Assembly: GCA_963703315.1 (NCBI GenBank)
Contig: OY969811.1
Coordinates: forward strand, 3,840,001 to 3,904,000
Length of the DNA stretch: 64,000 nt
Reading direction: 5' to 3'
From: an uncultured cyanobacterium
GTDB taxonomy: Bacteria > Cyanobacteriota > Cyanobacteriia > Pseudanabaenales > Pseudanabaenaceae
Positions within the stretch are counted from its first letter, which is position 1; each line of letters begins with the position of its first letter. This document shows positions 1 through 64,000 of this stretch, piece by piece. The notes under the pieces are model-generated. The model saw only the letters and a program-made list of their open reading frames with translations, was not told the DNA's origin and did no database searches. The position numbers were made by a program, and so were the translations under genes.

Positions 1-2
1 AT

Positions 3-155
3 ATATTCTTACTGACACGAGATATTTCGGCTCCTAAAATAATATTAGAAAGATTGCCCCTAGATGTCAGGGAGCTATACGAACAGATGCGTCCCTGTAT
101 TCAGGAAGCAAGATTTCGTTTTCATGTCCGTGATGAAGATATTAATCGAGAGTAA
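3..155 (+). CDS. 3' end of an unidentified CDS running in from the window edge
   Basis: Open frame IFLLTRDISAPKIILERLPLDVRELYEQMRPCIQEARFRFHVRDEDINRE* from base 3 to TAA at 153-155. Confidence 0.4.
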   Translation: MFLLTRDISAPKIILERLPLDVRELYEQMRPCIQEARFRFHVRDEDINRE

Positions 156-299
156 ATGAGTCTGTTCTCGTTCCTACATCAACTTGGCAAATATAGCCAA
201 AACGCTAAAGAGAGTGGCGTTTTGGGATTGAGATCAAATTTAGATAAAACTCAAGCTAAACTAGGGAGAACGTCTTAACTAGAGCCAAGTTTAGTAACA

Positions 300-941
300 A
301 TGACCTCATCATCGATATCAGTTAGAGAATTGCCTCTGTTCCCCTTACCTGAGTTGGTACTGTTTCCCGGACAGTCTTTGCCACTTCACATTTTTGAGTA
401 TCGCTATCGCATGATGATCAATACAGTGTTGGAGAGCGATCGGATGTTTGGTGTGCTGATGTGGGACTCAGAGACGGGTAAACCTGCAAATATTGGTTGT
501 GTCGCTCAAATTGTGCAATATCATCGCCTACCAGACGATCGCTTCAAGATTTTGACAATGGGACAGCAACGCTTTCGAGTTTTAGAGTATGTACGAGAAA
601 CTCCCTATCGTGTGGGCTTAGTGGAATGGATTGAGGACGAACCTAGCAATGATGCACCATTTCTATTAGCCACAGAAGTTCGTGAATTGCTTAACGATGT
701 AATTCGGCTATCACAGAAGCTCACTGATCAAGAAATAGAGTTACCTAAAATTCCCCGTAGCCCCATTGAGTTGTCCTACTGGGTAGCTAGCAATTTTCAA
801 GGGGCAAGTCTAGAGCAGCAATCTTTACTAGAAACGCTTGACACTGCCGCAAGGTTACGCCGTGAAGCAGAGATATTATCTTCTACAAGAAGTCAATTGG
901 CGGCTCGTACAGTTTTAAAGGATACTTTTAAGGAAATCTAG
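300..941 (+). CDS. LON peptidase substrate-binding (N-terminal) domain protein
   Basis: ELPLFPLPELVLFPGQSLPLHIFEYRYRMM is the LON_substr_bdg signature; no ATPase or protease domain. Confidence 0.9.
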   Translation: MTSSSISVRELPLFPLPELVLFPGQSLPLHIFEYRYRMMINTVLESDRMFGVLMWDSETGKPANIGCVAQIVQYHRLPDDRFKILTMGQQRFRVLEYVRETPYRVGLVEWIEDEPSNDAPFLLATEVRELLNDVIRLSQKLTDQEIELPKIPRSPIELSYWVASNFQGASLEQQSLLETLDTAARLRREAEILSSTRSQLAARTVLKDTFKEI

Positions 942-1035
942 AAATTCACGATTCTCTAAGAAATCTATCGGAATCTTAAGGATAAAGAAAAGTCGTATTT
1001 ACTTAGATTTTTTTACAATCTTCACTACAAGAGGC

Positions 1036-3384
1036 ATGGGCAGAATGTTTGTTCTTTTGAGGCAACAACTAAAGCCATTCCCAAGAATTGTAGCAATTGT
1101 TATGCTAGCTCTGGTTTACTATGCAACAGCAGAGCTTTCACGTCATGTCGCAGCTACACCCCAAGCCGTTACACCTGTATGGCCACCTGATGGATTTGCG
1201 GCTGCGGCAGTCCTCACTTTTGGGATTCAGATCTTACCTGGAGTTTTCATTGGTTCATTTCTGGCAAATATCTGGGCGTTTTTTAATGCTGATAGTTTGT
1301 ATATGGGCATTACCTCAACTTTACAGGTCATAGGAATCGCGATCGGTACAACAATTGGGGCTGGGGTAGGTAACTATTTATTACGTCGGTCAATTAAAGG
1401 AAGAGATCCTTTCCGTAAGTTGAATGATACCTATAAATTCCTCGGTTTTATCGGTCTTGTAATACCAATAATTAATGCCACTATAGGTGTGATTTGTCTA
1501 TGCTTAGGAGGTAATGTTTCTTGGTCAGCATTTGTTCAGACTTGGCTAACTTGGTGGATTTCCAATGTTGCAGGGATATGCATATTTACTCCAGCTATTC
1601 TAAGTTGGTATACACTTAGATTCAAGATAATCAGAAACCATGTAACTTCATCAAGTTCAAACCGAAGCAATACAAAAGAAACTAAGCAATGGAAAATTAG
1701 GATATGGCGAGTTTCTGAAGCAGTAATTTTAACCTTAATTGTTTTTTATATTAGCCTTATTTCTTTCTATGAAAATTATCATCTTGAATACATCTTACTG
1801 CCTTGTTTAGTATGGTCAGTACTACGATTTGGTCAGTTTGGAGCAACTAATTTAATTGTCATCATCACGATGATTGCTGTTTTAGGAACTGTTAGAGAAT
1901 TAGGTACATTTGCCTTTAACAATTCTCATTACTCACTGATTTTATTACAGTCTTTTATTATTGTGATTGTAGTTACGACATTAAGCTTAAATGCCATATT
2001 ATCTGAAAAGCAACAAGCGATCGCCAATCTCCAGCATTCAAAAACAAGATTAACAAATAAATCTAATCAGCTTGAAAGTAGTAAAGCTATTCTCAAAACA
2101 ACTGCATTAATGTTAGAACAAAAAAATGCTGCATTAACTGAAGCTAAGAAGTTTGCCGAGAAAGCAAGTCTCACGAAGACTGAATTTTTATCTAACATGA
2201 GTCATGAGTTAAGAACGCCACTCCATGCAATTTTAGGCTTTGTTCAATTATTACAAGAGTCTCCAAATTTAGATCAACAAGATAAGTCTGATCTGCAAAC
2301 TGTCTATAAATCTGGCATCCATTTATTAAACTTAATTAATGATATTCTCGACATTTCTAAAATTGAAGTTGGTAAATTAGAACTGCAATCACAGGATATA
2401 TTTTTTTACGTGTTTCTAAAGGATTTAGTAGAAATCAATCGAATTCAAGCTGTACAAAAAAAAATTAATTTTTTCTATGATTTTTCTGACAACCTACCTG
2501 AATTAGTACTTGCAGATGCCAAAAGATTAAAACAGGTAATCTTGAATTTATTGAGTAATGCAATTAAATTTACGGATCAGGGTTATGTAATATTTAGAGT
2601 TAGAGCGGATCAGGTGGAAGGAGTAGATGATGAGATAATCAAGCCGCGTATGTTAATTCATTTTGAAGTAGAAGATACTGGTATCGGTATTCCAGAAGAC
2701 AAATTAGAATCAATTTTTTTACCATTCGAGCAAACAGGAGATACAAAATTTAAGGTTCAAGGCACTGGTTTAGGACTAGCGATTAGCCAAAAGATTCTGG
2801 CAATGATGGATAGTAAAATTACTGTTAGTAGTCAAAAAGGAGTTGGTAGTATTTTTCGCTTTACAATCTGTCTCGAAACTCCTAAATCGACGCTTGTAGA
2901 TCAACTGCATGATTCTATCGATAGGTGTGCAATCAATCAGGAATTTCCTTTTGATCGAAATTTAGCTAAACAATTACCCTTGAAGATTTTACTAGCTGAA
3001 GACAATATTATTAATCAGAAAGTTGCCCTAAAAATTTTGAATCAATTAGGTTATGAAATTAGTATTGTTAATAATGGGGTGAAAGTTTTAGAGGCTCTCA
3101 ATGAGCATATCTATGATGTAATTTTGATGGATGTCCAAATGCCTGAGATGAATGGGATTGAAACTACGAAACAGATTTTACAAAATCAAAGCTTGAGCCA
3201 ACGACCTTATATCATTGCGATGACGGCAAATGCGATGGACGGCGATCGCCTGATTTGTTTAGAGGCTGGTATGGATGACTACATTAGTAAGCCCATTGAT
3301 GTGAACTTATTAGTAGAGGCTCTTTGGAAATCGCAATATCATAGACAGGGCAATGATACTTTTTCGGGTGTTGTCGATACCTGA
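1036..3384 (+). CDS. MASE1-domain hybrid sensor histidine kinase/response regulator
   Basis: MASE1 (VWPPDG, TWWISN, many TM helices), H-box FLSNMSHELRTPL, N/G boxes, receiver ILMDVQMP. Confidence 0.92.
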   Translation: MGRMFVLLRQQLKPFPRIVAIVMLALVYYATAELSRHVAATPQAVTPVWPPDGFAAAAVLTFGIQILPGVFIGSFLANIWAFFNADSLYMGITSTLQVIGIAIGTTIGAGVGNYLLRRSIKGRDPFRKLNDTYKFLGFIGLVIPIINATIGVICLCLGGNVSWSAFVQTWLTWWISNVAGICIFTPAILSWYTLRFKIIRNHVTSSSSNRSNTKETKQWKIRIWRVSEAVILTLIVFYISLISFYENYHLEYILLPCLVWSVLRFGQFGATNLIVIITMIAVLGTVRELGTFAFNNSHYSLILLQSFIIVIVVTTLSLNAILSEKQQAIANLQHSKTRLTNKSNQLESSKAILKTTALMLEQKNAALTEAKKFAEKASLTKTEFLSNMSHELRTPLHAILGFVQLLQESPNLDQQDKSDLQTVYKSGIHLLNLINDILDISKIEVGKLELQSQDIFFYVFLKDLVEINRIQAVQKKINFFYDFSDNLPELVLADAKRLKQVILNLLSNAIKFTDQGYVIFRVRADQVEGVDDEIIKPRMLIHFEVEDTGIGIPEDKLESIFLPFEQTGDTKFKVQGTGLGLAISQKILAMMDSKITVSSQKGVGSIFRFTICLETPKSTLVDQLHDSIDRCAINQEFPFDRNLAKQLPLKILLAEDNIINQKVALKILNQLGYEISIVNNGVKVLEALNEHIYDVILMDVQMPEMNGIETTKQILQNQSLSQRPYIIAMTANAMDGDRLICLEAGMDDYISKPIDVNLLVEALWKSQYHRQGNDTFSGVVDT

Positions 3385-3433
3385 AAAGTTGCAAAATCTA
3401 GAGATTTTTAATTTTTTGTGAGGAGAAATAGTA

Positions 3434-4516
3434 GTGAATATTGGCGTACCAAAAGAAATTAAAGATCAAGAGTTTCGGGTGGGATTGACACCTGCGGGTG
3501 TAGCCACTTTGACGGCGCGATCGCATCAAGTTTTTATCGAGACAAATGCGGGGCTTGGTTCTGGTTTTAGCGATCAAGAGTATATCCAAGCAGGGGCAAA
3601 AATTGTCGCCACATCTCAAGAAGTTTACGCTCAAGCGATGGTGGTGAAGGTAAAGGAACCTTTGCCCAGTGAATATGGCTTGTTGCATCCGCAGTTGATT
3701 TTATTTACCTATCTCCATCTTGCCGCCGATCGCCAACTCACCGAAGCTCTCATTAAATCAGGTGCAACCTGTATCGCCTATGAAACGGTGCAACTAGATA
3801 ATGGTCAGTTACCTCTGCTCGTACCGATGAGCATTATTGCAGGAAGGTTGTCAGTACAGTTTGGGGCGCATTACTTAACCAAGCAACAGGGCGGTAGTGG
3901 CGTTTTACTCGGTGGTATTCCGGGGGTGCGATCGGGTCATGTAGTCGTGCTGGGTGGCGGCGTAGTCGGTACTGAAGCGGCAAGAATGGCGATCGGTTTA
4001 GGGGCAAGAGTGACAATTCTTGATGTCAATATTAATCGCCTTGGAGAATTAGAGTCTCTGTTTGGTTCTAGAGTTCAGCTTTTATATAGTAATGCGAGTA
4101 ATATTACTGAGTCAGTGATGGCAGCAGATCTGGTTATCGGAGCCGTCTTGATTACTGGCAAACGCGCCCCGACTTTAGTAACCCGTGAATTAGTGGCAAA
4201 AATGCGATCGCACTCTGTCATCGTCGATGTAGCCGTTGATCAAGGCGGATGTATTGAGACAGTCAGACCAACTTCACATACAGAGCCTGTTTATGAAGAG
4301 GAAGGGGTTTTACATTATGGTGTGCCTAATATGCCGGGGGCAGTACCTTGGACAGCAACACAGGCATTAGTAAATGCAACGCTTCCCTATACCTGCGCGT
4401 TGGCAGATTTTGGTTTGGAAGCACTAAAACGCGATCGCGTTTTGGCAAAGGGCTTAAATATTCAAAATGGTCGGATTGTCTACGATGCTGTTGCCGAAGC
4501 ATTTCCTGATTTATAG
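3434..4516 (+). CDS. ald: alanine dehydrogenase
   Basis: IGVPKEIKDQEFRVGLTP, GGGVVG, VDVAVDQGGC, VPNMPGAVP; GTG start. Confidence 0.96.
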   Translation: MNIGVPKEIKDQEFRVGLTPAGVATLTARSHQVFIETNAGLGSGFSDQEYIQAGAKIVATSQEVYAQAMVVKVKEPLPSEYGLLHPQLILFTYLHLAADRQLTEALIKSGATCIAYETVQLDNGQLPLLVPMSIIAGRLSVQFGAHYLTKQQGGSGVLLGGIPGVRSGHVVVLGGGVVGTEAARMAIGLGARVTILDVNINRLGELESLFGSRVQLLYSNASNITESVMAADLVIGAVLITGKRAPTLVTRELVAKMRSHSVIVDVAVDQGGCIETVRPTSHTEPVYEEEGVLHYGVPNMPGAVPWTATQALVNATLPYTCALADFGLEALKRDRVLAKGLNIQNGRIVYDAVAEAFPDL

Positions 4517-4542
4517 CGATCGCCACTTGCTTTACTGCCTAC

Positions 4543-4678
4543 AAAAAAAGAGAATTGCCGCGCTAAGCGCGGCAATTCTCTTTTTTTTGTATAACTGTCG
4601 CCAGTTTTGTTAGGACAAATCAAAACCCAAGAAGAGAAGAGTGGCGGCGCGAAGCGCCGCTACTCTCTTCTTGGGTTT
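4543..4678. repeat. two tandem GC-core palindromic repeats (REP-like / terminator hairpins)
   Basis: AAAAAAAGAGAATTGCCGCGC-TAAG-CGCGGCAATTCTCTTTTTTT and AAACCCAAGAAGAGA..GGCGGCGCGAAGCGCCGC..TCTCTTCTTGGGTTT. Confidence 0.8.
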
Positions 4679-5079
4679 ATTGAGAGCTAATATTCAGCAA
4701 AAAGTATTACTTCTTTAGGAAGAGTTACACAAAAAATCTATATCAAGATATTTTGTAGGGAACCTTGTTTTAAAAACTCTGTCTTAACCCCTATAAGCGA
4801 TGATTAAACTGAAATTTAATATCAGCATAAGCGCTTTATATTCGTATTTGAGTCAAAAGATCTTCTAAATATCTAATTAACGTTATTTATCCATGATTTA
4901 TTAGATCTTGAGAAATTTAGATTGATGTACAGAGTGTCTACTCGACAGGATCTAAATCTTCAAAATAGAGGCGATTTGATCAGATAAAACGAAAATTTAA
5001 TTGATGTTCTGAAGTGCGGCTCATTGACCATCTAAATGCTCGCTCACATTTACTTATTAATCCTCAAGGAGAAACGTTA

Positions 5080-5637
5080 ATGGCTCTCGTCTCAACATTT
5101 GAACTTCTTTTCAAGCCCCAGCTTCCCAAGTCCATTACCGCAACAGTCCCTAAGCTAACCTCAATCACTAGAAATATCCTCCAAGGCTATTTTCTATCGA
5201 TCGCCAATGTAACGGATCAATTGGTCAACCTCACTGTAGTCTTTACGATTAAGACCTCGACTAAGTTGAAGAAGACCGACTTGATCACCTTTTTGGACAG
5301 CACTGGTGTTAATGGACCAGCTAGTCTTGTAAAGTTTGAAGAAAATGCAGATATCAAGAAATTCTATTTTGCATTTCCCCTCAACAAGCAAGATACAGGG
5401 CTATTTCTTCTCCAAGCCAATGTTCTTGATTCGGACATTTTTAAAGCCTTAAACTTTGAAGAGAGAGGATATGTAGAGATCTTCATTTCAGACAATTCTC
5501 CATCTAACACAACAAAGTTGCTGATTACTCCTGAGCATCGCGGTACATTCTTTGGAGAGAATAAAGCAGAAGCTGGAGAAGTAGCCTATGCCTTACCTCT
5601 TGCTAGCGGTAAAGCTCTCTTTGAGTTAAGCAAATAG
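5080..5637 (+). CDS. hypothetical protein
   Basis: ORF; AGGAG SD upstream of ATG 5080 (preferred over GTG 5014). Confidence 0.7.
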   Translation: MALVSTFELLFKPQLPKSITATVPKLTSITRNILQGYFLSIANVTDQLVNLTVVFTIKTSTKLKKTDLITFLDSTGVNGPASLVKFEENADIKKFYFAFPLNKQDTGLFLLQANVLDSDIFKALNFEERGYVEIFISDNSPSNTTKLLITPEHRGTFFGENKAEAGEVAYALPLASGKALFELSK

Positions 5638-5712
5638 AAACAAAATCAGGAGATGAAGCCCTTGCTTCGCTCCTGATTCTGCATCATATCAAATATTAAG
5701 TATTACCAGCTT

Positions 5713-6564
5713 ATGTCAGATTCTCATTACCCTAGCTACGAGAAGATATCGAATAGCCAAGTACTGCTACATCCTAGCCCTAAAGGGATAATTCAGTTTA
5801 TTGGTGGCTTCGTATTTGGTGCTTGTCCTGCTTGGTCATATAAATATTTGCACCAGTTTCTCTTTGATCAAGGTTATTCGATCATTCTGTACCCATTCCC
5901 TTTTAATCCATTTCAATTCAATCATTGGGAAGTATCTCTAGAGTTACTGAAAGAACAAAAACTATTGAAGACCCAAATCGTGGAGTTCTTGAAGCAACGT
6001 CATCAACCCATTGATGTTGTTGGACTTTACGCTAAGCAAGAGAGTTATCTATGGTTGGGTCATAGTCTTGGATGCAAATATATCATTCTGCTTGAAATTT
6101 TGAGTAATCCCCCAAAAAGACGAGAAGAAATTCTCAAAAAATCTTTGGATGAAGTAGATGCGAAGGACATCCTTGATAAAATCAAACAGGCAAACTTAGA
6201 GGAATCAATCAACCCAAATTTCATTCGTAATCAGCCTTCCGTCTTGCTTGCTCCTGAAATCAGTAACACTGTGAGATTTCTTAGGTCAGGTTGGCGAGTT
6301 TCCAATAACAGAGCTAAACCTAATCAGCAACAAACTGAAAGTTTAATTCGTGCTAGTAACGAACTTTTTAATCTCACTGGGATTATCTCTTTCAGTCAAG
6401 ATGCGATCGCTGAAGATGATGTTGTATTTTTAAGAGAGCAGTTTCAAGGCAAAAATAAGTCTTTATATCAAGAGATATGGGGATGGCATCTTGAACCTTT
6501 GAATATTCGTATTGAAGATATTGGTCGTGGGATTGTCAGTTTCTTTGACCAGTTAAAACTGTAG
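5713..6564 (+). CDS. DUF1350-like alpha/beta-hydrolase fold protein
   Basis: PKGIIQFIGGFVFG and nucleophile elbow WLGHSLGCK. Confidence 0.75.
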   Translation: MSDSHYPSYEKISNSQVLLHPSPKGIIQFIGGFVFGACPAWSYKYLHQFLFDQGYSIILYPFPFNPFQFNHWEVSLELLKEQKLLKTQIVEFLKQRHQPIDVVGLYAKQESYLWLGHSLGCKYIILLEILSNPPKRREEILKKSLDEVDAKDILDKIKQANLEESINPNFIRNQPSVLLAPEISNTVRFLRSGWRVSNNRAKPNQQQTESLIRASNELFNLTGIISFSQDAIAEDDVVFLREQFQGKNKSLYQEIWGWHLEPLNIRIEDIGRGIVSFFDQLKL

Positions 6565-6819
6565 CTAGTTAGGACAAAACCCAAACCCAAAAGAAGGTTG
6601 CAGCAATGATTGCTGCAACTTTCTTTTGGGTTTGGGATATTTTTGTTTTTTGAAGATGTTAAAAAACTCTGTGGGTTTGGGTAACATCTTGCTTGTTACA
6701 AACAGAGTAACTTCTATACTTAAATATATTCTAAATTATATATTTTTTATATATTTTATATATTTCAAAAGAGTTGCTAAAGACGGAGACCAAGTTAGGG
6801 TCTAAGATGAGGACAAATC

Positions 6820-7866
6820 ATGAAAGCAGTGCGATTAAATCTTGAAGATAGACAGGCTTGGCAGAAACTACAACACGTTCTGACTAGTCTTGCTTCCGAT
6901 TATATGGATCTAGTGGCTGCTGAGCAAACAGAATTTAAGTTTGAGCAGCAAGTTCTATCCATTGCTTTTACGCTGATTACTTCTAACTCCGATCGCGATC
7001 GCCTAAATGAGTTTACACAAAGTATTGATCGATATTTCAATCGCCTACAGTTAGTTGGGGTACGGCGCATTGAATGGGAGTTTTACATCATTGGGGAAGA
7101 TGTACCAGTTTTAGCTCAAGGACGCGATATTGCCTATATTGCTGCACCTGCGCCATTACCGACTAGTGCCATCACTCGTAATGATGCTGCTACGCGATCA
7201 CCTGTTCGTAATTCACCACAGGGTTCCATCGCCAAAGGAAAATCTCAAGCTAAGAACCTCGTGCGTCGTTTGCGGGGGTGGTTAACTGATCCCAAAAACA
7301 TAGAAGCCGCAAGAACCGCTAGCCGCATTACCATTCGCGATCCTAGAGGAGCCTTAGAGGCAGTCCGCACCACGACGATCGCCAAGTTTAACGACACAAT
7401 TCAATGGGTTGACACTTTCCCTTGGGAAAATTGGACAAAGGAAAAAGCACAGCAAATCAAGCGTCGCCATCAACGTAATTTAGTGCGAGCAGTGATTGAA
7501 GATGTACTGTTTTTAGGAGTATTGCTGATCTGTCTATATTGGTTGACAGAAGCACTCTCAGGACCAACGCTCAATCTTGCACTTTTACCGAAGCAACACC
7601 ACGAAACAAGTATTGCTACTGTGAAGTACCGTTGTGGGAATCCTGCGGTATCGCTGAAAAACTATGTTTGTTTAGGTCGGGGGATGAACTATAACCAAGT
7701 AGCTAGCATCTTAGGGGGTGATGGTAAGCCTTTAGGAATTGATCATAAATTTGGCGATCGCGCCGTGATTGTGAGTTGGTCAAGCCCAGATTTAGTGATG
7801 AATGCCACTTTTGTGAATGACAAGCTAATTTCAAGATCATATCGACAACTGACTGCTAGCAGATAA
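6820..7866 (+). CDS. hypothetical membrane protein, C-terminal DUF3862/BLIP-like domain
   Basis: One TM segment; C-terminal GMNYNQVASILG...VSW...ATFVNDKL pattern. Confidence 0.6.
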   Translation: MKAVRLNLEDRQAWQKLQHVLTSLASDYMDLVAAEQTEFKFEQQVLSIAFTLITSNSDRDRLNEFTQSIDRYFNRLQLVGVRRIEWEFYIIGEDVPVLAQGRDIAYIAAPAPLPTSAITRNDAATRSPVRNSPQGSIAKGKSQAKNLVRRLRGWLTDPKNIEAARTASRITIRDPRGALEAVRTTTIAKFNDTIQWVDTFPWENWTKEKAQQIKRRHQRNLVRAVIEDVLFLGVLLICLYWLTEALSGPTLNLALLPKQHHETSIATVKYRCGNPAVSLKNYVCLGRGMNYNQVASILGGDGKPLGIDHKFGDRAVIVSWSSPDLVMNATFVNDKLISRSYRQLTASR

Positions 7867-7941
7867 ACATATAAAATACATATAAAATAATAGGAGGTTC
7901 GCTTTGCGAACCTCCTATTATTTTGAGTTTTAAGACTTACC

Positions 7942-8688
7942 TTGAAAAGATTGTTTAAAGTTACAAGTCTATTAACTTGGGTGATGCTTGCAAATATCGT
8001 CATCTCCACAGGGCAAGCGATCGCCGCAAATTTTCCAAACTCTAAACGGCTCCAGTCGCCCAAAACGACTCAAGCGGACAAACGTACCGCCGATGAATAT
8101 CGCCAGATGGGGCTTGCTTATCGTAGGGAGGAACGCTTTGATGAGGCGATCACCGCTTTGCAAAAGTCAGTTACCCTAGATCCACAAAATCTTGATGGTA
8201 GAATTATTCTCGGTTGGACACAGCATCTCTCGAAGAAACACGATGAGGCAGCACAGTCGCTCTGGAGTGCCATTTATCTATCTCCAACATCACTACAAGC
8301 ATTTAATGCGATCGGGATCGTTTATCTAGTACGTGGCGATTTATCACAATCGGTACTACTCCATAGTTGGGCAGCAATGCTCAAGTCTGACAACGAAATT
8401 GCCCATTACAATCTCAGTCTCGCTTATCAGCGCTTACAACAATATGATCTGGCGATCGCCTATGCTCAAAAAGCGATCGAACTAGAACCAAATAATCCAC
8501 ATCCTTTTGTGGCTAGTGCGATCGCCCAATGGACAGCAGGCGATCGCACTGGAGCAAAGAAAATATTTCGTGAGGCGATCGGTGTGGACGGAAGATATCG
8601 CAGTCCTGAGTTTTTAAACTTTCTCAACGAAGCGGGTTTTAGTAGCGATCAAGTTCAAACCGCTAAACAGGTATTGGCAAGCTTATAA
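7942..8688 (+). CDS. tetratricopeptide repeat protein with signal peptide
   Basis: Repeated TPR motifs (AHYNLSLAY..., AFNAIGIVY...). Confidence 0.85.
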   Translation: MKRLFKVTSLLTWVMLANIVISTGQAIAANFPNSKRLQSPKTTQADKRTADEYRQMGLAYRREERFDEAITALQKSVTLDPQNLDGRIILGWTQHLSKKHDEAAQSLWSAIYLSPTSLQAFNAIGIVYLVRGDLSQSVLLHSWAAMLKSDNEIAHYNLSLAYQRLQQYDLAIAYAQKAIELEPNNPHPFVASAIAQWTAGDRTGAKKIFREAIGVDGRYRSPEFLNFLNEAGFSSDQVQTAKQVLASL

Positions 8689-8735
8689 ATTCCCAACTTA
8701 GAAGAAGGATTGCAAAGCAATCCTTCTTCTAAAAT

Positions 8736-9872
8736 TTAGCGCTCGTTGATTGGTACATAAGTGACATCATGCAAGCCTGTATACATTTGCGTAGGACGGA
8801 ACAAACGATTGTCAGAAAGTTGCTCTTTCCAATGCGCTAGCCATCCAGGAACACGGGCGATCGCAAAAATAGTCGTAAATAAATTACTAGGAATACCTAG
8901 TTTCTTATAAACCAATCCCGAATAGAAATCCACATTTGGATGAATTCCCTTACTAGCAAGCTTATCATAGGCTTGCTTCTCTAGTTCTAGAGCAACGTCA
9001 TAGTAAGGATCATGACCAAATTTATCAAATAACTCATGGACTAAACCTTGCAGCACGATTGCACGAGGATCTTTGACTTTATAAATGCGATGTCCAAAGC
9101 CCATGATCTTCTCTTTGCGCTCAATTTTGCGCTCAAGATAGGCAGTAACATTTTCGACAGAACCAATTTCTTCGAGCATGATCATCACTTCTTCATTGGC
9201 TCCACCATGCAAAGGTCCTGCCAAAGTTCCAATCGCCGAAGTCATCACTGCGTATGGATCAGTAAGTGTAGAAGCTGTCACCAAAGCCGCAAAAGTAGAA
9301 GCATTGACAGTATGTTCTGCATGAAGAGTTAAACATACATCAAAAACATAAGCCGCTAAGGGATCAGGAACCTTCTCATTGAGCATATAGAGAAAATTAG
9401 AAGCATAGTCCAAATCATCACGAGGCATCACAGGATCATTTCCTTGACGCATCATGTTAAAAGCAGCGACCATCGTTGGTACTTTGGCAAGTAGCCGCAC
9501 CGTTGCTTGATAGATATAGTCAAAGTCATGAAAATTACCCAAAGGATAAAACATTCCTAAAGCCGCGACACTCGTTTGCAGCGCATCCATTGGATGAGCA
9601 TTATCAGGGAAGGACTTAATCATGTCGCGAATACGATATTTAATTCTTCTTCTATGGGTAATATCGTGTTCAAATTCCTTTAGTTGAATTGGTTTTGGCA
9701 ATTCACCGAAGATTAATAAGTAACTGGTTTCAAGGAAATTACTATGTTTGCAAAGATCCTCAATACGGATACCTCGATATTCGAGCAACCCTGATTTACC
9801 ATCAACATAACTTATGTTGGACTGGGTTGCAGGAACTCCTTCTAAACCAGGCTTATATTCTCCGATCGCCAT
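8736..9872 (-). CDS. gltA: citrate synthase
   Basis: YKPGLEGV, LHAEHTVNAST, GPLHGGAN, MGFGHRIYKVKDPR, PNVDFYSG. Confidence 0.97.
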   Translation of the reverse strand: MAIGEYKPGLEGVPATQSNISYVDGKSGLLEYRGIRIEDLCKHSNFLETSYLLIFGELPKPIQLKEFEHDITHRRRIKYRIRDMIKSFPDNAHPMDALQTSVAALGMFYPLGNFHDFDYIYQATVRLLAKVPTMVAAFNMMRQGNDPVMPRDDLDYASNFLYMLNEKVPDPLAAYVFDVCLTLHAEHTVNASTFAALVTASTLTDPYAVMTSAIGTLAGPLHGGANEEVMIMLEEIGSVENVTAYLERKIERKEKIMGFGHRIYKVKDPRAIVLQGLVHELFDKFGHDPYYDVALELEKQAYDKLASKGIHPNVDFYSGLVYKKLGIPSNLFTTIFAIARVPGWLAHWKEQLSDNRLFRPTQMYTGLHDVTYVPINER

Positions 9873-10029
9873 AAATTAGCTACCTTACAAGGTTAATTTT
9901 GTTGTTTCTTAATTATTTTATCGTTATGTATGCTTGTGACTGTGCATTCAGAACAATCAATCTAAAAAGCCAGAGAGTAACCAAATGTCTCCCTGACTTT
10001 TGAGGTTTTATTGTAATTTCAAGCTGAAA

Positions 10030-10164
10030 TTATTGGAATGGGTTATTGCCATATTTACCAAATAGAGTAGCTTCGCCCTTAATGACGGCTTTGCCGAGAT
10101 TAAAAGCTGCCCAAAAAACTACCAAAACGACAGGGCCCAATACTACTAGTACTCTCCAGTCCAT
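10030..10164 (-). CDS. psbY: photosystem II protein Y (not in ORF track)
   Basis: Manual translation MDWRVLVVLGPVVLVVFWAAFNLGKAVIKGEATLFGKYGNNPFQ* (44 aa); MDWRxxxVLxP...WAxxN is the PsbY pattern. Confidence 0.85.
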   Translation of the reverse strand: MDWRVLVVLGPVVLVVFWAAFNLGKAVIKGEATLFGKYGNNPFQ

Positions 10165-10268
10165 ATATTTATACCTAAATTAAATAAAATTACATAGAAA
10201 TTGCTTTTAGTATTTATTATGCCAGTAAACCCGATCAAAAAGTAAAAGGTAAGCCTGAGCTTGACTAC

Positions 10269-10371
10269 TAAGTAGCTGAGCATAATTAAAAACCAGAGTA
10301 AAACCTGTGGCGCACGCTGCGCGTGCGCCACAGGTTTTTGAGTTTTATATTTAATTGCGCCCAGCTACTTA
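10269..10371. mobile_element. MITE-like element family A
   Basis: Imperfect TIR TAAGTAGCTGAGCATAATTAAA / TTTAATTGCGCCCAGCTACTTA around hairpin AAAACCTGTGGCGCACGC-T-GCGCGTGCGCCACAGGTTTT; inverted copy at 15258. Confidence 0.7.
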
Positions 10372-10420
10372 CCTTTTAGTCAGTTTGTGTTATATGTCAT
10401 CTGTCTAGATTGAAATTTTT

Positions 10421-11263
10421 ATGGAATACTGGCAAGCTTTCGTTTTGGGCATTGTTCAAGGGTTAACTGAGTTTTTGCCGATTAGTAGTTCAGCACATCT
10501 TAAGGTTATCCCCGCAATTTTTCGATGGAATGATGCTGGTGTGTCCTTTGATGCGGTAATTCAGCTTGGGAGTATTGTCGCGGTAGTTAGCTATTTTTGG
10601 AAAGATCTCAGTAATATCACGCTTGGGAGTATTGAAGCTGTACGCAAAAAACAATACAAAACACAGGAGTTTAAGCTCGCTGTCGCGATCGCCTTAGGCA
10701 CAATTCCAATTTTGTTTGGCGGCTTACTGATTAAAATTCTTGTCCCTGACTATGACAAGTCACCGTTGCGAAGTTTGACGGCGATCGCGATCGCCTCAAT
10801 AGTGATGTCAAGTTTATTAGCCTTAGCAGAAATATTTGGACAACGCGGTAAAACTGAAGAAAAGCGTCATTTTCAAAGAGTAAGAGTCATTGATGGAATT
10901 TTAATGGGCTTAGCGCAGGCTATGGCAATTATTCCAGGAGTTTCCCGATCTGGCTCGACTTTAACCGCAGGTTTATTTCTTGGTTTAGATCGGGTTGCCG
11001 CAACGCGATTTTCATTTTTATTAGGCATTCCTGCAATTACGATCGCAGGTTTAGTCGAATTCGTGAGCATTATCAAAAAAGGTTTTGATGTTGGTGCAGG
11101 ACAGTTAGCGATCGGGCTATTCTCATCGGTAATTTTTTCGTACTTAGCGATCGCATGGCTACTGAAATTCTTCCAAACCCATACAACTTGGGTATTCGTT
11201 GGCTATCGCCTTGTTTTTGGCGCTCTACTCCTAACGGGATTAAGTTTGGGCTGGCTAAAATAA
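10421..11263 (+). CDS. uppP: undecaprenyl-diphosphate phosphatase
   Basis: LGIVQGLTEFLPISSSAH, PGVSRSGST. Confidence 0.96.
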   Translation: MEYWQAFVLGIVQGLTEFLPISSSAHLKVIPAIFRWNDAGVSFDAVIQLGSIVAVVSYFWKDLSNITLGSIEAVRKKQYKTQEFKLAVAIALGTIPILFGGLLIKILVPDYDKSPLRSLTAIAIASIVMSSLLALAEIFGQRGKTEEKRHFQRVRVIDGILMGLAQAMAIIPGVSRSGSTLTAGLFLGLDRVAATRFSFLLGIPAITIAGLVEFVSIIKKGFDVGAGQLAIGLFSSVIFSYLAIAWLLKFFQTHTTWVFVGYRLVFGALLLTGLSLGWLK

Positions 11264-11442
11264 GAGACTGCTTTCCAATCCCCTATTTCTCAAATAAATT
11301 TTTGCTCTAGCAAAAATTTATTTGTTTATTTCATGTATAGTTATAGATCGCACGATCTTTCATGCTCGGATCGGGTTGTTTGTAAAATTGGTAAGCTTCA
11401 CTTATCAATACCTGTACGGCATCTACTGAATATTTAAACACC

Positions 11443-11772
11443 ATGAGTTACGCAATCATTGAAACAGGCGGTAAGCAATACCGCGTCGAAGTCGGCAGAT
11501 TTTATGACGTTGAGTTACTAGAAGCCGAAGAAGACAGTAAGTTGACCATTGATAAAGTTTTGTTTGTCAATATGGATGGCGATATTTCCATTGGTCAGCC
11601 CATCGTTGATAGCGCTAGCGTAGAAGTTACCGTAATGCGCCATCACAAGGCGAAAAAAGTAATCGTTTACAAAATGCGTCCTAAGAAGAAAACTCGCAGA
11701 AAGAACGGTCACCGTCAGCCCTTGACTCGGATTATGGTTGAAGCAATCAACCTAAGTGGTAAGGCTGCTTAA
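11443..11772 (+). CDS. rplU: 50S ribosomal protein L21
   Basis: YAIIETGGKQYRV, GHRQPLTR. Confidence 0.98.
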   Translation: MSYAIIETGGKQYRVEVGRFYDVELLEAEEDSKLTIDKVLFVNMDGDISIGQPIVDSASVEVTVMRHHKAKKVIVYKMRPKKKTRRKNGHRQPLTRIMVEAINLSGKAA

Positions 11773-11804
11773 TCACAAATAAACGGAGCTAAGCTCCATT
11801 TATT

Positions 11805-11891
11805 TATAGCTCTTTTCAAGGTACAGAGAATTATTTCCCCGCCGTTGGCGGGGAAATAATTCTCTACTTCACTAGACTGTGAAATGCTATA
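11805..11891. mobile_element. MITE-like element family B
   Basis: TATAGC...GCTATA ends, internal hairpin TTTCCCCGCC-GTT-GGCGGGGAAA; shares TACTTCACTAGACTG (inverted) with 15347-15441. Confidence 0.6.
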
Positions 11892-11926
11892 TGCATCTTT
11901 ATAATTATTAAGAGGATACAAAACAA

Positions 11927-12214
11927 ATGGCACATAAGAAGGGTACAGGTAGTACAAGAAACGGTCGTGATTCTAATGCTAAACGCCTCGGTGTAAAGCG
12001 TTACGGTGGTCAAGTCGTTACGGCTGGCAGCATTCTTGTTCGTCAACGTGGGACTAAGTTTCACCCAGGCAATAATGTCGGTCGTGGTAGCGATGACACA
12101 TTATATGCAACCGTTGATGGCGTTGTTACCTTTGAGCGTTTTGGCAAAACCCGTAAGAAAATTAGCGTTTACGCTCCTGTAGATGCAGCAGCAGTAGCAG
12201 CAGTAGTTGCTTAA
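11927..12214 (+). CDS. rpmA: 50S ribosomal protein L27
   Basis: [24 protein letters not shown]. Confidence 0.98.
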
Positions 12215-12274
12215 AAAAAAGAAATCATTTATTTGAAATGGCATCGCCATTTCAAATAAATGATTTCTTTTTTT
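12214..12274. terminator. bidirectional intrinsic terminator-like hairpin between rpmA and the convergent regulator
   Basis: AAAAAAAGAAATCATTTATTTGAAATGGC-ATC-GCCATTTCAAATAAATGATTTCTTTTTT. Confidence 0.7.
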
Positions 12275-12299
12275 GTGGAGGTTGTGCTGAGCATAGCCT

Positions 12300-12719
12300 C
12301 TATTTTTGTATCTTCAGTGATTTGTATTTCTGCAAAATAGTTCTGAGTTTATCGATTTGGATAGGCTTACTAATGTAATCACTCATGCCCGCATCGCTAC
12401 ACCTATGTTGATCATCAGCAGTAGCATTTGCTGTCATCGCCACGATCGCAAGCTGTGGTCGTTGTAATGCTAATTCCTGCTGACGAATATATTGGGTTGC
12501 CTCTAATCCATCCATCTCAGGCATTTGAATATCCATCAAGATCAAATCATAGGACTTATCCGCGATCGCCTGAATCACTTCTAAGCCATTGTTAACCACA
12601 TCGGCTTTGTAGCCCAAGTGACCAAGGACACGGATAGCGACCTTTTGATTGACAGGATTATCTTCAGCTAACAGTATCTGTAAGGATGAAGAAGGATCTG
12701 ATATGCCTGAAGTATCCAT
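12300..12719 (-). CDS. single-domain response regulator (CheY-like)
   Basis: ILLAEDNPVNQ, LILMDIQMP, YISKPI. Confidence 0.9.
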   Translation of the reverse strand: MDTSGISDPSSSLQILLAEDNPVNQKVAIRVLGHLGYKADVVNNGLEVIQAIADKSYDLILMDIQMPEMDGLEATQYIRQQELALQRPQLAIVAMTANATADDQHRCSDAGMSDYISKPIQIDKLRTILQKYKSLKIQK

Positions 12720-12791
12720 AACTGCATGGTATTAATAAATGCGATAGATACGATTGTTGCTCAGCTTTTGGCGGGGCAACAATCATGTTCT

Positions 12792-13082
12792 TTAGCTGAT
12801 AATTTGGGGTACACGGAAGAAATCTTCTTCACGATCAGGCGCACAGTTAAGCAAAACTTCGCGATCGCCAAAGGGTTGCAGAATATCAGGACGAGTAATA
12901 TTGACGGTGTTAACGGCTCTAGTTGTGGGTTCGACTCCCTCTAGTAAAGGATCGAGTTCATTTAGCTGTTGGAAATAGTCCAAAATACTATCTAGTTGCT
13001 TGGTAAAGGCAATTTCTTCAGCTTCGGTTAGTTGTAATCTACCAAGATGGGCAACGTGACGGACTTGTTCTCTATCAATCAT
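12792..13082 (-). CDS. gatC: Asp/Glu-tRNA amidotransferase subunit C
   Basis: IDREQVRHVAHLGRL...FFRVPQI. Confidence 0.95.
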   Translation of the reverse strand: MIDREQVRHVAHLGRLQLTEAEEIAFTKQLDSILDYFQQLNELDPLLEGVEPTTRAVNTVNITRPDILQPFGDREVLLNCAPDREEDFFRVPQIIS

Positions 13083-13122
13083 AATTATATAAATCGGGAT
13101 AAACTTAAGCTTTAACTAGCTT

Positions 13123-13635
13123 CTAGAAGAAGATGTTCAGATCGGCTCTGCCTGTGGTTTTTAACCAGTTTTGCGCTTCGATATAGTTGTTCGGTGCAAG
13201 ACGAATTGCTCTAACCCAATGCTCGGCGGCGGTATTGAAAAAGTCTTCAGCCTGCTCTTCATCTTGAGCATTTTCGCCTTTGTGGTGATAAATCACAGCA
13301 ACATTATTCAGGGCTTGGGGCATTCGGGGGTTGAGATCGATCGCCTGCTCATAAAGTTCTAATGCTTTGTCATGATCGCCATTGCTAGCATGAATCAAAC
13401 CCATGTTGTAATAAATGTAGCTGCGATCGTAGGAATTTTCCTCAAGTTTGAGGGCTTCTTCGTAGTTACTTAATGCTTCTGCATATTCGCCATCACCTTG
13501 GGCAGACATACCATCACGGTAGTAGGCAAATGCTTCTTTTTCTTTCTGACTCGCAGGGAAAAGTTTTAAAATCGTGTCAGCAATAACGGTAAAAGTTTGA
13601 TCAACGAAGTTGTCATTACGTTGCGATCTAGCCAT
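13123..13635 (-). CDS. ycf3: photosystem I assembly protein Ycf3
   Basis: [12 protein letters not shown]...YYRDGMSAQ...[10 protein letters not shown]. Confidence 0.97.
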
Positions 13636-13687
13636 AGTTCTTTGTAAATTTTGCAGTCAGTTGCTAACCAGCATACCAAATAAAGAT

Positions 13688-13715
13688 GTAGGGGGAATTC
13701 ATGAATTCCCCCTAC
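13688..13715. repeat. GTAG-type REP palindrome
   Basis: GTAGGGGGAATTCATGAATTCCCCCTAC; related copy at 41645-41672. Confidence 0.75.
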
Positions 13716-13789
13716 ATCTTTAAACTGAGGCTAAAAAAGAGTGGCGGCGCTTCGCGCCGCCACTCTTTTTTAGCGCTATGGCGAGATGC

Positions 13790-14572
13790 TTAGCTAGAAG
13801 CACTTGTGTAAAATCTGAGGGCAAATTGCCAAAATTTATTTGAAGCATAAAGTAAGGCGATCGCTAGACAACCTGAACCCATGAGCCAGATCAGTTCGCC
13901 ACGCCCTAATAGCGCTTCCGCAGGAACCGTTGTTAAAAAGGCGATCGGCACAACAAAGGTAAAAAAGAAACGATAAGAAGTAGGATAAGCTGCCATCGGA
14001 TATCTGCCAGCTTCCATTAACCCTCTGAGTACTTCCGTAACGTTATAAATTTTTACAAACCAAATACTAGTTGCCCCTAGCATGAACCAAATACTGTAGA
14101 GACTGATGCAGCCAAAAGTTAGGGGAACTAAACTTGCTAGATAATTATTCAAACCTAACCCCAATTTACTACCTGCATATAGCAAGATGCCGCAACCAAA
14201 AATTAGGTTAGGAAACCCCCAAGGTGAAATTACCCTGACAGAGAGCCAAAACTGACTACTGATGGGTTTTAAAAGTACAAAATCTAATGTGCCATTCTGG
14301 ACGTGCTGCACAATTTTGCTGAGATTGGGAGAGAGAAATGTACTTGAAAATCCTTCTAGGATTGTAAATATACCGAGGACAATCATCGCCTCTTCCCAGC
14401 GCCATCCCGCAAAGGTATAACCAGTGCGGTAAAACAGAAACAAACCAAATAAACTCCCTAATAAGTTGCCAATGCTACTCAGGGCAGCGATCGCAAAATT
14501 AATTCGATATTCTAGTTCCGCAGCGATCGCCGTTGACCAGAAAAGCCTTAATACCTGTAGATATTTACTCAT
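13790..14572 (-). CDS. ABC-2 family transporter permease (DUF990-like)
   Basis: LEYRINF, VQNGTLDFVLLKP, YTSASS C-terminus; multiple TM helices. Confidence 0.85.
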   Translation of the reverse strand: MSKYLQVLRLFWSTAIAAELEYRINFAIAALSSIGNLLGSLFGLFLFYRTGYTFAGWRWEEAMIVLGIFTILEGFSSTFLSPNLSKIVQHVQNGTLDFVLLKPISSQFWLSVRVISPWGFPNLIFGCGILLYAGSKLGLGLNNYLASLVPLTFGCISLYSIWFMLGATSIWFVKIYNVTEVLRGLMEAGRYPMAAYPTSYRFFFTFVVPIAFLTTVPAEALLGRGELIWLMGSGCLAIALLYASNKFWQFALRFYTSASS

Positions 14573-14661
14573 ATTGGTTTTGCATCACAAACTTAAAGCA
14601 TGGCTAAGTCATGCTTTAAGTTTGGCAATTAATTGGCAATGAATTACCAATTAATTTGGAC

Positions 14662-14946
14662 TTAGGCGTAACCACGACCTCTGGGGCGATCGTTAGTACG
14701 TTCGCCACGAGGTTTAGCCTTATTAACGCGCAGGGTACGTCCCAGCCACTCAGCCTCGTTTAGCGCTGCGATCGCCGCTTCTTCTTGAGCATCATCCTCC
14801 ATATCAACGAAGGCGAAACCCCGAACCCGACCAGTTTCTTGGTCAGTGGGCAATTGCACACGTTTTACAGTGCCGTAGTCTGAAAAGACGCTTGTCAAAT
14901 CGTCCTTTGCAGCTTGATAAGACAAATTTCCAACGTAAATAGTCAC
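14662..14946 (-). CDS. rbp: RRM-type RNA-binding protein (Rbp family)
   Basis: RNP2 IYVGNL, RNP1 RGFAFVDM. Confidence 0.93.
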   Translation of the reverse strand: MTIYVGNLSYQAAKDDLTSVFSDYGTVKRVQLPTDQETGRVRGFAFVDMEDDAQEEAAIAALNEAEWLGRTLRVNKAKPRGERTNDRPRGRGYA

Positions 14947-15055
14947 AGTCAGTTCGCTCCAGAAAAGAGATCGATATAATAATTTAGCCAGTCTTCGGAA
15001 AAGACTCGCTCGATACGAGATCTCACAAATCCAACCTAAATTTCAGCTTTGGTAT

Positions 15056-15097
15056 AGTTTACCGTCTACCAGCAGCAATTTGCGTAGGCTGTATTAC
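15056..15097 (-). promoter_or_regulatory. putative NtcA-activated promoter of rbp
   Basis: Minus strand GTA-ATACAGCC-TAC, 22 nt spacer, TAAACT (TAN3T). Confidence 0.5.
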
Positions 15098-15257
15098 AAA
15101 GCTTTGTATAAATGGTAAATAGATTACAAATCCGTAAAAAAAACCGTAAACCCCTTGCCATAAGAGGTGTTTTGGGGTGTTAGCGATCGCCTATCAACGA
15201 AGCTATCAAAATTTAATTTAAAATTTCAGCCTAAAGATATAGGTTAAATTACTTAGA

Positions 15258-15441
15258 TAAGTAGCTGGGCGCAATTAAATATAAAACCCCAAAACCTGTG
15301 GCGCACGCTGCGCGTGCGCCACAGGTTTTGGATCTGGTTTTTTACTTATAGCGCTTTTCAGTCTAGTGAAGTACGGGTTTGTTTCCCCGCCTTCGGCGGG
15401 GAAACAAACCTATGTACCTCGCTTGCTTGAAAAGCGCTATA
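15258..15441. mobile_element. adjacent MITEs: truncated family A (15258-~15341) and family B (15347-15441)
   Basis: TAAGTAGCTGGGCGCAATTAAA end plus the same hairpin as 10269; then TIR TATAGCGCTTTTCA...TGAAAAGCGCTATA. Confidence 0.7.
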
Positions 15442-15624
15442 TTCCAAACCTGAAAACAAGTAGCAGTGCTAAGCGATGCTACTCGTTTTCGGGTTTGCAT
15501 ATTATTGCTTCGGTGTCGTGGGTTATGATGACAGATGTTTCAAAATTTTCTCTATTGAATTGATATTTAGCTCAAAGTAACGCAGTCATCGCGATACAAA
15601 AAGCAATTAAAAAGCTATAAAAAT

Positions 15625-17124
15625 ATGGGTAAACAAAGCCGCCTGCTTGCCTTCGTATTGGCAATCTTATTAGGGGCTGTGTATCTCATCGTTAGTAATC
15701 CACCTAAACTAGGTTTGGATCTTCGAGGTGGTGCACAGCTTACACTCCAAGCAAAAATTAATCCCGAACAAGGGATTAATGAAATTACGCCGCGCATCAT
15801 GGAAACTGCTAAGTTTGTCGTGGAACAGCGTATTAACGGTTTGGGAGTTTCCGAAGCCACAATTTTGCTATCAGGTAACAATCAACTGATTGTGCAGTTA
15901 CCGGGGGTAAATGACCCTGCTCAAGCTGAACGAGTACTTGGTACAACGGCTCAGCTTGATTTTCGGAAGCAAAAGAAAGGGACGGAAAGTGAGCTAAGGG
16001 CAAGATTGCAAATTTTACAGGCGGCGACAGTTCAACGCGAGATTCTCAAAAGCTCTAGCGATCAAAAGGCGATCGCCGATAACGAAGCCGAGTATAAAAA
16101 GAGTGTCGAAGCTCTCAAAGGAATTTTTGAGCGCACAGGCTTAACAGGCAATATGCTCAAAGATGCCGTTGCCTCACCCACAGGCAATGGTCCTGATTCT
16201 TGGCAAGTGGCTCTCACCTTTGATGATAAAGGCGGTGATCTCTTTGCGAAAACCACTGGTGAAATCGGTGGTACTGGTCGTGTTTTAGGAATTTTCTTAG
16301 ATGACAAATTAATTAGCTCACCATCGGTTGGTCCTGAATTTCAAGGTAAAGGTATTTCAGGTGGTCGAGCCGTGATTACAGGCAACTTTACGCTAGATTC
16401 AGCAACTGAATTAGCATTGCAGTTACGAGCTGGTGCTTTGCCCGTCCCCGTCGAAATCGTGGAAAACCGTACTGTGGGCGCAACCCTTGGAGCGGATAGC
16501 ATCCTTAGCAGTATCTATGCTGGTGTAGCGGGACTGACACTAGTTTTGATTTTCATGGTGCTTTATTACCGTATTTTGGGCGTAGTTGCTGATGTGGCGC
16601 TAATTACCTATGCAGTAATTACCTATGCTCTGTTTAGCTTACTGGGCGTGGTGTTGACTTTACCGGGTATTGCAGGTTTTATCCTTAGTATTGGCATGGC
16701 AGTTGATGCAAACGTCTTAATTTTTGAACGTACTAGAGAAGAATTAAAAGCGGGACGAACCCTTTACAAATCCGTTGAGGCAGGTTTCTATCGGGCATGG
16801 TCAAGCATTCTGGATAGTAACGTCACCACCCTAATTGCTTGTTTGACTCTGTTCTGGCTAGGTTCAGGATTTGTGAAGGGCTTTGCCGTCACTCTGGGTG
16901 TGGGTGTAATCACCAGTATGTTTACTGCCATTACCTTAAGCCGATCGCTGATGCTTGCCATGATTAGCAATCCTAATTTCCGTAAGCCTGAATACTATGG
17001 CATGAAGGCTTTTGGCAAAATCTCGACAGTAACGGCTGATATTGAGGCTGAGGCGGAAGAAGTTAAGGACGATCAAGACAAGACAGACAATACAAAAGAC
17101 AATACAAGCGGTGCGGTTCTATGA
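15625..17124 (+). CDS. secD: protein translocase subunit SecD
   Basis: LGLDLRGG, LRAGALP, GMAVDANVLIFER. Confidence 0.97.
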   Translation: MGKQSRLLAFVLAILLGAVYLIVSNPPKLGLDLRGGAQLTLQAKINPEQGINEITPRIMETAKFVVEQRINGLGVSEATILLSGNNQLIVQLPGVNDPAQAERVLGTTAQLDFRKQKKGTESELRARLQILQAATVQREILKSSSDQKAIADNEAEYKKSVEALKGIFERTGLTGNMLKDAVASPTGNGPDSWQVALTFDDKGGDLFAKTTGEIGGTGRVLGIFLDDKLISSPSVGPEFQGKGISGGRAVITGNFTLDSATELALQLRAGALPVPVEIVENRTVGATLGADSILSSIYAGVAGLTLVLIFMVLYYRILGVVADVALITYAVITYALFSLLGVVLTLPGIAGFILSIGMAVDANVLIFERTREELKAGRTLYKSVEAGFYRAWSSILDSNVTTLIACLTLFWLGSGFVKGFAVTLGVGVITSMFTAITLSRSLMLAMISNPNFRKPEYYGMKAFGKISTVTADIEAEAEEVKDDQDKTDNTKDNTSGAVL

Positions 17125-18083
17125 GATTAGATGTAATCAAAAATGCGCGTCTTTACCTCACGATTTCGGCAGCCGTGATTGTGGCGGGAATCGTGGCGAT
17201 GGTGTTGTCCTTTCAACAGTTAGGCTCACCGTTACGCTTAGGAATTGACTTTACAGGTGGCTCTAGTGTGACTTTGGGCTTGGCTTGTAACGGTGATACT
17301 TGTGGGAAACCGATTGATATTGCTGTAGTGCGTCAGGCTGTGGAGAGCAAAGGCTTTGCGAATAGTGTCATTCAATTAGTTGAAGGAAAAGATCTGAAAG
17401 GGGTATCAGTCAGAACGGCTCACCTTTCCACTGAGGAGCGTGAAAAATTGAAGGTAACGCTCACAGATTCTTTGAAGCAATATGGCGAAGTCGATCCTAA
17501 AAAATCACAACTTGATGAAGTTGGTGCAGCGATCGGTCAACAAGCGCTTCGCAATGGTTTATTGGCAATTCTGTTGTCCTTTGCAGGTATTGGCATTTAT
17601 TTAGCATTTCGCTTTCAGTTGGACTATGCATCCTTTGCGGTGTTGGCACTATTTCACGATATTTTTATAACTGTGGGAGCTTTCTCTATCTTGGGTTTAA
17701 CCTTGGGTGTAGAAATTGATAGTTTATTTATTGTGGCGATGTTGACTATCTGTGGCTTCTCTGTTAATGACACCGTAGTAATTTACGATCGCATTCGCGA
17801 GAATGTAAAACTTGACGGCGGTAATACTAGTTTTAATGAACTCGTCAATGCTTCGGTAAATCAGACCTTAGGGCGATCAATTAATACTTCGCTCACAGCG
17901 ACCTTGCCACTAGTAGCAATTTTCTTGTTTGGTGGTGCAACTCTCAGATTTTTCTCACTGGCTCTGATTATCGGTTTCTTATCTGGTGCTTATTCCAGTA
18001 TCTTTAATGCCAGTATCTTGCTAGCTTGGTGGCGTAGTCGGCAAACTTCATCACTAAGTCAACCACCCCTTGAGGCAAACTAA
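17121..18083 (+). CDS. secF: protein translocase subunit SecF
   Basis: LGIDFTGG, SVNDTVVIYDRIRE; ATGA overlap with secD. Confidence 0.97.
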   Translation: MRLDVIKNARLYLTISAAVIVAGIVAMVLSFQQLGSPLRLGIDFTGGSSVTLGLACNGDTCGKPIDIAVVRQAVESKGFANSVIQLVEGKDLKGVSVRTAHLSTEEREKLKVTLTDSLKQYGEVDPKKSQLDEVGAAIGQQALRNGLLAILLSFAGIGIYLAFRFQLDYASFAVLALFHDIFITVGAFSILGLTLGVEIDSLFIVAMLTICGFSVNDTVVIYDRIRENVKLDGGNTSFNELVNASVNQTLGRSINTSLTATLPLVAIFLFGGATLRFFSLALIIGFLSGAYSSIFNASILLAWWRSRQTSSLSQPPLEAN

Positions 18084-18113
18084 TTTATCGCAAAACTCCC
18101 TCTTGGGAGTTTT

Positions 18114-18365
18114 TTGTGGTCGCTGTTTGAGGTAGTTAGTCCAGACTATCGCCATGTCGATCGCCAAGAAAAATGGAACGAGTATCAAGGTATTGGTGTA
18201 TTTGAGTATTGGATTGTGGATGCTGGGCTGGGAATAATTTCGGTTCTCTCTATGGTGCAGGGAACTTATCAAGAAGTTGTTTTTCATGGAGGAGAACAAA
18301 TTATTTCGCCTACATTTGTGGATATTCAGCTTACAGTTGATGATATTTTAAATGCTGATATATGA
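18114..18365 (+). pseudogene. Uma2 (DUF820) endonuclease C-terminal fragment
   Basis: EVVSPDYRHVDRQEKWNEY..GVFEYWIVD; N-terminal half absent. Confidence 0.7.
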
Positions 18366-18796
18366 ATTCTGATAATAGTGATTCTCTCCCAAATTCCCTT
18401 AGTGATAGCGATGAGTCATTGCCCGATCTTTTGCTTGATCGACAAGTTCAAAGATTAATCGAAGTGCAAACCTATTTGCGATGGATATTTGATGGATTTT
18501 TATGGCTAACGGTGGGAACGGCGAGTATCTGGGCTTTGCGCTCGGAGATTGAACTATGGATGGCATCATTTACATGGGCAGCAGTACGCATGACTTTGGC
18601 TTATAATCGTTTGCCAATGTTGGGAATAGGATTATGCGTTGCGATGACTTTAGCGACGTTAGTTTGGCAGAGTTCGCTAATTTTGTGGGGAGTTAATCAA
18701 AGAGAACGGCGATCGCTGATTGATCAAGTAAAAAAGATTAGGGAAAAGGGGAAAAATCATCCTCTATGGCGATGGGTATGTGAAGAGAAGTTGTAA
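18362..18796 (+). CDS. conserved hypothetical membrane protein
   Basis: Two TM helices; C-terminal KGKNHPLWRWV. Confidence 0.75.
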   Translation: MNSDNSDSLPNSLSDSDESLPDLLLDRQVQRLIEVQTYLRWIFDGFLWLTVGTASIWALRSEIELWMASFTWAAVRMTLAYNRLPMLGIGLCVAMTLATLVWQSSLILWGVNQRERRSLIDQVKKIREKGKNHPLWRWVCEEKL

Positions 18797-18884
18797 TTTT
18801 GTAAGCTTGCCCTTATTTGTGTGAGTGCTGGGAGTTAATAATTCTATAATCTTTGCAGTTGATCTAAATCTACCGATTGTAATC

Positions 18885-19307
18885 ATGGCTTCATCTCGTT
18901 CAGCACTCCTATCATCCCTACTTTTAGAATTAATTGAAATTTTGCGCGATCGACAAGGGGATACATGGACAGCGATCGTCCGTGCGGCTTCGGGCAAATC
19001 GGCAACGATCGCCATTGATGATACGCGCTTATACCTACAAGCAGAGGGTGGTCAAGACTTACAGATTAAAATCACTGAGGCTGATCCTGATGCAAATAAT
19101 TCCTTTGAGAGTACAGGTACAACTTTGTGTGATGTCATGTTTGGCAGATCTTCTCTCGATAAGTCTGTCGCCTCTGGCAAAATATTCATCCGTGCGAGTT
19201 TTGGCGATCTACTAAAAATCCGTGCTGTCGTTGCTTCAGTTTTAGAAGAAACCCAAATTGAGCCAAGATTGTTATATCTTTGGACAAAGTTTGAACAAGA
19301 ATGGTAA
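18885..19307 (+). CDS. hypothetical protein, possible SCP2-like fold
   Basis: ORF; LDKSVASGKIFIRASFGDLL resembles the SCP2 C-terminal motif; start uncertain. Confidence 0.5.
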   Translation: MASSRSALLSSLLLELIEILRDRQGDTWTAIVRAASGKSATIAIDDTRLYLQAEGGQDLQIKITEADPDANNSFESTGTTLCDVMFGRSSLDKSVASGKIFIRASFGDLLKIRAVVASVLEETQIEPRLLYLWTKFEQEW

Positions 19308-19310
19308 ATT

Positions 19311-20045
19311 CTAAGAAATCTTACTCAAAATGGAAAGTGTGCCAAAAGCAATGAGAATCAGTCCACTTACCCAGTTGAGCCAGCTTGACCAACGACGTAA
19401 TGCTAAAAACTGCTTAATAATGCCAGTAAAAGTACCAGCGATCGCTAAAGGGAGTACTGAACCGATCGCATAGGCTAGCAAAAATTCTGTACCAACTAGC
19501 AGATTTCCTGAACCTGAAACCCAAGCTAAAAGTGTTACCAAGACTGGGGTACTGCAAGGCGAAGCCACAAATCCAAAGGATAAACCGATCAACAGTGATC
19601 GCCAGCCCTGTGGTAAATTTTGCGATACTTCCCAATTCCCAAAGCTAGGCAAACGTAAAGAAATTACTTCCAATAGTTGCAATCCCATTGCGATCGCGAT
19701 CACTCCCATCACTACTGACCAGCCCCAAGCCGTCTGTCCATAGATCTTGCCGAGTAGCGCTGCTGTTAGTCCAAAGCCTGTGAGGGCGATCGCAAAACCT
19801 AAACAAAACCAAGCTGATTGCAAAGCAGCTTTCCAAGTACTTTTGGACTCATAGCCGCCAATATAGCCAATGGTGAGCGGTAACATCGATAGTGTACAAG
19901 GGGTAAGGCTGGTGACTAGTCCCGCCAAAAACACCACGCCTACACTCATCCATGAGGCATGATCTAGTTGGCTATAGACCAAGGCATTTGCCCATTGTTC
20001 GAGATGGTAAAACCAGTTGGGCAGCGATCGCGCTAAAGATTCCAT
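19311..20045 (-). CDS. ccdA: cytochrome c biogenesis protein CcdA
   Basis: AGLVTSLTPCTLSMLP and ASPCSTPVL motifs. Confidence 0.93.
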   Translation of the reverse strand: MESLARSLPNWFYHLEQWANALVYSQLDHASWMSVGVVFLAGLVTSLTPCTLSMLPLTIGYIGGYESKSTWKAALQSAWFCLGFAIALTGFGLTAALLGKIYGQTAWGWSVVMGVIAIAMGLQLLEVISLRLPSFGNWEVSQNLPQGWRSLLIGLSFGFVASPCSTPVLVTLLAWVSGSGNLLVGTEFLLAYAIGSVLPLAIAGTFTGIIKQFLALRRWSSWLNWVSGLILIAFGTLSILSKIS

Positions 20046-20109
20046 TTATTGAGGATGTACAGAATTAAATTTAGGAACTAAAAGAACTTAAGAGGATAAA
20101 AATGTGAAA

Positions 20110-20970
20110 CTATTTCTTCTTACTAAACCAAAGTTCCAAATCCGCAACACTCTCAAAATCCAAAATCGCTTCAGCAAGACTCTCTAAGCGAGGAATATGT
20201 AATCGCGTAATTCGATTATGAAGCTTTGGTGGTAAAGTTCCAAACTTGTGGGTGAGTAACCTCAAAACAACCGTAACTAAACCTTCCTTTCGACCTTCTT
20301 GACGACCTTCTTGACGACCTTCTTGACGACCTTCTTGACGACCTTCTTGCAAGATTTCCTGATATGTGACAGATTCACGCATGAGATCTCTCCTCAAAAT
20401 TTGCTTAATAACATTTTTCTCTAAAACTAAACCAGCCAATACATAAGTTGATGCTCCAATAGTTTGACGTATTTTTTGCTCAGGGATTTTATCAATTTTT
20501 TGAGCAATATCTTTTAATAACTGCTCTTTATTTCCCTCATTTGCCAGTATAGCAAAGGGCAACATACCCGTAAATTCTAAAAATTTAGCAGGAGTCTGCT
20601 CCCATAGTCTGATCACTTCAAATTGATGGTGAGTTGTACCTTCCTCAAATTTGTCTTGAAAAACTGAATCTGAGCTTGTCTCTTTCAGGTAAATTACAAA
20701 CTGCCGTATTTTTTTATCAGGAAAGCGTCTTTTACCACGTACCCAATAGTCCAACATTCTAAAAGGAATTTGGGGATCGGCTTTAGTTTGAAACTCTAAA
20801 TGCAGTAGCAAACCTTCTGATTCTAGTAAAATTAAGCTATCAGCACGAATTGGCTCAACCGCTAACTCTTGAGGTTGTACTTGCGTAAGCAAGATTGGCT
20901 CACCAAGTAGCCATGTGGCAATATCGGTAGAGTAGGTTTCGGCAAGAAATTTGCAGATATTATCAAACAT
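20110..20970 (-). CDS. Rpn family PD-(D/E)XK nuclease / putative transposase with DUF4351 C-terminus
   Basis: IRADSLILL, LHLEFQT, MRESVTYQEI-(EGRQ)n, LESLAEAILDF. Confidence 0.88.
   Translation of the reverse strand: MFDNICKFLAETYSTDIATWLLGEPILLTQVQPQELAVEPIRADSLILLESEGLLLHLEFQTKADPQIPFRMLDYWVRGKRRFPDKKIRQFVIYLKETSSDSVFQDKFEEGTTHHQFEVIRLWEQTPAKFLEFTGMLPFAILANEGNKEQLLKDIAQKIDKIPEQKIRQTIGASTYVLAGLVLEKNVIKQILRRDLMRESVTYQEILQEGRQEGRQEGRQEGRQEGRKEGLVTVVLRLLTHKFGTLPPKLHNRITRLHIPRLESLAEAILDFESVADLELWFSKKK
20279..20349 (-). repeat. 12-bp tandem repeat encoding (EGRQ)4-EGRK
   Basis: CGACCTTCTTGA repeated on the + strand. Confidence 0.85.
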
Positions 20971-21168
20971 TGCCAGATTTTACATCGCAATACAGTATAA
21001 AAACCCAAAAAATGAATGGCGGCGCGAAGCGCCGCCATTCATTTTTTGGGTTTAAGTTCCTATAAATAAAAATTCTTACGACAAATAGCTTAGATATTTA
21101 CTGGAACCGTGCGATCGCCTCCCCCGTCAAAATTGGCATACAGGAATTATGCAGACAGAGAGAAGATC

Positions 21169-22194
21169 ATGAAAGTTAGAGCGATCGCCTTGAGCCTAGT
21201 ATCAGCAATATTAGTAGGCATACCTAGCTTTAGTAAAGTCGCTGCCGTAGCCGCCGCACCTAGAGATTTTGAAGCCGAAGAAAAAATTACGATGGAAGTT
21301 TATCGTTCGGCAAATCCTGCGGTAGTAACCATTAAAACCACAACTAGCACTGGCTCAGGCAGCATCATTAACCCTGAAGGCTTAGTAATTACTAACGAAC
21401 ACGTAATTCGTGATGCCAAAAATGGCAGCGTTAGAGTGATCAATCATGAAGGTAAAACCTATAACGGACAGGTGCTGACGATTGATCGCAAAAATGATTT
21501 AGCTTTAGTCCGCATCCTCTCTAGCGATCGCTTCCCCTCACTACCATTTGCCGATCGCGAAAATATTCTGGTTGGACAAAAAGTATTTGCGATCGGTAGT
21601 CCCTTTGGGCTATCAGGCACACTTACCACAGGCATTCTCAGCCGCGTTGCCAATGATAGCGATCTCCAAACCGATGCCAGACTTAATCCTGGTAATTCTG
21701 GTGGACCTTTGCTCAACTCTCGTGGTGAAATCATTGGTGTAAACAAGGCGATTCTCAGTGCTGATGGTCGTTCCAATTCAGGTATTGGCTTTGCTACGAG
21801 CGCAATCAACGCTAAGGAATTTATCACTCGCAGTGCTGCCATCATTCAACCAAGTGCGGCTTCTCAAACTACCAGAGTTTCTAATTCCCAGAATTCTATT
21901 GTCTCATCAGCTACACGTCCCAAGACGGCGATCGCTCCATCTATCTCCACTTCATCAGAACGTCCACAATTGGGGGTAATCCTCAATCCTGCTAGTCTCA
22001 CCGTATATGAAGTACGTCCTAACTCCCTTGCGAGTCGGATGGGTTTACAAAGAGGCGATCGCCTTGTGGGTTTAAATGGAACTGCGATTAGTGATCCTAA
22101 GCAGATTGTCGATTATCTTGCTCAACGTCCAGCGACTGCTGTTTTGACCGTTGCTAGAAATAGAGGCATTACTAACTATCAAATCAAGTTTTAG
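21169..22194 (+). CDS. HtrA/DegP-like trypsin serine protease with PDZ domain
   Basis: ITNEHV (His), DLAL (Asp), NPGNSGGPL (Ser), C-terminal PDZ. Confidence 0.92.
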   Translation: MKVRAIALSLVSAILVGIPSFSKVAAVAAAPRDFEAEEKITMEVYRSANPAVVTIKTTTSTGSGSIINPEGLVITNEHVIRDAKNGSVRVINHEGKTYNGQVLTIDRKNDLALVRILSSDRFPSLPFADRENILVGQKVFAIGSPFGLSGTLTTGILSRVANDSDLQTDARLNPGNSGGPLLNSRGEIIGVNKAILSADGRSNSGIGFATSAINAKEFITRSAAIIQPSAASQTTRVSNSQNSIVSSATRPKTAIAPSISTSSERPQLGVILNPASLTVYEVRPNSLASRMGLQRGDRLVGLNGTAISDPKQIVDYLAQRPATAVLTVARNRGITNYQIKF

Positions 22195-22238
22195 ATGCTA
22201 ATGAGTCACCTCGCTTTGTGAGGTGACTCATTATTACT

Positions 22239-23240
22239 TTAAGGAATTTCAATCTCTCGCAAAAACTTAGCACTATCTTCAGGAATTGCCGTATTAATAT
22301 ACATACCACTACCTAGCTCAAAACCTGCTGCTTTTGAGACTCTAGGCACGATCGCTAGATACCAATGGAAGTAATCAGATTGTCGCTCATCAGTTGGCAT
22401 AGAACGGATCGTATAGTTATAAGCAGGATTGTTTAAACCATAGAAAATCTTGGCGAGAACAGTTTTGAGATTGTAGGCAAGATCGGCGATCTCTAAGTCA
22501 TTGACATCGCCATAACAGGAACTATGACGACGGGGAAATACCCATATATGGAAGGGAGAAAGGGCGGCATAGGGCATAAAAGCTACAAAATGTTCTGTTT
22601 CTAGAACAATTCGTTCTTTGGCATTCACCTCATCTCTAAGAGTATGGCAAAATAAACATTCGCCAGTATCATCAAAATAATTGGTTGCTTCAATCAAACG
22701 ATAGCGAATTTGGGAAGGAACAACGGGAGTAGCTGTGATTTGTGAATGGGGATGTTCTAGGGATGTGCCTGCACTCTCACCATGATTTTTAAAGATAATA
22801 ATGCTTTCAATCCGTTTGTCTTGACTAATAATGTTATAACGCTGGCGATAGGCGGTGAGAATGTTGATTACGTCCTCCACATCCATCAAGGCGATCGTGG
22901 CATTATGATCGGGATGTTCAATCAGAACTTCGTGATATCCTACGCCTGTAATGGATCGGTGAATCCCTTCACTATGGCGAATGCGATCGCCAATAGGTTC
23001 AAGAGCAGGATATTTATTCGGAATGATTCTCACCCGCCAACCGCGATCATCTTCGATTCGCATATATTCAGGTTCGGCAGGATTTTCATTACCTTTACAA
23101 AATGGACAATTATGCTTATAAATCGGTAGTTTGGGTGGAGTTTCTTCTTGAGGTCGAATAAATTCGTGAGGACGTTTGGCTCTTTCAGTGGCAAAGATCA
23201 CCCAATCCTTAGTAATCATGTTTTGGCGTAAATGTGACAT
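22239..23240 (-). CDS. galT: galactose-1-phosphate uridylyltransferase
   Basis: CPFCKGNE, GTSLEHPHSQ (HxHxQ). Confidence 0.92.
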   Translation of the reverse strand: MSHLRQNMITKDWVIFATERAKRPHEFIRPQEETPPKLPIYKHNCPFCKGNENPAEPEYMRIEDDRGWRVRIIPNKYPALEPIGDRIRHSEGIHRSITGVGYHEVLIEHPDHNATIALMDVEDVINILTAYRQRYNIISQDKRIESIIIFKNHGESAGTSLEHPHSQITATPVVPSQIRYRLIEATNYFDDTGECLFCHTLRDEVNAKERIVLETEHFVAFMPYAALSPFHIWVFPRRHSSCYGDVNDLEIADLAYNLKTVLAKIFYGLNNPAYNYTIRSMPTDERQSDYFHWYLAIVPRVSKAAGFELGSGMYINTAIPEDSAKFLREIEIP

Positions 23241-23254
23241 AGTAATTCACCAAA

Positions 23255-24793
23255 TTATGCAGAAAAAACGATAAATCGATTACGCCCTTGCTGCTTGGCA
23301 CTATAAAGAGCCGTATCTGCTTGCCTAATTAGTATTGCGGGGTCTTGCATCGAATTGGGAATTAAACTAGTAACTCCGAGACTAATCGTAACTATATCGC
23401 TGATATCCGAATTTTGGTGAGCAATGTCTAAGTTGGCGATCGCAAAGCGGATCTTTTGGGCAACAGCGATCGCGCCTTCTAGATTGGTATTAGGCAAAAT
23501 CACGACAAATTCTTCGCCTCCATAGCGTGCAACTAGATCGGCTGGGCGAGATAAAGCTCGTTTAACAGATTGGGCAAGCCTAGTTAAGCAGTCATCTCCC
23601 ATTTGATGTCCATAGCAATCGTTATAGCGTTTGAAATAATCAATATCAAACAATATCAAAGAGATTGGTTGTGACTCTCGGCTCAGTCTTTCCCATTCCA
23701 TTTTCAGGCGATCGTCAAAACATCGACGGTTACCAACTTGAGTCAATCCATCAATATTCACCAACTTTTCTAATTCTAAATTTGCTTGTTTGAGAAGATT
23801 TTCACTGCGTTGTAATTCTGTAGTTCTCTCAATTACTTGCAATTCGAGGTTTTCCATTGCTTGTTTGAGAGATAACTGGGCTGCATTTTTCTCATCAATT
23901 ACTGCCGAAAGAATTAACGATGTTAAAGCTAGCACCGCCATAAAAGATTGCAATAGTAACAAAGATGCGTTAGGTTCATTGGGAATATAGAGTCCATGAT
24001 TTCTAGCTGTCGCTAAAATCGCAATTAGGGAAACGATACTCACTAATAAGCTCGCAAAAAAACTACCATATTGAAACACTGTCCAAATCAGAATTGGCAG
24101 AAATAGATAAGCTAAGGGATAGTTACTGACAAAAGCAATCCAGCTAACACCTAAAAATATACTCAGTCCTAATCCTATTTCCCAATACTTATCTTGGATG
24201 GTTTTGTGATTGTATGTGTTAGCGCAGTTTTGCCATAACAGTAATGTCGGGGTAAAAATTAAATGTGGCAGCGCACTACCTAGCCACCAAGTCATCCAAC
24301 TAATTCCATAACTCGTCCATGGGATGACTCTAGTTATACAGAGGCTCGTAATTCCAAACGATGCGGATACAGTCGGTGCAAAAACTGCTGCCAGAATATA
24401 CAAAACGACTGTATTCACATGACTAAAAATATCTTTATGGCGTGCGAATTTCTTAATTATATATGTGGCAATCAATGGCTGGAGAACATTTCCACAAGCA
24501 CAGGCTATCAAGATTATTAAGAGATTGAAAACCGATAATGATGGAAGTGATTTTAATAAACCGAGAGTAAGTGCATAGGTGGAGCCACAAATAATGCCTA
24601 AAATGACCCGATCGCCTAATAAATAGACTAGAGCTAGAGTCATTCCAGAAGGAAACCAGACTGAAGCAACTGTAGCAGGTAATGTGGCAAATTCATGGCT
24701 AAGCCTTACCCCATAAGCATAGGCAATGGCTACTAACAGATTCAGAATAAGAAATTGTACAATTCCCCTCTGCAATAGCCAATCGCCTTTCAT
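23255..24793 (-). CDS. MASE1-domain diguanylate cyclase
   Basis: N-terminal MASE1; DGLTQVGNRR, RPAD I-site, RYGGEEF. Confidence 0.92.
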   Translation of the reverse strand: MKGDWLLQRGIVQFLILNLLVAIAYAYGVRLSHEFATLPATVASVWFPSGMTLALVYLLGDRVILGIICGSTYALTLGLLKSLPSLSVFNLLIILIACACGNVLQPLIATYIIKKFARHKDIFSHVNTVVLYILAAVFAPTVSASFGITSLCITRVIPWTSYGISWMTWWLGSALPHLIFTPTLLLWQNCANTYNHKTIQDKYWEIGLGLSIFLGVSWIAFVSNYPLAYLFLPILIWTVFQYGSFFASLLVSIVSLIAILATARNHGLYIPNEPNASLLLLQSFMAVLALTSLILSAVIDEKNAAQLSLKQAMENLELQVIERTTELQRSENLLKQANLELEKLVNIDGLTQVGNRRCFDDRLKMEWERLSRESQPISLILFDIDYFKRYNDCYGHQMGDDCLTRLAQSVKRALSRPADLVARYGGEEFVVILPNTNLEGAIAVAQKIRFAIANLDIAHQNSDISDIVTISLGVTSLIPNSMQDPAILIRQADTALYSAKQQGRNRFIVFSA

Positions 24794-24835
24794 GTAATAC
24801 CCAATGAAATTATCAGACTTTTCTTATTTTACTGT

Positions 24836-25690
24836 CTATACAACTTCTTTGAGCATCCAAAATCCTGAAAAATGTTCTACATCTGGGCTAGTCTGTACAG
24901 CTAAAAAATGGAAGCCTTTAGCTTTTATTTTGGCTTGCTCAAATTCATCTCCTTGAGCGATCGCCTGTTTGTCTTTGGGTGCTTGGAGATTAGCTAGTAC
25001 CCATCGCGCATCGGCACTGGCTTCTAACTGCATTTGGCAGCGATCGCCTAGTAAATTACGCTCAAATTTGATAAACACAGGATCAACTCCCGACATCCAA
25101 GCTGCTAACGCCGTTGCTCTTGCCGAAATAATAATGATCCCCGCGATGATCGTTTCAGGATCAAGATCACCAATATCTAGTAACTCACTAAAGTCCATTG
25201 ACCATTCATTCGCATCTGCAAAGTCTCTTACTTTTAAAGATACCGAAATCCAGCGCTCACCCATGAGGGCATCAGGAACAGGTTTAGGATCTTGGGCAGC
25301 TAATACTTTTAAGGGCAGAGGATTGGGATCAACTGCTTGAAAGCCTTCCCGATTGGGATAAATGCTTGCCATGCGTTCTGCGAGCCATGCTGATAGCGTA
25401 AATACACGCCGAGATGCTTGCCCTGTGATACCCGCCAAAGTACAACCCCGAATAATAATATTGGTCATACTAGGACGGAAAAAACGAATCTTGATGGGAG
25501 TTTGCCCTGTGGTTGCGACGCAATCAGCGAGTTGTTTGGCTAACCATTCGGAGTTGACTTCTGTGGATGGACATTCACGTACCCATTCAAACTGGCGATC
25601 TCGATCGCAGATCAGCAATTCCCAGATTTTTTTATTATTGGCATCCAGTAAGGGACGGGAATAAAAATCTAACTCCCAAATATTCGACAT
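24836..25690 (-). CDS. Tab2/Atab2 family RNA-binding protein (DUF1092)
   Basis: IWELDFYSRP...KKIWELLIC, GFHFLAVQ...GFWML. Confidence 0.9.
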   Translation of the reverse strand: MSNIWELDFYSRPLLDANNKKIWELLICDRDRQFEWVRECPSTEVNSEWLAKQLADCVATTGQTPIKIRFFRPSMTNIIIRGCTLAGITGQASRRVFTLSAWLAERMASIYPNREGFQAVDPNPLPLKVLAAQDPKPVPDALMGERWISVSLKVRDFADANEWSMDFSELLDIGDLDPETIIAGIIIISARATALAAWMSGVDPVFIKFERNLLGDRCQMQLEASADARWVLANLQAPKDKQAIAQGDEFEQAKIKAKGFHFLAVQTSPDVEHFSGFWMLKEVV

Positions 25691-25796
25691 AAACGGCTTT
25701 TAGTTAACTTATTTAAATTGGCTGTTTTCATGTTATCGCGATCGCTACCTCTACAGTTTTTTAGGTGTGGGATTTTGGCTAGGCGATCGCTATCCG

Positions 25797-25907
25797 CTAA
25801 AATATATCTGTGATCTCACCATCAGTCCCTTGTCGGGCAATTCCACCACAGTGAAGCTGAATGTCTTAATTTAAGGTAACGGCATCAAACATTTGAAACT
25901 TACTCAT
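25797..25907 (-). pseudogene. DUF4926-like remnant
   Basis: GGAGG SD, then MSKFQMFDAVTLN*DIQLHCGGIARQGTDGEITDIF* with an internal stop. Confidence 0.4.
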
Positions 25908-25940
25908 GTTTTTGCCTCCTGCTACGTTGTGGTACTGCTG

Positions 25941-26147
25941 TTACAAATCTTTTTCCGTTAACTCTGCATCTTTCATAATGCTTCTCAATGTTCCAGTTGG
26001 TAGATCGCGATTTCCATGAACTGGGATAGAGAGAATTACATCACTGCTTTGTTTAATGTATATGTGATGACTACCTGTAACTCTTTTCAATTCCCAGCCT
26101 TTACGCTCAACTATTTTGCAAAGAGTTTTACCCGAAACTGATTTCAT
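25941..26147 (-). CDS. hicA: HicA family mRNA interferase toxin
   Basis: GWELKRVTGSHHIY, IPVHGNRDLPTGTLRSI. Confidence 0.92.
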   Translation of the reverse strand: MKSVSGKTLCKIVERKGWELKRVTGSHHIYIKQSSDVILSIPVHGNRDLPTGTLRSIMKDAELTEKDL

Positions 26148-26344
26148 AGGGATAGTTCAACCAGTTGTTTATCTGCTTCTATGTCTTGGATTTCATTGGC
26201 AACTTCTAGCCATGCTAAGGCGGCTTCTTGTAACATTTCTAGTAGATGTTCGTAGCTATCTCCCCAAGTATGGCAGCCTTTTAATGCTGGGATAGAACCA
26301 CACCAAGCGCCATCTTCTTGCCAAATAATTGCTTTAATTTGCAT
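26144..26344 (-). CDS. hicB: HicB family antitoxin
   Basis: IPALKGCHTWGDSYE; ATGA overlap with hicA. Confidence 0.9.
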   Translation of the reverse strand: MQIKAIIWQEDGAWCGSIPALKGCHTWGDSYEHLLEMLQEAALAWLEVANEIQDIEADKQLVELSL

Positions 26345-26452
26345 AAATATATTTTTACCAATTTATATTGATTTGATTGTTTGATTCATCTTATCTTAAA
26401 CCTATTCCCACTTAACTATTTGAGGAATGATGCAAGATCGTCGAGTGGATTT

Positions 26453-26701
26453 TTACTGTCGATTATTGACATTTAAGATAGTCAGACCAATAATTTCATC
26501 ATTTTGATAGCGGATTAAAATATCGTCATCTGTCAATTCGCTATCATCAGCAGCAAGTGCGGGTTGATGAAAATTGATGTATAACACATCGGCTTCGACA
26601 TCATAAAAAGTCCAAGTATTTTTCTTGGGTAGGTTTTTGATTGCATTAGCTAAGTTGAGATAGCTAGGAATTTTGAGAGGGTTTAAGGGGAGCGTGACCA
26701 T
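26453..26701 (-). CDS. DUF2283 domain protein (putative antitoxin)
   Basis: YDVEADVLYINF...IIGLTILN. Confidence 0.85.
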   Translation of the reverse strand: MVTLPLNPLKIPSYLNLANAIKNLPKKNTWTFYDVEADVLYINFHQPALAADDSELTDDDILIRYQNDEIIGLTILNVNNRQ

Positions 26702-26865
26702 ACTTCTTTACGTTTGTTGAGAGAATTGATACGTCTAGTTAGTAGGCAGTGATGAAAAACCCATCTTCTTCTGCTTCTTTGTAAATTGTAACCAAATACT
26801 TATTATCACCTAGCAGCTTGACTGCTAAAAGATTGCCATTATTACCTTCCAAAATTACAGATAGT
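26690..26865 (-). pseudogene. decayed toxin-like partner of DUF2283
   Basis: ILEGNNGNLLAV..KYLVTIYKE..DGFFITAY, then a frameshift into TRRINSLNKRK; no credible 5' half. Confidence 0.5.
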
Positions 26866-26975
26866 TGGAGATCGCGTAGTCCAGTGATTTTGCCAATAAC
26901 TAGAAAAAATAGCCTAGTATTCAAAGTTTTTTTGTTATAGTGAGACAATTCAAGGCTTTAGCTAAACTTAAATAT

Positions 26976-27194
26976 ATGCTTACAACCTTTACTGCAAATT
27001 ATACAAAGATTGACTCAGGTTACATGGGGCAACTCATTGAATGGCAAGAGGTAATAACTGAGGGTGAAACTCTGGAACTTTGTCGTGAATCTTTGCAAGA
27101 TGCTTTACAGGAAATGATTGCTGCATATAAGCAACAAAACAAGGAGATTCCTTCTAATAAATCTTTAATCGAGCAGATTCCCGTGGAAGTTTAG
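26976..27194 (+). CDS. hicB: HicB family antitoxin
   Basis: EWQEVITEGETLELCRESLQDAL. Confidence 0.88.
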   Translation: MLTTFTANYTKIDSGYMGQLIEWQEVITEGETLELCRESLQDALQEMIAAYKQQNKEIPSNKSLIEQIPVEV

Positions 27195-27196
27195 TT

Positions 27197-27385
27197 ATGT
27201 CAGTTAAACGTAGTGATCTGGTGAAATATTTTGAAGAAAATGGATTTTACCTGCTTAGAGAAGGTGGGAATCATTCAATTTACACTAACAATACCAAAAC
27301 AATTCCGATTAAAAGACATCGGACAATTGATCGGATTACAGCAAATGCGATATGTAAGCAAGCAGGGATAGCACCGAAGTTTTAG
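27197..27385 (+). CDS. hicA: HicA family toxin
   Basis: GFYLLREGGNHSIY..IPIKRH. Confidence 0.9.
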   Translation: MSVKRSDLVKYFEENGFYLLREGGNHSIYTNNTKTIPIKRHRTIDRITANAICKQAGIAPKF

Positions 27386-27392
27386 TGAATGC

Positions 27393-27573
27393 GTAGGGGC
27401 ATAGCATTCCCACAGAGATTTAGGCGTTTACAGATTGCCTTGATTTGGGAATGCTATGCCCTCAACCTGTAATCGTAGGGACAATTTATCGGTGAAAGTG
27501 GAGAGGGTTTAGCATTTGCGGATCGAGATTGTGGTTATGAGTTTAGAAATTGTGGCGCAAATGTTAAACCTCT
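27393..27573. repeat. REP/REPIN-like long hairpins (GTAGGG family)
   Basis: GTAGGGGCATAGCATTCCC...GGGAATGCTATGCCCT; 27503-27573 is the reverse complement of the first half of the 47074/49148 repeat. Confidence 0.7.
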
Positions 27574-28980
27574 TTCGCTAAAGTTTTGAATAGTAGTCTC
27601 GAATTTTGTATGACATCAATTTTCGACGCGCTTCCAAAAATTCTGCGTAGTCTTCGATGTTTTTAACCTCCATTCCATCGGGCAGACAATGATCTGCAAG
27701 GTTCTTATTTAACTCACTATAATTCACGATGCCCCCATAAAAGGCTTGCTGAGTCTTACATTGCTCTTGTAGAGTTTTAAAATATTGATCTGGCGAACGG
27801 TCTTTAATTGCAATGTTAATTTCACTCTGCATCATGACGTAATTGGCAATCTGGTTATATTGACCTTTTTCTAAGTTGTTCCGCTTGAGATAGTTTTTTG
27901 GAAATATATGGTGAATGTCTCCTCTATTCATTATCAAATCTCTCACAGTAATATCTTTAGAAAGAAATCCCTTGTTGTTGCCATGAATTTGAGAGGCAAG
28001 AAACACTTTAAAATATGGGCTGCTGGCGACAGAAGTATCCATTTGTTGAGGAAGCCCAGCATCCCAGAATGCTTGAGATAATTCAGCAGCTTCTATCTCA
28101 GATTGATAGCGACTCATTCCCAATTCATCAATTCGTCTAATATCAGTATCAAATGTTGATTCAGGTGAGCCAGAATATCTACCTGTGAGGACAGACATGA
28201 CTAGCCACTTACGCACATGGGATTCAATCTTAGCAGGAGGTGTACTTTTTGATTTGAGAACTAAGTAAATTACATAGGCAAAGTTGATGGCATTGCGAGA
28301 ACGAATCATTGAAGGTTCAACAAATCCAGCAGATTTCAAAATCATAATGAACTTCTTGAAATTAGTCTCATTCATGAATTTGAGAATACCTTCGTCTAAT
28401 TTTCTGAAAGACTCCTCAGCGATCTCATCTTCATAGGTTCGAGTTTCAAAATTTCTGCCTGAAAGCAAAGCAACAAGATCTTGCAATCGCCCACGTTTAA
28501 ACTCTGAAGTAAAAGCGACCCTAAGCATATCTGAGTAAGACGGATCGTATAAATCATCGTTCTCATCCTTTAGCCAAGACATCTTTTGAAAATATGCGGT
28601 TGCGCCAAATTCTTGATCAAGGTCAGCCAACTGTTGATAAAACTGAGGAGCTTTAGCCAAATGGCAAAAATAATCAATACATTTGCGAAGCTTATTGCCA
28701 CCATAAGTTTCGTTAGCGGCAATTTTTGACATAACGAAATCTGCTTGATTGAGAACAGCTCCCTGCGAATTGATGCGAATAAAAATTTCTGTAACTACCT
28801 CAATATCTAGATCTGAGTTAAGTTCAATAAGCCCAATATGGTTATTAACTACTCCTCGTAACAGTTCCAGACTATTGTAGATAGCGTCTTGGTCTGTATT
28901 TTCATTGCGATCGCAGTATTCCCCTTGTATCTAGGAGGAAAAGTAAAGGATAAAATCTTTACTACAATCCGAAAAAGCAA

Positions 28981-29140
28981 AAGCAGAGATAAACTCGATC
29001 TGCCCCTAGGGACACCAAGCCCGTTTTGTAGATAGAGTCGTCTCTGCTTAAACAGTGGAAACAAGTAAAGACTGGACAGTATCAGAGGTCGCCCAACGGG
29101 TAAACCTGCATTCACAAGGATAGTTCAATACCACTGATTG
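28981..29140 (+). ncRNA. IS110 bridge RNA (target-binding and donor-binding loops; true 5'/3' ends unknown)
   Basis: Stem AAGCAGAGA/TCTCTGCTT encloses LTG TCTGCCCCT (28999-29007) and RTG TTTGTAG (29025-31); stem CAGTGG/CCACTG encloses LDG ACAGTATC (29076-83) and RDG ACAAG (29114-18). Confidence 0.85.
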
Positions 29141-29175
29141 CTTGATGGACAAATCTAGCAAGAGGACTGCCCCCA

Positions 29176-30162
29176 ATGAACAATAACAATGAAGTATATG
29201 ATGTTTTAGGAATAGATATCAGCAAAGCCAAATTTGATGTTGCTCTAATCCAAGGCAACGCCAAAATCAAGAGCAAAGTATTTGCCAACAATCCTGAAGG
29301 ATTTGCTGAATTACAAGAATGGCTAAACCTTCAAAATGTGACAAACTTGCATAGTTGTATGGAAGCTACCAGCACTTACGGCAATGGGTTAGCTAGATTC
29401 TTAGTAGAGGCAGGATACAAAGTAAGTATTGTTAATCCATCCCGTCCCAAAGCCTTTGGCAAGAGTGAGTTAAGTCGTACAAAGACTGACCGTGCTGATG
29501 CTAAAGTCATTGCTAGATTTTGTGCAGCCTTAAAACCTGCTCTTTGGACACCACCAGCATTAGAAATTGAGCAACTACAAGCATTGGTGCATCGTTTAGA
29601 TAGCTTAACTGCTATGCAGCAGCAAGAGCAGAATCGTCTTGCTACGGCTGATCCAATTTTGGTTGAGGCAATTAATGCTCACATTGATTTTCTCAAAGAG
29701 CAAATTGAGATGACCAAAAAATTGATCCGTCAGCACTTTGATCAACACCCTCATTTGAAATCTCAACGGGATTTGTTGACTTCTATTCCTGGTATTGCTG
29801 AACTGACCGCAACTATATTACTGGCGGAAATTCGGGATATTTCTGCCTTTGATACTGCTGATCAACTGGCAGCTTTTGCGGGTTTAACTCCCCGTGAGTT
29901 CTCATCTGGTTCTTCGATTCATGGTAAGCCACGTTTATCTAAAATTGGTAATTCGCGTTTGCGTAAAGCTTTGTTTATGCCTGCGATTGTTGCCCGTCGT
30001 TATAATTTGCCGATTGCTGCTTTCTGCGCTCGCCTTACGGCTAAGGGTAAGTCCAAAATGTCTGTCATTGGGGCTGTCATGCACAAGCTGTTACGACAGG
30101 TCTTTGGCGTTCTCAAGTCTCAGCGTTCTTTCGACCCAAATTTTGTTCAAATTCCCTCTTGA
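29176..30162 (+). CDS. IS110 family DEDD recombinase/transposase
   Basis: GIDISK, CMEATS, KTDRADA (DEDD); AFAGLTP..SSGSS catalytic-Ser loop; [10 protein letters not shown]. Confidence 0.96.
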
Positions 30163-30677
30163 CTTTTTGGTACTCAAGACAGTATCTACAAATTTAAGTA
30201 CTTTAAAATCAGGTGCAAAAATCTCTGAGATATCTGAAACCCAAGATTTATCTTTAACAATAGCTGGGTTGGAAACCTCAAATCGTTGTTCTTGTGGATT
30301 AAAGGCAATAGTAATTTTAATCCTCTGATAGTCTTTATTGATGACGTACATTCCCAGAATTGCTGCCATCAATGCTGTAACTCTCTGCTGTCCGTCAATT
30401 AAGATTCGTTTGCCTTGAGACGTTGTACCGTCTTTCAGTTTTACCGTTGGATTGCGCCACGCAATTAGATACCCAACTGGATAGCCTTGATATAACGAGT
30501 CGATTAAATCTCTAACTTTTGAACCATTCCAAACAAAAGGACGCTGTATTTCTGGGATTGCAATTTCCTCAGATCTAACCCAAGTTAGTAGAGTTTGAAT
30601 AGGATGCTGATTAACGGAATATTTTTGAATTGACATGGCTTATTATCTAGATTTAGTTAGCTTGAAATGACTGCAAA

Positions 30678-30872
30678 TTACCTAATTACACAACGGTGCT
30701 TCAATGGCTTCGACTCATCCTGAGCTAAGAAAGTTTTACCAAATCCCCCCTGTTCGATCGCCTTCAAAGCGCGATAACGCTCTTGAATTTGTAACTTAGC
30801 GCCGCATTGAGTGCAAAACTTGGTTGTTATTGAGTTTGAATGATCGCAAGCAAGACAAAGACAGTTACTCAT
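30678..30872 (-). pseudogene. N-terminal fragment of a cyanobacterial Ser/Thr kinase (4-Cys prefix)
   Basis: CL..C..N....FC..CG, RY....I.QGGFGKTFLA.D, truncated at CVIR. Confidence 0.75.
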
Positions 30873-31034
30873 GCCGAATGAAATTTTTTGGAAAGCTATC
30901 TTTGATAATTATGACATTTAGATAGGATGATCATCCATCCTCATCAATTACATCAAAGCGATCGCCAATAAACTCAAACAAAAAAGAGGATCAAACATTG
31001 TTTGATCCTCTTTTTGCCGAAACTAGCTTTGTGA

Positions 31035-31409
31035 CTATTGAACGATCACTTTGCCTTGCATACCAGCTCCACGGTGAGGAGAGCAATAGTAAGCAAATTC
31101 ACCAGCTTCATTGAAGGTGGACTCTAGCTCAGCCTTAGGCTTTTGAGCCAACTTCTTGTGAGAAAGTTCTTCATGACCATCAAATACGACGTTGTGAGGG
31201 AAAGCTTTGTTATTCACCCATCTAACAGTGTCGCCAACTTTGATTGTGACTACTTTAGGCTCGAATACTAGCTGACCACCATCGGAACCCATCTTTACGG
31301 TGACAGTATCAGCCGATGCAGGAGATGCGGTGATGAACAAGCTACCAATAACAAACAAAAGGCTAGCGATCGCTAAGCCTAGCTTTTTCGCAAAAGAAGA
31401 AATATTCAT
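31035..31409 (-). CDS. petE: plastocyanin
   Basis: Signal peptide, PHNVVF, YYCSPHRGAGM copper ligands. Confidence 0.97.
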   Translation of the reverse strand: MNISSFAKKLGLAIASLLFVIGSLFITASPASADTVTVKMGSDGGQLVFEPKVVTIKVGDTVRWVNNKAFPHNVVFDGHEELSHKKLAQKPKAELESTFNEAGEFAYYCSPHRGAGMQGKVIVQ

Positions 31410-31586
31410 AATTAACTACTGACTAAAATTCAACTGGACTTGCACTAATTCGACTCGACTCGAACTAAAGCAACTAAAACACGTAGAGAAAAGCTGTGGG
31501 AATTAGCTTTTGACAGATCTTTAGATATTTAAAGATCTTTTAGATAAACGATGACGCATGACTAGTGCGTGCATTATTTAATCCGT

Positions 31587-32084
31587 TTAATAGTATATCT
31601 TTCCGCCGCCCCAGCCGATACCTTTGACTTTAGGTTCGTAGAGGATATAACCTGCAATTAACTTGAGGTCATTGTCGGTGAGACCACGCATAGTGGGGAA
31701 AATATCGGTACTTTTGAGGCTGGGGTGAACGTCATAGATTTCAGTTACACCGTCATAGGTAGTAGGCTTCTTCATGAAATCCACTAAACCAAGCACATTG
31801 TTCCGCACTGGATATGCACCAGCCAAAGATTCAGGAGAAAGGTTAACGTTCGGATTGGTGAAGGTCGCGCCGCCGAGGTGGCAGGTGGCACAAGCATTAG
31901 AGAATAATTTCTTGCCCTTAGCGATGTCTTTTTGAGTTAAGACAATATTGGTCTTTTCGTTGAGGGGAACGGTACGCAACTCGATGGGGATATCGGCGGC
32001 ACTGACGCTAGGAGTGAAAAGCTGGAAGGCAACCATGACGAAGGCGATCGCCGCAGCTAGATATTTAAAAACATTTTTGTTCAT
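31587..32084 (-). CDS. psbV: photosystem II cytochrome c-550
   Basis: CATCH heme motif, PTTYDG, HPS, WGGGKIYY. Confidence 0.96.
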   Translation of the reverse strand: MNKNVFKYLAAAIAFVMVAFQLFTPSVSAADIPIELRTVPLNEKTNIVLTQKDIAKGKKLFSNACATCHLGGATFTNPNVNLSPESLAGAYPVRNNVLGLVDFMKKPTTYDGVTEIYDVHPSLKSTDIFPTMRGLTDNDLKLIAGYILYEPKVKGIGWGGGKIYY

Positions 32085-32171
32085 AATTACGGAGATAATT
32101 TAGTTAATCTAAGTTTATCTAAAAGAATTTAACCTGATCTCAAAGATTTGTTGCGACTTGCTAATCACAAA

Positions 32172-32372
32172 TCAATCCTTGGGTTTGTCAGATGGTTTTT
32201 GGGAATTTGGGGCTTCAGATGCCATGATTACGGCTTTTGCATCCTCCAAAGCAAGTTTGGTTTCAGCGTCTTGGTAAGCAATTCCAAGGCGATCGCAAAG
32301 TTGAAATACAGCCTCAAGAGTGAGTTTGTAGTCTTCGGCGATCTCAGCGATCGAATAGTCAGCAAAGCCCAT
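32172..32372 (-). CDS. small conserved cyanobacterial protein (IF-2 N-terminal-like)
   Basis: MGFADYSIAEIAEDY..LCDRLGIAY..LALEDAK, located upstream of psbV. Confidence 0.75.
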   Translation of the reverse strand: MGFADYSIAEIAEDYKLTLEAVFQLCDRLGIAYQDAETKLALEDAKAVIMASEAPNSQKPSDKPKD

Positions 32373-32516
32373 AACAATACTCGTATCTAGTTAATTCTAG
32401 AGATGTTTGTGCTATTTTCTCATGCAAACAATCCAAAAAATAAAGGCGGCGCTAAGCGCCGCCTTTATTTTTTGGATTTTATTGATAATAGATACAGTCG
32501 TAAACAGTGAACCGTA

Positions 32517-34397
32517 ATGACAGCCGTGACAGACGCTTCTAATAATTCACCTATTAATAATGCTGTAAATAATCTAAATGTTAATGCAGCTAATGCATCT
32601 CCGCAAGCCGCGATCGCCATTACTCAAGCACCTAGCGAAGTATTGGTTAATCAAGCAATTGAGATCTCTGGGACAGTAGATTTTGCTCAGGTTTTGCAAA
32701 TTTTGGTGACATTGCCCAATGAAACGCCTGTGGGAGTGCAGCTAAATCAAGCTCAAGGTACTTGGCAGGCAAAAATTGCGGCGGGCTTGCCAACGGCTGA
32801 GGCGACATTTTTGCGCGTGCGGGCTGTAGGGACAAATCAGCAGCTTTTGCAAGAGTTGATAGTGCATATTTTAGTGAGGCAGCCTGCGATCGCCTTGGTG
32901 GTCAAACAGGCGACCCGTTTTAAAGCGCAACCTGCGGACTCAGGGACTTTACCGCCCAATGGCAAGGCAGAGATCGCGGCAGGTCAAACCTTGGAGGTGT
33001 TACGTTACGGTGCTGTCGATGGACATATCAAGGTACTGCTCAAGCAGGCGATCGCCCCTGTGGGAGCGTTTGGTTATTTCTATGCGCCCCATGTCGATTT
33101 GATTGCACCAATCACGCTGACGGTGAAGCAAGATACGATTTTCAAGGTTTCGACGGCGGCTTCGCAGGCTTTGCCCTTTACCCAAAAAGCGGCGGTGAAG
33201 GCGGGGACAAAATTTTTATTGAATGGCTATGCGATCGCCGATAACCATATCAAAGTCAACCTTGCCCAAGCGATCTCGCCTGTGGGACAGGTTGGTTATT
33301 TTTTCTTACCCCATGTGGATTTGGTGAAACTGGGTGAATCCTTAGATTTTTCTAATCCTGTGGTGAGCGATATCCAGATTAAGGGCGCAGTCCTGACGGT
33401 GACGACAGATACCTTTTTGAAAGCATCTTCACAAAATGCCACAAGCCTCTCGAACTCACAAAAAATCATGGTCAAGGCGGGAACGACCTATCCGATTAGT
33501 GGCTATGCCTCGGTCAATGGTCATTTTCGCGTGAAATTTGCAACGGCGATCACCCCCATTGGCGATGTGGGCTTTTTCTATGAGCGCCATGTCAGCATTA
33601 CCAAAAATGGTCAGGCGATCGCCTACGATCCTGAGATGAAAACCGTCACCATTAAGCAAAATACGGTATTCAAAAAGCGCCCCATAGATTCGCGACAGCT
33701 AGCGGCAAATGAGTTAGTACCTTTAACCGCAGGTGCAGTCTATGGACTCGATAGTTATAGCCTCACTGACATTCATTTTCAGGTAACGCTTAATGAAGAT
33801 GTGCCGAATTTTGGTAGATCGGGCTATGTATTTGCAGGTCACGTAACTTTGCAAAAGGGGAACAAACCTATTGAAATTACTCCCAAAAGCAAAATTCTCG
33901 GAGTTCCCTATTTTTCGCAGTTAGATAATCCTCGCGATCCTTTTGTGACTTGCAATGTGACTTCGATCGCGATGGTACTGGCTTTTCATGGTGTGCGATC
34001 GCGCAATCCGCAACAACAGCTAGAGGATGAGTTATATCAATGGGTGATCGATCGCTATGGCAGACAGGCGCGAACGGATAATGCCGTTTTGCAAAAGCTG
34101 TATCAAGGCTATGGCTTTGGTGGTGGCTTTAGTACCGCAAGGAAATGGTCACAAATCAAACAAGAACTCATCGAAAATCGTCCCGTTGTGATTGGGGGCT
34201 ATTTTACGCATGGTGGACATATCGTTTGTATTATCGGTTTCGATGAACATGGCTATATCGTCAATGATCCCTATGGCGATGCGCTGACAGGCTACAGCCA
34301 AACCGAGGGCAAAGGCTTGCGATATCCCTACATTTATATGCGGGATATGTGCGGTGTTGATGGCGATGTCTGGGCGCATTTCATTCTGCCCCGCTAA
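32517..34397 (+). CDS. C39-like cysteine peptidase with N-terminal Ig-like region and four tandem repeats
   Basis: VPYFSQLDN, TCNVTSIAM (Cys), GGHIVCIIG (His), VNDPYG (Asp). Confidence 0.85.
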   Translation: MTAVTDASNNSPINNAVNNLNVNAANASPQAAIAITQAPSEVLVNQAIEISGTVDFAQVLQILVTLPNETPVGVQLNQAQGTWQAKIAAGLPTAEATFLRVRAVGTNQQLLQELIVHILVRQPAIALVVKQATRFKAQPADSGTLPPNGKAEIAAGQTLEVLRYGAVDGHIKVLLKQAIAPVGAFGYFYAPHVDLIAPITLTVKQDTIFKVSTAASQALPFTQKAAVKAGTKFLLNGYAIADNHIKVNLAQAISPVGQVGYFFLPHVDLVKLGESLDFSNPVVSDIQIKGAVLTVTTDTFLKASSQNATSLSNSQKIMVKAGTTYPISGYASVNGHFRVKFATAITPIGDVGFFYERHVSITKNGQAIAYDPEMKTVTIKQNTVFKKRPIDSRQLAANELVPLTAGAVYGLDSYSLTDIHFQVTLNEDVPNFGRSGYVFAGHVTLQKGNKPIEITPKSKILGVPYFSQLDNPRDPFVTCNVTSIAMVLAFHGVRSRNPQQQLEDELYQWVIDRYGRQARTDNAVLQKLYQGYGFGGGFSTARKWSQIKQELIENRPVVIGGYFTHGGHIVCIIGFDEHGYIVNDPYGDALTGYSQTEGKGLRYPYIYMRDMCGVDGDVWAHFILPR

Positions 34398-34432
34398 TTT
34401 CTAAAGGAGTCGCAAAGCGACTCCTTTAGAAA

Positions 34433-35197
34433 TTAGGCGATCGCCGATCCATCAATGACATCTTGCCAACGACCATTACCCACCGCACGGATGGCTTCTT
34501 TTAATTGAATGTCGCCTGTATAGATCGCCTTGCCGACAATCGCCCCTGTCACGCCAACGGACTCTAACGAGAGCAGATTTAGTAAATCCGTAATCGAACT
34601 CACACCACCTGACGCAATCACGGGTACATCCACATTTTCCGCAAGTTGGCGCAAAGCTTCGATATTTGGTCCCTGCATCGTACCGTCGCGATGAATGTCG
34701 GTGTAAATAATTCCTGCGACACCGATTGAAGTCATCCGTCTCGCCAAATCCACAGCCATTACTTCGGAAGTCTCTAGCCAGCCTCTGGTTGCGACTTTGC
34801 CATCACGGGCATCGATACCAATCATGATTTGTTCAGGAAATTCGGCACAAATCTCGGCAATTAGTTGTGAGTTTTCAACTGCTGCCGTACCGATAATCAC
34901 GCGACTGACACCAGAATTTAGTACGGACAAGATACTTTCGCGATCGCGCAAGCCTCCACCCATCTGCACCCGCATCGGAATTGAACGGGCGATCGCCTCA
35001 ATTACTTTCAAGTTTTGGGGCTTGCCTACCTTTGCACCATCCAAATCAACTACGTGCAAATATTTAGCACCTTGACTGTACCAGCGTTGGGCAACCTCTA
35101 CAGGGTCTTCACCAAATACTTCTGACTTTTGATAATCCCCCTGATAGAGCCTGACACAGCGTCCATCTAAAATATCAATTGCGGGAATTACATCCAT
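34433..35197 (-). CDS. hisA: ProFAR isomerase
   Basis: [43 protein letters not shown]. Confidence 0.97.
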
Positions 35198-35344
35198 AAT
35201 TTTTACCTACGATCCCAGAAGCTTATTTTAGCTAGATTTAGCGATCGCGGTATAGTACAAATCAAGTAAAACCAAATTTATTGTTTCCGCGCCACAGGCG
35301 CGGAAACAATAAATTGCTACCTGCCAAATTTAAAAATCATTCCC

Positions 35345-36193
35345 ATGAAATCGCCTAAGCAGTCAGTATCTCAACGATTAATGTCTATTGGTATCGTGAT
35401 TAGCGTTGTTTTTTTGCTGATGGCGATCGGTTCTCCCTTACTGCAAGCAGCAGGGCTATTAAATCCTACAGAATTCCTGAGCTACCCCATCCATGAAGCG
35501 CCCTCAGCCCAGCACTGGTTCGGCACAGATTTACAGGGGCATGATGTATTCGCCAGAACAATCGCAGGGGCAAGTGTGGCGTGGCAAGTAACGATCGCCT
35601 CGACGGTAATTAGCATGGCGATCGGCGTACCTTTAGGGATGCTAAGCGGCTACAAGGGCGGATGGCTTGATCGTGGTTTAGTATTTCTCATGGATGCGCT
35701 CTATACATTGCCCAGTTTATTGCTGTCACTAACGATCGCCTTTGTGGTCGGTGCGGGTGTCTGGAATGCGGCGATCGCCCTCAGTGTTGCCTATATCCCC
35801 CAATATTTTCGGGTAATCCGCAACCAAACCGTGAGTACGAAAACTGAAGTTTATATCGAAGCGGCTCAAGCGATCGGTGCGGATACGAAAACCATCCTCA
35901 TCAAATATCTCGCCCCCAACGTCATCCAAAGCTTACCCGTAATTTTCACCCTCAACGCCGCCGATGCGATTCTGACTCTGGCAGGTTTAGGATTTTTGGG
36001 TTTAGGCATTCCCGAAGATGTGCCTGAATGGGGTCACGATCTCAAGCAAGCTCTTGATGCGCTCTCAACTGGCGAAAATATCTGGTGGACAACGGTTTTT
36101 CCGGGATTGGCAATTACTTTTATGGCGATCGGGTTATCGCTAGTAGGTGAAGGTTTGACCCAGCGATTTAGTAGCAAGAAAACTGAAAATTAA
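35345..36193 (+). CDS. peptide/nickel ABC transporter permease (DppC/OppC-like)
   Basis: HWFGTD..G.DVFAR, EAA loop YIEAAQAIGA, LGFLGLG. Confidence 0.9.
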   Translation: MKSPKQSVSQRLMSIGIVISVVFLLMAIGSPLLQAAGLLNPTEFLSYPIHEAPSAQHWFGTDLQGHDVFARTIAGASVAWQVTIASTVISMAIGVPLGMLSGYKGGWLDRGLVFLMDALYTLPSLLLSLTIAFVVGAGVWNAAIALSVAYIPQYFRVIRNQTVSTKTEVYIEAAQAIGADTKTILIKYLAPNVIQSLPVIFTLNAADAILTLAGLGFLGLGIPEDVPEWGHDLKQALDALSTGENIWWTTVFPGLAITFMAIGLSLVGEGLTQRFSSKKTEN

Positions 36194-36384
36194 CTATATC
36201 TTCCCCATAATGAAGAACCCTATTTTTCAATCAACTCATTACAAGCTACTGTCAAATTTAAATAGATAAATATCAGCTAAAACTTTCCATCTACTAAACT
36301 AAATTTATGCTAGTCAGACAGCAACTCTCTGTTTAATGGCTAGTTATGCAAATTACATCTAAAACACCATTACTTTAGAAAAAT

Positions 36385-37515
36385 ATGTTTTATTCGAGAA
36401 GAATCAACAAAGATACTCAGAAAGTCGAGGTCTGGGAATGTGAGTGGTCAAATAAAGGCACTGGAATGGCGAAGAAGGAATACATTTGCAAAGTAGGGGA
36501 GGAAGAAGACATTGATTTCTCACATGATGACTATAGCGCAGCCGATGCTGTTTGTTGGGCTCCTGGTCGAACAATCGGAAATATTGCGGTTAGCTCAGAG
36601 GAAGCCTTCGGTATGTTTGAAGGAACATCTGGTGACGATGCTATTCTTCCTTGTCAAATAATTCCTGCTGGTAAATTTCGGAATGGGGCAAAAAGGTGGT
36701 ACTGCAAAACACATCAGATACACTGGGGGGTAAAAGCTGACTATGCCGCCGCCTCTGAGTCAGGAGAAGTGAATTGCAGTAATCATCTCATTAAGATGAG
36801 CTATGTCATTAACCCATTAGAAATAGAGTTTAAGGACTTTGAAGAAATTGGCATTTGGTGCTCCCTTCCTCCAGCGTTATCTTCAGAAAGCATAAAAAAA
36901 AGATCTCCAAAAATTCATGTACACAAGCGATTTGGTAATAAGGCAAACAAGGCAGTGGACAGTGATTTTGACGCTATTGTTTGTTCTTACAATGCAGAAA
37001 TGAGCTTATTTGCCAATCCAGAGATTACAAAAATCCAAATAACACCTCCCTCTGCATTTGAGTTTGTCCGCTCTATTGAAGAAGGTCGAAAGATGTCTTG
37101 TGTTACGTGTAAAAAGTGTGGCTATCCCCATCTTGATTTGGGGGACTTCGCAGTTAGTCCACACAAGAAGCATTTTTGTGGGAACTGTGGGAACGACAGC
37201 ATTTGGAGCACTGAACCCATAGTTTCAACTCCGTTAAAACCATTGCATGATCAGTTTAGTAATAGTAATACATATACTTTTCCTGACAGAACTTTATGCC
37301 TAGATGATTATGCTGGGCTAAAGTTTGAGTTATGGGCTTCTACTCCAGCAGTTTTGTGGACGGCAAACCGCCCGCAAGAAAAGGGTATACATGTTCATGT
37401 ATACAAAAATGGTAGGCGCATTGTGGATGATACATTTGGTACTGTAATTTCTCAAGGAAAGGAATTACAGAGAGAAGCTATGTGGGAAAACATGGTGCAA
37501 AATACTTTGTATTAA
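36385..37515 (+). CDS. Cys/His-rich hypothetical protein (putative Zn-binding)
   Basis: 376-aa ORF with WYCKTH, CxxC (CKKC), HKKHFCGNCG; no recognisable family. Confidence 0.8.
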   Translation: MFYSRRINKDTQKVEVWECEWSNKGTGMAKKEYICKVGEEEDIDFSHDDYSAADAVCWAPGRTIGNIAVSSEEAFGMFEGTSGDDAILPCQIIPAGKFRNGAKRWYCKTHQIHWGVKADYAAASESGEVNCSNHLIKMSYVINPLEIEFKDFEEIGIWCSLPPALSSESIKKRSPKIHVHKRFGNKANKAVDSDFDAIVCSYNAEMSLFANPEITKIQITPPSAFEFVRSIEEGRKMSCVTCKKCGYPHLDLGDFAVSPHKKHFCGNCGNDSIWSTEPIVSTPLKPLHDQFSNSNTYTFPDRTLCLDDYAGLKFELWASTPAVLWTANRPQEKGIHVHVYKNGRRIVDDTFGTVISQGKELQREAMWENMVQNTLY

Positions 37516-37582
37516 AAGTGCGATCGCCAATCTTATGGTGCGATCGCTGGTTTTCCAAGAAAGATTAATGGCTATATAATTT

Positions 37583-37846
37583 GTGTATGGATGTGTAGAA
37601 AAGGAAACAAATGTCGTGAGCCAAGCAGAAATCAAAGAATCTTTGCTAACTAGCGCAAGTTTTTATAGCCTATTTCAAACCCTCCCCTCAGAAATTCGGC
37701 AAGGCTTTCTACAACTTTTATTTCAAAATAATTCCTCTGAATTAGAGGACTCTATCCTTTATTTAGCTTGTGAAAATTCTTGCAAAGAAGGCTTTTTATC
37801 TGAATTAGAGTCACAATCTCTCTTGGCGAGTTTGCCTCGATCATAG
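37583..37846 (+). CDS. hypothetical protein (antitoxin-like size)
   Basis: ORF; start uncertain. Confidence 0.5.
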   Translation: MYGCVEKETNVVSQAEIKESLLTSASFYSLFQTLPSEIRQGFLQLLFQNNSSELEDSILYLACENSCKEGFLSELESQSLLASLPRS

Positions 37847-37852
37847 CTATAT

Positions 37853-38251
37853 ATGTATTTCGACTTTCTCATTCCTAAGCGTCCCGTATCTTTGCAAACA
37901 AGAAAAACCGCGAATTTGCAGGCATGGAAACAATATGTTAGAGATGAAGCTGCAAAAACTTGGACAGGACAAATTTTTTCTGGACAAGATCTTCACCTAA
38001 CATTAATATATCTTTACAATAGCGATCCTGTTGATACGGACAACATTATCAAACCAATACAGGATGCACTTATTGGGCTTGTTTACGATGATGATTTACT
38101 GATTACAGACGTAGACGCGCATCGCCGCTCACTATCTGGCACATTTGACCTTACGCTATGTCCAATACTACTTGTTCAAGGCATAACATCGGGCTTAGAA
38201 TGTGTATATGTTAGAGTTTCTGAATCTAAACCATTGGAGGACTACTTATGA
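37853..38251 (+). CDS. RusA family endodeoxyribonuclease
   Basis: DTDNIIKPIQDALIGLVYDDD matches the RusA DxDNxxKxxxDAL..xDD motif. Confidence 0.88.
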   Translation: MYFDFLIPKRPVSLQTRKTANLQAWKQYVRDEAAKTWTGQIFSGQDLHLTLIYLYNSDPVDTDNIIKPIQDALIGLVYDDDLLITDVDAHRRSLSGTFDLTLCPILLVQGITSGLECVYVRVSESKPLEDYL

Positions 38252-38937
38252 CTGTTGATTCTCAATTAGCTGAAAAGGGTTTAGACACTAAAGTTTTAGA
38301 AAAAAACAGATTACAAGAAATCGCCGAAAAATATAGACTGCAAGGATTTGAAGTTGTAATCGAGCCTTCTAAATCCTTGCTTCCTTTTGACTTGGGAAAT
38401 TATTGTCCAGATCTTATTGCAAGAAAGGGATTGGATGAAGGTTACATAATTGAACTTAAAAACTCCATTGCTAAAATCTCCGTCGATCGCTATCGAGAGA
38501 TTGCCGAAATAGTAGCTCAGCATCATGGTTGGCGATTTTTACTGATCACTGGAGAAGATATCTCTTTAGGCGATCCTCAAGATGATAGTGAATTACTGAC
38601 TTGGGAACAGATGTTGCAACGTCAAGAACAGGCTCAAAGATTTTTAGCGATCGCTGAAGTGGAAGTTGCCTTTCTGTATTTATGGGGGATTTTGGAAGCG
38701 GCGATGCGTCGTCAAGCTAGGCAAGTTGCAATTCCGATAGAACGGTTTCCTGCTAACTCTTTAATTAATCATTTATATTCTCAAGGTGAGCTTTCGATGG
38801 AGCAGTTTGATCAAGTGAGAGTAATTCAAACTGTACGCGATCGGCTTATACATGGGTATCAATTGCCTAATCTTGAGGAACCTACCAAACAATTGCAAGG
38901 GCTTGTTAATGAATTAATTGCAATGTGGAAGATTTAA
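38248..38937 (+). CDS. REase_AHJR-like PD-(D/E)XK nuclease with C-terminal HEPN-like domain
   Basis: YRLQGFEV, YCPDLIARK..IIELK; C-terminal RDRLIH (Rx4H); ATGA-coupled to the RusA gene. Confidence 0.72.
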   Translation: MTVDSQLAEKGLDTKVLEKNRLQEIAEKYRLQGFEVVIEPSKSLLPFDLGNYCPDLIARKGLDEGYIIELKNSIAKISVDRYREIAEIVAQHHGWRFLLITGEDISLGDPQDDSELLTWEQMLQRQEQAQRFLAIAEVEVAFLYLWGILEAAMRRQARQVAIPIERFPANSLINHLYSQGELSMEQFDQVRVIQTVRDRLIHGYQLPNLEEPTKQLQGLVNELIAMWKI

Positions 38938-39063
38938 ATTTGGTATTAAGGGTTAGTGTGATTGCCATGCTGGAAAATGACTCAGGGAAATTTGTGTGCT
39001 AATATCATGATTAATGATTATGTTGAAATGAAGTAGCAATAGAGTTGCTAAAACAAAGAATGA

Positions 39064-39273
39064 GTGAACATACTGAGATACTGTCAAGACTTGCTTGCTG
39101 CTGTTGAAGCGAATCAAGCTGAGATATTGTCAAGACTTGCTGCTGTTGAAGCGGGTAATGTGTTTGGTTTATCTAATTTGGCAGAGATTGAACCGAATGA
39201 AGTGCTTAGAAGGTTGAGATTGGCTTTTGATGATTTACCCTCGCAAGAGAGTAATACTTACAAGGCTAATTGA
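39064..39273 (+). CDS. hypothetical protein
   Basis: Short ORF with an internal duplication TGTCAAGACTTGCT(T)GCTGTTGAAGCG. Confidence 0.4.
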   Translation: MNILRYCQDLLAAVEANQAEILSRLAAVEAGNVFGLSNLAEIEPNEVLRRLRLAFDDLPSQESNTYKAN

Positions 39274-39286
39274 ATAAGGTTATATT

Positions 39287-39586
39287 ATGAAATATAGATA
39301 TTCTTTTACATACAAAGATTTAGAGTCTGGCGAAGTTGTTGAGAATGAAGTTAGTTCTAATAAGGAGATAGCTCCTGATGCTCTCTTCCTTAGAATATTT
39401 ACTGATTACACAGAAAAGACACTCGGTGACTGTCTTTCTTGGGAAGGTGAAAGTGATTCTTTCCCAAAGTCAACTTCTGAACTGCGTAGTGATTCTGCAA
39501 GTAACTTCCAGAAAATGGAATTTGAGTTAACTGGTGTTCTTCTTGAAGACTCATCAACGCTTCAGGTTGATAGATTTTCTTGGTAA
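39287..39586 (+). CDS. acidic hypothetical protein
   Basis: ORF with AAGG upstream. Confidence 0.55.
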   Translation: MKYRYSFTYKDLESGEVVENEVSSNKEIAPDALFLRIFTDYTEKTLGDCLSWEGESDSFPKSTSELRSDSASNFQKMEFELTGVLLEDSSTLQVDRFSW

Positions 39587-39753
39587 AAAGTAGCGATTGC
39601 TGATAGTGTAGGGTGCGTTACGCTACGCCAATGCACCCTATGGGGATTTTATTTGTCTGCTTTCCTTCAAGACTTTAAACAGTATCAATTCTTACGCATT
39701 GTGGTTGTTATTAAACATTTTTAAACAAAAATTAGAGAAGCGTAAAGCACCAT

Positions 39754-40191
39754 ATGTTAGGAACAGTAAATTCAGTCTGGTTTGCAACACGACTAAGACT
39801 TCTTTCTAAAAGAGTGAAAGATATTCTCTCACAAGTGAAGCAGATAAAAAATCAAGGAGAAATTGAGCGTGTAGAAAAAGAGTTGAATACTTGTTCAGCG
39901 ATGCTTCAACAGCTACTAGACTATGCATGGCACAATAAATCCATGAGTCATGATGATTATGAGATAGCACAGAAAACTTTTTCAGATCTGAATGAGTGTC
40001 AGCAAATCATTGAACAGAGAAAATTGAACTGGTGGCAAAAGGTTCTTGCGAAGATTGCCGAAATTTTACCTTTTCTCAGTGATCTAATTAGTTCTATAGC
40101 TGCTTTCTTATTTGAAAGAAACCAAGCAGCAGGTTTACTTGTTGCGGCAATTAATGGGATTATTGGCTTTTTACCAACAAAAAAAATTTAG
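39754..40191 (+). CDS. hypothetical helical protein with hydrophobic C-terminus
   Basis: ORF; coiled N-terminus, hydrophobic C-terminal hairpin. Confidence 0.6.
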   Translation: MLGTVNSVWFATRLRLLSKRVKDILSQVKQIKNQGEIERVEKELNTCSAMLQQLLDYAWHNKSMSHDDYEIAQKTFSDLNECQQIIEQRKLNWWQKVLAKIAEILPFLSDLISSIAAFLFERNQAAGLLVAAINGIIGFLPTKKI

Positions 40192-40446
40192 TGATCGCTG
40201 ATCGTGTAGGGTGCTGAAATGTAACGCACCTTTTGAATGTCAATTAAATGAACTTTTTACAACCTTTTCCATAACAAATGTTTTACGTTACGCTGCGCTA
40301 ACACACGCTACGGGGATGGTTATTCGTCCCAAATGTCTTGAGGCTTTTCTGGAACTTCTTTGACTCGCAGATCTTGTAGATCGCACTTTCAAACACAGCG
40401 ATGCGATCGCTTACAATAGATGCAGACCTTATTGCTAATCTTGCTT

Positions 40447-40704
40447 ATGCCCACTCTATCAGGCTTCTATGGCATAAAAATCACAATGAACTATAACGAT
40501 CACAATCCACCTCATATTCATGTTGAGTATCAAGATTGTGAAGCGATTATAATGATTCAAACAGGTGAAGTTTGTGGTCAAATGCCCAAAAGAGGACTAA
40601 ATTTAATTTGGGAGTGGCTCGAACTGCACAAATCTGAACTATTGGAGAACTGGGAAAATGCACGTCAAAGAAAACCTCTTAACAGAATCGATCCCCTTCC
40701 ATAA
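40447..40704 (+). CDS. DUF4160 domain protein (putative toxin)
   Basis: MPTLSGFYGIKI...DHNPPHIHVEY...ELLENWE. Confidence 0.9.
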   Translation: MPTLSGFYGIKITMNYNDHNPPHIHVEYQDCEAIIMIQTGEVCGQMPKRGLNLIWEWLELHKSELLENWENARQRKPLNRIDPLP

Positions 40705-40714
40705 AAAGGAGCTA

Positions 40715-40981
40715 TTGCTTCATGTTATCTCTGCGGAATATCTAGATAACTATCAATTAAAGCTCACTTTTAATAATGGAATAGAAGGGATTGTAGATTT
40801 AGAACAAGAATTGTATGGAGAAATATTTGAACCATTGAAAAATAAAAGTCTATTTCAGCAAGTGTTTGTAACTAGTCGGACTATAGAATGGTCAAACGGA
40901 GCAGATTTTGCCCCTGAATTTTTATTTGAAATTGCTTTCAATAAGCACTCGGTTAATGCGATCGCCGATCGCGTAGGGTAA
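40715..40981 (+). CDS. DUF2442 domain protein (putative antitoxin)
   Basis: YQLKLTFNNG..GEIFEPL..TIEWSNGADFAPEFL; AGGAG + TTG start. Confidence 0.88.
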   Translation: MLHVISAEYLDNYQLKLTFNNGIEGIVDLEQELYGEIFEPLKNKSLFQQVFVTSRTIEWSNGADFAPEFLFEIAFNKHSVNAIADRVG

Positions 40982-41111
40982 TGTAATGCACCTATCTAAT
41001 GCTAAATGTTTGATTGCGTTACGCTACGCTAAAACACCCTACTTGATTTGAGGTGTGGTGCGATCGCCCTGTTTGAAAAGATAGCGATACAAGAAGGAGC
41101 AAGTCTTCAAG

Positions 41112-41612
41112 TTAACGTCTAGCGATCGCTTTGCTAGTAAGTGCCATAGTTGAGTCTTTCTTTTTGGACGGCATAACATCGTGAAGTATAGATTCTTTTA
41201 CTTCAGCAAGTTCAATGATGGGACAGATTGTTTCGGCATTCTCAGAGATTAGCGGTTCACCGACAAGGAGAGCTTCTAAATCAGAGCGCAGAGTTAGTAA
41301 CTGTTGAACTTGGCGATCAACTTCAGCAATTTTATCTTGGAGTTTGACCTTGACATGAGTACAAGGCAATTCTCCTTGATCATGGATTGATAGAAACTCT
41401 TTGATTTCCGATAGACTCAATCCTAAACCTTGAGAACGTTTGATAAAACTGAGGCGATTGATGATGTCCGCAGAAAACAGTCTAAATCCGCCTTCAGTAC
41501 GTCCCGATGATTCTAGTAGACCTAGCTCCTCATAATAGCGAATTGTCTTGATGGGAATACCGCTTTCTTTGGCGATCGCCCCGATTTGTTTGAGTTCCTT
41601 TTGAGCTAACAT
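41112..41612 (-). CDS. MerR family heavy-metal-responsive regulator
   Basis: IGAIAK..TIRYYEELGLL..RTEGGFRLF; Cys in LPC and CPII. Confidence 0.92.
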   Translation of the reverse strand: MLAQKELKQIGAIAKESGIPIKTIRYYEELGLLESSGRTEGGFRLFSADIINRLSFIKRSQGLGLSLSEIKEFLSIHDQGELPCTHVKVKLQDKIAEVDRQVQQLLTLRSDLEALLVGEPLISENAETICPIIELAEVKESILHDVMPSKKKDSTMALTSKAIARR

Positions 41613-41697
41613 CTCTCTCTTTTCTCTCCATTTTTAGATCTTGAGTAGGGACAATTCATGAATTACCCCTACATTTAGAATTGTCTCAACCATTCTA

Positions 41698-42570
41698 TCA
41701 ATCACGAACATGAATCCCAAAATCAGCCGTGACAATTTTGCCATTACGGTTAAACTGTCCCCAGAGCTTATATTCTCCAGATTTTGGGAACTTGGTCACG
41801 AAAGTAACTTTCCCTACGGAGCCATCACCTAAGGCATGGGCATGAATATAATCAGATGCAGTCAATGGTGTAGATTTTTTGACGATCACAAGATGTCCTT
41901 TTTCTCCCAAGTAGGGCTGCAAATCCGTAAGCGGCTGATTGGTTACAGGATCTTTTAGATCAAAGGTCAAGGTCACTTTCTCACCAGCTTTGATGTGAGC
42001 TTGAGAACTGGTCAGGTTGATTTGCGCTGTGCCAAATGTCTTAGTGCGATCGAAGTTCATCGGTGTAGCAGAGGGGCTTTCACCACCAACTTCTGTTTTG
42101 AGAACGGAAATTTGTTCTAGAGACTGGGCAGGCTTGTAATCGCTAAACAAGGTGTATTTTCCCGCCTGCGGAAAATTTGCTGACACTTTAAATCGTCCAT
42201 TGTGTTGATAGCTGGGATGAAGATGCTCAAAGAACTGAAGATCGTCACTGACAACAATTAAATGCATCAGCTTCTCTTGAAAGACCTCAAATTTTTCAAC
42301 GGCTTTGCCATTGAGATTTTGAACATCGATCAATAATGGCACAGTAGTATTGGGCAGCATATTGAGGGGAGTCGTCAACTTTGCCTCAGCAATTGTTGTT
42401 TCCGATGATGTCTTTTGGTGGTCACTAGAATGTTCTCCATGCTTATTAGTATGATTGTCTTTGACAGTAGGTTTTGATTCTTCGGCATTAGATATGGTGG
42501 ACAATGAGGAGCAAGCTTGAGTCAATGCCAAAACAGAAGTCAGTGCGATCGCAGTAATTAGTTTGTCCAT
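41698..42570 (-). CDS. His-rich putative metal-binding lipoprotein
   Basis: Lipobox-like TQAC; EKLMHLIVV, FEHLHP, YLGEKGHLV, YIHAH. Confidence 0.75.
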   Translation of the reverse strand: MDKLITAIALTSVLALTQACSSLSTISNAEESKPTVKDNHTNKHGEHSSDHQKTSSETTIAEAKLTTPLNMLPNTTVPLLIDVQNLNGKAVEKFEVFQEKLMHLIVVSDDLQFFEHLHPSYQHNGRFKVSANFPQAGKYTLFSDYKPAQSLEQISVLKTEVGGESPSATPMNFDRTKTFGTAQINLTSSQAHIKAGEKVTLTFDLKDPVTNQPLTDLQPYLGEKGHLVIVKKSTPLTASDYIHAHALGDGSVGKVTFVTKFPKSGEYKLWGQFNRNGKIVTADFGIHVRD

Positions 42571-42659
42571 GGTAGTTATCCCTCGATTTATAATGCTTTT
42601 GTGGATTAAAGAATGATAGGAATTTGTGTTCTAAGCTGAACGCAAATTCCTGTAAATGA

Positions 42660-42854
42660 TTAGGAGGCTGGATAGCCAGCATTAATCAGAGCTTCTCGAA
42701 TTGCCAACTCAGATGCTTGAGTTTCGACAACAATCAGTTTTGTTTTGGTATTAGCTTGAATTTCTGCATTTGCATCAACGTTTTTAATTGCGGCTGTAAC
42801 TGCATCTACACAGCTAGAACAAGCAAGAGTAGGGGTCTTGAGTTGAATAGTCAT
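42660..42854 (-). CDS. atx1: copper metallochaperone (HMA, Atx1-like)
   Basis: MTIQLKTPTLACSSC (CxxC), 64 aa. Confidence 0.85.
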   Translation of the reverse strand: MTIQLKTPTLACSSCVDAVTAAIKNVDANAEIQANTKTKLIVVETQASELAIREALINAGYPAS

Positions 42855-42922
42855 AGTTTTTGATAACCTCTGTTGATTGACTGAAAAGAGAAACTGAATG
42901 GTGACTTCTCTATCTGCAAACA

Positions 42923-42954
42923 ACTCTACATTCTCTATTCGAGTGGAGAGTCAA
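42923..42954 (-). promoter_or_regulatory. MerR-type promoter/operator
   Basis: TTGACT - 20 nt spacer with dyad (TCTC..GAGA) - TAGAGT. Confidence 0.7.
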
Positions 42955-43013
42955 TAGATCTTCCAAAAAAAAGAGGCGGTGCTTTGCACCGCCTCTTTTT
43001 TTTGGAAGATCAT

Positions 43014-43541
43014 TTATTTTGCCTCGATCGCCCCGCGAAACATATTCATGCCACAGGCAAACTCATAGTTACCTGCCTTGGGTGGCGTGAATTCGATGGT
43101 TGTGGTTTTATTCAATTCTAGATGTTGGGCGATGTGGAAATCAGCGAGTCGTACTTCTTCTAAACAGCTACTAGGATCGCGGCGGAGAAAGTTGAGGCGG
43201 ACAAGTTGACCAGCATTAACCACAATTCGCGAAGGTTCGTAACCACCATCAACGACGACGGTTACTTCTTGAATGCCAGATTCAGATTCGGCTTTTTTAG
43301 ACTTCGGCTTGCTAAAAAGAAACCACCAAAGCTCTGCACCGATTAAGCCCACACCGACCACAGTGACAAGGATTTTGTTGGTTAGTGGTTGATCGATCGC
43401 TTTGAATTCTGTAGGTTTACGAGTCTCAGTTTGCATATTGTGATCATCAGGCATTTTCTCAGCCGCGATCGCGCCTGAAATAGCTCCAAATAGAAAGCCA
43501 ATGCCAACAAGAGTTCCAAAGAATGTCGCTTTTTTTAACAT
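43014..43541 (-). CDS. membrane-anchored cupredoxin-domain protein (CupA-like)
   Basis: VDGGYEPS, SSCLEEV, YEFACGMNMFRG. Confidence 0.88.
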   Translation of the reverse strand: MLKKATFFGTLVGIGFLFGAISGAIAAEKMPDDHNMQTETRKPTEFKAIDQPLTNKILVTVVGVGLIGAELWWFLFSKPKSKKAESESGIQEVTVVVDGGYEPSRIVVNAGQLVRLNFLRRDPSSCLEEVRLADFHIAQHLELNKTTTIEFTPPKAGNYEFACGMNMFRGAIEAK

Positions 43542-43701
43542 GATCGTTTTTCCTTTAATTTTGAATTTTAAGCCTAGTTGGAATTAAACGTAGGATGGGT
43601 TAGCGATCGCGTAACCCATCATTGATACCTAATTGATGCGTTACGTTGCACTAACGCATCCTACATTTCTCAAAAAGTGTAAAGCGGCGCGGAGCACCGC
43701 T

Positions 43702-45957
43702 TTACACTTTTTGAGGTTTAAAATTTTTCAAGCGTAAGGCGTTAGTCACTACCGAAACAGAACTAAAAGCCATCGCGCCACCAGCAATCACGGGACTGAG
43801 TAACCAACCGAAGAAGGGGAAGAGAATCCCTGCGGCGATGGGAATGCCTAAGATGTTGTAGATGAAGGCGAAGAAGAGATTTTGGCGGATATTTTGGATC
43901 GTGGCGCGGGATAGTTGGATGGCGGTGACGATGCCTTGCAAATCACCTGAAATGAGAGTTATGTCACTAGCCGCGATCGCCACATCCGTACCCGTACCGA
44001 TCGCAATACCCACATCCGCCTGAGCAAGGGCAGGAGCATCATTAATACCATCACCCACCATCGCTACAACCTTACCTTCGTTTTGTAAACGCTGAATTTG
44101 AGCCGCTTTTTGATCGGGACGGACTTCGGCAAACACGCGATCGATGCCAACTTCATGGGCAATCACTTCCGCAGTACGGCGATTGTCGCCAGTGAGCATC
44201 ACTACTTCTAATCCCATGCGTTGCAAAGTCCGAATCGCTTGGACTGAGGAAGGTTTGACGGCATCGGCAATACCCATTACGCCTTGAATTTTGCCATTGA
44301 CCGCAATCCAGATCGCGGTATTACCTTTGCTCTCTAGCGTATCCCAAGTTTGTTCTAAAGATTCTGTGGTAATTCCTAATTCTCGCATCCAGCGATAGGT
44401 TCCAATTTGGACTAAATGATCGCCAATGTAGCCGCGTACACCACTACCTGCGATCGCTTCAAAATCTTTGGCATCGGTCAAATCCACCTTGAGCGCATCA
44501 GCATAACGCACGATCGCTTCTGCTAAGGGATGTTCAGAATAGCGTTCCACAGTGGCAGCCATGCTTAACAATTCTAAAACCTGACCATCGGGCATTCCTG
44601 CGGTAGTCACGAAATGAGTTACGCTGGGCTTACCTTGGGTAATCGTTCCTGTTTTATCCAAAACAATCGTTTGCAAATTATGAGCCTGTTCCAAACTATC
44701 CGCACCCTTAATTAGAATTCCATTCTCTGCACCTTTGCCAGTTCCCACCATAATCGATGTGGGTGTGGCTAAGCCCAAAGCACAGGGACAGGCAATAATC
44801 AGCACGCCGACCGTAGTAATCACCGCAAGGGTGACATTGCCCATGAAGTTGTACCAGATGATGAAAGTGGAAATGGCGATCGCAATCACGATCGGTACAA
44901 ATACACCCGTAACGCGATCGGCAAGGCGTTGAATGGGAGCCTTAGAACCTTGGGCTTGCTGCACTAATTTCACAATTTGGGATAGAAAAGTATCCTTCCC
45001 AATGCGGGTCACTCGAAACTTGAAACTACCAGTTTTATTAATAGTTGCGCCGATCACCTCATCACCGACTTGCTTTTTGACAGCGACACTTTCACCCGTC
45101 ACCATCGCTTCATCAATGGTAGAACTTCCTTCAATAATCTCACCATCAACGGGAATCTTTTCCCCAGGACGTACTAATACCACATCATCGAGTTGCACTT
45201 CGGCGATCGCAATATCCATTTCTCGACCATGCCGAATGACTCGCGCTGTTTTGGCTTGCAAACCCATTAACTTTCGCATTGCTTCCGAGGTGCTTCCCTT
45301 AGCGCGATTCTCAAAGAGTTTGCCAAGCAAAATCAAAGTAATAATTACGGCGGATGCTTCAAAATAAACATCAGCCGTTAAACCCTGCGAAGTAAAAAAC
45401 TGTGGATTAATCGTGGCAAAAATGGAATAACCATAGGCAGCTCCCGTACCAGTGGCGACTAGAGTATCCATTGTAGCGGCGTGACGTTTAAAAGCTTTGG
45501 CAGCATTGATATAGAAGGCTGCACCACACCAAAACTGGACAGGGATAGTTAAGATCAGTTGCAACCAAGAATTATGCATCCATGCAGGAATGAAGGGCAA
45601 GCTCAGCCCTGTCATCATTGGCAAGCCACCAATTACCAGAAATAGACTAATCGCACCACCAATGATCACCTTGCGATTGAGATCATTTTCTTCTTTGCGT
45701 CTTGAGGCTCGTTCCTCGTCATCATCAACTAAGGGATTTTCTTCTTTTAAAACTTGCGAAGAATAACCTGCATCAGCGATCGCCTGTTGAATACGATTCA
45801 CATCAACGGCTTTGGGGTTATAGGTGACAGTGGCTTGCTCTGCACCAAAGTTGACATTACATAGTTCAACACCTGAGAGATTACTAATCGCGGTTTCGAT
45901 GCTATTGGCACAGGAGGCGCAACTCATCCCTCGTAATTTCAGCGTACTCGTTTCCAT
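43702..45957 (-). CDS. pacS: copper-translocating P1B-type ATPase (PacS/CopA-like)
   Basis: [41 protein letters not shown] and MAFSS. Confidence 0.92.
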
Positions 45958-46031
45958 GTTTACCTCTTGAAATTCTTATGGGATCAAGAAGTTTCGCGCT
46001 TTGCTCGACACTTCTTGATTGGATTGGATAT

Positions 46032-46063
46032 ATCATGCATTCTCCAGTGAGGTGGAGAGTCAA
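46032..46063 (-). promoter_or_regulatory. MerR-type promoter/operator
   Basis: TTGACT-CTCCACCTCACTGGAGAATG-CATGAT: 20 nt spacer, dyad TCTCCA-N6-TGGAGA. Confidence 0.75.
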
Positions 46064-46117
46064 GGGGTAAACCAAAATATTTTCAAAGGTGGCGCAAAGC
46101 GCCACCTTTGAAAATAT

Positions 46118-46915
46118 TTAGCGGAGACTACTGTACCAACCTCGCATCTGGTCAATCTCTTGGCTTTGCGATCGCAAAATATTTTGGGCAAGCTTACGCA
46201 TTTCGGGGCGATCGCTATCGACGATCATATTGCTCATCATCAATGCCATCTTGTGATGAGGAATCATCTCCGCTAGAAATACCTTGTCAAAATCACTATC
46301 TTTAGCAGTTTCCAGCTTTTTGAGATCAGTAGACATCATGTTCATACCCATCTTGCCCATCCTGTTGCTAGGCATACTCGTCATGTTGCCCATGCCCATC
46401 TTGCCGCCATTCATGCCCATCATGCTGTGATTAGAAGGTTTCATGGAATGGCTAGCCATGTCTGGAACATCGGCTTTATACCATTGCTTATACCAATCTC
46501 GCATCTGAGTGATTTCGAGAACTTGATCACGCTTGATTGCTGCCGCTAGTTTCAGCACATCAGCATTTTTCGATCGCTTGAGCGCCAGATCCGCCATCTT
46601 CACGGCTCCATCATGGTGCGGAATCATCATCTCAATGAAGTGGCGATCGGCGGCTTCACCAGTCATCATCATCATGTGATTGGACATCCCTTGATTGGTC
46701 ATCATGGCAGCATTTGTGGCACTAGGACAATCACCAGCAGCAAATGGTTTCGGTTTTGTTGATTGTGCTTGGGCGAAGTTGGTCATCAGACCTGTTATGG
46801 AGATCGCACCACCAATGACAATACTGGCAATTCCCAGCGATCGCAGTTTGTAGCTTTGGCGATCGCTGGTATGTGGGCGTTCTAGATTAGAGTCTCTAGG
46901 TTCTGTTGATTTCAT
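46118..46915 (-). CDS. copM: DUF305 Met/His-rich copper-binding protein (CopM-like)
   Basis: Two DUF305 repeats (FIEMMIPHH, FLAEMIPHH..EI..MR.W), Met-rich linkers. Confidence 0.82.
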   Translation of the reverse strand: MKSTEPRDSNLERPHTSDRQSYKLRSLGIASIVIGGAISITGLMTNFAQAQSTKPKPFAAGDCPSATNAAMMTNQGMSNHMMMMTGEAADRHFIEMMIPHHDGAVKMADLALKRSKNADVLKLAAAIKRDQVLEITQMRDWYKQWYKADVPDMASHSMKPSNHSMMGMNGGKMGMGNMTSMPSNRMGKMGMNMMSTDLKKLETAKDSDFDKVFLAEMIPHHKMALMMSNMIVDSDRPEMRKLAQNILRSQSQEIDQMRGWYSSLR

Positions 46916-46957
46916 AACTGTTCTCCTGAACTCATATCTCTAGGCTAGTTTAAAAAA

Positions 46958-46974
46958 ATGAACTCAGGATGAAA
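46958..46974 (-). promoter_or_regulatory. CopR-box-like direct repeat
   Basis: TTTCAT-CCTGA-GTTCAT about 40 nt upstream of the DUF305 ATG. Confidence 0.55.
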
Positions 46975-47073
46975 CTCCAGATCAGCTACTCTATTTGTCC
47001 ATAAAACTTAATCAAATCTAGAAATGACGATCTTTTCTAAGTTGTAAGTTGTTTTTGTCTTTACCGCCGATCT

Positions 47074-47254
47074 GTAGGGGTCAAGCATTTGCGCCACAAT
47101 ATCTAAACTCTTCACAAAAAATCTCAATCCGCAAATGCTTGACCCTCTTCGCTCTTTCAATAAATTGTCCCTGCGTTGTGGGGATTGGGCGTAGCATTAC
47201 CGTTTGACGATCGCGAAGATATGCGTAAATGGTGGCGGCAATGCTGCGCCCCTT
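47074..47254. repeat. ~180 bp composite REPIN-like repeat, copy 1
   Basis: AAGCATTTGCGCCACAATAT...GCAAATGCTT plus GGGCG.AGCATTACCG..CGG.AATGCT.CGCCC; direct copy at 49148. Confidence 0.75.
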
Positions 47255-47347
47255 CGAGATTTTGAGGTTTCTTGCGGAGATAGATAGACTGTAAAAGCAA
47301 TGATATAATGCTGGCATAGAATCTGCCCCATCAAATCCTCAGAAAAA

Positions 47348-47599
47348 ATGGTTGTTTTACAGCTTGATGATGAGCAAGTAATAGAACTCGTGAATCAGCT
47401 TTCTAATGAGAAGCAATTGCGGTTATATCAGGTATTGATTAAAAAACGGCGCGATCGCTGGATTGAGTTATCTAATATTGGTCAGACTGGGGCAAGGCGT
47501 GCAGCTAGCGATCGCAGATTGGATTGGGATTTGCTAACTGAAGATGAGCGAGAGGACTTTGTAAATGAGCTAGTTCATGAGGATAGGGTGTGCGCCTAG
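47348..47599 (+). CDS. hypothetical protein (putative antitoxin of PIN pair)
   Basis: LDWDLLTEDEREDFVNELVHEDR; directly upstream of the PIN remnant. Confidence 0.7.
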   Translation: MVVLQLDDEQVIELVNQLSNEKQLRLYQVLIKKRRDRWIELSNIGQTGARRAASDRRLDWDLLTEDEREDFVNELVHEDRVCA

Positions 47600-47808
47600 T
47601 CGTGGTTAAGGTTTTCGCGGATAGTGGTTATTGCTAATACCTTACAAGTTGTTGAAGCCGATCCGAAGGATGACATGATTGTTGAATGTGGTGTAGTTGG
47701 CAAGGGTAGTCATATTATTACTGGTGATAAGAAGCATTTACTACCGATGAGGCGATATCAAAATATTGATATTGTTACGGCAACAGATTTTTTGACCATA
47801 TTTTCTGA

Positions 47809-49099
47809 CAATACTACGGACAAAGTTGGTCAGAAATAGAACCGTAGGAGCAAAGCTTGTGGAAATTAGGGTGAGATTTAATCGAAGTAAGGTCTAAATC
47901 TAACAGGGAAATAAAGCGTTTAAGGAGATGACGATTGAAAGCCAAGCGTTTGTAACTCGCCATCGAAAAAACAAAAGGTTTGTGAGAATGAGCCGCAAGA
48001 TGAGTTTGCCAAGCATCGAATTTAGCCAGATTTAGAGCCATCAAGGAAGCATTGAAATGAAAGTCAAGCTTGGTCAAATTACGAGCTTGGCAATCGGCTA
48101 AACCAGTAAACTGTTTGGCATCACGAAAAATGAATTCAATTTGAAAACGAGATTTATAGAAGCAAAGAATTTCCGATGCATCAAGATTGATATCGGTGGA
48201 GAACAACAAAGCCAGTCCAACGCGCTCAGGGTTACGGCAGTCTCGAATATAAGCAAGACGGACTTTACGTTTCATGCTTACGACCCAGACTTCGACAGTG
48301 TAAAGGTACAGGGTTGGTTCAATCTCTGAGACTAAAGTCATGCGACTGACATCAGTCAAGTCTACCTTGCCATCGTACTTGCGTTTTCGACCACGAGGTT
48401 TCTGCTCACCTCTGTAGACATAACGCATATCTGCATCACACCGTAACTTGCCAATCGCATCTAAGCCCAAGTTAGTGACACCATCGACCCACTTAATTTT
48501 GCTATAAAATCCATCACTAACGATGTGTCGGGCTGATTTTGGGAAATAGGTCTTGGTGGCTGCTAGTTGCTCCAGATACCAATCAATTCTTGTTCTCTCG
48601 GCTTGAGCGGGTGGCGTTTGCTGTACCGATAGTGCGTATCCCTGTTTGTGATCAACATCGACTACTGCTACTACTGCTACCTCCAATCCTTTTTCAGCTT
48701 TTCCTGCACTCCCGTTGTAGAAGTACTCGATTCCATAGGTTGCTTTGCCACTTTTCCTGATGAATGAGCAGTCTGTGGCAATGATCTGCCGCGATGTTGG
48801 CAAAATCGCTCTTTGGATGATCTCTGCGTTCCCTTTGATGAAGTTGTATGAACGCGAAAACTGCCGTCGATAGCTGCGTTCACTGATTTCGCTATAGCGA
48901 CTTAGATTCATGAAGTTTACCTTCCCGCACATCACGATGATCGTTGAAAACAGGATTGATAGAAATTTCTGTTGTATTTTACTCTCTATCTTCGGTACTA
49001 TGGCGATCATGCTATTCATTTGGTGTTTCGTTTCGACACTTGCACCTTATCCGATGAATAGCTTTTTTGTTTCATTTTTGAAAATTGTCCGTAGTATTG
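47809..49099 (-). mobile_element. 1291-bp DDE IS (IS701/IS4-like), copy 1
   Basis: 15-bp TIR CAATACTACGGACAA; 6-bp TSD TTCTGA (47803-08, 49100-05). Confidence 0.92.
47814..49019 (-). CDS. DDE transposase
   Basis: ATDCSFI, VSDGFY, YKSRFQIEFIFRDAKQ. Confidence 0.92.
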   Translation of the reverse strand: MNSMIAIVPKIESKIQQKFLSILFSTIIVMCGKVNFMNLSRYSEISERSYRRQFSRSYNFIKGNAEIIQRAILPTSRQIIATDCSFIRKSGKATYGIEYFYNGSAGKAEKGLEVAVVAVVDVDHKQGYALSVQQTPPAQAERTRIDWYLEQLAATKTYFPKSARHIVSDGFYSKIKWVDGVTNLGLDAIGKLRCDADMRYVYRGEQKPRGRKRKYDGKVDLTDVSRMTLVSEIEPTLYLYTVEVWVVSMKRKVRLAYIRDCRNPERVGLALLFSTDINLDASEILCFYKSRFQIEFIFRDAKQFTGLADCQARNLTKLDFHFNASLMALNLAKFDAWQTHLAAHSHKPFVFSMASYKRLAFNRHLLKRFISLLDLDLTSIKSHPNFHKLCSYGSISDQLCP

Positions 49100-49147
49100 T
49101 TCTGAGAATCAGTAAATTTAATAATCACCAACAGCACCAATAACTTT

Positions 49148-49330
49148 TAGGGGGTTAAGCATTTGCGCCACAATATTCAAACTCCTCACAAAAAATCTCG
49201 ATCTGCAAATGCTTAACCCTCTTTGCTCTCACCGATCGCTTGTCTCTGCGTTGTGAGGTTTGGGCGAAGCATTACCGTTTGGAGGCTGTGGTGAAATGCA
49301 TAAATGGTGGCGGTAATGCTACGCCCCTAC
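49148..49330. repeat. ~180 bp composite REPIN-like repeat, copy 2
   Basis: Diverged direct copy of 47074-47254, ending GCCCCTAC. Confidence 0.75.
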
Positions 49331-50232
49331 GATAATTTTTACTTTCTACTTTTTCCTTGAGGATCGGTTATGGCTTCGCGGTTTTATGTGTTGGTGTTTG
49401 TAGCTTTGACTGGAATACTGGGCATGGTGTCACCTCCTGATTTAGCTTTGTTGACAGTTCAGGCACAAACACGCAAAACAGAAGCAAATCGACTGCTTAA
49501 TCAAGGGATTCAGCAATTTCAATTCAGCCAGTTTGAAGCCGCATTTCAGTCATGGCAGCAAGCACTGACTATCTACAGGGAGATAAAAGATCGGCAGGGA
49601 GAGTCGGCAGCACTGGGAAATCTTGGGAACACTTATGATTCTCTCGGCAACTATGGCAAGGCGATCGAATATCAACTGCAAAGTTTAGAAATTGAGCGAG
49701 AAATCAAAAACCGACTCGGCGAGGGACAATCGTTGGGAAACTTAGGAATCTCTTACTATCGACTCGGCAAATACGATAAGGTGATTGAGTTCCAATTGCA
49801 AAGTTTGACAATCAAGCGAGAAATTAAAGATCAGCGTGGTGAGGGCAACGCCCTGAGCAATCTGGGGATTGCTTACTATGCTATTGGCAGATATGACAAA
49901 GCAATCGAATTCTATTTGCAAAGCTTGAGCATTTTCCGAGAACTTAAAGATCGTTTTGGTGAGGGAAACGCGCTGAGTAACTTGGGAACTGCTTACGATG
50001 CCCTTGGCGATTATGGCAAAGCAATCAATTATCAACTGCAAAGCCTAGAAATTGCAAGGGAAGTTAAAGACCGACGGGGGGAGGGACAGGCTTTAAGTAA
50101 TTTAGCTTACTATGCCATAGGTAAATATGATAAAGCGATTGCCCATAACCTGCAATCTTCGGCGATCGCAAAGGAAACTAGAGATCGTCTGATTAGAAAA
50201 AATTCTCTTAATAATTTTGGTGTTGCATACGA

Positions 50233-51523
50233 CAATACTACGGACAATTTTCAAAAATGAAACAAAAAAGCTATTCATCGGATAAGGTGCAAGTGTCGAA
50301 ACGAAACACCAAATGAATAGCATGATCGCCATAGTACCGAAGATAGAGAGTAAAATACAACAGAAATTTCTATCAATCCTGTTTTCAACGATCATCGTGA
50401 TGTGCGGGAAGGTAAACTTCATGAATCTAAGTCGCTATAGCGAAATCAGTGAACGCAGCTATCGACGGCAGTTTTCGCGTTCATACAACTTCATCAAAGG
50501 GAACGCAGAGATCATCCAAAGAGCGATTTTGCCAACATCGCGGCAGATCATTGCCACAGACTGCTCATTCATCAGGAAAAGTGGCAAAGCAACCTATGGA
50601 ATCGAGTACTTCTACAACGGGAGTGCAGGAAAAGCTGAAAAAGGATTGGAGGTAGCAGTAGTAGCAGTAGTCGATGTTGATCACAAACAGGGATACGCAC
50701 TATCGGTACAGCAAACGCCACCCGCTCAAGCCGAGAGAACAAGAATTGATTGGTATCTGGAGCAACTAGCAGCCACCAAGACCTATTTCCCAAAATCAGC
50801 CCGACACATCGTTAGTGATGGATTTTATAGCAAAATTAAGTGGGTCGATGGTGTCACTAACTTGGGCTTAGATGCGATTGGCAAGTTACGGTGTGATGCA
50901 GATATGCGTTATGTCTACAGAGGTGAGCAGAAACCTCGTGGTCGAAAACGCAAGTACGATGGCAAGGTAGACTTGACTGATGTCAGTCGCATGACTTTAG
51001 TCTCAGAGATTGAACCAACCCTGTACCTTTACACTGTCGAAGTCTGGGTCGTAAGCATGAAACGTAAAGTCCGTCTTGCTTATATTCGAGACTGCCGTAA
51101 CCCTGAGCGCGTTGGACTGGCTTTGTTGTTCTCCACCGATATCAATCTTGATGCATCGGAAATTCTTTGCTTCTATAAATCTCGTTTTCAAATTGAATTC
51201 ATTTTTCGTGATGCCAAACAGTTTACTGGTTTAGCCGATTGCCAAGCTCGTAATTTGACCAAGCTTGACTTTCATTTCAATGCTTCCTTGATGGCTCTAA
51301 ATCTGGCTAAATTCGATGCTTGGCAAACTCATCTTGCGGCTCATTCTCACAAACCTTTTGTCTTTTCGATGGCGAGTTACAAACGCTTGGCTTTCAATCG
51401 TCATCTCCTTAAACGCTTTATTTCCCTGTTAGATTTAGACCTTACTTCGATTAAATCTCACCCTAATTTCCACAAGCTTTGCTCCTACGGTTCTATTTCT
51501 GACCAACTTTGTCCGTAGTATTG
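50233..51523 (+). mobile_element. 1291-bp DDE IS (IS701/IS4-like), copy 2, inverted relative to copy 1
   Basis: Same TIR; 6-bp TSD ATACGA (50227-32, 51524-29). Confidence 0.92.
50313..51518 (+). CDS. DDE transposase
   Basis: Protein identical to 47814..49019. Confidence 0.92.
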   Translation: MNSMIAIVPKIESKIQQKFLSILFSTIIVMCGKVNFMNLSRYSEISERSYRRQFSRSYNFIKGNAEIIQRAILPTSRQIIATDCSFIRKSGKATYGIEYFYNGSAGKAEKGLEVAVVAVVDVDHKQGYALSVQQTPPAQAERTRIDWYLEQLAATKTYFPKSARHIVSDGFYSKIKWVDGVTNLGLDAIGKLRCDADMRYVYRGEQKPRGRKRKYDGKVDLTDVSRMTLVSEIEPTLYLYTVEVWVVSMKRKVRLAYIRDCRNPERVGLALLFSTDINLDASEILCFYKSRFQIEFIFRDAKQFTGLADCQARNLTKLDFHFNASLMALNLAKFDAWQTHLAAHSHKPFVFSMASYKRLAFNRHLLKRFISLLDLDLTSIKSHPNFHKLCSYGSISDQLCP

Positions 51524-52556
51524 ATACGAAAGACTAAATCCAGAACAAGAAGCAATAATTTATTTGCAGGAAGCATTAATTATCGCCAAGGAGGTGAGTG
51601 ATCGCAGTAGTGAAGGTTTAGCACTTGCTAATCTGGGAAATATGTTGTCTAAAGCAAAGCAATCCGAACTAGCGATTCTCTTTTACAAACAATCAATCAA
51701 TGTCCGTGAAGAGATCCGCAAAGACATCAAAAAACTTGACAGAGATATCCAAAAGTCGTATTTGACCACAGTCGAAAAGACCTATCGCGACCTCGCCGAC
51801 CTCCTCCTCCAACAAAACCGCATCATCGAAGCCCTGCAAGTCCTCGACCTCCTTAAAGTCCAAGAACTCGAAGACTATCTCAAAAACATCAAAGGCAACG
51901 ATAGATCCGCACAGGGAGTCAGACTATTAGCACCAGAACAAGCTCTTAGCGATAAGCTATTAACCATTAGCCCTGACAATAGCCAAGACATAAACAATCA
52001 ACTTGCCAATCAAATCCAACAACTTCCCAAAACCGAAATCAACAAAGTTCCCTACTATCTCAACCAAATCCCGCAGGGAACCGTATTACTCTATCCATTT
52101 ATTTTAGGCGATCGCCTCGAAATCATCCTCTTTGCCCCCAACAACCCACCCATCCGCCGCACCACCACAATCTCCAAAGACCAACTAGAAACCTTAATTA
52201 GTGATTATAGAGTAGGACTCCTTGATCCTAGTTCCGAAGACTTCAAAGAGCCAGCTATCCAACTCTATAACCTCCTGATTAAACCCATCGAAGCCGAACT
52301 CGTTCAATTCAACACCAAAACGATTCTCTATGCACCTGATGGACAACTGCGCTACATCCCCATCGCTGCACTCTATGACGGTAAACAATTGTTAGTTGAG
52401 AAATACCAGATTAGCAACATCATCGCCTATACCCTCTCCGACTTTACACCACAACCCAAAAACTCACCCAACATCCTCGCAGGAGCCTTTGGCGGTAAAG
52501 CAGGCGATCGCAAATTTGGACAAACAGCCTTACCCGCAACCGTCAGAGAAGTTCAA

Positions 52557-54272
52557 CCCACATTCCGCTCGTAATGGAAGGGTAAAATAATTAACTAAAG
52601 GTAAGGCACAAGAGCAAAAAGAGGAGGCAGGTATTAATACAGAGATGAAAGTAACGAACCTAGACCATCTAGGGATCGTGGCAGGAATCATCGACGAGAT
52701 GGGAATCGTGGAAGAAATAAACACGATAATCGGGAGAAGCTCAAGAGAAAAAGTAAGTGCAGGGGTAATTGTCAAAGCCATGCTAATGAATGGATTAGGA
52801 TTTGTATCAGCCCCCCTGTATATGTTTAGTAAATTTTTTGAAGGAAAACCAGCCGAGCACTTATTGGGGGAAGGGATAACAGCCGAACAAATCAATGATG
52901 ACCGCATCGGTAAAGTACTGGATGACTTACATGAAGCAGGACTGAGTGAGACATTTTTAGGAATCAGCCTGAAAGCAGTAGCGAAATACGATGTCAAGGT
53001 AGAAACAGGACATATAGACTCAACCTCATTTCACGTAGATGGGGAATATGGCAGAGAGGAAGAAGGGAGTATCGAAATCACACACGGATATTCACGCGAC
53101 CATCGCCCCGACCTGAAGCAATTTATGATGAACCTGATCTGTGTAGGAGATGGAGACATTCCCGTAATGATGGAAGTGGTAAGTGGAAATCAAGCCGACA
53201 AAGCAAGATTTGCAGGACTATTACAAGAATTCAAAACCCAGTGGACATTTGAGGGAATATGCGTAGGCGATGCAGCGCTATACAGTGAAGAAAATCTGGT
53301 AGCAATGACAGGACTAAAATGGCTAACCCGAGTGCCATTAAGCATCAAAACTGCAAGTGACTTAGTGTCAAGCACAACTGACCTACAAGAAAGTAAATTT
53401 AAGGGATACAGGACAGCCGAAACTGTGAGTGAGTATGGTGGTGTAAGACAGAGATGGATTTTAGTTGATAGCCAAGCAAGACGTAAATCAGACATCAAAA
53501 AGTTAGACAAAAAGCTTGAGCAAGTCCAGCAAAAATGTCATCAAGATTTACACACTTTGGCGGGACAAGATTTTGCCTGTGCTGCTGACGCGATCGCTGC
53601 TGCTGAAAAATTATCAACCAAGATGAAATGGCATCAACTCGACCATATTCAAGCAGTAGAAAAACCACATTATGCGAAACGGGGTAAGCCACAACCTGAT
53701 GCTATACCCACCAGCATTAGTTATCGGATTACTGCAACGGTGATTCCTATAGACTCAGAAATCTTGGCTCAGCAACAGCGTTGTGGCAGGTTTATTTTAG
53801 CCACGAATATTCTTGATTCCTTACAATTCACGGCTGATGATGCTTTACGGGAATACAAGGCTCAGCAGAGCACTGAGCGTGGTTTTCGTTTCCTCAAAGA
53901 TCCTTTGTTTTTTACTTCGAGTGTTTTTCTCAAGTCTGCTAAACGCATTGAGGCTTTGGGCATGATTATGGCACTGTGCTTGCTCGTTTATAATTTAGCC
54001 CAACGTCAACTCAGACTTGCCTTAGCCATCGCTCAAGATACTATTCCTAATCAATTGGGTAAACCCACTAATTCGCCAACTTTGCGTTGGATTTTTCAAT
54101 GTTTTATGGCGGTTCATTTAGTTTCTTTTCAGGGACTCACTCAAGTTGTTAATTTGTCTCCTCTTCGGATTCACATTTTGAATTTCTTTTCTCCCTCCTG
54201 CCAACGCTACTATTTGCTCCCTGCTCCTGTTTCGTAATTGTTTTTTTTCTTCCATTACGAGCGGAATGTGGG
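52557..54272 (+). mobile_element. IS1634-family insertion sequence
   Basis: 24-bp perfect TIR CCCACATTCCGCTCGTAATGGAAG; TSD TTCAA (52552-56, 54273-77). Confidence 0.92.
52645..54237 (+). CDS. IS1634 family transposase
   Basis: LDHLGIVAG (DUF4277), HIDSTSF, GYSRDHRPDLKQF, YKAQQSTERGFRFLKDP. Confidence 0.93.
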   Translation: MKVTNLDHLGIVAGIIDEMGIVEEINTIIGRSSREKVSAGVIVKAMLMNGLGFVSAPLYMFSKFFEGKPAEHLLGEGITAEQINDDRIGKVLDDLHEAGLSETFLGISLKAVAKYDVKVETGHIDSTSFHVDGEYGREEEGSIEITHGYSRDHRPDLKQFMMNLICVGDGDIPVMMEVVSGNQADKARFAGLLQEFKTQWTFEGICVGDAALYSEENLVAMTGLKWLTRVPLSIKTASDLVSSTTDLQESKFKGYRTAETVSEYGGVRQRWILVDSQARRKSDIKKLDKKLEQVQQKCHQDLHTLAGQDFACAADAIAAAEKLSTKMKWHQLDHIQAVEKPHYAKRGKPQPDAIPTSISYRITATVIPIDSEILAQQQRCGRFILATNILDSLQFTADDALREYKAQQSTERGFRFLKDPLFFTSSVFLKSAKRIEALGMIMALCLLVYNLAQRQLRLALAIAQDTIPNQLGKPTNSPTLRWIFQCFMAVHLVSFQGLTQVVNLSPLRIHILNFFSPSCQRYYLLPAPVS

Positions 54273-54845
54273 TTCAAGCGATCGCCAACTCATTTCAAAA
54301 CTCAGTTACCCTCATCGAAGAACAATTTAGTCGTCAAGCCATTGAGTCTAAATTTAAAAACCATAATATTCTCCACCTTGCCACCCATGCCGAATTCAAT
54401 ACAGGTGATCCCGATCAGTCCTTCATCATCTTCGGCAATGGCGACAAAATTCGTCTAGGTGAAATCACCGATTGGCAGATTCCCAATATCGATTTGATTA
54501 TCTTGAGTGCCTGTCAGACAGGAGTAGGGAAACTCGGCAGTGGGGTAGAAATCTTAGGCTTTGGCTATCAAGTCCAAAAAGCTGGCGCAAAACAAGCGAT
54601 CGCCTCGCTTTGGTCAGTCAATGATGAAGGTACTCAAGCCCTCATGGAAGTTTTTTATCGCGAACTAAAAAAAGGCGATGTCACATCCACTGAGGCTTTA
54701 CATAGAGCGCAAGTTTCTCTAATCAAATCACCAAAATATAACCATCCTAATTATTGGTCAGCATTTTTTGCGATCGGTAATGGCTTGTGAGCGATAACTG
54801 CGCAAAAGATTCCATCACTTTTTTCCTAACAACAAATAGCGATCG

Positions 54846-55892
54846 CTATTTGTTGAGTGAATCTAGATACTTTTGCATTTGCTTCACTAATTTATAGAGT
54901 TCAGGTAAGCGACGGAAAATCGCTGAGGCTTTGATGAAGGTTTTGGCATCGATCGCGGGAGTACCAAAGATTTGTAAATCTGCCTCCAAATCATGGCTGA
55001 CACCAGACTGAGCGCGAATCACTGTGCGATCGCCAACTTTAATGTGATTAGCAATACCTGCCTGACCCGCCAGAATCACATTTTTGCCTAGCTTGACCCC
55101 TCCTGCAATTCCCGACTGTCCTGCCATCAGACAATTTTCTGAGAGAATGCAGCCATGACCAATCTGTACCAGATTGTCAATCTTACTACCGCGCCCAATC
55201 CGCGTATCCCCCACTGCACCGCGATCAATCGCTGAATTACAACCAACTTCCACAAAGTCTTCCAATATCGTTCTGCCAACTTGTTGCATTTTGACCCAAC
55301 TACCATCAGCATTCGGCACAAATCCAAATCCTTCTGCCCCAATCACCGCACCACTATGAATGACACAATCACTACCAATTAAACTACGCTCATGGATCAC
55401 GCAATTAGCATGGAGAATCGAGCGATCGCCAATCACTACATCGTGATAAATGGTGACATTAGGATAAATAAAGACATTATTGCCAATCTTCACCCCTGAC
55501 TCAATCACCACGTGGGGAGCGATATAGACATTTTCTCCTAGTTCCACATCTTCGGCAATTACCGCCGTACTATGGATACTTGGTTTAGGCGTTTTTGGTT
55601 GATAGAATAACGTAATCGCCTTCGCAAATAATAATCGTGGCTGGGCGATCGCCAGATGGGGAATTTTTAAAGATTGCACTAGTTGCAATACTTCTGGATC
55701 AGTATTGACTAATAATGCTCCCGCCTTAGTTTCATGTAATTGATTAAAAAAGCGACTACTTTCTAAAAAGCCTAAATCACTAGCAGTTGCTTCCAATAAA
55801 GTTGCCACTCCTGAAATCTCAGGATCACCATTCTCCAAATTCAAACCAGAGCGATCGGCATCAAGAGCAGTAACGAGTTCACTAAATTTCAT
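54846..55892 (-). CDS. lpxD: UDP-3-O-acyl-glucosamine N-acyltransferase
   Basis: Hexapeptide repeats, IGAEGFGF, IDRG, KIDNLVQIGH. Confidence 0.95.
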   Translation of the reverse strand: MKFSELVTALDADRSGLNLENGDPEISGVATLLEATASDLGFLESSRFFNQLHETKAGALLVNTDPEVLQLVQSLKIPHLAIAQPRLLFAKAITLFYQPKTPKPSIHSTAVIAEDVELGENVYIAPHVVIESGVKIGNNVFIYPNVTIYHDVVIGDRSILHANCVIHERSLIGSDCVIHSGAVIGAEGFGFVPNADGSWVKMQQVGRTILEDFVEVGCNSAIDRGAVGDTRIGRGSKIDNLVQIGHGCILSENCLMAGQSGIAGGVKLGKNVILAGQAGIANHIKVGDRTVIRAQSGVSHDLEADLQIFGTPAIDAKTFIKASAIFRRLPELYKLVKQMQKYLDSLNK

Positions 55893-55929
55893 GGTTTGAC
55901 TAGTTAAATTAATTCTCGTGTCAGATTTT

Positions 55930-56146
55930 ATACCAATTCACAAAAGGGTTGGCACACTTTTGTGAATTAAAAACCAAACCCAGTAAGGGTTTTATACCAA
56001 AGAAAGTTTTGCGTAGGACAAAACCCCAGAAATGAGTGGCGGCGCGAAGCGCCGCCACTCATTTCTGGGGTTTTGATTTGTATTAGCGCACTCTTGGTTT
56101 GCTATAAAAGCTAAAAGCGGCGCTATGCGCCGCTTTTAGCTTTTAT
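55930..56146. repeat. cluster of MITE/REP-like palindromes
   Basis: AATTCACAAAAG..CTTTTGTGAATT; AAAACCCCAGAAATGAGTGGCGGCGC-GAA-GCGCCGCCACTCATTTCTGGGGTTTT; TATAAAAGCTAAAAGCGGCGC..GCGCCGCTTTTAGCTTTTATA. Confidence 0.75.
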
Positions 56147-56160
56147 AGACAGATCGGTTT

Positions 56161-56763
56161 TTATGCAGCCGCGAAGTTAGCAGCGACAAAATCCCAATTG
56201 ATCAAGTTTTCAACGAAGTTAGCCATGAAGTTAGGACGGCTATTTTGGAAGTCGAGGTAATAGGCGTGTTCCCAAACATCCATTGTCAACAAAGGAACTT
56301 GTCCTTCATGGACTAGAGGATTTTCAGCGTTAGGAGTTTTGGTGATTTTCAACTTACCGCCTTCAGCAACGAGCCATGCCCAGCCGCTACCAAATTGGGT
56401 TGCACCAGCATTTTTGAATTCGGTCTTAAAGTTATCCAAGCTACCAAAGCTAGCATTAATTGCATCCAACAAAGCACCAGTAGGAGCGCCGCCACCAGCA
56501 GGCTTGATACCATTCCAGTAGAAGGTATGATTCCACACTTGAGCTGCGTTATTGAAGATTCCAGCTTTTCCTTCTTTGTAGCTAATCTTAATGATTTCTT
56601 CTAAAGATTTGTCAGCAAGATCGGTATCTTTAATTAGGTTGTTGAGGTTATCAACATACGCTTTATGGTGCTTACCATAGTGAAAGGATAGGGTCTCAGC
56701 AGACATACCCGAAGCTGCAAGAGCGTCTTGGGCGTAGGGTAAAGGTGGGAGTTCAAATGCCAT
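56161..56763 (-). CDS. sodB: Fe superoxide dismutase
   Basis: HYGKHH, FNNAAQVWNHTFYW, QFGSGWAWL, DVWEHAYY. Confidence 0.95.
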   Translation of the reverse strand: MAFELPPLPYAQDALAASGMSAETLSFHYGKHHKAYVDNLNNLIKDTDLADKSLEEIIKISYKEGKAGIFNNAAQVWNHTFYWNGIKPAGGGAPTGALLDAINASFGSLDNFKTEFKNAGATQFGSGWAWLVAEGGKLKITKTPNAENPLVHEGQVPLLTMDVWEHAYYLDFQNSRPNFMANFVENLINWDFVAANFAAA

Positions 56764-56946
56764 TGTTGTTTAACCTTTTAAAGTTTGAAGTGATTTCTTA
56801 GCTTTAAGTATTGTTACGATTATAAGCTAGATCGTAAAGCGTAGTCACTGTTACAACTTTATATTTTAGCGATCGCCATTCGTAAATCCCACATCCATAG
56901 GGCGATCGATCTTCGTAGATTAGATGAGAGCAATTAAGAGTCCTAC

Positions 56947-57486
56947 ATGAAAAAAAGAGATCTGTTAATAACTGGAGCAGCCTTCCTTGGTAGCGCAGGA
57001 CTATTCCAATTTTGGCGATCGCAATCTCCAAGTTCTCCATCCATAGATCCAGCGATCGCCGTAGACTTAGATATAGACAAAACTAAAGCAACCAAGAAAT
57101 ATCAAATTATGAAGACTGAAGATGAATGGAAACAGATCCTTACGCCTGAGCAATTTAAGGTTTTACGAAAGCATGGCACTGAGCGAGCTTTTACTAGCCC
57201 CTTAGATAAGGAATATAGCAAAGGTACTTATAACTGTTCAGGCTGCGATCTACCATTGTTCACCTCCGACACCAAATTTAATAGTGGTACTGGCTGGCCT
57301 AGCTTTTTTCAACCCATTGAAGGAGCGATCGCCACAACTATCGATAAGTCATTATTTATGCAGCGTATCGAAGTGCATTGCAGTCGCTGTGGTGGTCATT
57401 TAGGTCATGTTTTTAATGATGGTCCCAAACCCACAGGGCAACGCTACTGTATGAACGGAGTTTCTCTAAAGTTCATTCCTGCTTAA
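56947..57486 (+). CDS. msrB: peptide-methionine (R)-S-oxide reductase with Tat-like signal
   Basis: KKRDLL signal; [29 protein letters not shown]. Confidence 0.95.
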
Positions 57487-57528
57487 AACAAAAACTAAAA
57501 GAGATTGGCGATGCATCGCCAATCTCTT

Positions 57529-59556
57529 TTAGTTACGCTGTTCTATTCCATTTTGAACATTAGTTACATTGGATGGTGGGCGCGTCCAGTTAAAATCACT
57601 AATCCTGAGTAAGAATTCTCCCAAACCCTGATTAGGATTGTATCGAATCACTACAGAATAAGTCCGCCTTGCATATTCTAAGGAATATACCGAGTCATAT
57701 AAGTTACCAGTATCTAAATTCCAACTTTGTTGAATACCAATACGAATCGGTCCATAAATTTGTTGGACGATACCTGCTGTCAGCGATCGCGTATCAGCCA
57801 CACGATCAAAGAAAAATGGTGATTTACCACTAGAAAATGCTTGGGTATAGCTAATATTGAAACCAGTATAGTCAAGAACATCCTTAACAAAATGACCAAC
57901 TTCCCCAGATAATCCCACAGTTCCAAACAACACAGCTTGGTTAGCTCCATTGGAATAGAGAGAGTTTACAGCCTGTGCGCCTAAAAAAGCATCTAGCTTT
58001 GGCACAATTGGTTTGGGAGAGAATCTCAAACCTGTTTCTTTCTCGGCTGGTGCTGGTTCGCCACGCCAAAGCGGAATGGAACGACTGAGAGCAGCAGCAC
58101 CTTGCCAACGCACTAATGTACCAACAGCAACAGGTTGGATATCATCTCGTACCGCCCCAACCATCTGCAAAGAAGTTTGGTAATTAAAGGAGATTTGGGA
58201 ATCACCAAGTACATAATTAGGAGAGATTAAAGTTGTTCCTAAAAGGTTATTGACATCCTGAAATCCTAGCGAGCCATTGTAAACCTGATCCCGAAAAGCA
58301 TATTGCGAAATCAGCGTATGGTTGCCAAACACGGGAATCTGATAAGTGGCATTAGCACGTAATACCGACTCCAGTTTTGTAAAGTCTAAACCTGAGAGAC
58401 TAGCTCTAGCGGATAATTTATGTCCATTATCAAAAGCACCATTTAAGGTGGCAACTATCCCAAAAAGATCAAATGCTGCTAGTCCTTTCTGACTCGTAAA
58501 TGCTCTTTCGAGGAGTAATTGGGGTGATAGCTGCACACTTAAGTTAGGCTGCGTAACCACATCAAAACTCTGCTGATAGAAAATACCATCGCGATCGCGG
58601 CGATCTACACCTAACAAAGCAGGCGAGAAGCGCTGGAAGCGGTCAATGATGACGCTATTGATCGGTAATGGCAACGAAAAGCCCTGATCAAAAACAATGA
58701 TGGGAGATTCGAGTTCAAGGCGGTTTTGGGTAGGAGAAATTGGCGTTAATGTCGCTTTACTCGTCACTAACTCTAATTCGGGAGGCGTAAAAGGATCGTT
58801 GGTAACGCGCAAATTTTCGGCTGTCCAATAATCTCCGTCAATTATTAAGCGATCAGCAATAAATCCCAAACGCCGCACTTGTCCATCAGCCGAGTTATTT
58901 GAGCCAAGAATGGAGACAGTAACTGAGTTAGCGGCAGTTTCTGAGGGGGATTTTGCTACTTCCGAACTGTTTAAAGTACCTAAGTCAACTGAACCTGAAG
59001 CCTTAAGAAGCTCACCTTTTACAGTGCCATAGTTGTAAGTAAGTTTTGTGCCACGAATTTTTTGATCTCCACGTGTAAAAAATACGTTGCCTTCGGCTAC
59101 AACCTCTTGGGTTTGCGTATTCATTTGAACACGATCAGCCTTTAGTTCTGACTTTTTGTAAGTGATCACTACATTTCCTTCAGCGACAAACACCTGAGTA
59201 TTAATGTCATACTCTTGGCGATCGCCAACTACAACAGCCTTGTCACCAACCCGTGGTGGCGGCACTGGACGAGGCTTGTCGTTGGGTTTGGGCTTGGGTA
59301 GACTATTTGGCTTGATTGGTCCCGCTTGGGCAATCAAGTTCAACTTAATCATCTGACGCGACAGTGTATTGGGATCAGGCAACTTTTCTAAAAAAAGCTC
59401 CAGTTGCGATCGCACCTTAAGCGGCAACTCCGCAGATGATCTCACAGCACGACTGCTCGGCGTAGGCATTAACGACGACGCTTGCTTAGGAGTCTGTCGC
59501 ACCTCTGCATAGGTGCTAGGCGACAGTTGTAGTGAAGGTGGTGGTAAAGATTCCAT
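57529..59556 (-). CDS. LptD/OstA-like DUF3769 outer-membrane protein
   Basis: OstA-like AEGNV repeats, TNDPF.PPEL, C-terminal RISDFNW. Confidence 0.8.
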   Translation of the reverse strand: MESLPPPSLQLSPSTYAEVRQTPKQASSLMPTPSSRAVRSSAELPLKVRSQLELFLEKLPDPNTLSRQMIKLNLIAQAGPIKPNSLPKPKPNDKPRPVPPPRVGDKAVVVGDRQEYDINTQVFVAEGNVVITYKKSELKADRVQMNTQTQEVVAEGNVFFTRGDQKIRGTKLTYNYGTVKGELLKASGSVDLGTLNSSEVAKSPSETAANSVTVSILGSNNSADGQVRRLGFIADRLIIDGDYWTAENLRVTNDPFTPPELELVTSKATLTPISPTQNRLELESPIIVFDQGFSLPLPINSVIIDRFQRFSPALLGVDRRDRDGIFYQQSFDVVTQPNLSVQLSPQLLLERAFTSQKGLAAFDLFGIVATLNGAFDNGHKLSARASLSGLDFTKLESVLRANATYQIPVFGNHTLISQYAFRDQVYNGSLGFQDVNNLLGTTLISPNYVLGDSQISFNYQTSLQMVGAVRDDIQPVAVGTLVRWQGAAALSRSIPLWRGEPAPAEKETGLRFSPKPIVPKLDAFLGAQAVNSLYSNGANQAVLFGTVGLSGEVGHFVKDVLDYTGFNISYTQAFSSGKSPFFFDRVADTRSLTAGIVQQIYGPIRIGIQQSWNLDTGNLYDSVYSLEYARRTYSVVIRYNPNQGLGEFLLRISDFNWTRPPSNVTNVQNGIEQRN

Positions 59557-59677
59557 ACAACATTAAGTCTACAGGATCTTTCGCTGACATGAAAAGGAGT
59601 AGATCGCTTAAAACCCAAAAAGAGAGTAGCGGCGCTTTGCGCCGCTACTCTCTTTTTGGGTTTATGCCACAACTAAG

Positions 59678-60832
59678 TTAGTTGCGAATTTGGACAGGCA
59701 TCAGTAAATAAGTCATTTTAGTTGCCCCAATTGGCACAAGTACCGCAGGGCTAGTGGGATTATTTAACTGAATTTGAATTTCATTACTAGGTAAAGCCTT
59801 TAACCCATCAAGCAAATATTTAACGTTGAAAGCAATTTCTACATCTTCACCCGACACTTGAGCAGGCAATGATTCACGCCCTGCGGCAACGTCAGGAGCT
59901 TCGACAGAGAGCGAGATTTCTTGTCCTGTTGAGTCAATGGAGATTTTGACAATGTTATTTTTTTGGTCAGCCAAAACCGCAATACGCTCTAGAGCCGAGA
60001 GAAATAATTTGCGCTCTAAGGTCACTTGACGCTCAAAGCGGTTGGGTATCAGTTGGCGATAGTTGGGGTAAGTGCCATCCAGCAGACGTGAAATCAAGAT
60101 TTGGTTAGCACTTTGGAAAATCATGTTAGCGCGATCAAACTTCACGGCGATCGCCCCTTCAGTCTGTTGGTTGAGCATTCGCTCTAGTTCACGGAGCGCT
60201 CTTGCGGGAATTGTGACTTCCAGATTTGTAGTCACTGTATCGCCCGTCACAGGTGGCTCATCGGCATCTAAAAATCCTGTTTGCACCACTGACAAGCGAT
60301 GTCCATCGGTTGCTGCAAACTCTAGGCGATCGCCACTAGCGGTAAGATGCACGCCCGTCAGAATTCTCTTAGTTTCATCAGCCGAAGTTGCAAACAGCGT
60401 TGAGGCTAAACCACTCAGCATCGACTCCACAGGCAAATAGGTTGTTTCACCATCTTCCCCGATTTGAGGTAGCTCAGGAAACTCCTCAACAGGTAAACCA
60501 TGCAACTGATAACGACCCGAACCACAGACAATCGAAACCATCGTATTGTCCTTGTCTACGGTGATGGTGATGTCCTCATCAGGAAGCCGCGAAACAATGT
60601 CGTTGAGTAGTTTTGCAGGCAAAGTGATTGATCCCGCCTCTACCACTTCCGCAGGAAAGGAAACTTGAATACCCAAATTCAGATCAAAAGCAGTCATCCC
60701 AAGACTTTGACTAGAGCCATCAGCATCAATTCGGATATTTGCCAAAATTGGGTGCGTAGGACGAGATGCGACAGCACGACCGACAAGGGCAAGGTTAGCA
60801 GCAAGTTGGTTTTGAGGACAGACTAATCGCAT
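59678..60832 (-). CDS. dnaN: DNA polymerase III beta sliding clamp
   Basis: RPTHPILAN, AATDGHRL, GTYPNYRQLIP, IAFNVKYL, YLLMPVQ. Confidence 0.97.
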   Translation of the reverse strand: MRLVCPQNQLAANLALVGRAVASRPTHPILANIRIDADGSSQSLGMTAFDLNLGIQVSFPAEVVEAGSITLPAKLLNDIVSRLPDEDITITVDKDNTMVSIVCGSGRYQLHGLPVEEFPELPQIGEDGETTYLPVESMLSGLASTLFATSADETKRILTGVHLTASGDRLEFAATDGHRLSVVQTGFLDADEPPVTGDTVTTNLEVTIPARALRELERMLNQQTEGAIAVKFDRANMIFQSANQILISRLLDGTYPNYRQLIPNRFERQVTLERKLFLSALERIAVLADQKNNIVKISIDSTGQEISLSVEAPDVAAGRESLPAQVSGEDVEIAFNVKYLLDGLKALPSNEIQIQLNNPTSPAVLVPIGATKMTYLLMPVQIRN

Positions 60833-61289
60833 AGTTCTAAGTTTCTAAGAGAATTTTCTAAACTGAGTGACGAAGTTGAAGAGTTAGAGATAAATTTTGC
60901 ATGAAGCTCATGCAGTCGTATTGAGGTTTCTGGGTTTGAGCTGATGTATTAACAACCCTAGAAAATATTAGCTAAATTCTTCTCAAAATTGCTTTTAAAA
61001 ATTGGACTTTACAAATTGGACTTTTAGGTGAGGAGAAATTCATGGGGAAAATTGCAGAGGTTTCAAAAATCGGAAATCTTAAATTTTTGATTGAACTTTT
61101 GGAAAATGAATAATATATAAAAACACTTAAAAAATATTTTCGGCGTTAAAGCTTTGAAGCAGGATTTTCAAAAATAACTTTTCAACAACGGCTCGTTAGT
61201 TTTTTGATTTGTGGAAGCCAATCATATCATCGTTGGAAATTTTTAAACGACAAAAAATCCAATTCCTATTTTCAGTTTTTTTTCGTTCA

Positions 61290-61550
61290 AACTCTTTATT
61301 ACTCTTTAAAGAATAAATAAATATTAACTAGTAGTAGTAGGGGCTGTGGAAAATGTGGAAAACTTTAAAGAAAGTATATACAGTAAGCCTCATAGCATTT
61401 TTTGCCTGTGGAAAACCCTGTGGAAAAAGTGGCTAGTTTTCCACAGGGTATAAATACCTAGTAAAAGTTTTCCACATTTATCCCCAAGTTATCCCCAGAT
61501 ATTGAAGAGTTTTCCACAGTAAATTAGTGGTTTTCCACAGGTTTTCCACA
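61290..61550. other. oriC: replication origin oriC (DnaA-box cluster plus unwinding region)
   Basis: 9 TTTTCCACA boxes (61345, 61354, 61407, 61419 reverse; 61437, 61468, 61510, 61531, 61542 forward) and 2 TTATCCCCA (61478, 61489) in the AT-rich region upstream of dnaN. Confidence 0.9.
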
Positions 61551-61918
61551 GGCTGGGCATGAATTTTTTGAGTTGGATGCGCCTAAATTCTTAAAAAAAT
61601 CATAAATTGATGACTAGGTTGAGGATGAATTTAGATATGACTTTCTTATGTAAAATCATTTTTGCTTAATTAAAATCAATCTATAGCAACTTTGAAAAGG
61701 TGAAAACAGAACGTAAAAAAGTTGGCTGTTAAATTTCTGACTTGAGGTGATTATCTAAATCTTTTATGCGATTTTTAGATTTTGGTGCTGAGATGGCGAT
61801 CGCTTTCTGCTCCCCTTTTGTGTAAATCCGTCTATAAATTGGATAATAAAAAACAGTTTGATCTTAAGTTGTTATTAATAAATTTTATAGGTTTAAGTAA
61901 ATTTAATAGGTTGTAATT

Positions 61919-62671
61919 ATGAATTTATTGGCATTGATAAATAAAACGATGAATAAAACTGTGAAAGCTAGCCTTGCTGGACTTCAGCGTTTTAGTATTG
62001 GGGCGATCGCTGTATTCATTAGCTTTTACTTGTCTACGGGTACGGCATGGGCTTTACAGGTATCCGATATTCCTGATTTGGCTGAACTCAAGACTCTGAC
62101 TGAGCAAACTTGGGTAATTGATGATTCGGAAGTATTGAGTCCCTTAACTAAAAGTGCGATCGTTAGCAAAGCCGAAAAGCTGGCAGAATCGACGGGAACT
62201 GAAGTTCATGTTGTGGCGATTCGCCGCATTGATCTTGGTCAACCTGCGTCCGAATTTGCGGCTGAGCTATTTGATAAATGGTTTCCTAATGAGGAAGAGA
62301 AGGCTAATCAAGTGCTGCTCTTTTTAGCGACTGAAGACCACCGTACTGCTATTCAGACGGGATCGAAAGTAAAAGAAGTTTTGCCAGAGGATATTGCTAA
62401 CAGTATTGCCGATGAGACTATGCTCTATCCTGCGCGGAAGGCAAACTATAACCAAGCTGTGAATGAGGGATTTTCTCGGTTAGAAACAGTTGTGAGGGGT
62501 AATCCCGATCCAGGCGCACCTCTTTTAGTAGTGGAAGAATCGGAAACAAGTAACTATGCTACTAAAGAAGAAACAGAAGCAAGTTCATCGAATATAGTGG
62601 TGATTATTTTGCTGATTTTGGCGACTTTGTTACCGATGGCAACCTACTATTGGCTCCAAAGTCAACCTTAA
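61919..62671 (+). CDS. psb32: TPM-domain photosystem II repair protein (Psb32-like)
   Basis: TWVIDD..VLS, LFDKWFP..NQ, GNPDPGAP, C-terminal TM PMATYY. Confidence 0.8.
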   Translation: MNLLALINKTMNKTVKASLAGLQRFSIGAIAVFISFYLSTGTAWALQVSDIPDLAELKTLTEQTWVIDDSEVLSPLTKSAIVSKAEKLAESTGTEVHVVAIRRIDLGQPASEFAAELFDKWFPNEEEKANQVLLFLATEDHRTAIQTGSKVKEVLPEDIANSIADETMLYPARKANYNQAVNEGFSRLETVVRGNPDPGAPLLVVEESETSNYATKEETEASSSNIVVIILLILATLLPMATYYWLQSQP

Positions 62672-62704
62672 TCAAAACAAGAGGCGACGCATTGCGCCGC
62701 CTCT

Positions 62705-64000
62705 TTAAAGATTGGGCGGCGCAACAGAGCGAATTATGCGTACTTTATGGCTTTCTCGTTGAGTTTGTGCTTCGATCGCGATCGCTTCAAAGGCAACATC
62801 AATACTACTAAGCGGGATCGAGATATTGGTGCGGGTTTCAATAAAATTTGTATTAGGAACCGCACTAAAATCTAACAACCAACGCGGTCCATCGACAATG
62901 ATTCGGGTTTGCAAATCTTTGATCCAGAATTTCACAAAGAATTTTGGGACGCTGGCAGGTAAGCGCACGGTAATTAGCATTGGCGTACCTGAAATAATTT
63001 CCCCTTCGGAAATAATGATCTCAGGAATGGGGATCGGCTCTTGATCGGATAGGGCTTGTGGGGAAGCTTCTTGAAGATTGCGGATTGCTTGAGCCGTTTC
63101 CGATAAAGTGGAAGCAACAGAACTGGATGTGGTATTGACTGGGAAAGTATTAGGGTCAATCGGGTCTTCCCAGACATACTCATTGAGGATGAGATTATCT
63201 TCGGGAGCCAAGAGCCGATCAAATTCGATATCAAGTTCATGATCTAGTTCCGCAAGGCTAGTTACTTCAGCGATCGTGCGTGGCAAGTCATTGGGCTTGT
63301 CTAGATCAATTGATGCATCCGTCAAGTCTTGATTTGTTAAAGTCTGATTTACTAATGGATCGCTGGGGACAAATTTATCGAGCAGTAGTTCTTCAGTGCG
63401 TTGATTGGCTTTTTGGCTCGCGATCGCCTCTGCGGAGAGAGTTTGGAGTTTGGAAAGAAACCGATTGTTGCGATCGCGAGAAGCAGGTTGTTGTCGATTT
63501 AGGGGCTGCTCTAATAGCTCTTCATAGTTTTGAGGAAGTTCTTCTTCAAAACTGTAAAGTAATTCTGGTTCATCTTCAGTTGTCTCTAGAACTGGAATCT
63601 CACGATCAATTTCGATTCTCTGTAAATCGTCATCTGTCTGTAGAGTCTCGTGCGGTAAATCGTTGAAATCTGCCTGTGGAAAACTCTGAGGATAATCCTC
63701 TGATATTGTCGGTGCTGGGTCTTCAAAATCCTGATTGCTAACCTTATTTTTTAGAGTTGGCAAAGGTGGTAATGATAAAGAACTATTAGATCTTTTCTGC
63801 TCTAATTGCTCTCCCTGTCTAGCTTTTGTCTTGTTAGATGGCAATGGAGGCAGACTTAAGGGACTAGTGGGTTTTACATTCGTTGATGGCGATGGAGAGC
63901 GCTGCTCCCTAGGAGGTGCTACCTGTGGAAAACTCTGTGGAAACTGTGAATAACTAGAATCACTGATAGATTCTTGATTGGTTGGAGAACTATGGAGAGA
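62705..64000 (-). CDS. large Pro/Glu-rich hypothetical protein (5' end beyond window)
   Basis: Frame stays open from 64000; conserved-looking C-terminus VKFWIKDLQTRIIVDGPRWL. Confidence 0.75.
   Translation of the reverse strand, partial: SLHSSPTNQESISDSSYSQFPQSFPQVAPPREQRSPSPSTNVKPTSPLSLPPLPSNKTKARQGEQLEQKRSNSSLSLPPLPTLKNKVSNQDFEDPAPTISEDYPQSFPQADFNDLPHETLQTDDDLQRIEIDREIPVLETTEDEPELLYSFEEELPQNYEELLEQPLNRQQPASRDRNNRFLSKLQTLSAEAIASQKANQRTEELLLDKFVPSDPLVNQTLTNQDLTDASIDLDKPNDLPRTIAEVTSLAELDHELDIEFDRLLAPEDNLILNEYVWEDPIDPNTFPVNTTSSSVASTLSETAQAIRNLQEASPQALSDQEPIPIPEIIISEGEIISGTPMLITVRLPASVPKFFVKFWIKDLQTRIIVDGPRWLLDFSAVPNTNFIETRTNISIPLSSIDVAFEAIAIEAQTQRESHKVRIIRSVAPPNL

What the first reader, a model, noticed from the sequence alone, without database searches (positions are those of the whole stretch)
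28924..30187. IS110 element with a fully readable bridge RNA: RNA-guided recombinase whose guides match both donor and target
Seen: the IS is bounded by a CT core. Its circle junction would be ACAGTAT-CT-TGTAT and the restored target TATTCCC-CT-ACAAA. The 250-bp left end has two stem-loops. Loop 1 (stem AAGCAGAGA/TCTCTGCTT, inner GGG/CCC hairpin) carries TCTGCCCCT (7/9 identical to the left target plus core) and TTTGTAG (exact reverse complement of CTACAAA). Loop 2 (stem CAGTGG/CCACTG) carries ACAGTATC (left donor) and ACAAG (reverse complement of CTTGT). Established: IS621-type IS110 elements express a bispecific bridge RNA with this LTG/RTG/LDG/RDG layout, and the donor here matches the IS621 donor as I recall it. 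Inference: this is an intact cyanobacterial bridge recombinase with a different natural target specificity, potentially reprogrammable.
Basis: partly seen in the sequence, partly recalled or inferred. Interest (0 to 1): 0.92.

Follow-up and report, generated by a model that had tools for sequence, protein, structure and literature searches.

The report
IS621-type bridge-RNA insertion sequence, cyanobacterial
This is an intact, recently active IS110-family mobile element that carries its own RNA guide for choosing insertion sites; it is a new cyanobacterial member of a kind described in 2024, and this copy has landed off-target in a phage-defence gene.

Summary
Window 28926-30185, with a CT core on each side, is a 1260-bp IS110-group element. 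It has a 250-nt left end, a 328-aa DEDD/serine recombinase gene and a 23-nt right end.

The recombinase aligns end to end with the solved IS621 and ISCro4 recombinases and keeps all five catalytic residues. The left end encodes a bridge RNA with the IS621 guide layout, and its 14-nt donor is identical to IS621's wild-type donor as printed in the Durrant 2024 supplement.

The genome holds seven near-identical copies. The other six show the real target, ...ATGCTCT(G/A)CCC-CT-AC(A/G). This matches the target-loop guide TCTGCCCCT 9/9 in five copies and 8/9 in one, and it lies at the 3' base of a long hairpin repeat.

The window copy is the exception. Its left guide matches 7/9, its extended right guide 7/7, and there is no hairpin. 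It splits a GmrSD/HEC-05 defence gene that is uninterrupted in a same-genus genome.

Across 27 insertions in 15 guide classes, the left target guide tracks the left flank. The RNA stems covary, and a sigma-70-like promoter appears only at the predicted circle junction.

No transcript or circle was shown. Verdict: a new member of a known kind, of moderate-to-low interest.

The parts
28924..28925 (+). Left CT core dinucleotide. It is shared with the target, so the element could equally be drawn as 28924-30185.
   Evidence: all seven copies have CT on both sides.
28926..29175 (+). Left non-coding end (250 nt), which encodes the bridge RNA. The right donor arm TGTAT is at 28926-28930.
   Evidence: Covariance model R1 hits 28975-29140 at 199 bits.
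28942..28963 (+). 5' stem-loop (AGTAAAG / CTTTACT), in the position of the first hairpin of the IS621 bridge RNA.
   Evidence: MFE and centroid fold. Comparison with the IS621 RNA sequence in the supplement of PMC11208160.
28981..29049 (+). Target-binding loop module. Outer stem 28981-28990 pairs with 29040-29049. Second stem ACTC 28993-96 pairs with GAGT 29035-38. Inner hairpin GGG 29009-11 pairs with CCC 29020-22.
   Evidence: All 17 pairs of these three helices show compensatory changes on alignment A3.
28999..29007 (+). Left target guide (LTG), TCTGCCCCT.
   Evidence: Identical to the left flank plus core of five other copies, 8/9 in one, and 7/9 in the window copy. It occupies the 9-N LTG slot of the IS621 template.
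29025..29033 (+). Right target guide: TTT extension plus GTAG (29028-31), followed by handshake bases AT (29032-33).
   Evidence: GTAGAT is the same as in IS621. The seven right flanks begin CTAC followed by A or G. The window copy matches all 7 nt.
29053..29136 (+). Donor-binding loop module. Outer stem 29053-58 pairs with 29131-36. Second stem GACTG 29070-74 pairs with TAGTT 29121-25. The inner hairpin is 29086-29107.
29076..29083 (+). Left donor guide (LDG), ACAGTATC.
   Evidence: It equals the last 7 nt of the element plus C of the core, and has the same letters and slot as IS621. In relative L040 both the guide and the right end read ACAGCAT.
29110..29120 (+). Right donor guide, split as in IS621: AT (29110-11), a 2-nt skip, ACAAG (29114-18), then handshake bases GA (29119-20).
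   Evidence: ACAAG is the reverse complement of CTTGT, and AT pairs with donor positions 13-14. The layout matches the IS621 template NN-TT-NNNNNNN.
29176..30162 (+). Recombinase gene, 328 aa. The catalytic residues are D14, E63, D105, D108 and S244.
   Evidence: Pfam PF01548 at 8.5e-27 and PF02371 at 1.4e-26. PDB matches to ISCro4 at 3.5e-76 and IS621 at 7e-73. Residues read against the IS621 numbering.
30159..30164 (+). TTGACT, the predicted -35 box of a promoter that is completed only in the circular form. The -10 box TATCTT is 30183-30187 plus 28926, with an 18-nt spacer.
   Evidence: Script using the scan tool's own criteria. The same arrangement occurs in 10 of 11 relatives. None is found in the 7 integrated copies.
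30163..30185 (+). Right non-coding end (23 nt), finishing with the left donor arm ACAGTAT (30179-30185).
30186..30187 (+). Right CT core dinucleotide.
30188..30636 (-). N-terminal part of the interrupted GmrSD/HEC-05-type defence gene.
   Evidence: Pfam GmrSD_N at 3.9e-22. PADLOC HEC-05 at 4.9e-20.
27578..28925 (-). C-terminal part of the same interrupted gene.
   Evidence: PADLOC HEC-05 at 2e-18, profile positions 346-592 of 600. A single 599-aa frame results after in-silico excision. The ortholog in G454 is uninterrupted.

Best explanation
This is a functional, recently active IS110-group insertion sequence of the IS621 type.

Inferred mechanism, by homology with IS621: the element excises as a circle. 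Joining the right and left ends across the CT core creates a sigma-70-like promoter. That promoter transcribes the left end into a bridge RNA of about 200 nt, and probably the recombinase mRNA behind it.

The RNA's donor loop (ACAGTATC, plus AT..ACAAG) pairs with the two strands of the circle junction ACAGTAT-CT-TGTAT. Its target loop (TCTGCCCCT, plus GTAG with a TTT extension) pairs with the two strands of a genomic site. A tetramer of the DEDD/serine recombinase exchanges strands at the CT core.

The natural target is TCT(G/A)CCC-CT-AC(A/G), at the 3' foot of a hairpin repeat with a 14-17 bp stem. The window copy is an off-target event. There the left arm pairs at 7 of 9 positions, the extended right arm pairs at all 7, and there is no hairpin. 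It inserted into and split a GmrSD/HEC-05 defence gene.

Shown here: anatomy, homology, copy number, exact boundaries, guide-flank covariation and stem covariation. Inferred: transcription, circle formation, RNA-protein binding, catalysis and reprogrammability.
For: Protein:
- Both IS110 Pfam domains are present.
- The match to the IS621 and ISCro4 recombinases in the PDB is full-length, at 7e-73 and 3.5e-76.
- D14, E63, D105, D108 and S244 align with IS621 D11, E60, D102, D105 and S241.

Guide layout: LTG, RTG with handshake bases, LDG and the split RDG sit in the same slots as the N-positions of the published IS621 template. The donor 14-mer is identical to IS621's wild-type donor (supplement of PMC11208160).

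Activity:
- There are seven copies. Four are identical, two differ by one extra C, and one by a single substitution.
- The covariance model finds exactly these seven in the genome.
- The insertion is precise, and an empty orthologous site exists in a same-genus genome.

Guides:
- In 27 insertions falling into 15 LTG classes, the LTG matches its own left flank at a mean 6.11 of 7 non-core positions, against 2.5 of 7 for other classes' flanks.
- 0 of 10,000 shuffles reached the observed total of 90 of 105.
- Twelve further fetched copies follow the same rule (5 at 9/9, 3 at 8/9, 4 at 7/9; one of the 8/9 repeats L009); a thirteenth locus, L062, lacked the hairpin motif and was not scored.
- RTG GAAG goes with right flank CTTC in L032. 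LDG ACAGCAT goes with right end ACAGCAT in L040.

Structure:
- 36 pairs are 92.7% paired, and 33 of 36 show compensatory changes. Slid controls give 31-45%.
- On the MAFFT-only alignment of nine close relatives, 90.4% are paired against 30-49%.

Promoter: TTGACT, 18 nt, TATCTT is formed only across the junction. It is present in the window element and in 10 of 11 relatives, and in 0 of 7 integrated copies. This agrees with the statement in PMC11208160 that the circle reconstitutes a promoter.
Against: - No transcript was shown. The only RNA-library run that holds the element (X6) is kept as contigs. Those cover 28921-29227 and parts of the gene, which does not prove transcription.
- No contig in the four runs joins right end to left end.
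- Rfam 15 gave no bridge-RNA hit, so no curated model vouches for the RNA.
- The single-sequence fold is only modestly better than shuffles (z = -2.7), and its MFE pairs part of the LTG with part of the RTG.
- Alignment A3 was fitted to the structure, which inflates the pair counts.
- The simple scan finds no promoter in the integrated copies, so it is unclear how excision is started.
- One relative, L010/L036, has an LTG that matches its own flank at only 3 of 9 positions.
- L033 was not found by the covariance model at E <= 0.01, and its junction gave no promoter match.
Confidence: 0.9

Rival explanations
1. The element is a dead relic. The ORF and RNA gene look intact but no longer move, and the seven copies arose by duplication of the regions that carry them.
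For: No circle junction and no proven transcript. No promoter-like site in the integrated copies.
Against: - The seven copies lie in seven different contexts with unrelated right flanks, and each is bounded exactly by the CT cores.
- They differ by at most one base or one indel.
- The reading frame is open with all catalytic residues in place.
- A same-genus genome has the window site empty.
- 12 of 48 genomes of the genus carry the element, at copy numbers up to about ten matches. This is the pattern of an active IS.
Confidence: 0.04
2. Target choice is made mainly by the protein recognising the hairpin repeat (a structure or a DNA motif). The left-end RNA is a 5' leader or regulatory RNA, and its similarity to the flank is a by-product.
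For: - Six of seven copies sit at the foot of a strong hairpin (DNA fold z = -6.1 and -5.8).
- A 2026 preprint on ISPpu10 (abstract read) reports that a target stem-loop adds specificity beyond base pairing.
Against: - The LTG changes in step with the flank across 15 classes, including targets that belong to unrelated repeats (CCCGCCCCT, ACCGCGACT, TGACATCCT).
- The window copy and several copies in G438 inserted where there is no such repeat but partial guide matches exist.
- The guide slots coincide with those shown experimentally to be programmable in IS621.
- A contributing role for the hairpin is not excluded. It is part of the best explanation rather than a replacement for it.
Confidence: 0.05
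3. The window copy did not insert by its own guide. It was placed there by homologous or illegitimate recombination, or the site was once a canonical target that later mutated.
For: Its left flank matches the LTG at only 7 of 9 positions, and it lacks the hairpin.
Against: - The junctions are exact at CT, and excision restores a 599-aa frame.
- The flank is coding sequence that is 96% conserved in the ortholog of G454, which reads TATTCCC-CC-ACGAA at the empty site. The site was therefore never a repeat terminus.
- The right flank matches the extended RTG 7/7. Only 8 of 236 unoccupied two-mismatch sites in the genome have three or more extended matches.
- Half-site-driven off-target insertion is reported for IS621 (preprint 10.64898/2026.08.31.748434, section 8 read).
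Confidence: 0.03

Closest known systems
IS621 of Escherichia coli (IS110 group): bridge RNA and recombinase. Sources: Durrant et al. 2024, PMC11208160; Hiraizumi et al. 2024, PMC11208158; PDB 8WT6.
   Same: - Same two Pfam domains and the same five catalytic residues.
- CT core, a long left end and a short right end.
- A two-loop RNA with a 9-nt LTG, GTAG plus AT handshake bases, LDG ACAGTATC, and a split RDG.
- An identical 14-nt donor, ACAGTAT-CT-TGTAT.
- A promoter rebuilt across the circle junction.
- A preference for a repeated palindromic element as target.

   Different: - The protein is distant: 248.7 bits over 312 aligned residues, about 47% identity to enterobacterial relatives by tblastn, and no DNA-level match in E. 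coli genomes.
- The target guide is TCTGCCCCT rather than ATCGGGCCT.
- The RDG pairs perfectly (ACAAG), where the wild-type IS621 RNA has GCAAG.
- The DBL outer stem carries larger bulges.
- The host is a cyanobacterium, and the target is a hairpin with a 14-17 bp stem rather than an enterobacterial REP.
ISCro4 / IS622 (PDB 9T56; preprint 10.1101/2025.05.14.653916, listing and abstract start only).
   Same: It is the best PDB match, at 3.5e-76 over residues 9-321.
   Different: Only the protein was compared here. Its RNA and ends were not examined.
ISPpu10 of Pseudomonas putida (preprint 10.64898/2026.03.19.712850, abstract read).
   Same: All canonical insertions lie in copies of one repeated intergenic sequence. 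The part of that sequence 5' of the paired target forms a stem-loop. Here the left target arm is the 3' end of a hairpin.
   Different: It is a different lineage with different guides. The contribution of the hairpin was not tested here. The window copy shows that insertion can occur without it.
[quoted passage not shown]
   Same: An IS110-family element that uses the termini of another repeated element as its landing site, and can occupy both ends. Here, two hairpin-repeat composites carry an IS at each end, in inverted orientation.
   Different: IS1111-group elements carry the guide RNA in the right end and have subterminal inverted repeats. This element belongs to the IS110 group.

Membership tests
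IS110 family, IS110 group (IS621-type bridge recombinase element) | [quoted passage not shown] | tested here: met
   8.5e-27, residues 11-156.
IS110 family, IS110 group (IS621-type bridge recombinase element) | C-terminal Tnp domain (PF02371) with the conserved catalytic serine. | tested here: met
   1.4e-26, residues 199-280. S244 aligns with IS621 S241.
IS110 family, IS110 group (IS621-type bridge recombinase element) | The catalytic DEDD tetrad (IS621 D11, E60, D102, D105). | tested here: met
   D14, E63, D105 and D108 fall in the aligned columns. The residue list comes from PMC11208158.
IS110 family, IS110 group (IS621-type bridge recombinase element) | No long terminal inverted repeats, a CT core at both ends, and no target duplication beyond the core. 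| tested here: met
   All seven copies have this form. The frame is restored when one CT is kept. An empty orthologous site exists.
IS110 family, IS110 group (IS621-type bridge recombinase element) | A left end much longer than the right end, with the structured ncRNA in the left end. | tested here: met
   The left end is 250 nt and the right end 23 nt. The structure is 92.7% paired, with 33 of 36 pairs showing compensatory change.
IS110 family, IS110 group (IS621-type bridge recombinase element) | A target-binding loop whose LTG equals the left target plus core, and whose RTG is complementary to the core plus right target. | tested here: met
   The LTG matches 9/9 in five copies, 8/9 in one and 7/9 in the window copy. 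The RTG pairs with CTAC in all seven. The covariation test gave 0 of 10,000 shuffles.
IS110 family, IS110 group (IS621-type bridge recombinase element) | A donor-binding loop whose LDG and RDG match the right-end/left-end junction. | tested here: met
   ACAGTATC and AT..ACAAG match against ACAGTAT-CT-TGTAT. The slots are the same as in the IS621 template. L040 shows a compensatory change.
IS110 family, IS110 group (IS621-type bridge recombinase element) | A promoter reconstituted across the circle junction. | tested here: met
   This is a consensus match only. TTGACT-18-TATCTT occurs in the window element and in 10 of 11 relatives, and in none of the integrated copies.
IS110 family, IS110 group (IS621-type bridge recombinase element) | Expression of the bridge RNA. 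| tested here: inconclusive
   Contigs of one RNA-library run cover 28921-29227. Contigs cannot show a transcript, its ends or its strand.
IS110 family, IS110 group (IS621-type bridge recombinase element) | A circular excision intermediate. | tested here: inconclusive
   No right-end-to-left-end joint was found in the contigs of four runs. No raw reads were available.
IS110 family, IS110 group (IS621-type bridge recombinase element) | RNA-protein binding, and guide-dependent, reprogrammable recombination. | not testable with these tools
   This needs bench assays.
Rfam bridge-RNA family | A hit to a curated covariance model. | tested here: not met
   No relevant hit at E <= 10 in Rfam 15 over 28500-30600. 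I saw no bridge-RNA family among the hits and did not check whether the library holds one.

The most novel reading that the evidence does not exclude
Within one cyanobacterial genus, sister lineages of this IS share one donor sequence. They have diversified their left target guides to follow sequence variants of a family of hairpin repeats: TCTGCCC, TCAACCC, TAAACCC, TTTGCCC and ATTGCCC, each before CT-AC.

Natural off-target insertions then follow a rule. Mismatches in the left guide and loss of the hairpin are offset by longer pairing of the extended right guide. The window copy in the defence gene is such a case.

Because the donors are identical, one lineage's RNA could also mobilise another lineage's circle. 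In relative L010/L036 the flank matches the guide of the co-resident element L018/L046 and not its own.
Probability: 0.35. Interest if true: 0.5.

Novelty: new member of a known kind. Interest (0 to 1): 0.33.

Why it matters
It does not change what is known about bridge recombinases. It does give a clean natural example in a phylum where I found none described: two library searches turned up no paper on cyanobacterial IS110 bridge RNAs.

Three things make it useful.

- The element has seven near-identical copies, a target defined by six of them, 14 unoccupied TCT(G/A)CCC-CT-AC sites (five exact, nine with the A variant), and one documented off-target. That makes it a ready test bed for the rules of specificity: left arm, extended right arm and target hairpin.
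- It shows the 14-nt donor and the whole guide layout conserved between enterobacterial and cyanobacterial elements whose proteins share only about 47% identity.
- A recombinase that already works in a cyanobacterial cytoplasm could be a starting point for programmable insertion in cyanobacteria.

For annotation, it shows that a GmrSD/HEC-05 defence gene in this genome was knocked out by the insertion.

Tried and rejected
- **Rfam 15 scan of 28500-30600 at E <= 10.** It gave only two chance hits, PhrS and a group II intron piece, both far below their gathering scores.
- **blastn of the whole element against 5,426 E. coli genomes.** No match, so IS621 could not be fetched by DNA similarity. A second attempt through an enterobacterial plasmid relative found only plasmid IS110 elements, not IS621. 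The IS621 sequence was therefore taken from the paper's supplement and compared by eye.
- **RNAalifold on the plain MAFFT alignment of 20 left ends.** It recovered only part of the donor loop, because the distant rows were misaligned. This was replaced by a hand-specified structure and a covariance model.
- **Sequencing runs.** All 24 listed runs are kept as contigs. Laying four of them gave no circle joint, no empty-site joint and no transcript ends. Word depth over the element was about 8-10 times that of the flanks in run X1. This agrees with a multi-copy element but is not a copy number.
- **Search of the held supplement text of PMC11208160 for this element's RNA and target.** It found nothing. 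Two of those files were cut when stored and one PDF could not be read, so the element may still be in that data set.
- **Right ends of the enterobacterial plasmid relatives L031 and L034.** None was found within about 660 nt of the stop codon, so they were left out of the donor and promoter counts.
- **Idea that the integrated left flank supplies a promoter.** No match was found in any of the 7 copies.
- **L037.** It was dropped from the guide/flank count because its contig ends before the left boundary.
- **L033.** It was not in the covariance-model alignment and was compared by eye only.
Full report
**1. What is there**

Window 28924-30187 reads CT, then TGTAT...ACAGTAT, then CT. Between the cores lie three parts:
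- a 250-nt non-coding left end (28926-29175);
- one ORF of 328 aa (29176-30162);
- a 23-nt right end.

The ORF carries the two Pfam domains of IS110 transposases, PF01548 at 8.5e-27 and PF02371 at 1.4e-26. It aligns over residues 9-321 with the two bridge recombinases of known structure, ISCro4 (9T56, 3.5e-76) and IS621 (8WT6, 7e-73). The IS621 catalytic residues named in PMC11208158 are D11, E60, D102, D105 and S241 (passages read). They fall on D14, E63, D105, D108 and S244 of this protein.

**2. Boundaries and copy number**

It holds seven copies of exactly this span. Four are identical, including the window's. Two have one extra C behind 29169, and one has G28997A. Each copy has CT on both sides.

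Removing 28926-30187 in silico restores one 599-aa reading frame on the minus strand. Its N-terminal part hits Pfam GmrSD_N. Both parts hit PADLOC HEC-05, at 4.9e-20 and 2e-18.

A same-genus genome, G454, has this gene uninterrupted. The left flank is 96% identical and the right flank 88% identical, and they abut. The empty site reads TATTCCC-CC-ACGAA. The element is therefore a precise, fairly recent insertion.

**3. The RNA**

The single-sequence fold gives three main stem-loops (z = -2.7 against shuffles).

The supplement of Durrant et al. 2024 (PMC11208160) prints the IS621 bridge RNA and a design template with N at the programmable positions. It gives the wild-type specificities as target ATCGGGCCTAC and donor ACAGTATCTTGTAT.

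Set side by side, the window's left end has the same order of parts:
- stem, then a 9-nt LTG (TCTGCCCCT, 28999-29007);
- a small hairpin;
- 3 extension bases, then GTAG, then handshake AT (29025-29033), then the closing stem;
- a second stem, then LDG ACAGTATC (29076-83);
- a hairpin;
- AT, a 2-nt skip, ACAAG, then two handshake bases (29110-20), then the closing stem.

The circle junction predicted from the element's ends, ACAGTAT-CT-TGTAT, is letter for letter the IS621 wild-type donor.

Handshake bases were checked against the pairing given in PMC11208158.
- The target-loop AT is complementary to donor positions 7 and 6.
- In the donor loop, G is complementary to target position 7 (C), but the following A is not complementary to position 6 (C).
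- So three of four handshake positions fit.

**4. Structure support**

I wrote the structure as 36 pairs.
- On a plain MAFFT alignment of nine close left ends, 90.4% of cells pair, against 30-49% when partners are slid by 1-3 columns. Seven pairs show compensatory changes.
- A covariance model built from it found exactly the seven copies in the own genome and nothing else.
- Over the 24 sources searched, that is the window and 23 fetched loci, it gave 23 matches at E <= 0.01. These include elements with only 50-60% protein identity and two enterobacterial plasmid elements.
- On that model-fitted alignment, 92.7% of cells pair, 33 of 36 pairs have compensatory changes, and slid controls give 31-45%. 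Because the alignment was fitted to the structure, these figures lean in its favour.
- One relative, L033, was not found by the model.

**5. The natural target**

The six other copies sit at ...(A)ATGCTCTGCCC-CT-AC(A/G) in five cases and ...TCTACCC-CT-AC in one. The LTG therefore equals the flank 9/9 five times and 8/9 once. The right flank always begins CTAC followed by A or G. That fits a right guide of 4-5 effective bases, UGUAG, with a G-U wobble.

The genome has 14 more unoccupied TCT(G/A)CCC-CT-AC sites, all preceded by ...GGCGCAAATGC or ...GGGAATGC.

These sites are the outward-facing feet of long hairpins with stems of 14-17 bp. Two hairpins with a spacer form composites of 176-237 bp. 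Two composites carry an IS at both ends in inverted orientation, one carries an IS at one end, and one is empty.

The 90 nt upstream of the core fold as DNA with z = -6.1 and -5.8 at two canonical sites. At the window site z is -0.4.

Relatives of the repeat lie in the window itself, at 27393-27573, 47076-47272 and 49150-49347.

**6. The window copy is an off-target**

Its left arm TATTCCC-CT matches the LTG at 7 of 9 positions, with the five positions next to the crossover all matching. It lacks the hairpin. Its right arm CTACAAA pairs with all 7 bases of the extended right guide.

The genome has 236 unoccupied sites with two left-arm mismatches plus CTAC. Only 8 of them have three or more extended right-arm matches.

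Among 23 insertions of the close clade with both flanks known, results split as follows:

| LTG match | n | Right-arm contiguous matches |
|---|---|---|
| 7/9 or fewer | 6 | 4, 5, 6, 6, 7, 7 |
| 8/9 or more | 17 | 4 (nine times), 5 (six times), 6, 7 |

The one-sided Mann-Whitney p is 0.016. These rows are not independent: two share a site type, and one is the L010 anomaly. This is a hint, not a result.

It agrees in spirit with two published observations on IS621. A 7-base right guide can be programmed (PMC11208160, legend read). And a core plus one matching arm can suffice for insertion (preprint 10.64898/2026.08.31.748434, section 8 read).

**7. Guides follow flanks across relatives**

Relatives came from four searches:
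- a scan of species-representative genomes (23 loci);
- plasmids (four regions fetched);
- 401 genomes of the phylum (10 with a match at 1e-60, own genome included);
- 48 genomes of the genus (12 with a match at 1e-40, own genome included).

For 27 insertions with a readable left boundary, the boundary was set by the conserved CT-TGTAT and not by the guide. The LTG falls into 15 classes. It matches its own flank at a mean 6.11 of 7 non-core positions, against 2.5 of 7 for other classes' flanks. With one representative per class, 90 of 105 positions match, and 0 of 10,000 shuffles reach that.

Rows dropped: L037, because its contig ends before the boundary, and L033, which is not in the alignment. 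By eye L033 matches 9/9.

I fetched 13 further loci. Twelve could be scored and gave 9/9 five times, 8/9 three times (one a repeat of L009) and 7/9 four times. L062 lacked the hairpin motif and was not scored.

Two further compensations are on record. In L032, RTG GAAG goes with right flank CTTC. In L040, LDG ACAGCAT goes with right end ACAGCAT.

The clear exception is L010/L036. Its LTG GAAACCCCT stands against flank ACCGCGACT (3/9). That flank is a perfect match to the LTG of a second element in the same genome, L018/L046.

**8. Promoter**

The scan tool finds no sigma-70-like site on the element's strand in 28700-30400. My script with the same criteria finds none within 70 nt upstream and 60 nt downstream of the left boundary of any of the seven integrated copies.

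In the joined circle form it finds TTGACT (30159-64, overlapping the stop codon), an 18-nt spacer, and TATCTT spanning the core. An equivalent pair is present in 10 of 11 relatives with both ends known, L033 being the miss. [quoted passage not shown]

This is a consensus match, not evidence of function.

**9. Expression and circles**

All runs offered are stored as contigs. I laid four of them on the window.
- One run from an RNA library has contigs over 28921-29227 and parts of the gene.
- DNA runs show the element at several times the depth of the flanks.
- Loose ends at 28921 in three runs read the canonical or sister target sequences.
- No contig joins right end to left end.

Nothing here proves transcription or excision.

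**10. Comparison and novelty**

The element works like IS621 and meets every membership feature that could be tested. Expression and the circle remain untested or inconclusive.

It differs in three ways:
- a distant protein, with no DNA match in E. coli genomes and about 47% identity to enterobacterial relatives;
- its target guide;
- its landing site, a long hairpin repeat of a cyanobacterium.

Targeting repeated palindromes is already known for the family: REP for IS621, a stem-loop-bearing repeat for ISPpu10 (abstract), and transposon termini for IS4321/IS5075 (reference seen). Durrant et al. report predicting bridge RNAs in 85.7% of IS110-group elements.

Two library searches found no paper on cyanobacterial IS110 bridge RNAs. 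This element's RNA was not in the held, partly truncated supplement text.

I file it as a new member of a known kind, and score interest 0.33.

The bolder reading is described under the novel case. It combines guide diversification along a hairpin-repeat family, right-arm compensation at off-targets, and cross-mobilisation through a shared donor. I put it at about one in three.

Noticed in passing
window 47809-49124 and 50208-51523: Two inverted copies (99% identical, 1316 nt) of a DDE-transposase IS. The ORF is 401 aa and hits PF01609 and PF13546. The copies lie around a TPR gene (49370-50260) and next to a TPR+CHAT gene piece (51564-52574). The second copy may have split a TPR-CHAT gene.
   Followed up: partly
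window 27393-27573, 47076-47272, 49150-49347: Members of the same hairpin-repeat superfamily that the IS targets (...GGCGCAAATG-N-CCCCT), with other sub-terminal variants such as TTAAACCTCT, CTTGACCCCT and CTATGCCCT. One sits directly downstream of the interrupted defence gene. Sister IS lineages in other genomes of the genus carry LTGs that fit such variants, for example TAAACCCCT.
   Followed up: partly
window, nine places from 4538 to 59663 (e.g. 21000-21053): A family of nine 54-nt palindromes built around GGCGGCGC-N4-GCGCCGCC, flanked by A-runs and T-runs. They are shaped like two-way terminators.
   Followed up: no
L010 = L036 and L018 = L046 (two contigs of one metagenome-assembled genome): The LTG of element L010 (GAAACCCCT) matches its own left flank at only 3/9. 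That flank (ACCGCGACT) is a 9/9 match to the LTG of the co-resident element L018, which has the same donor ends. This may be mobilisation in trans by another element's bridge RNA, or a mis-assembly.
   Followed up: partly
L015 778-864 and 1017-1164: In one of four Chamaesiphon copies the bridge-RNA gene is split. The target loop and the donor loop are separated by about 150 nt of foreign sequence.
   Followed up: no
L013 469-631 (minus) and 998-1164 (plus): Two different IS110 elements (LTG CCCGCCCCT and LTG ATTGCCCCT) lie head to head within about 400 nt.
   Followed up: no
L031 and L034 (enterobacterial plasmids, next to antirestriction genes): These relatives have a clear bridge RNA and left boundary, with the LTG matching the flank 9/9. 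Their LDG reads AAGGGTATC, and no matching right end lies within about 660 nt of the stop codon. The elements may be longer than the minimal form.
   Followed up: partly
L039 about 850-1100: Tandem copies of a ~112-nt unit, each ending in an unoccupied target (AACCCGCCC-CT-AC) of that genome's IS110 lineage. The last unit is occupied.
   Followed up: no
window 31035-31409 (minus): An ORF of 124 aa with a signal-peptide-like start and a C-terminal ...YYCSPHRGAGMQGKVIVQ. From memory it looks like plastocyanin. This was not tested.
   Followed up: no
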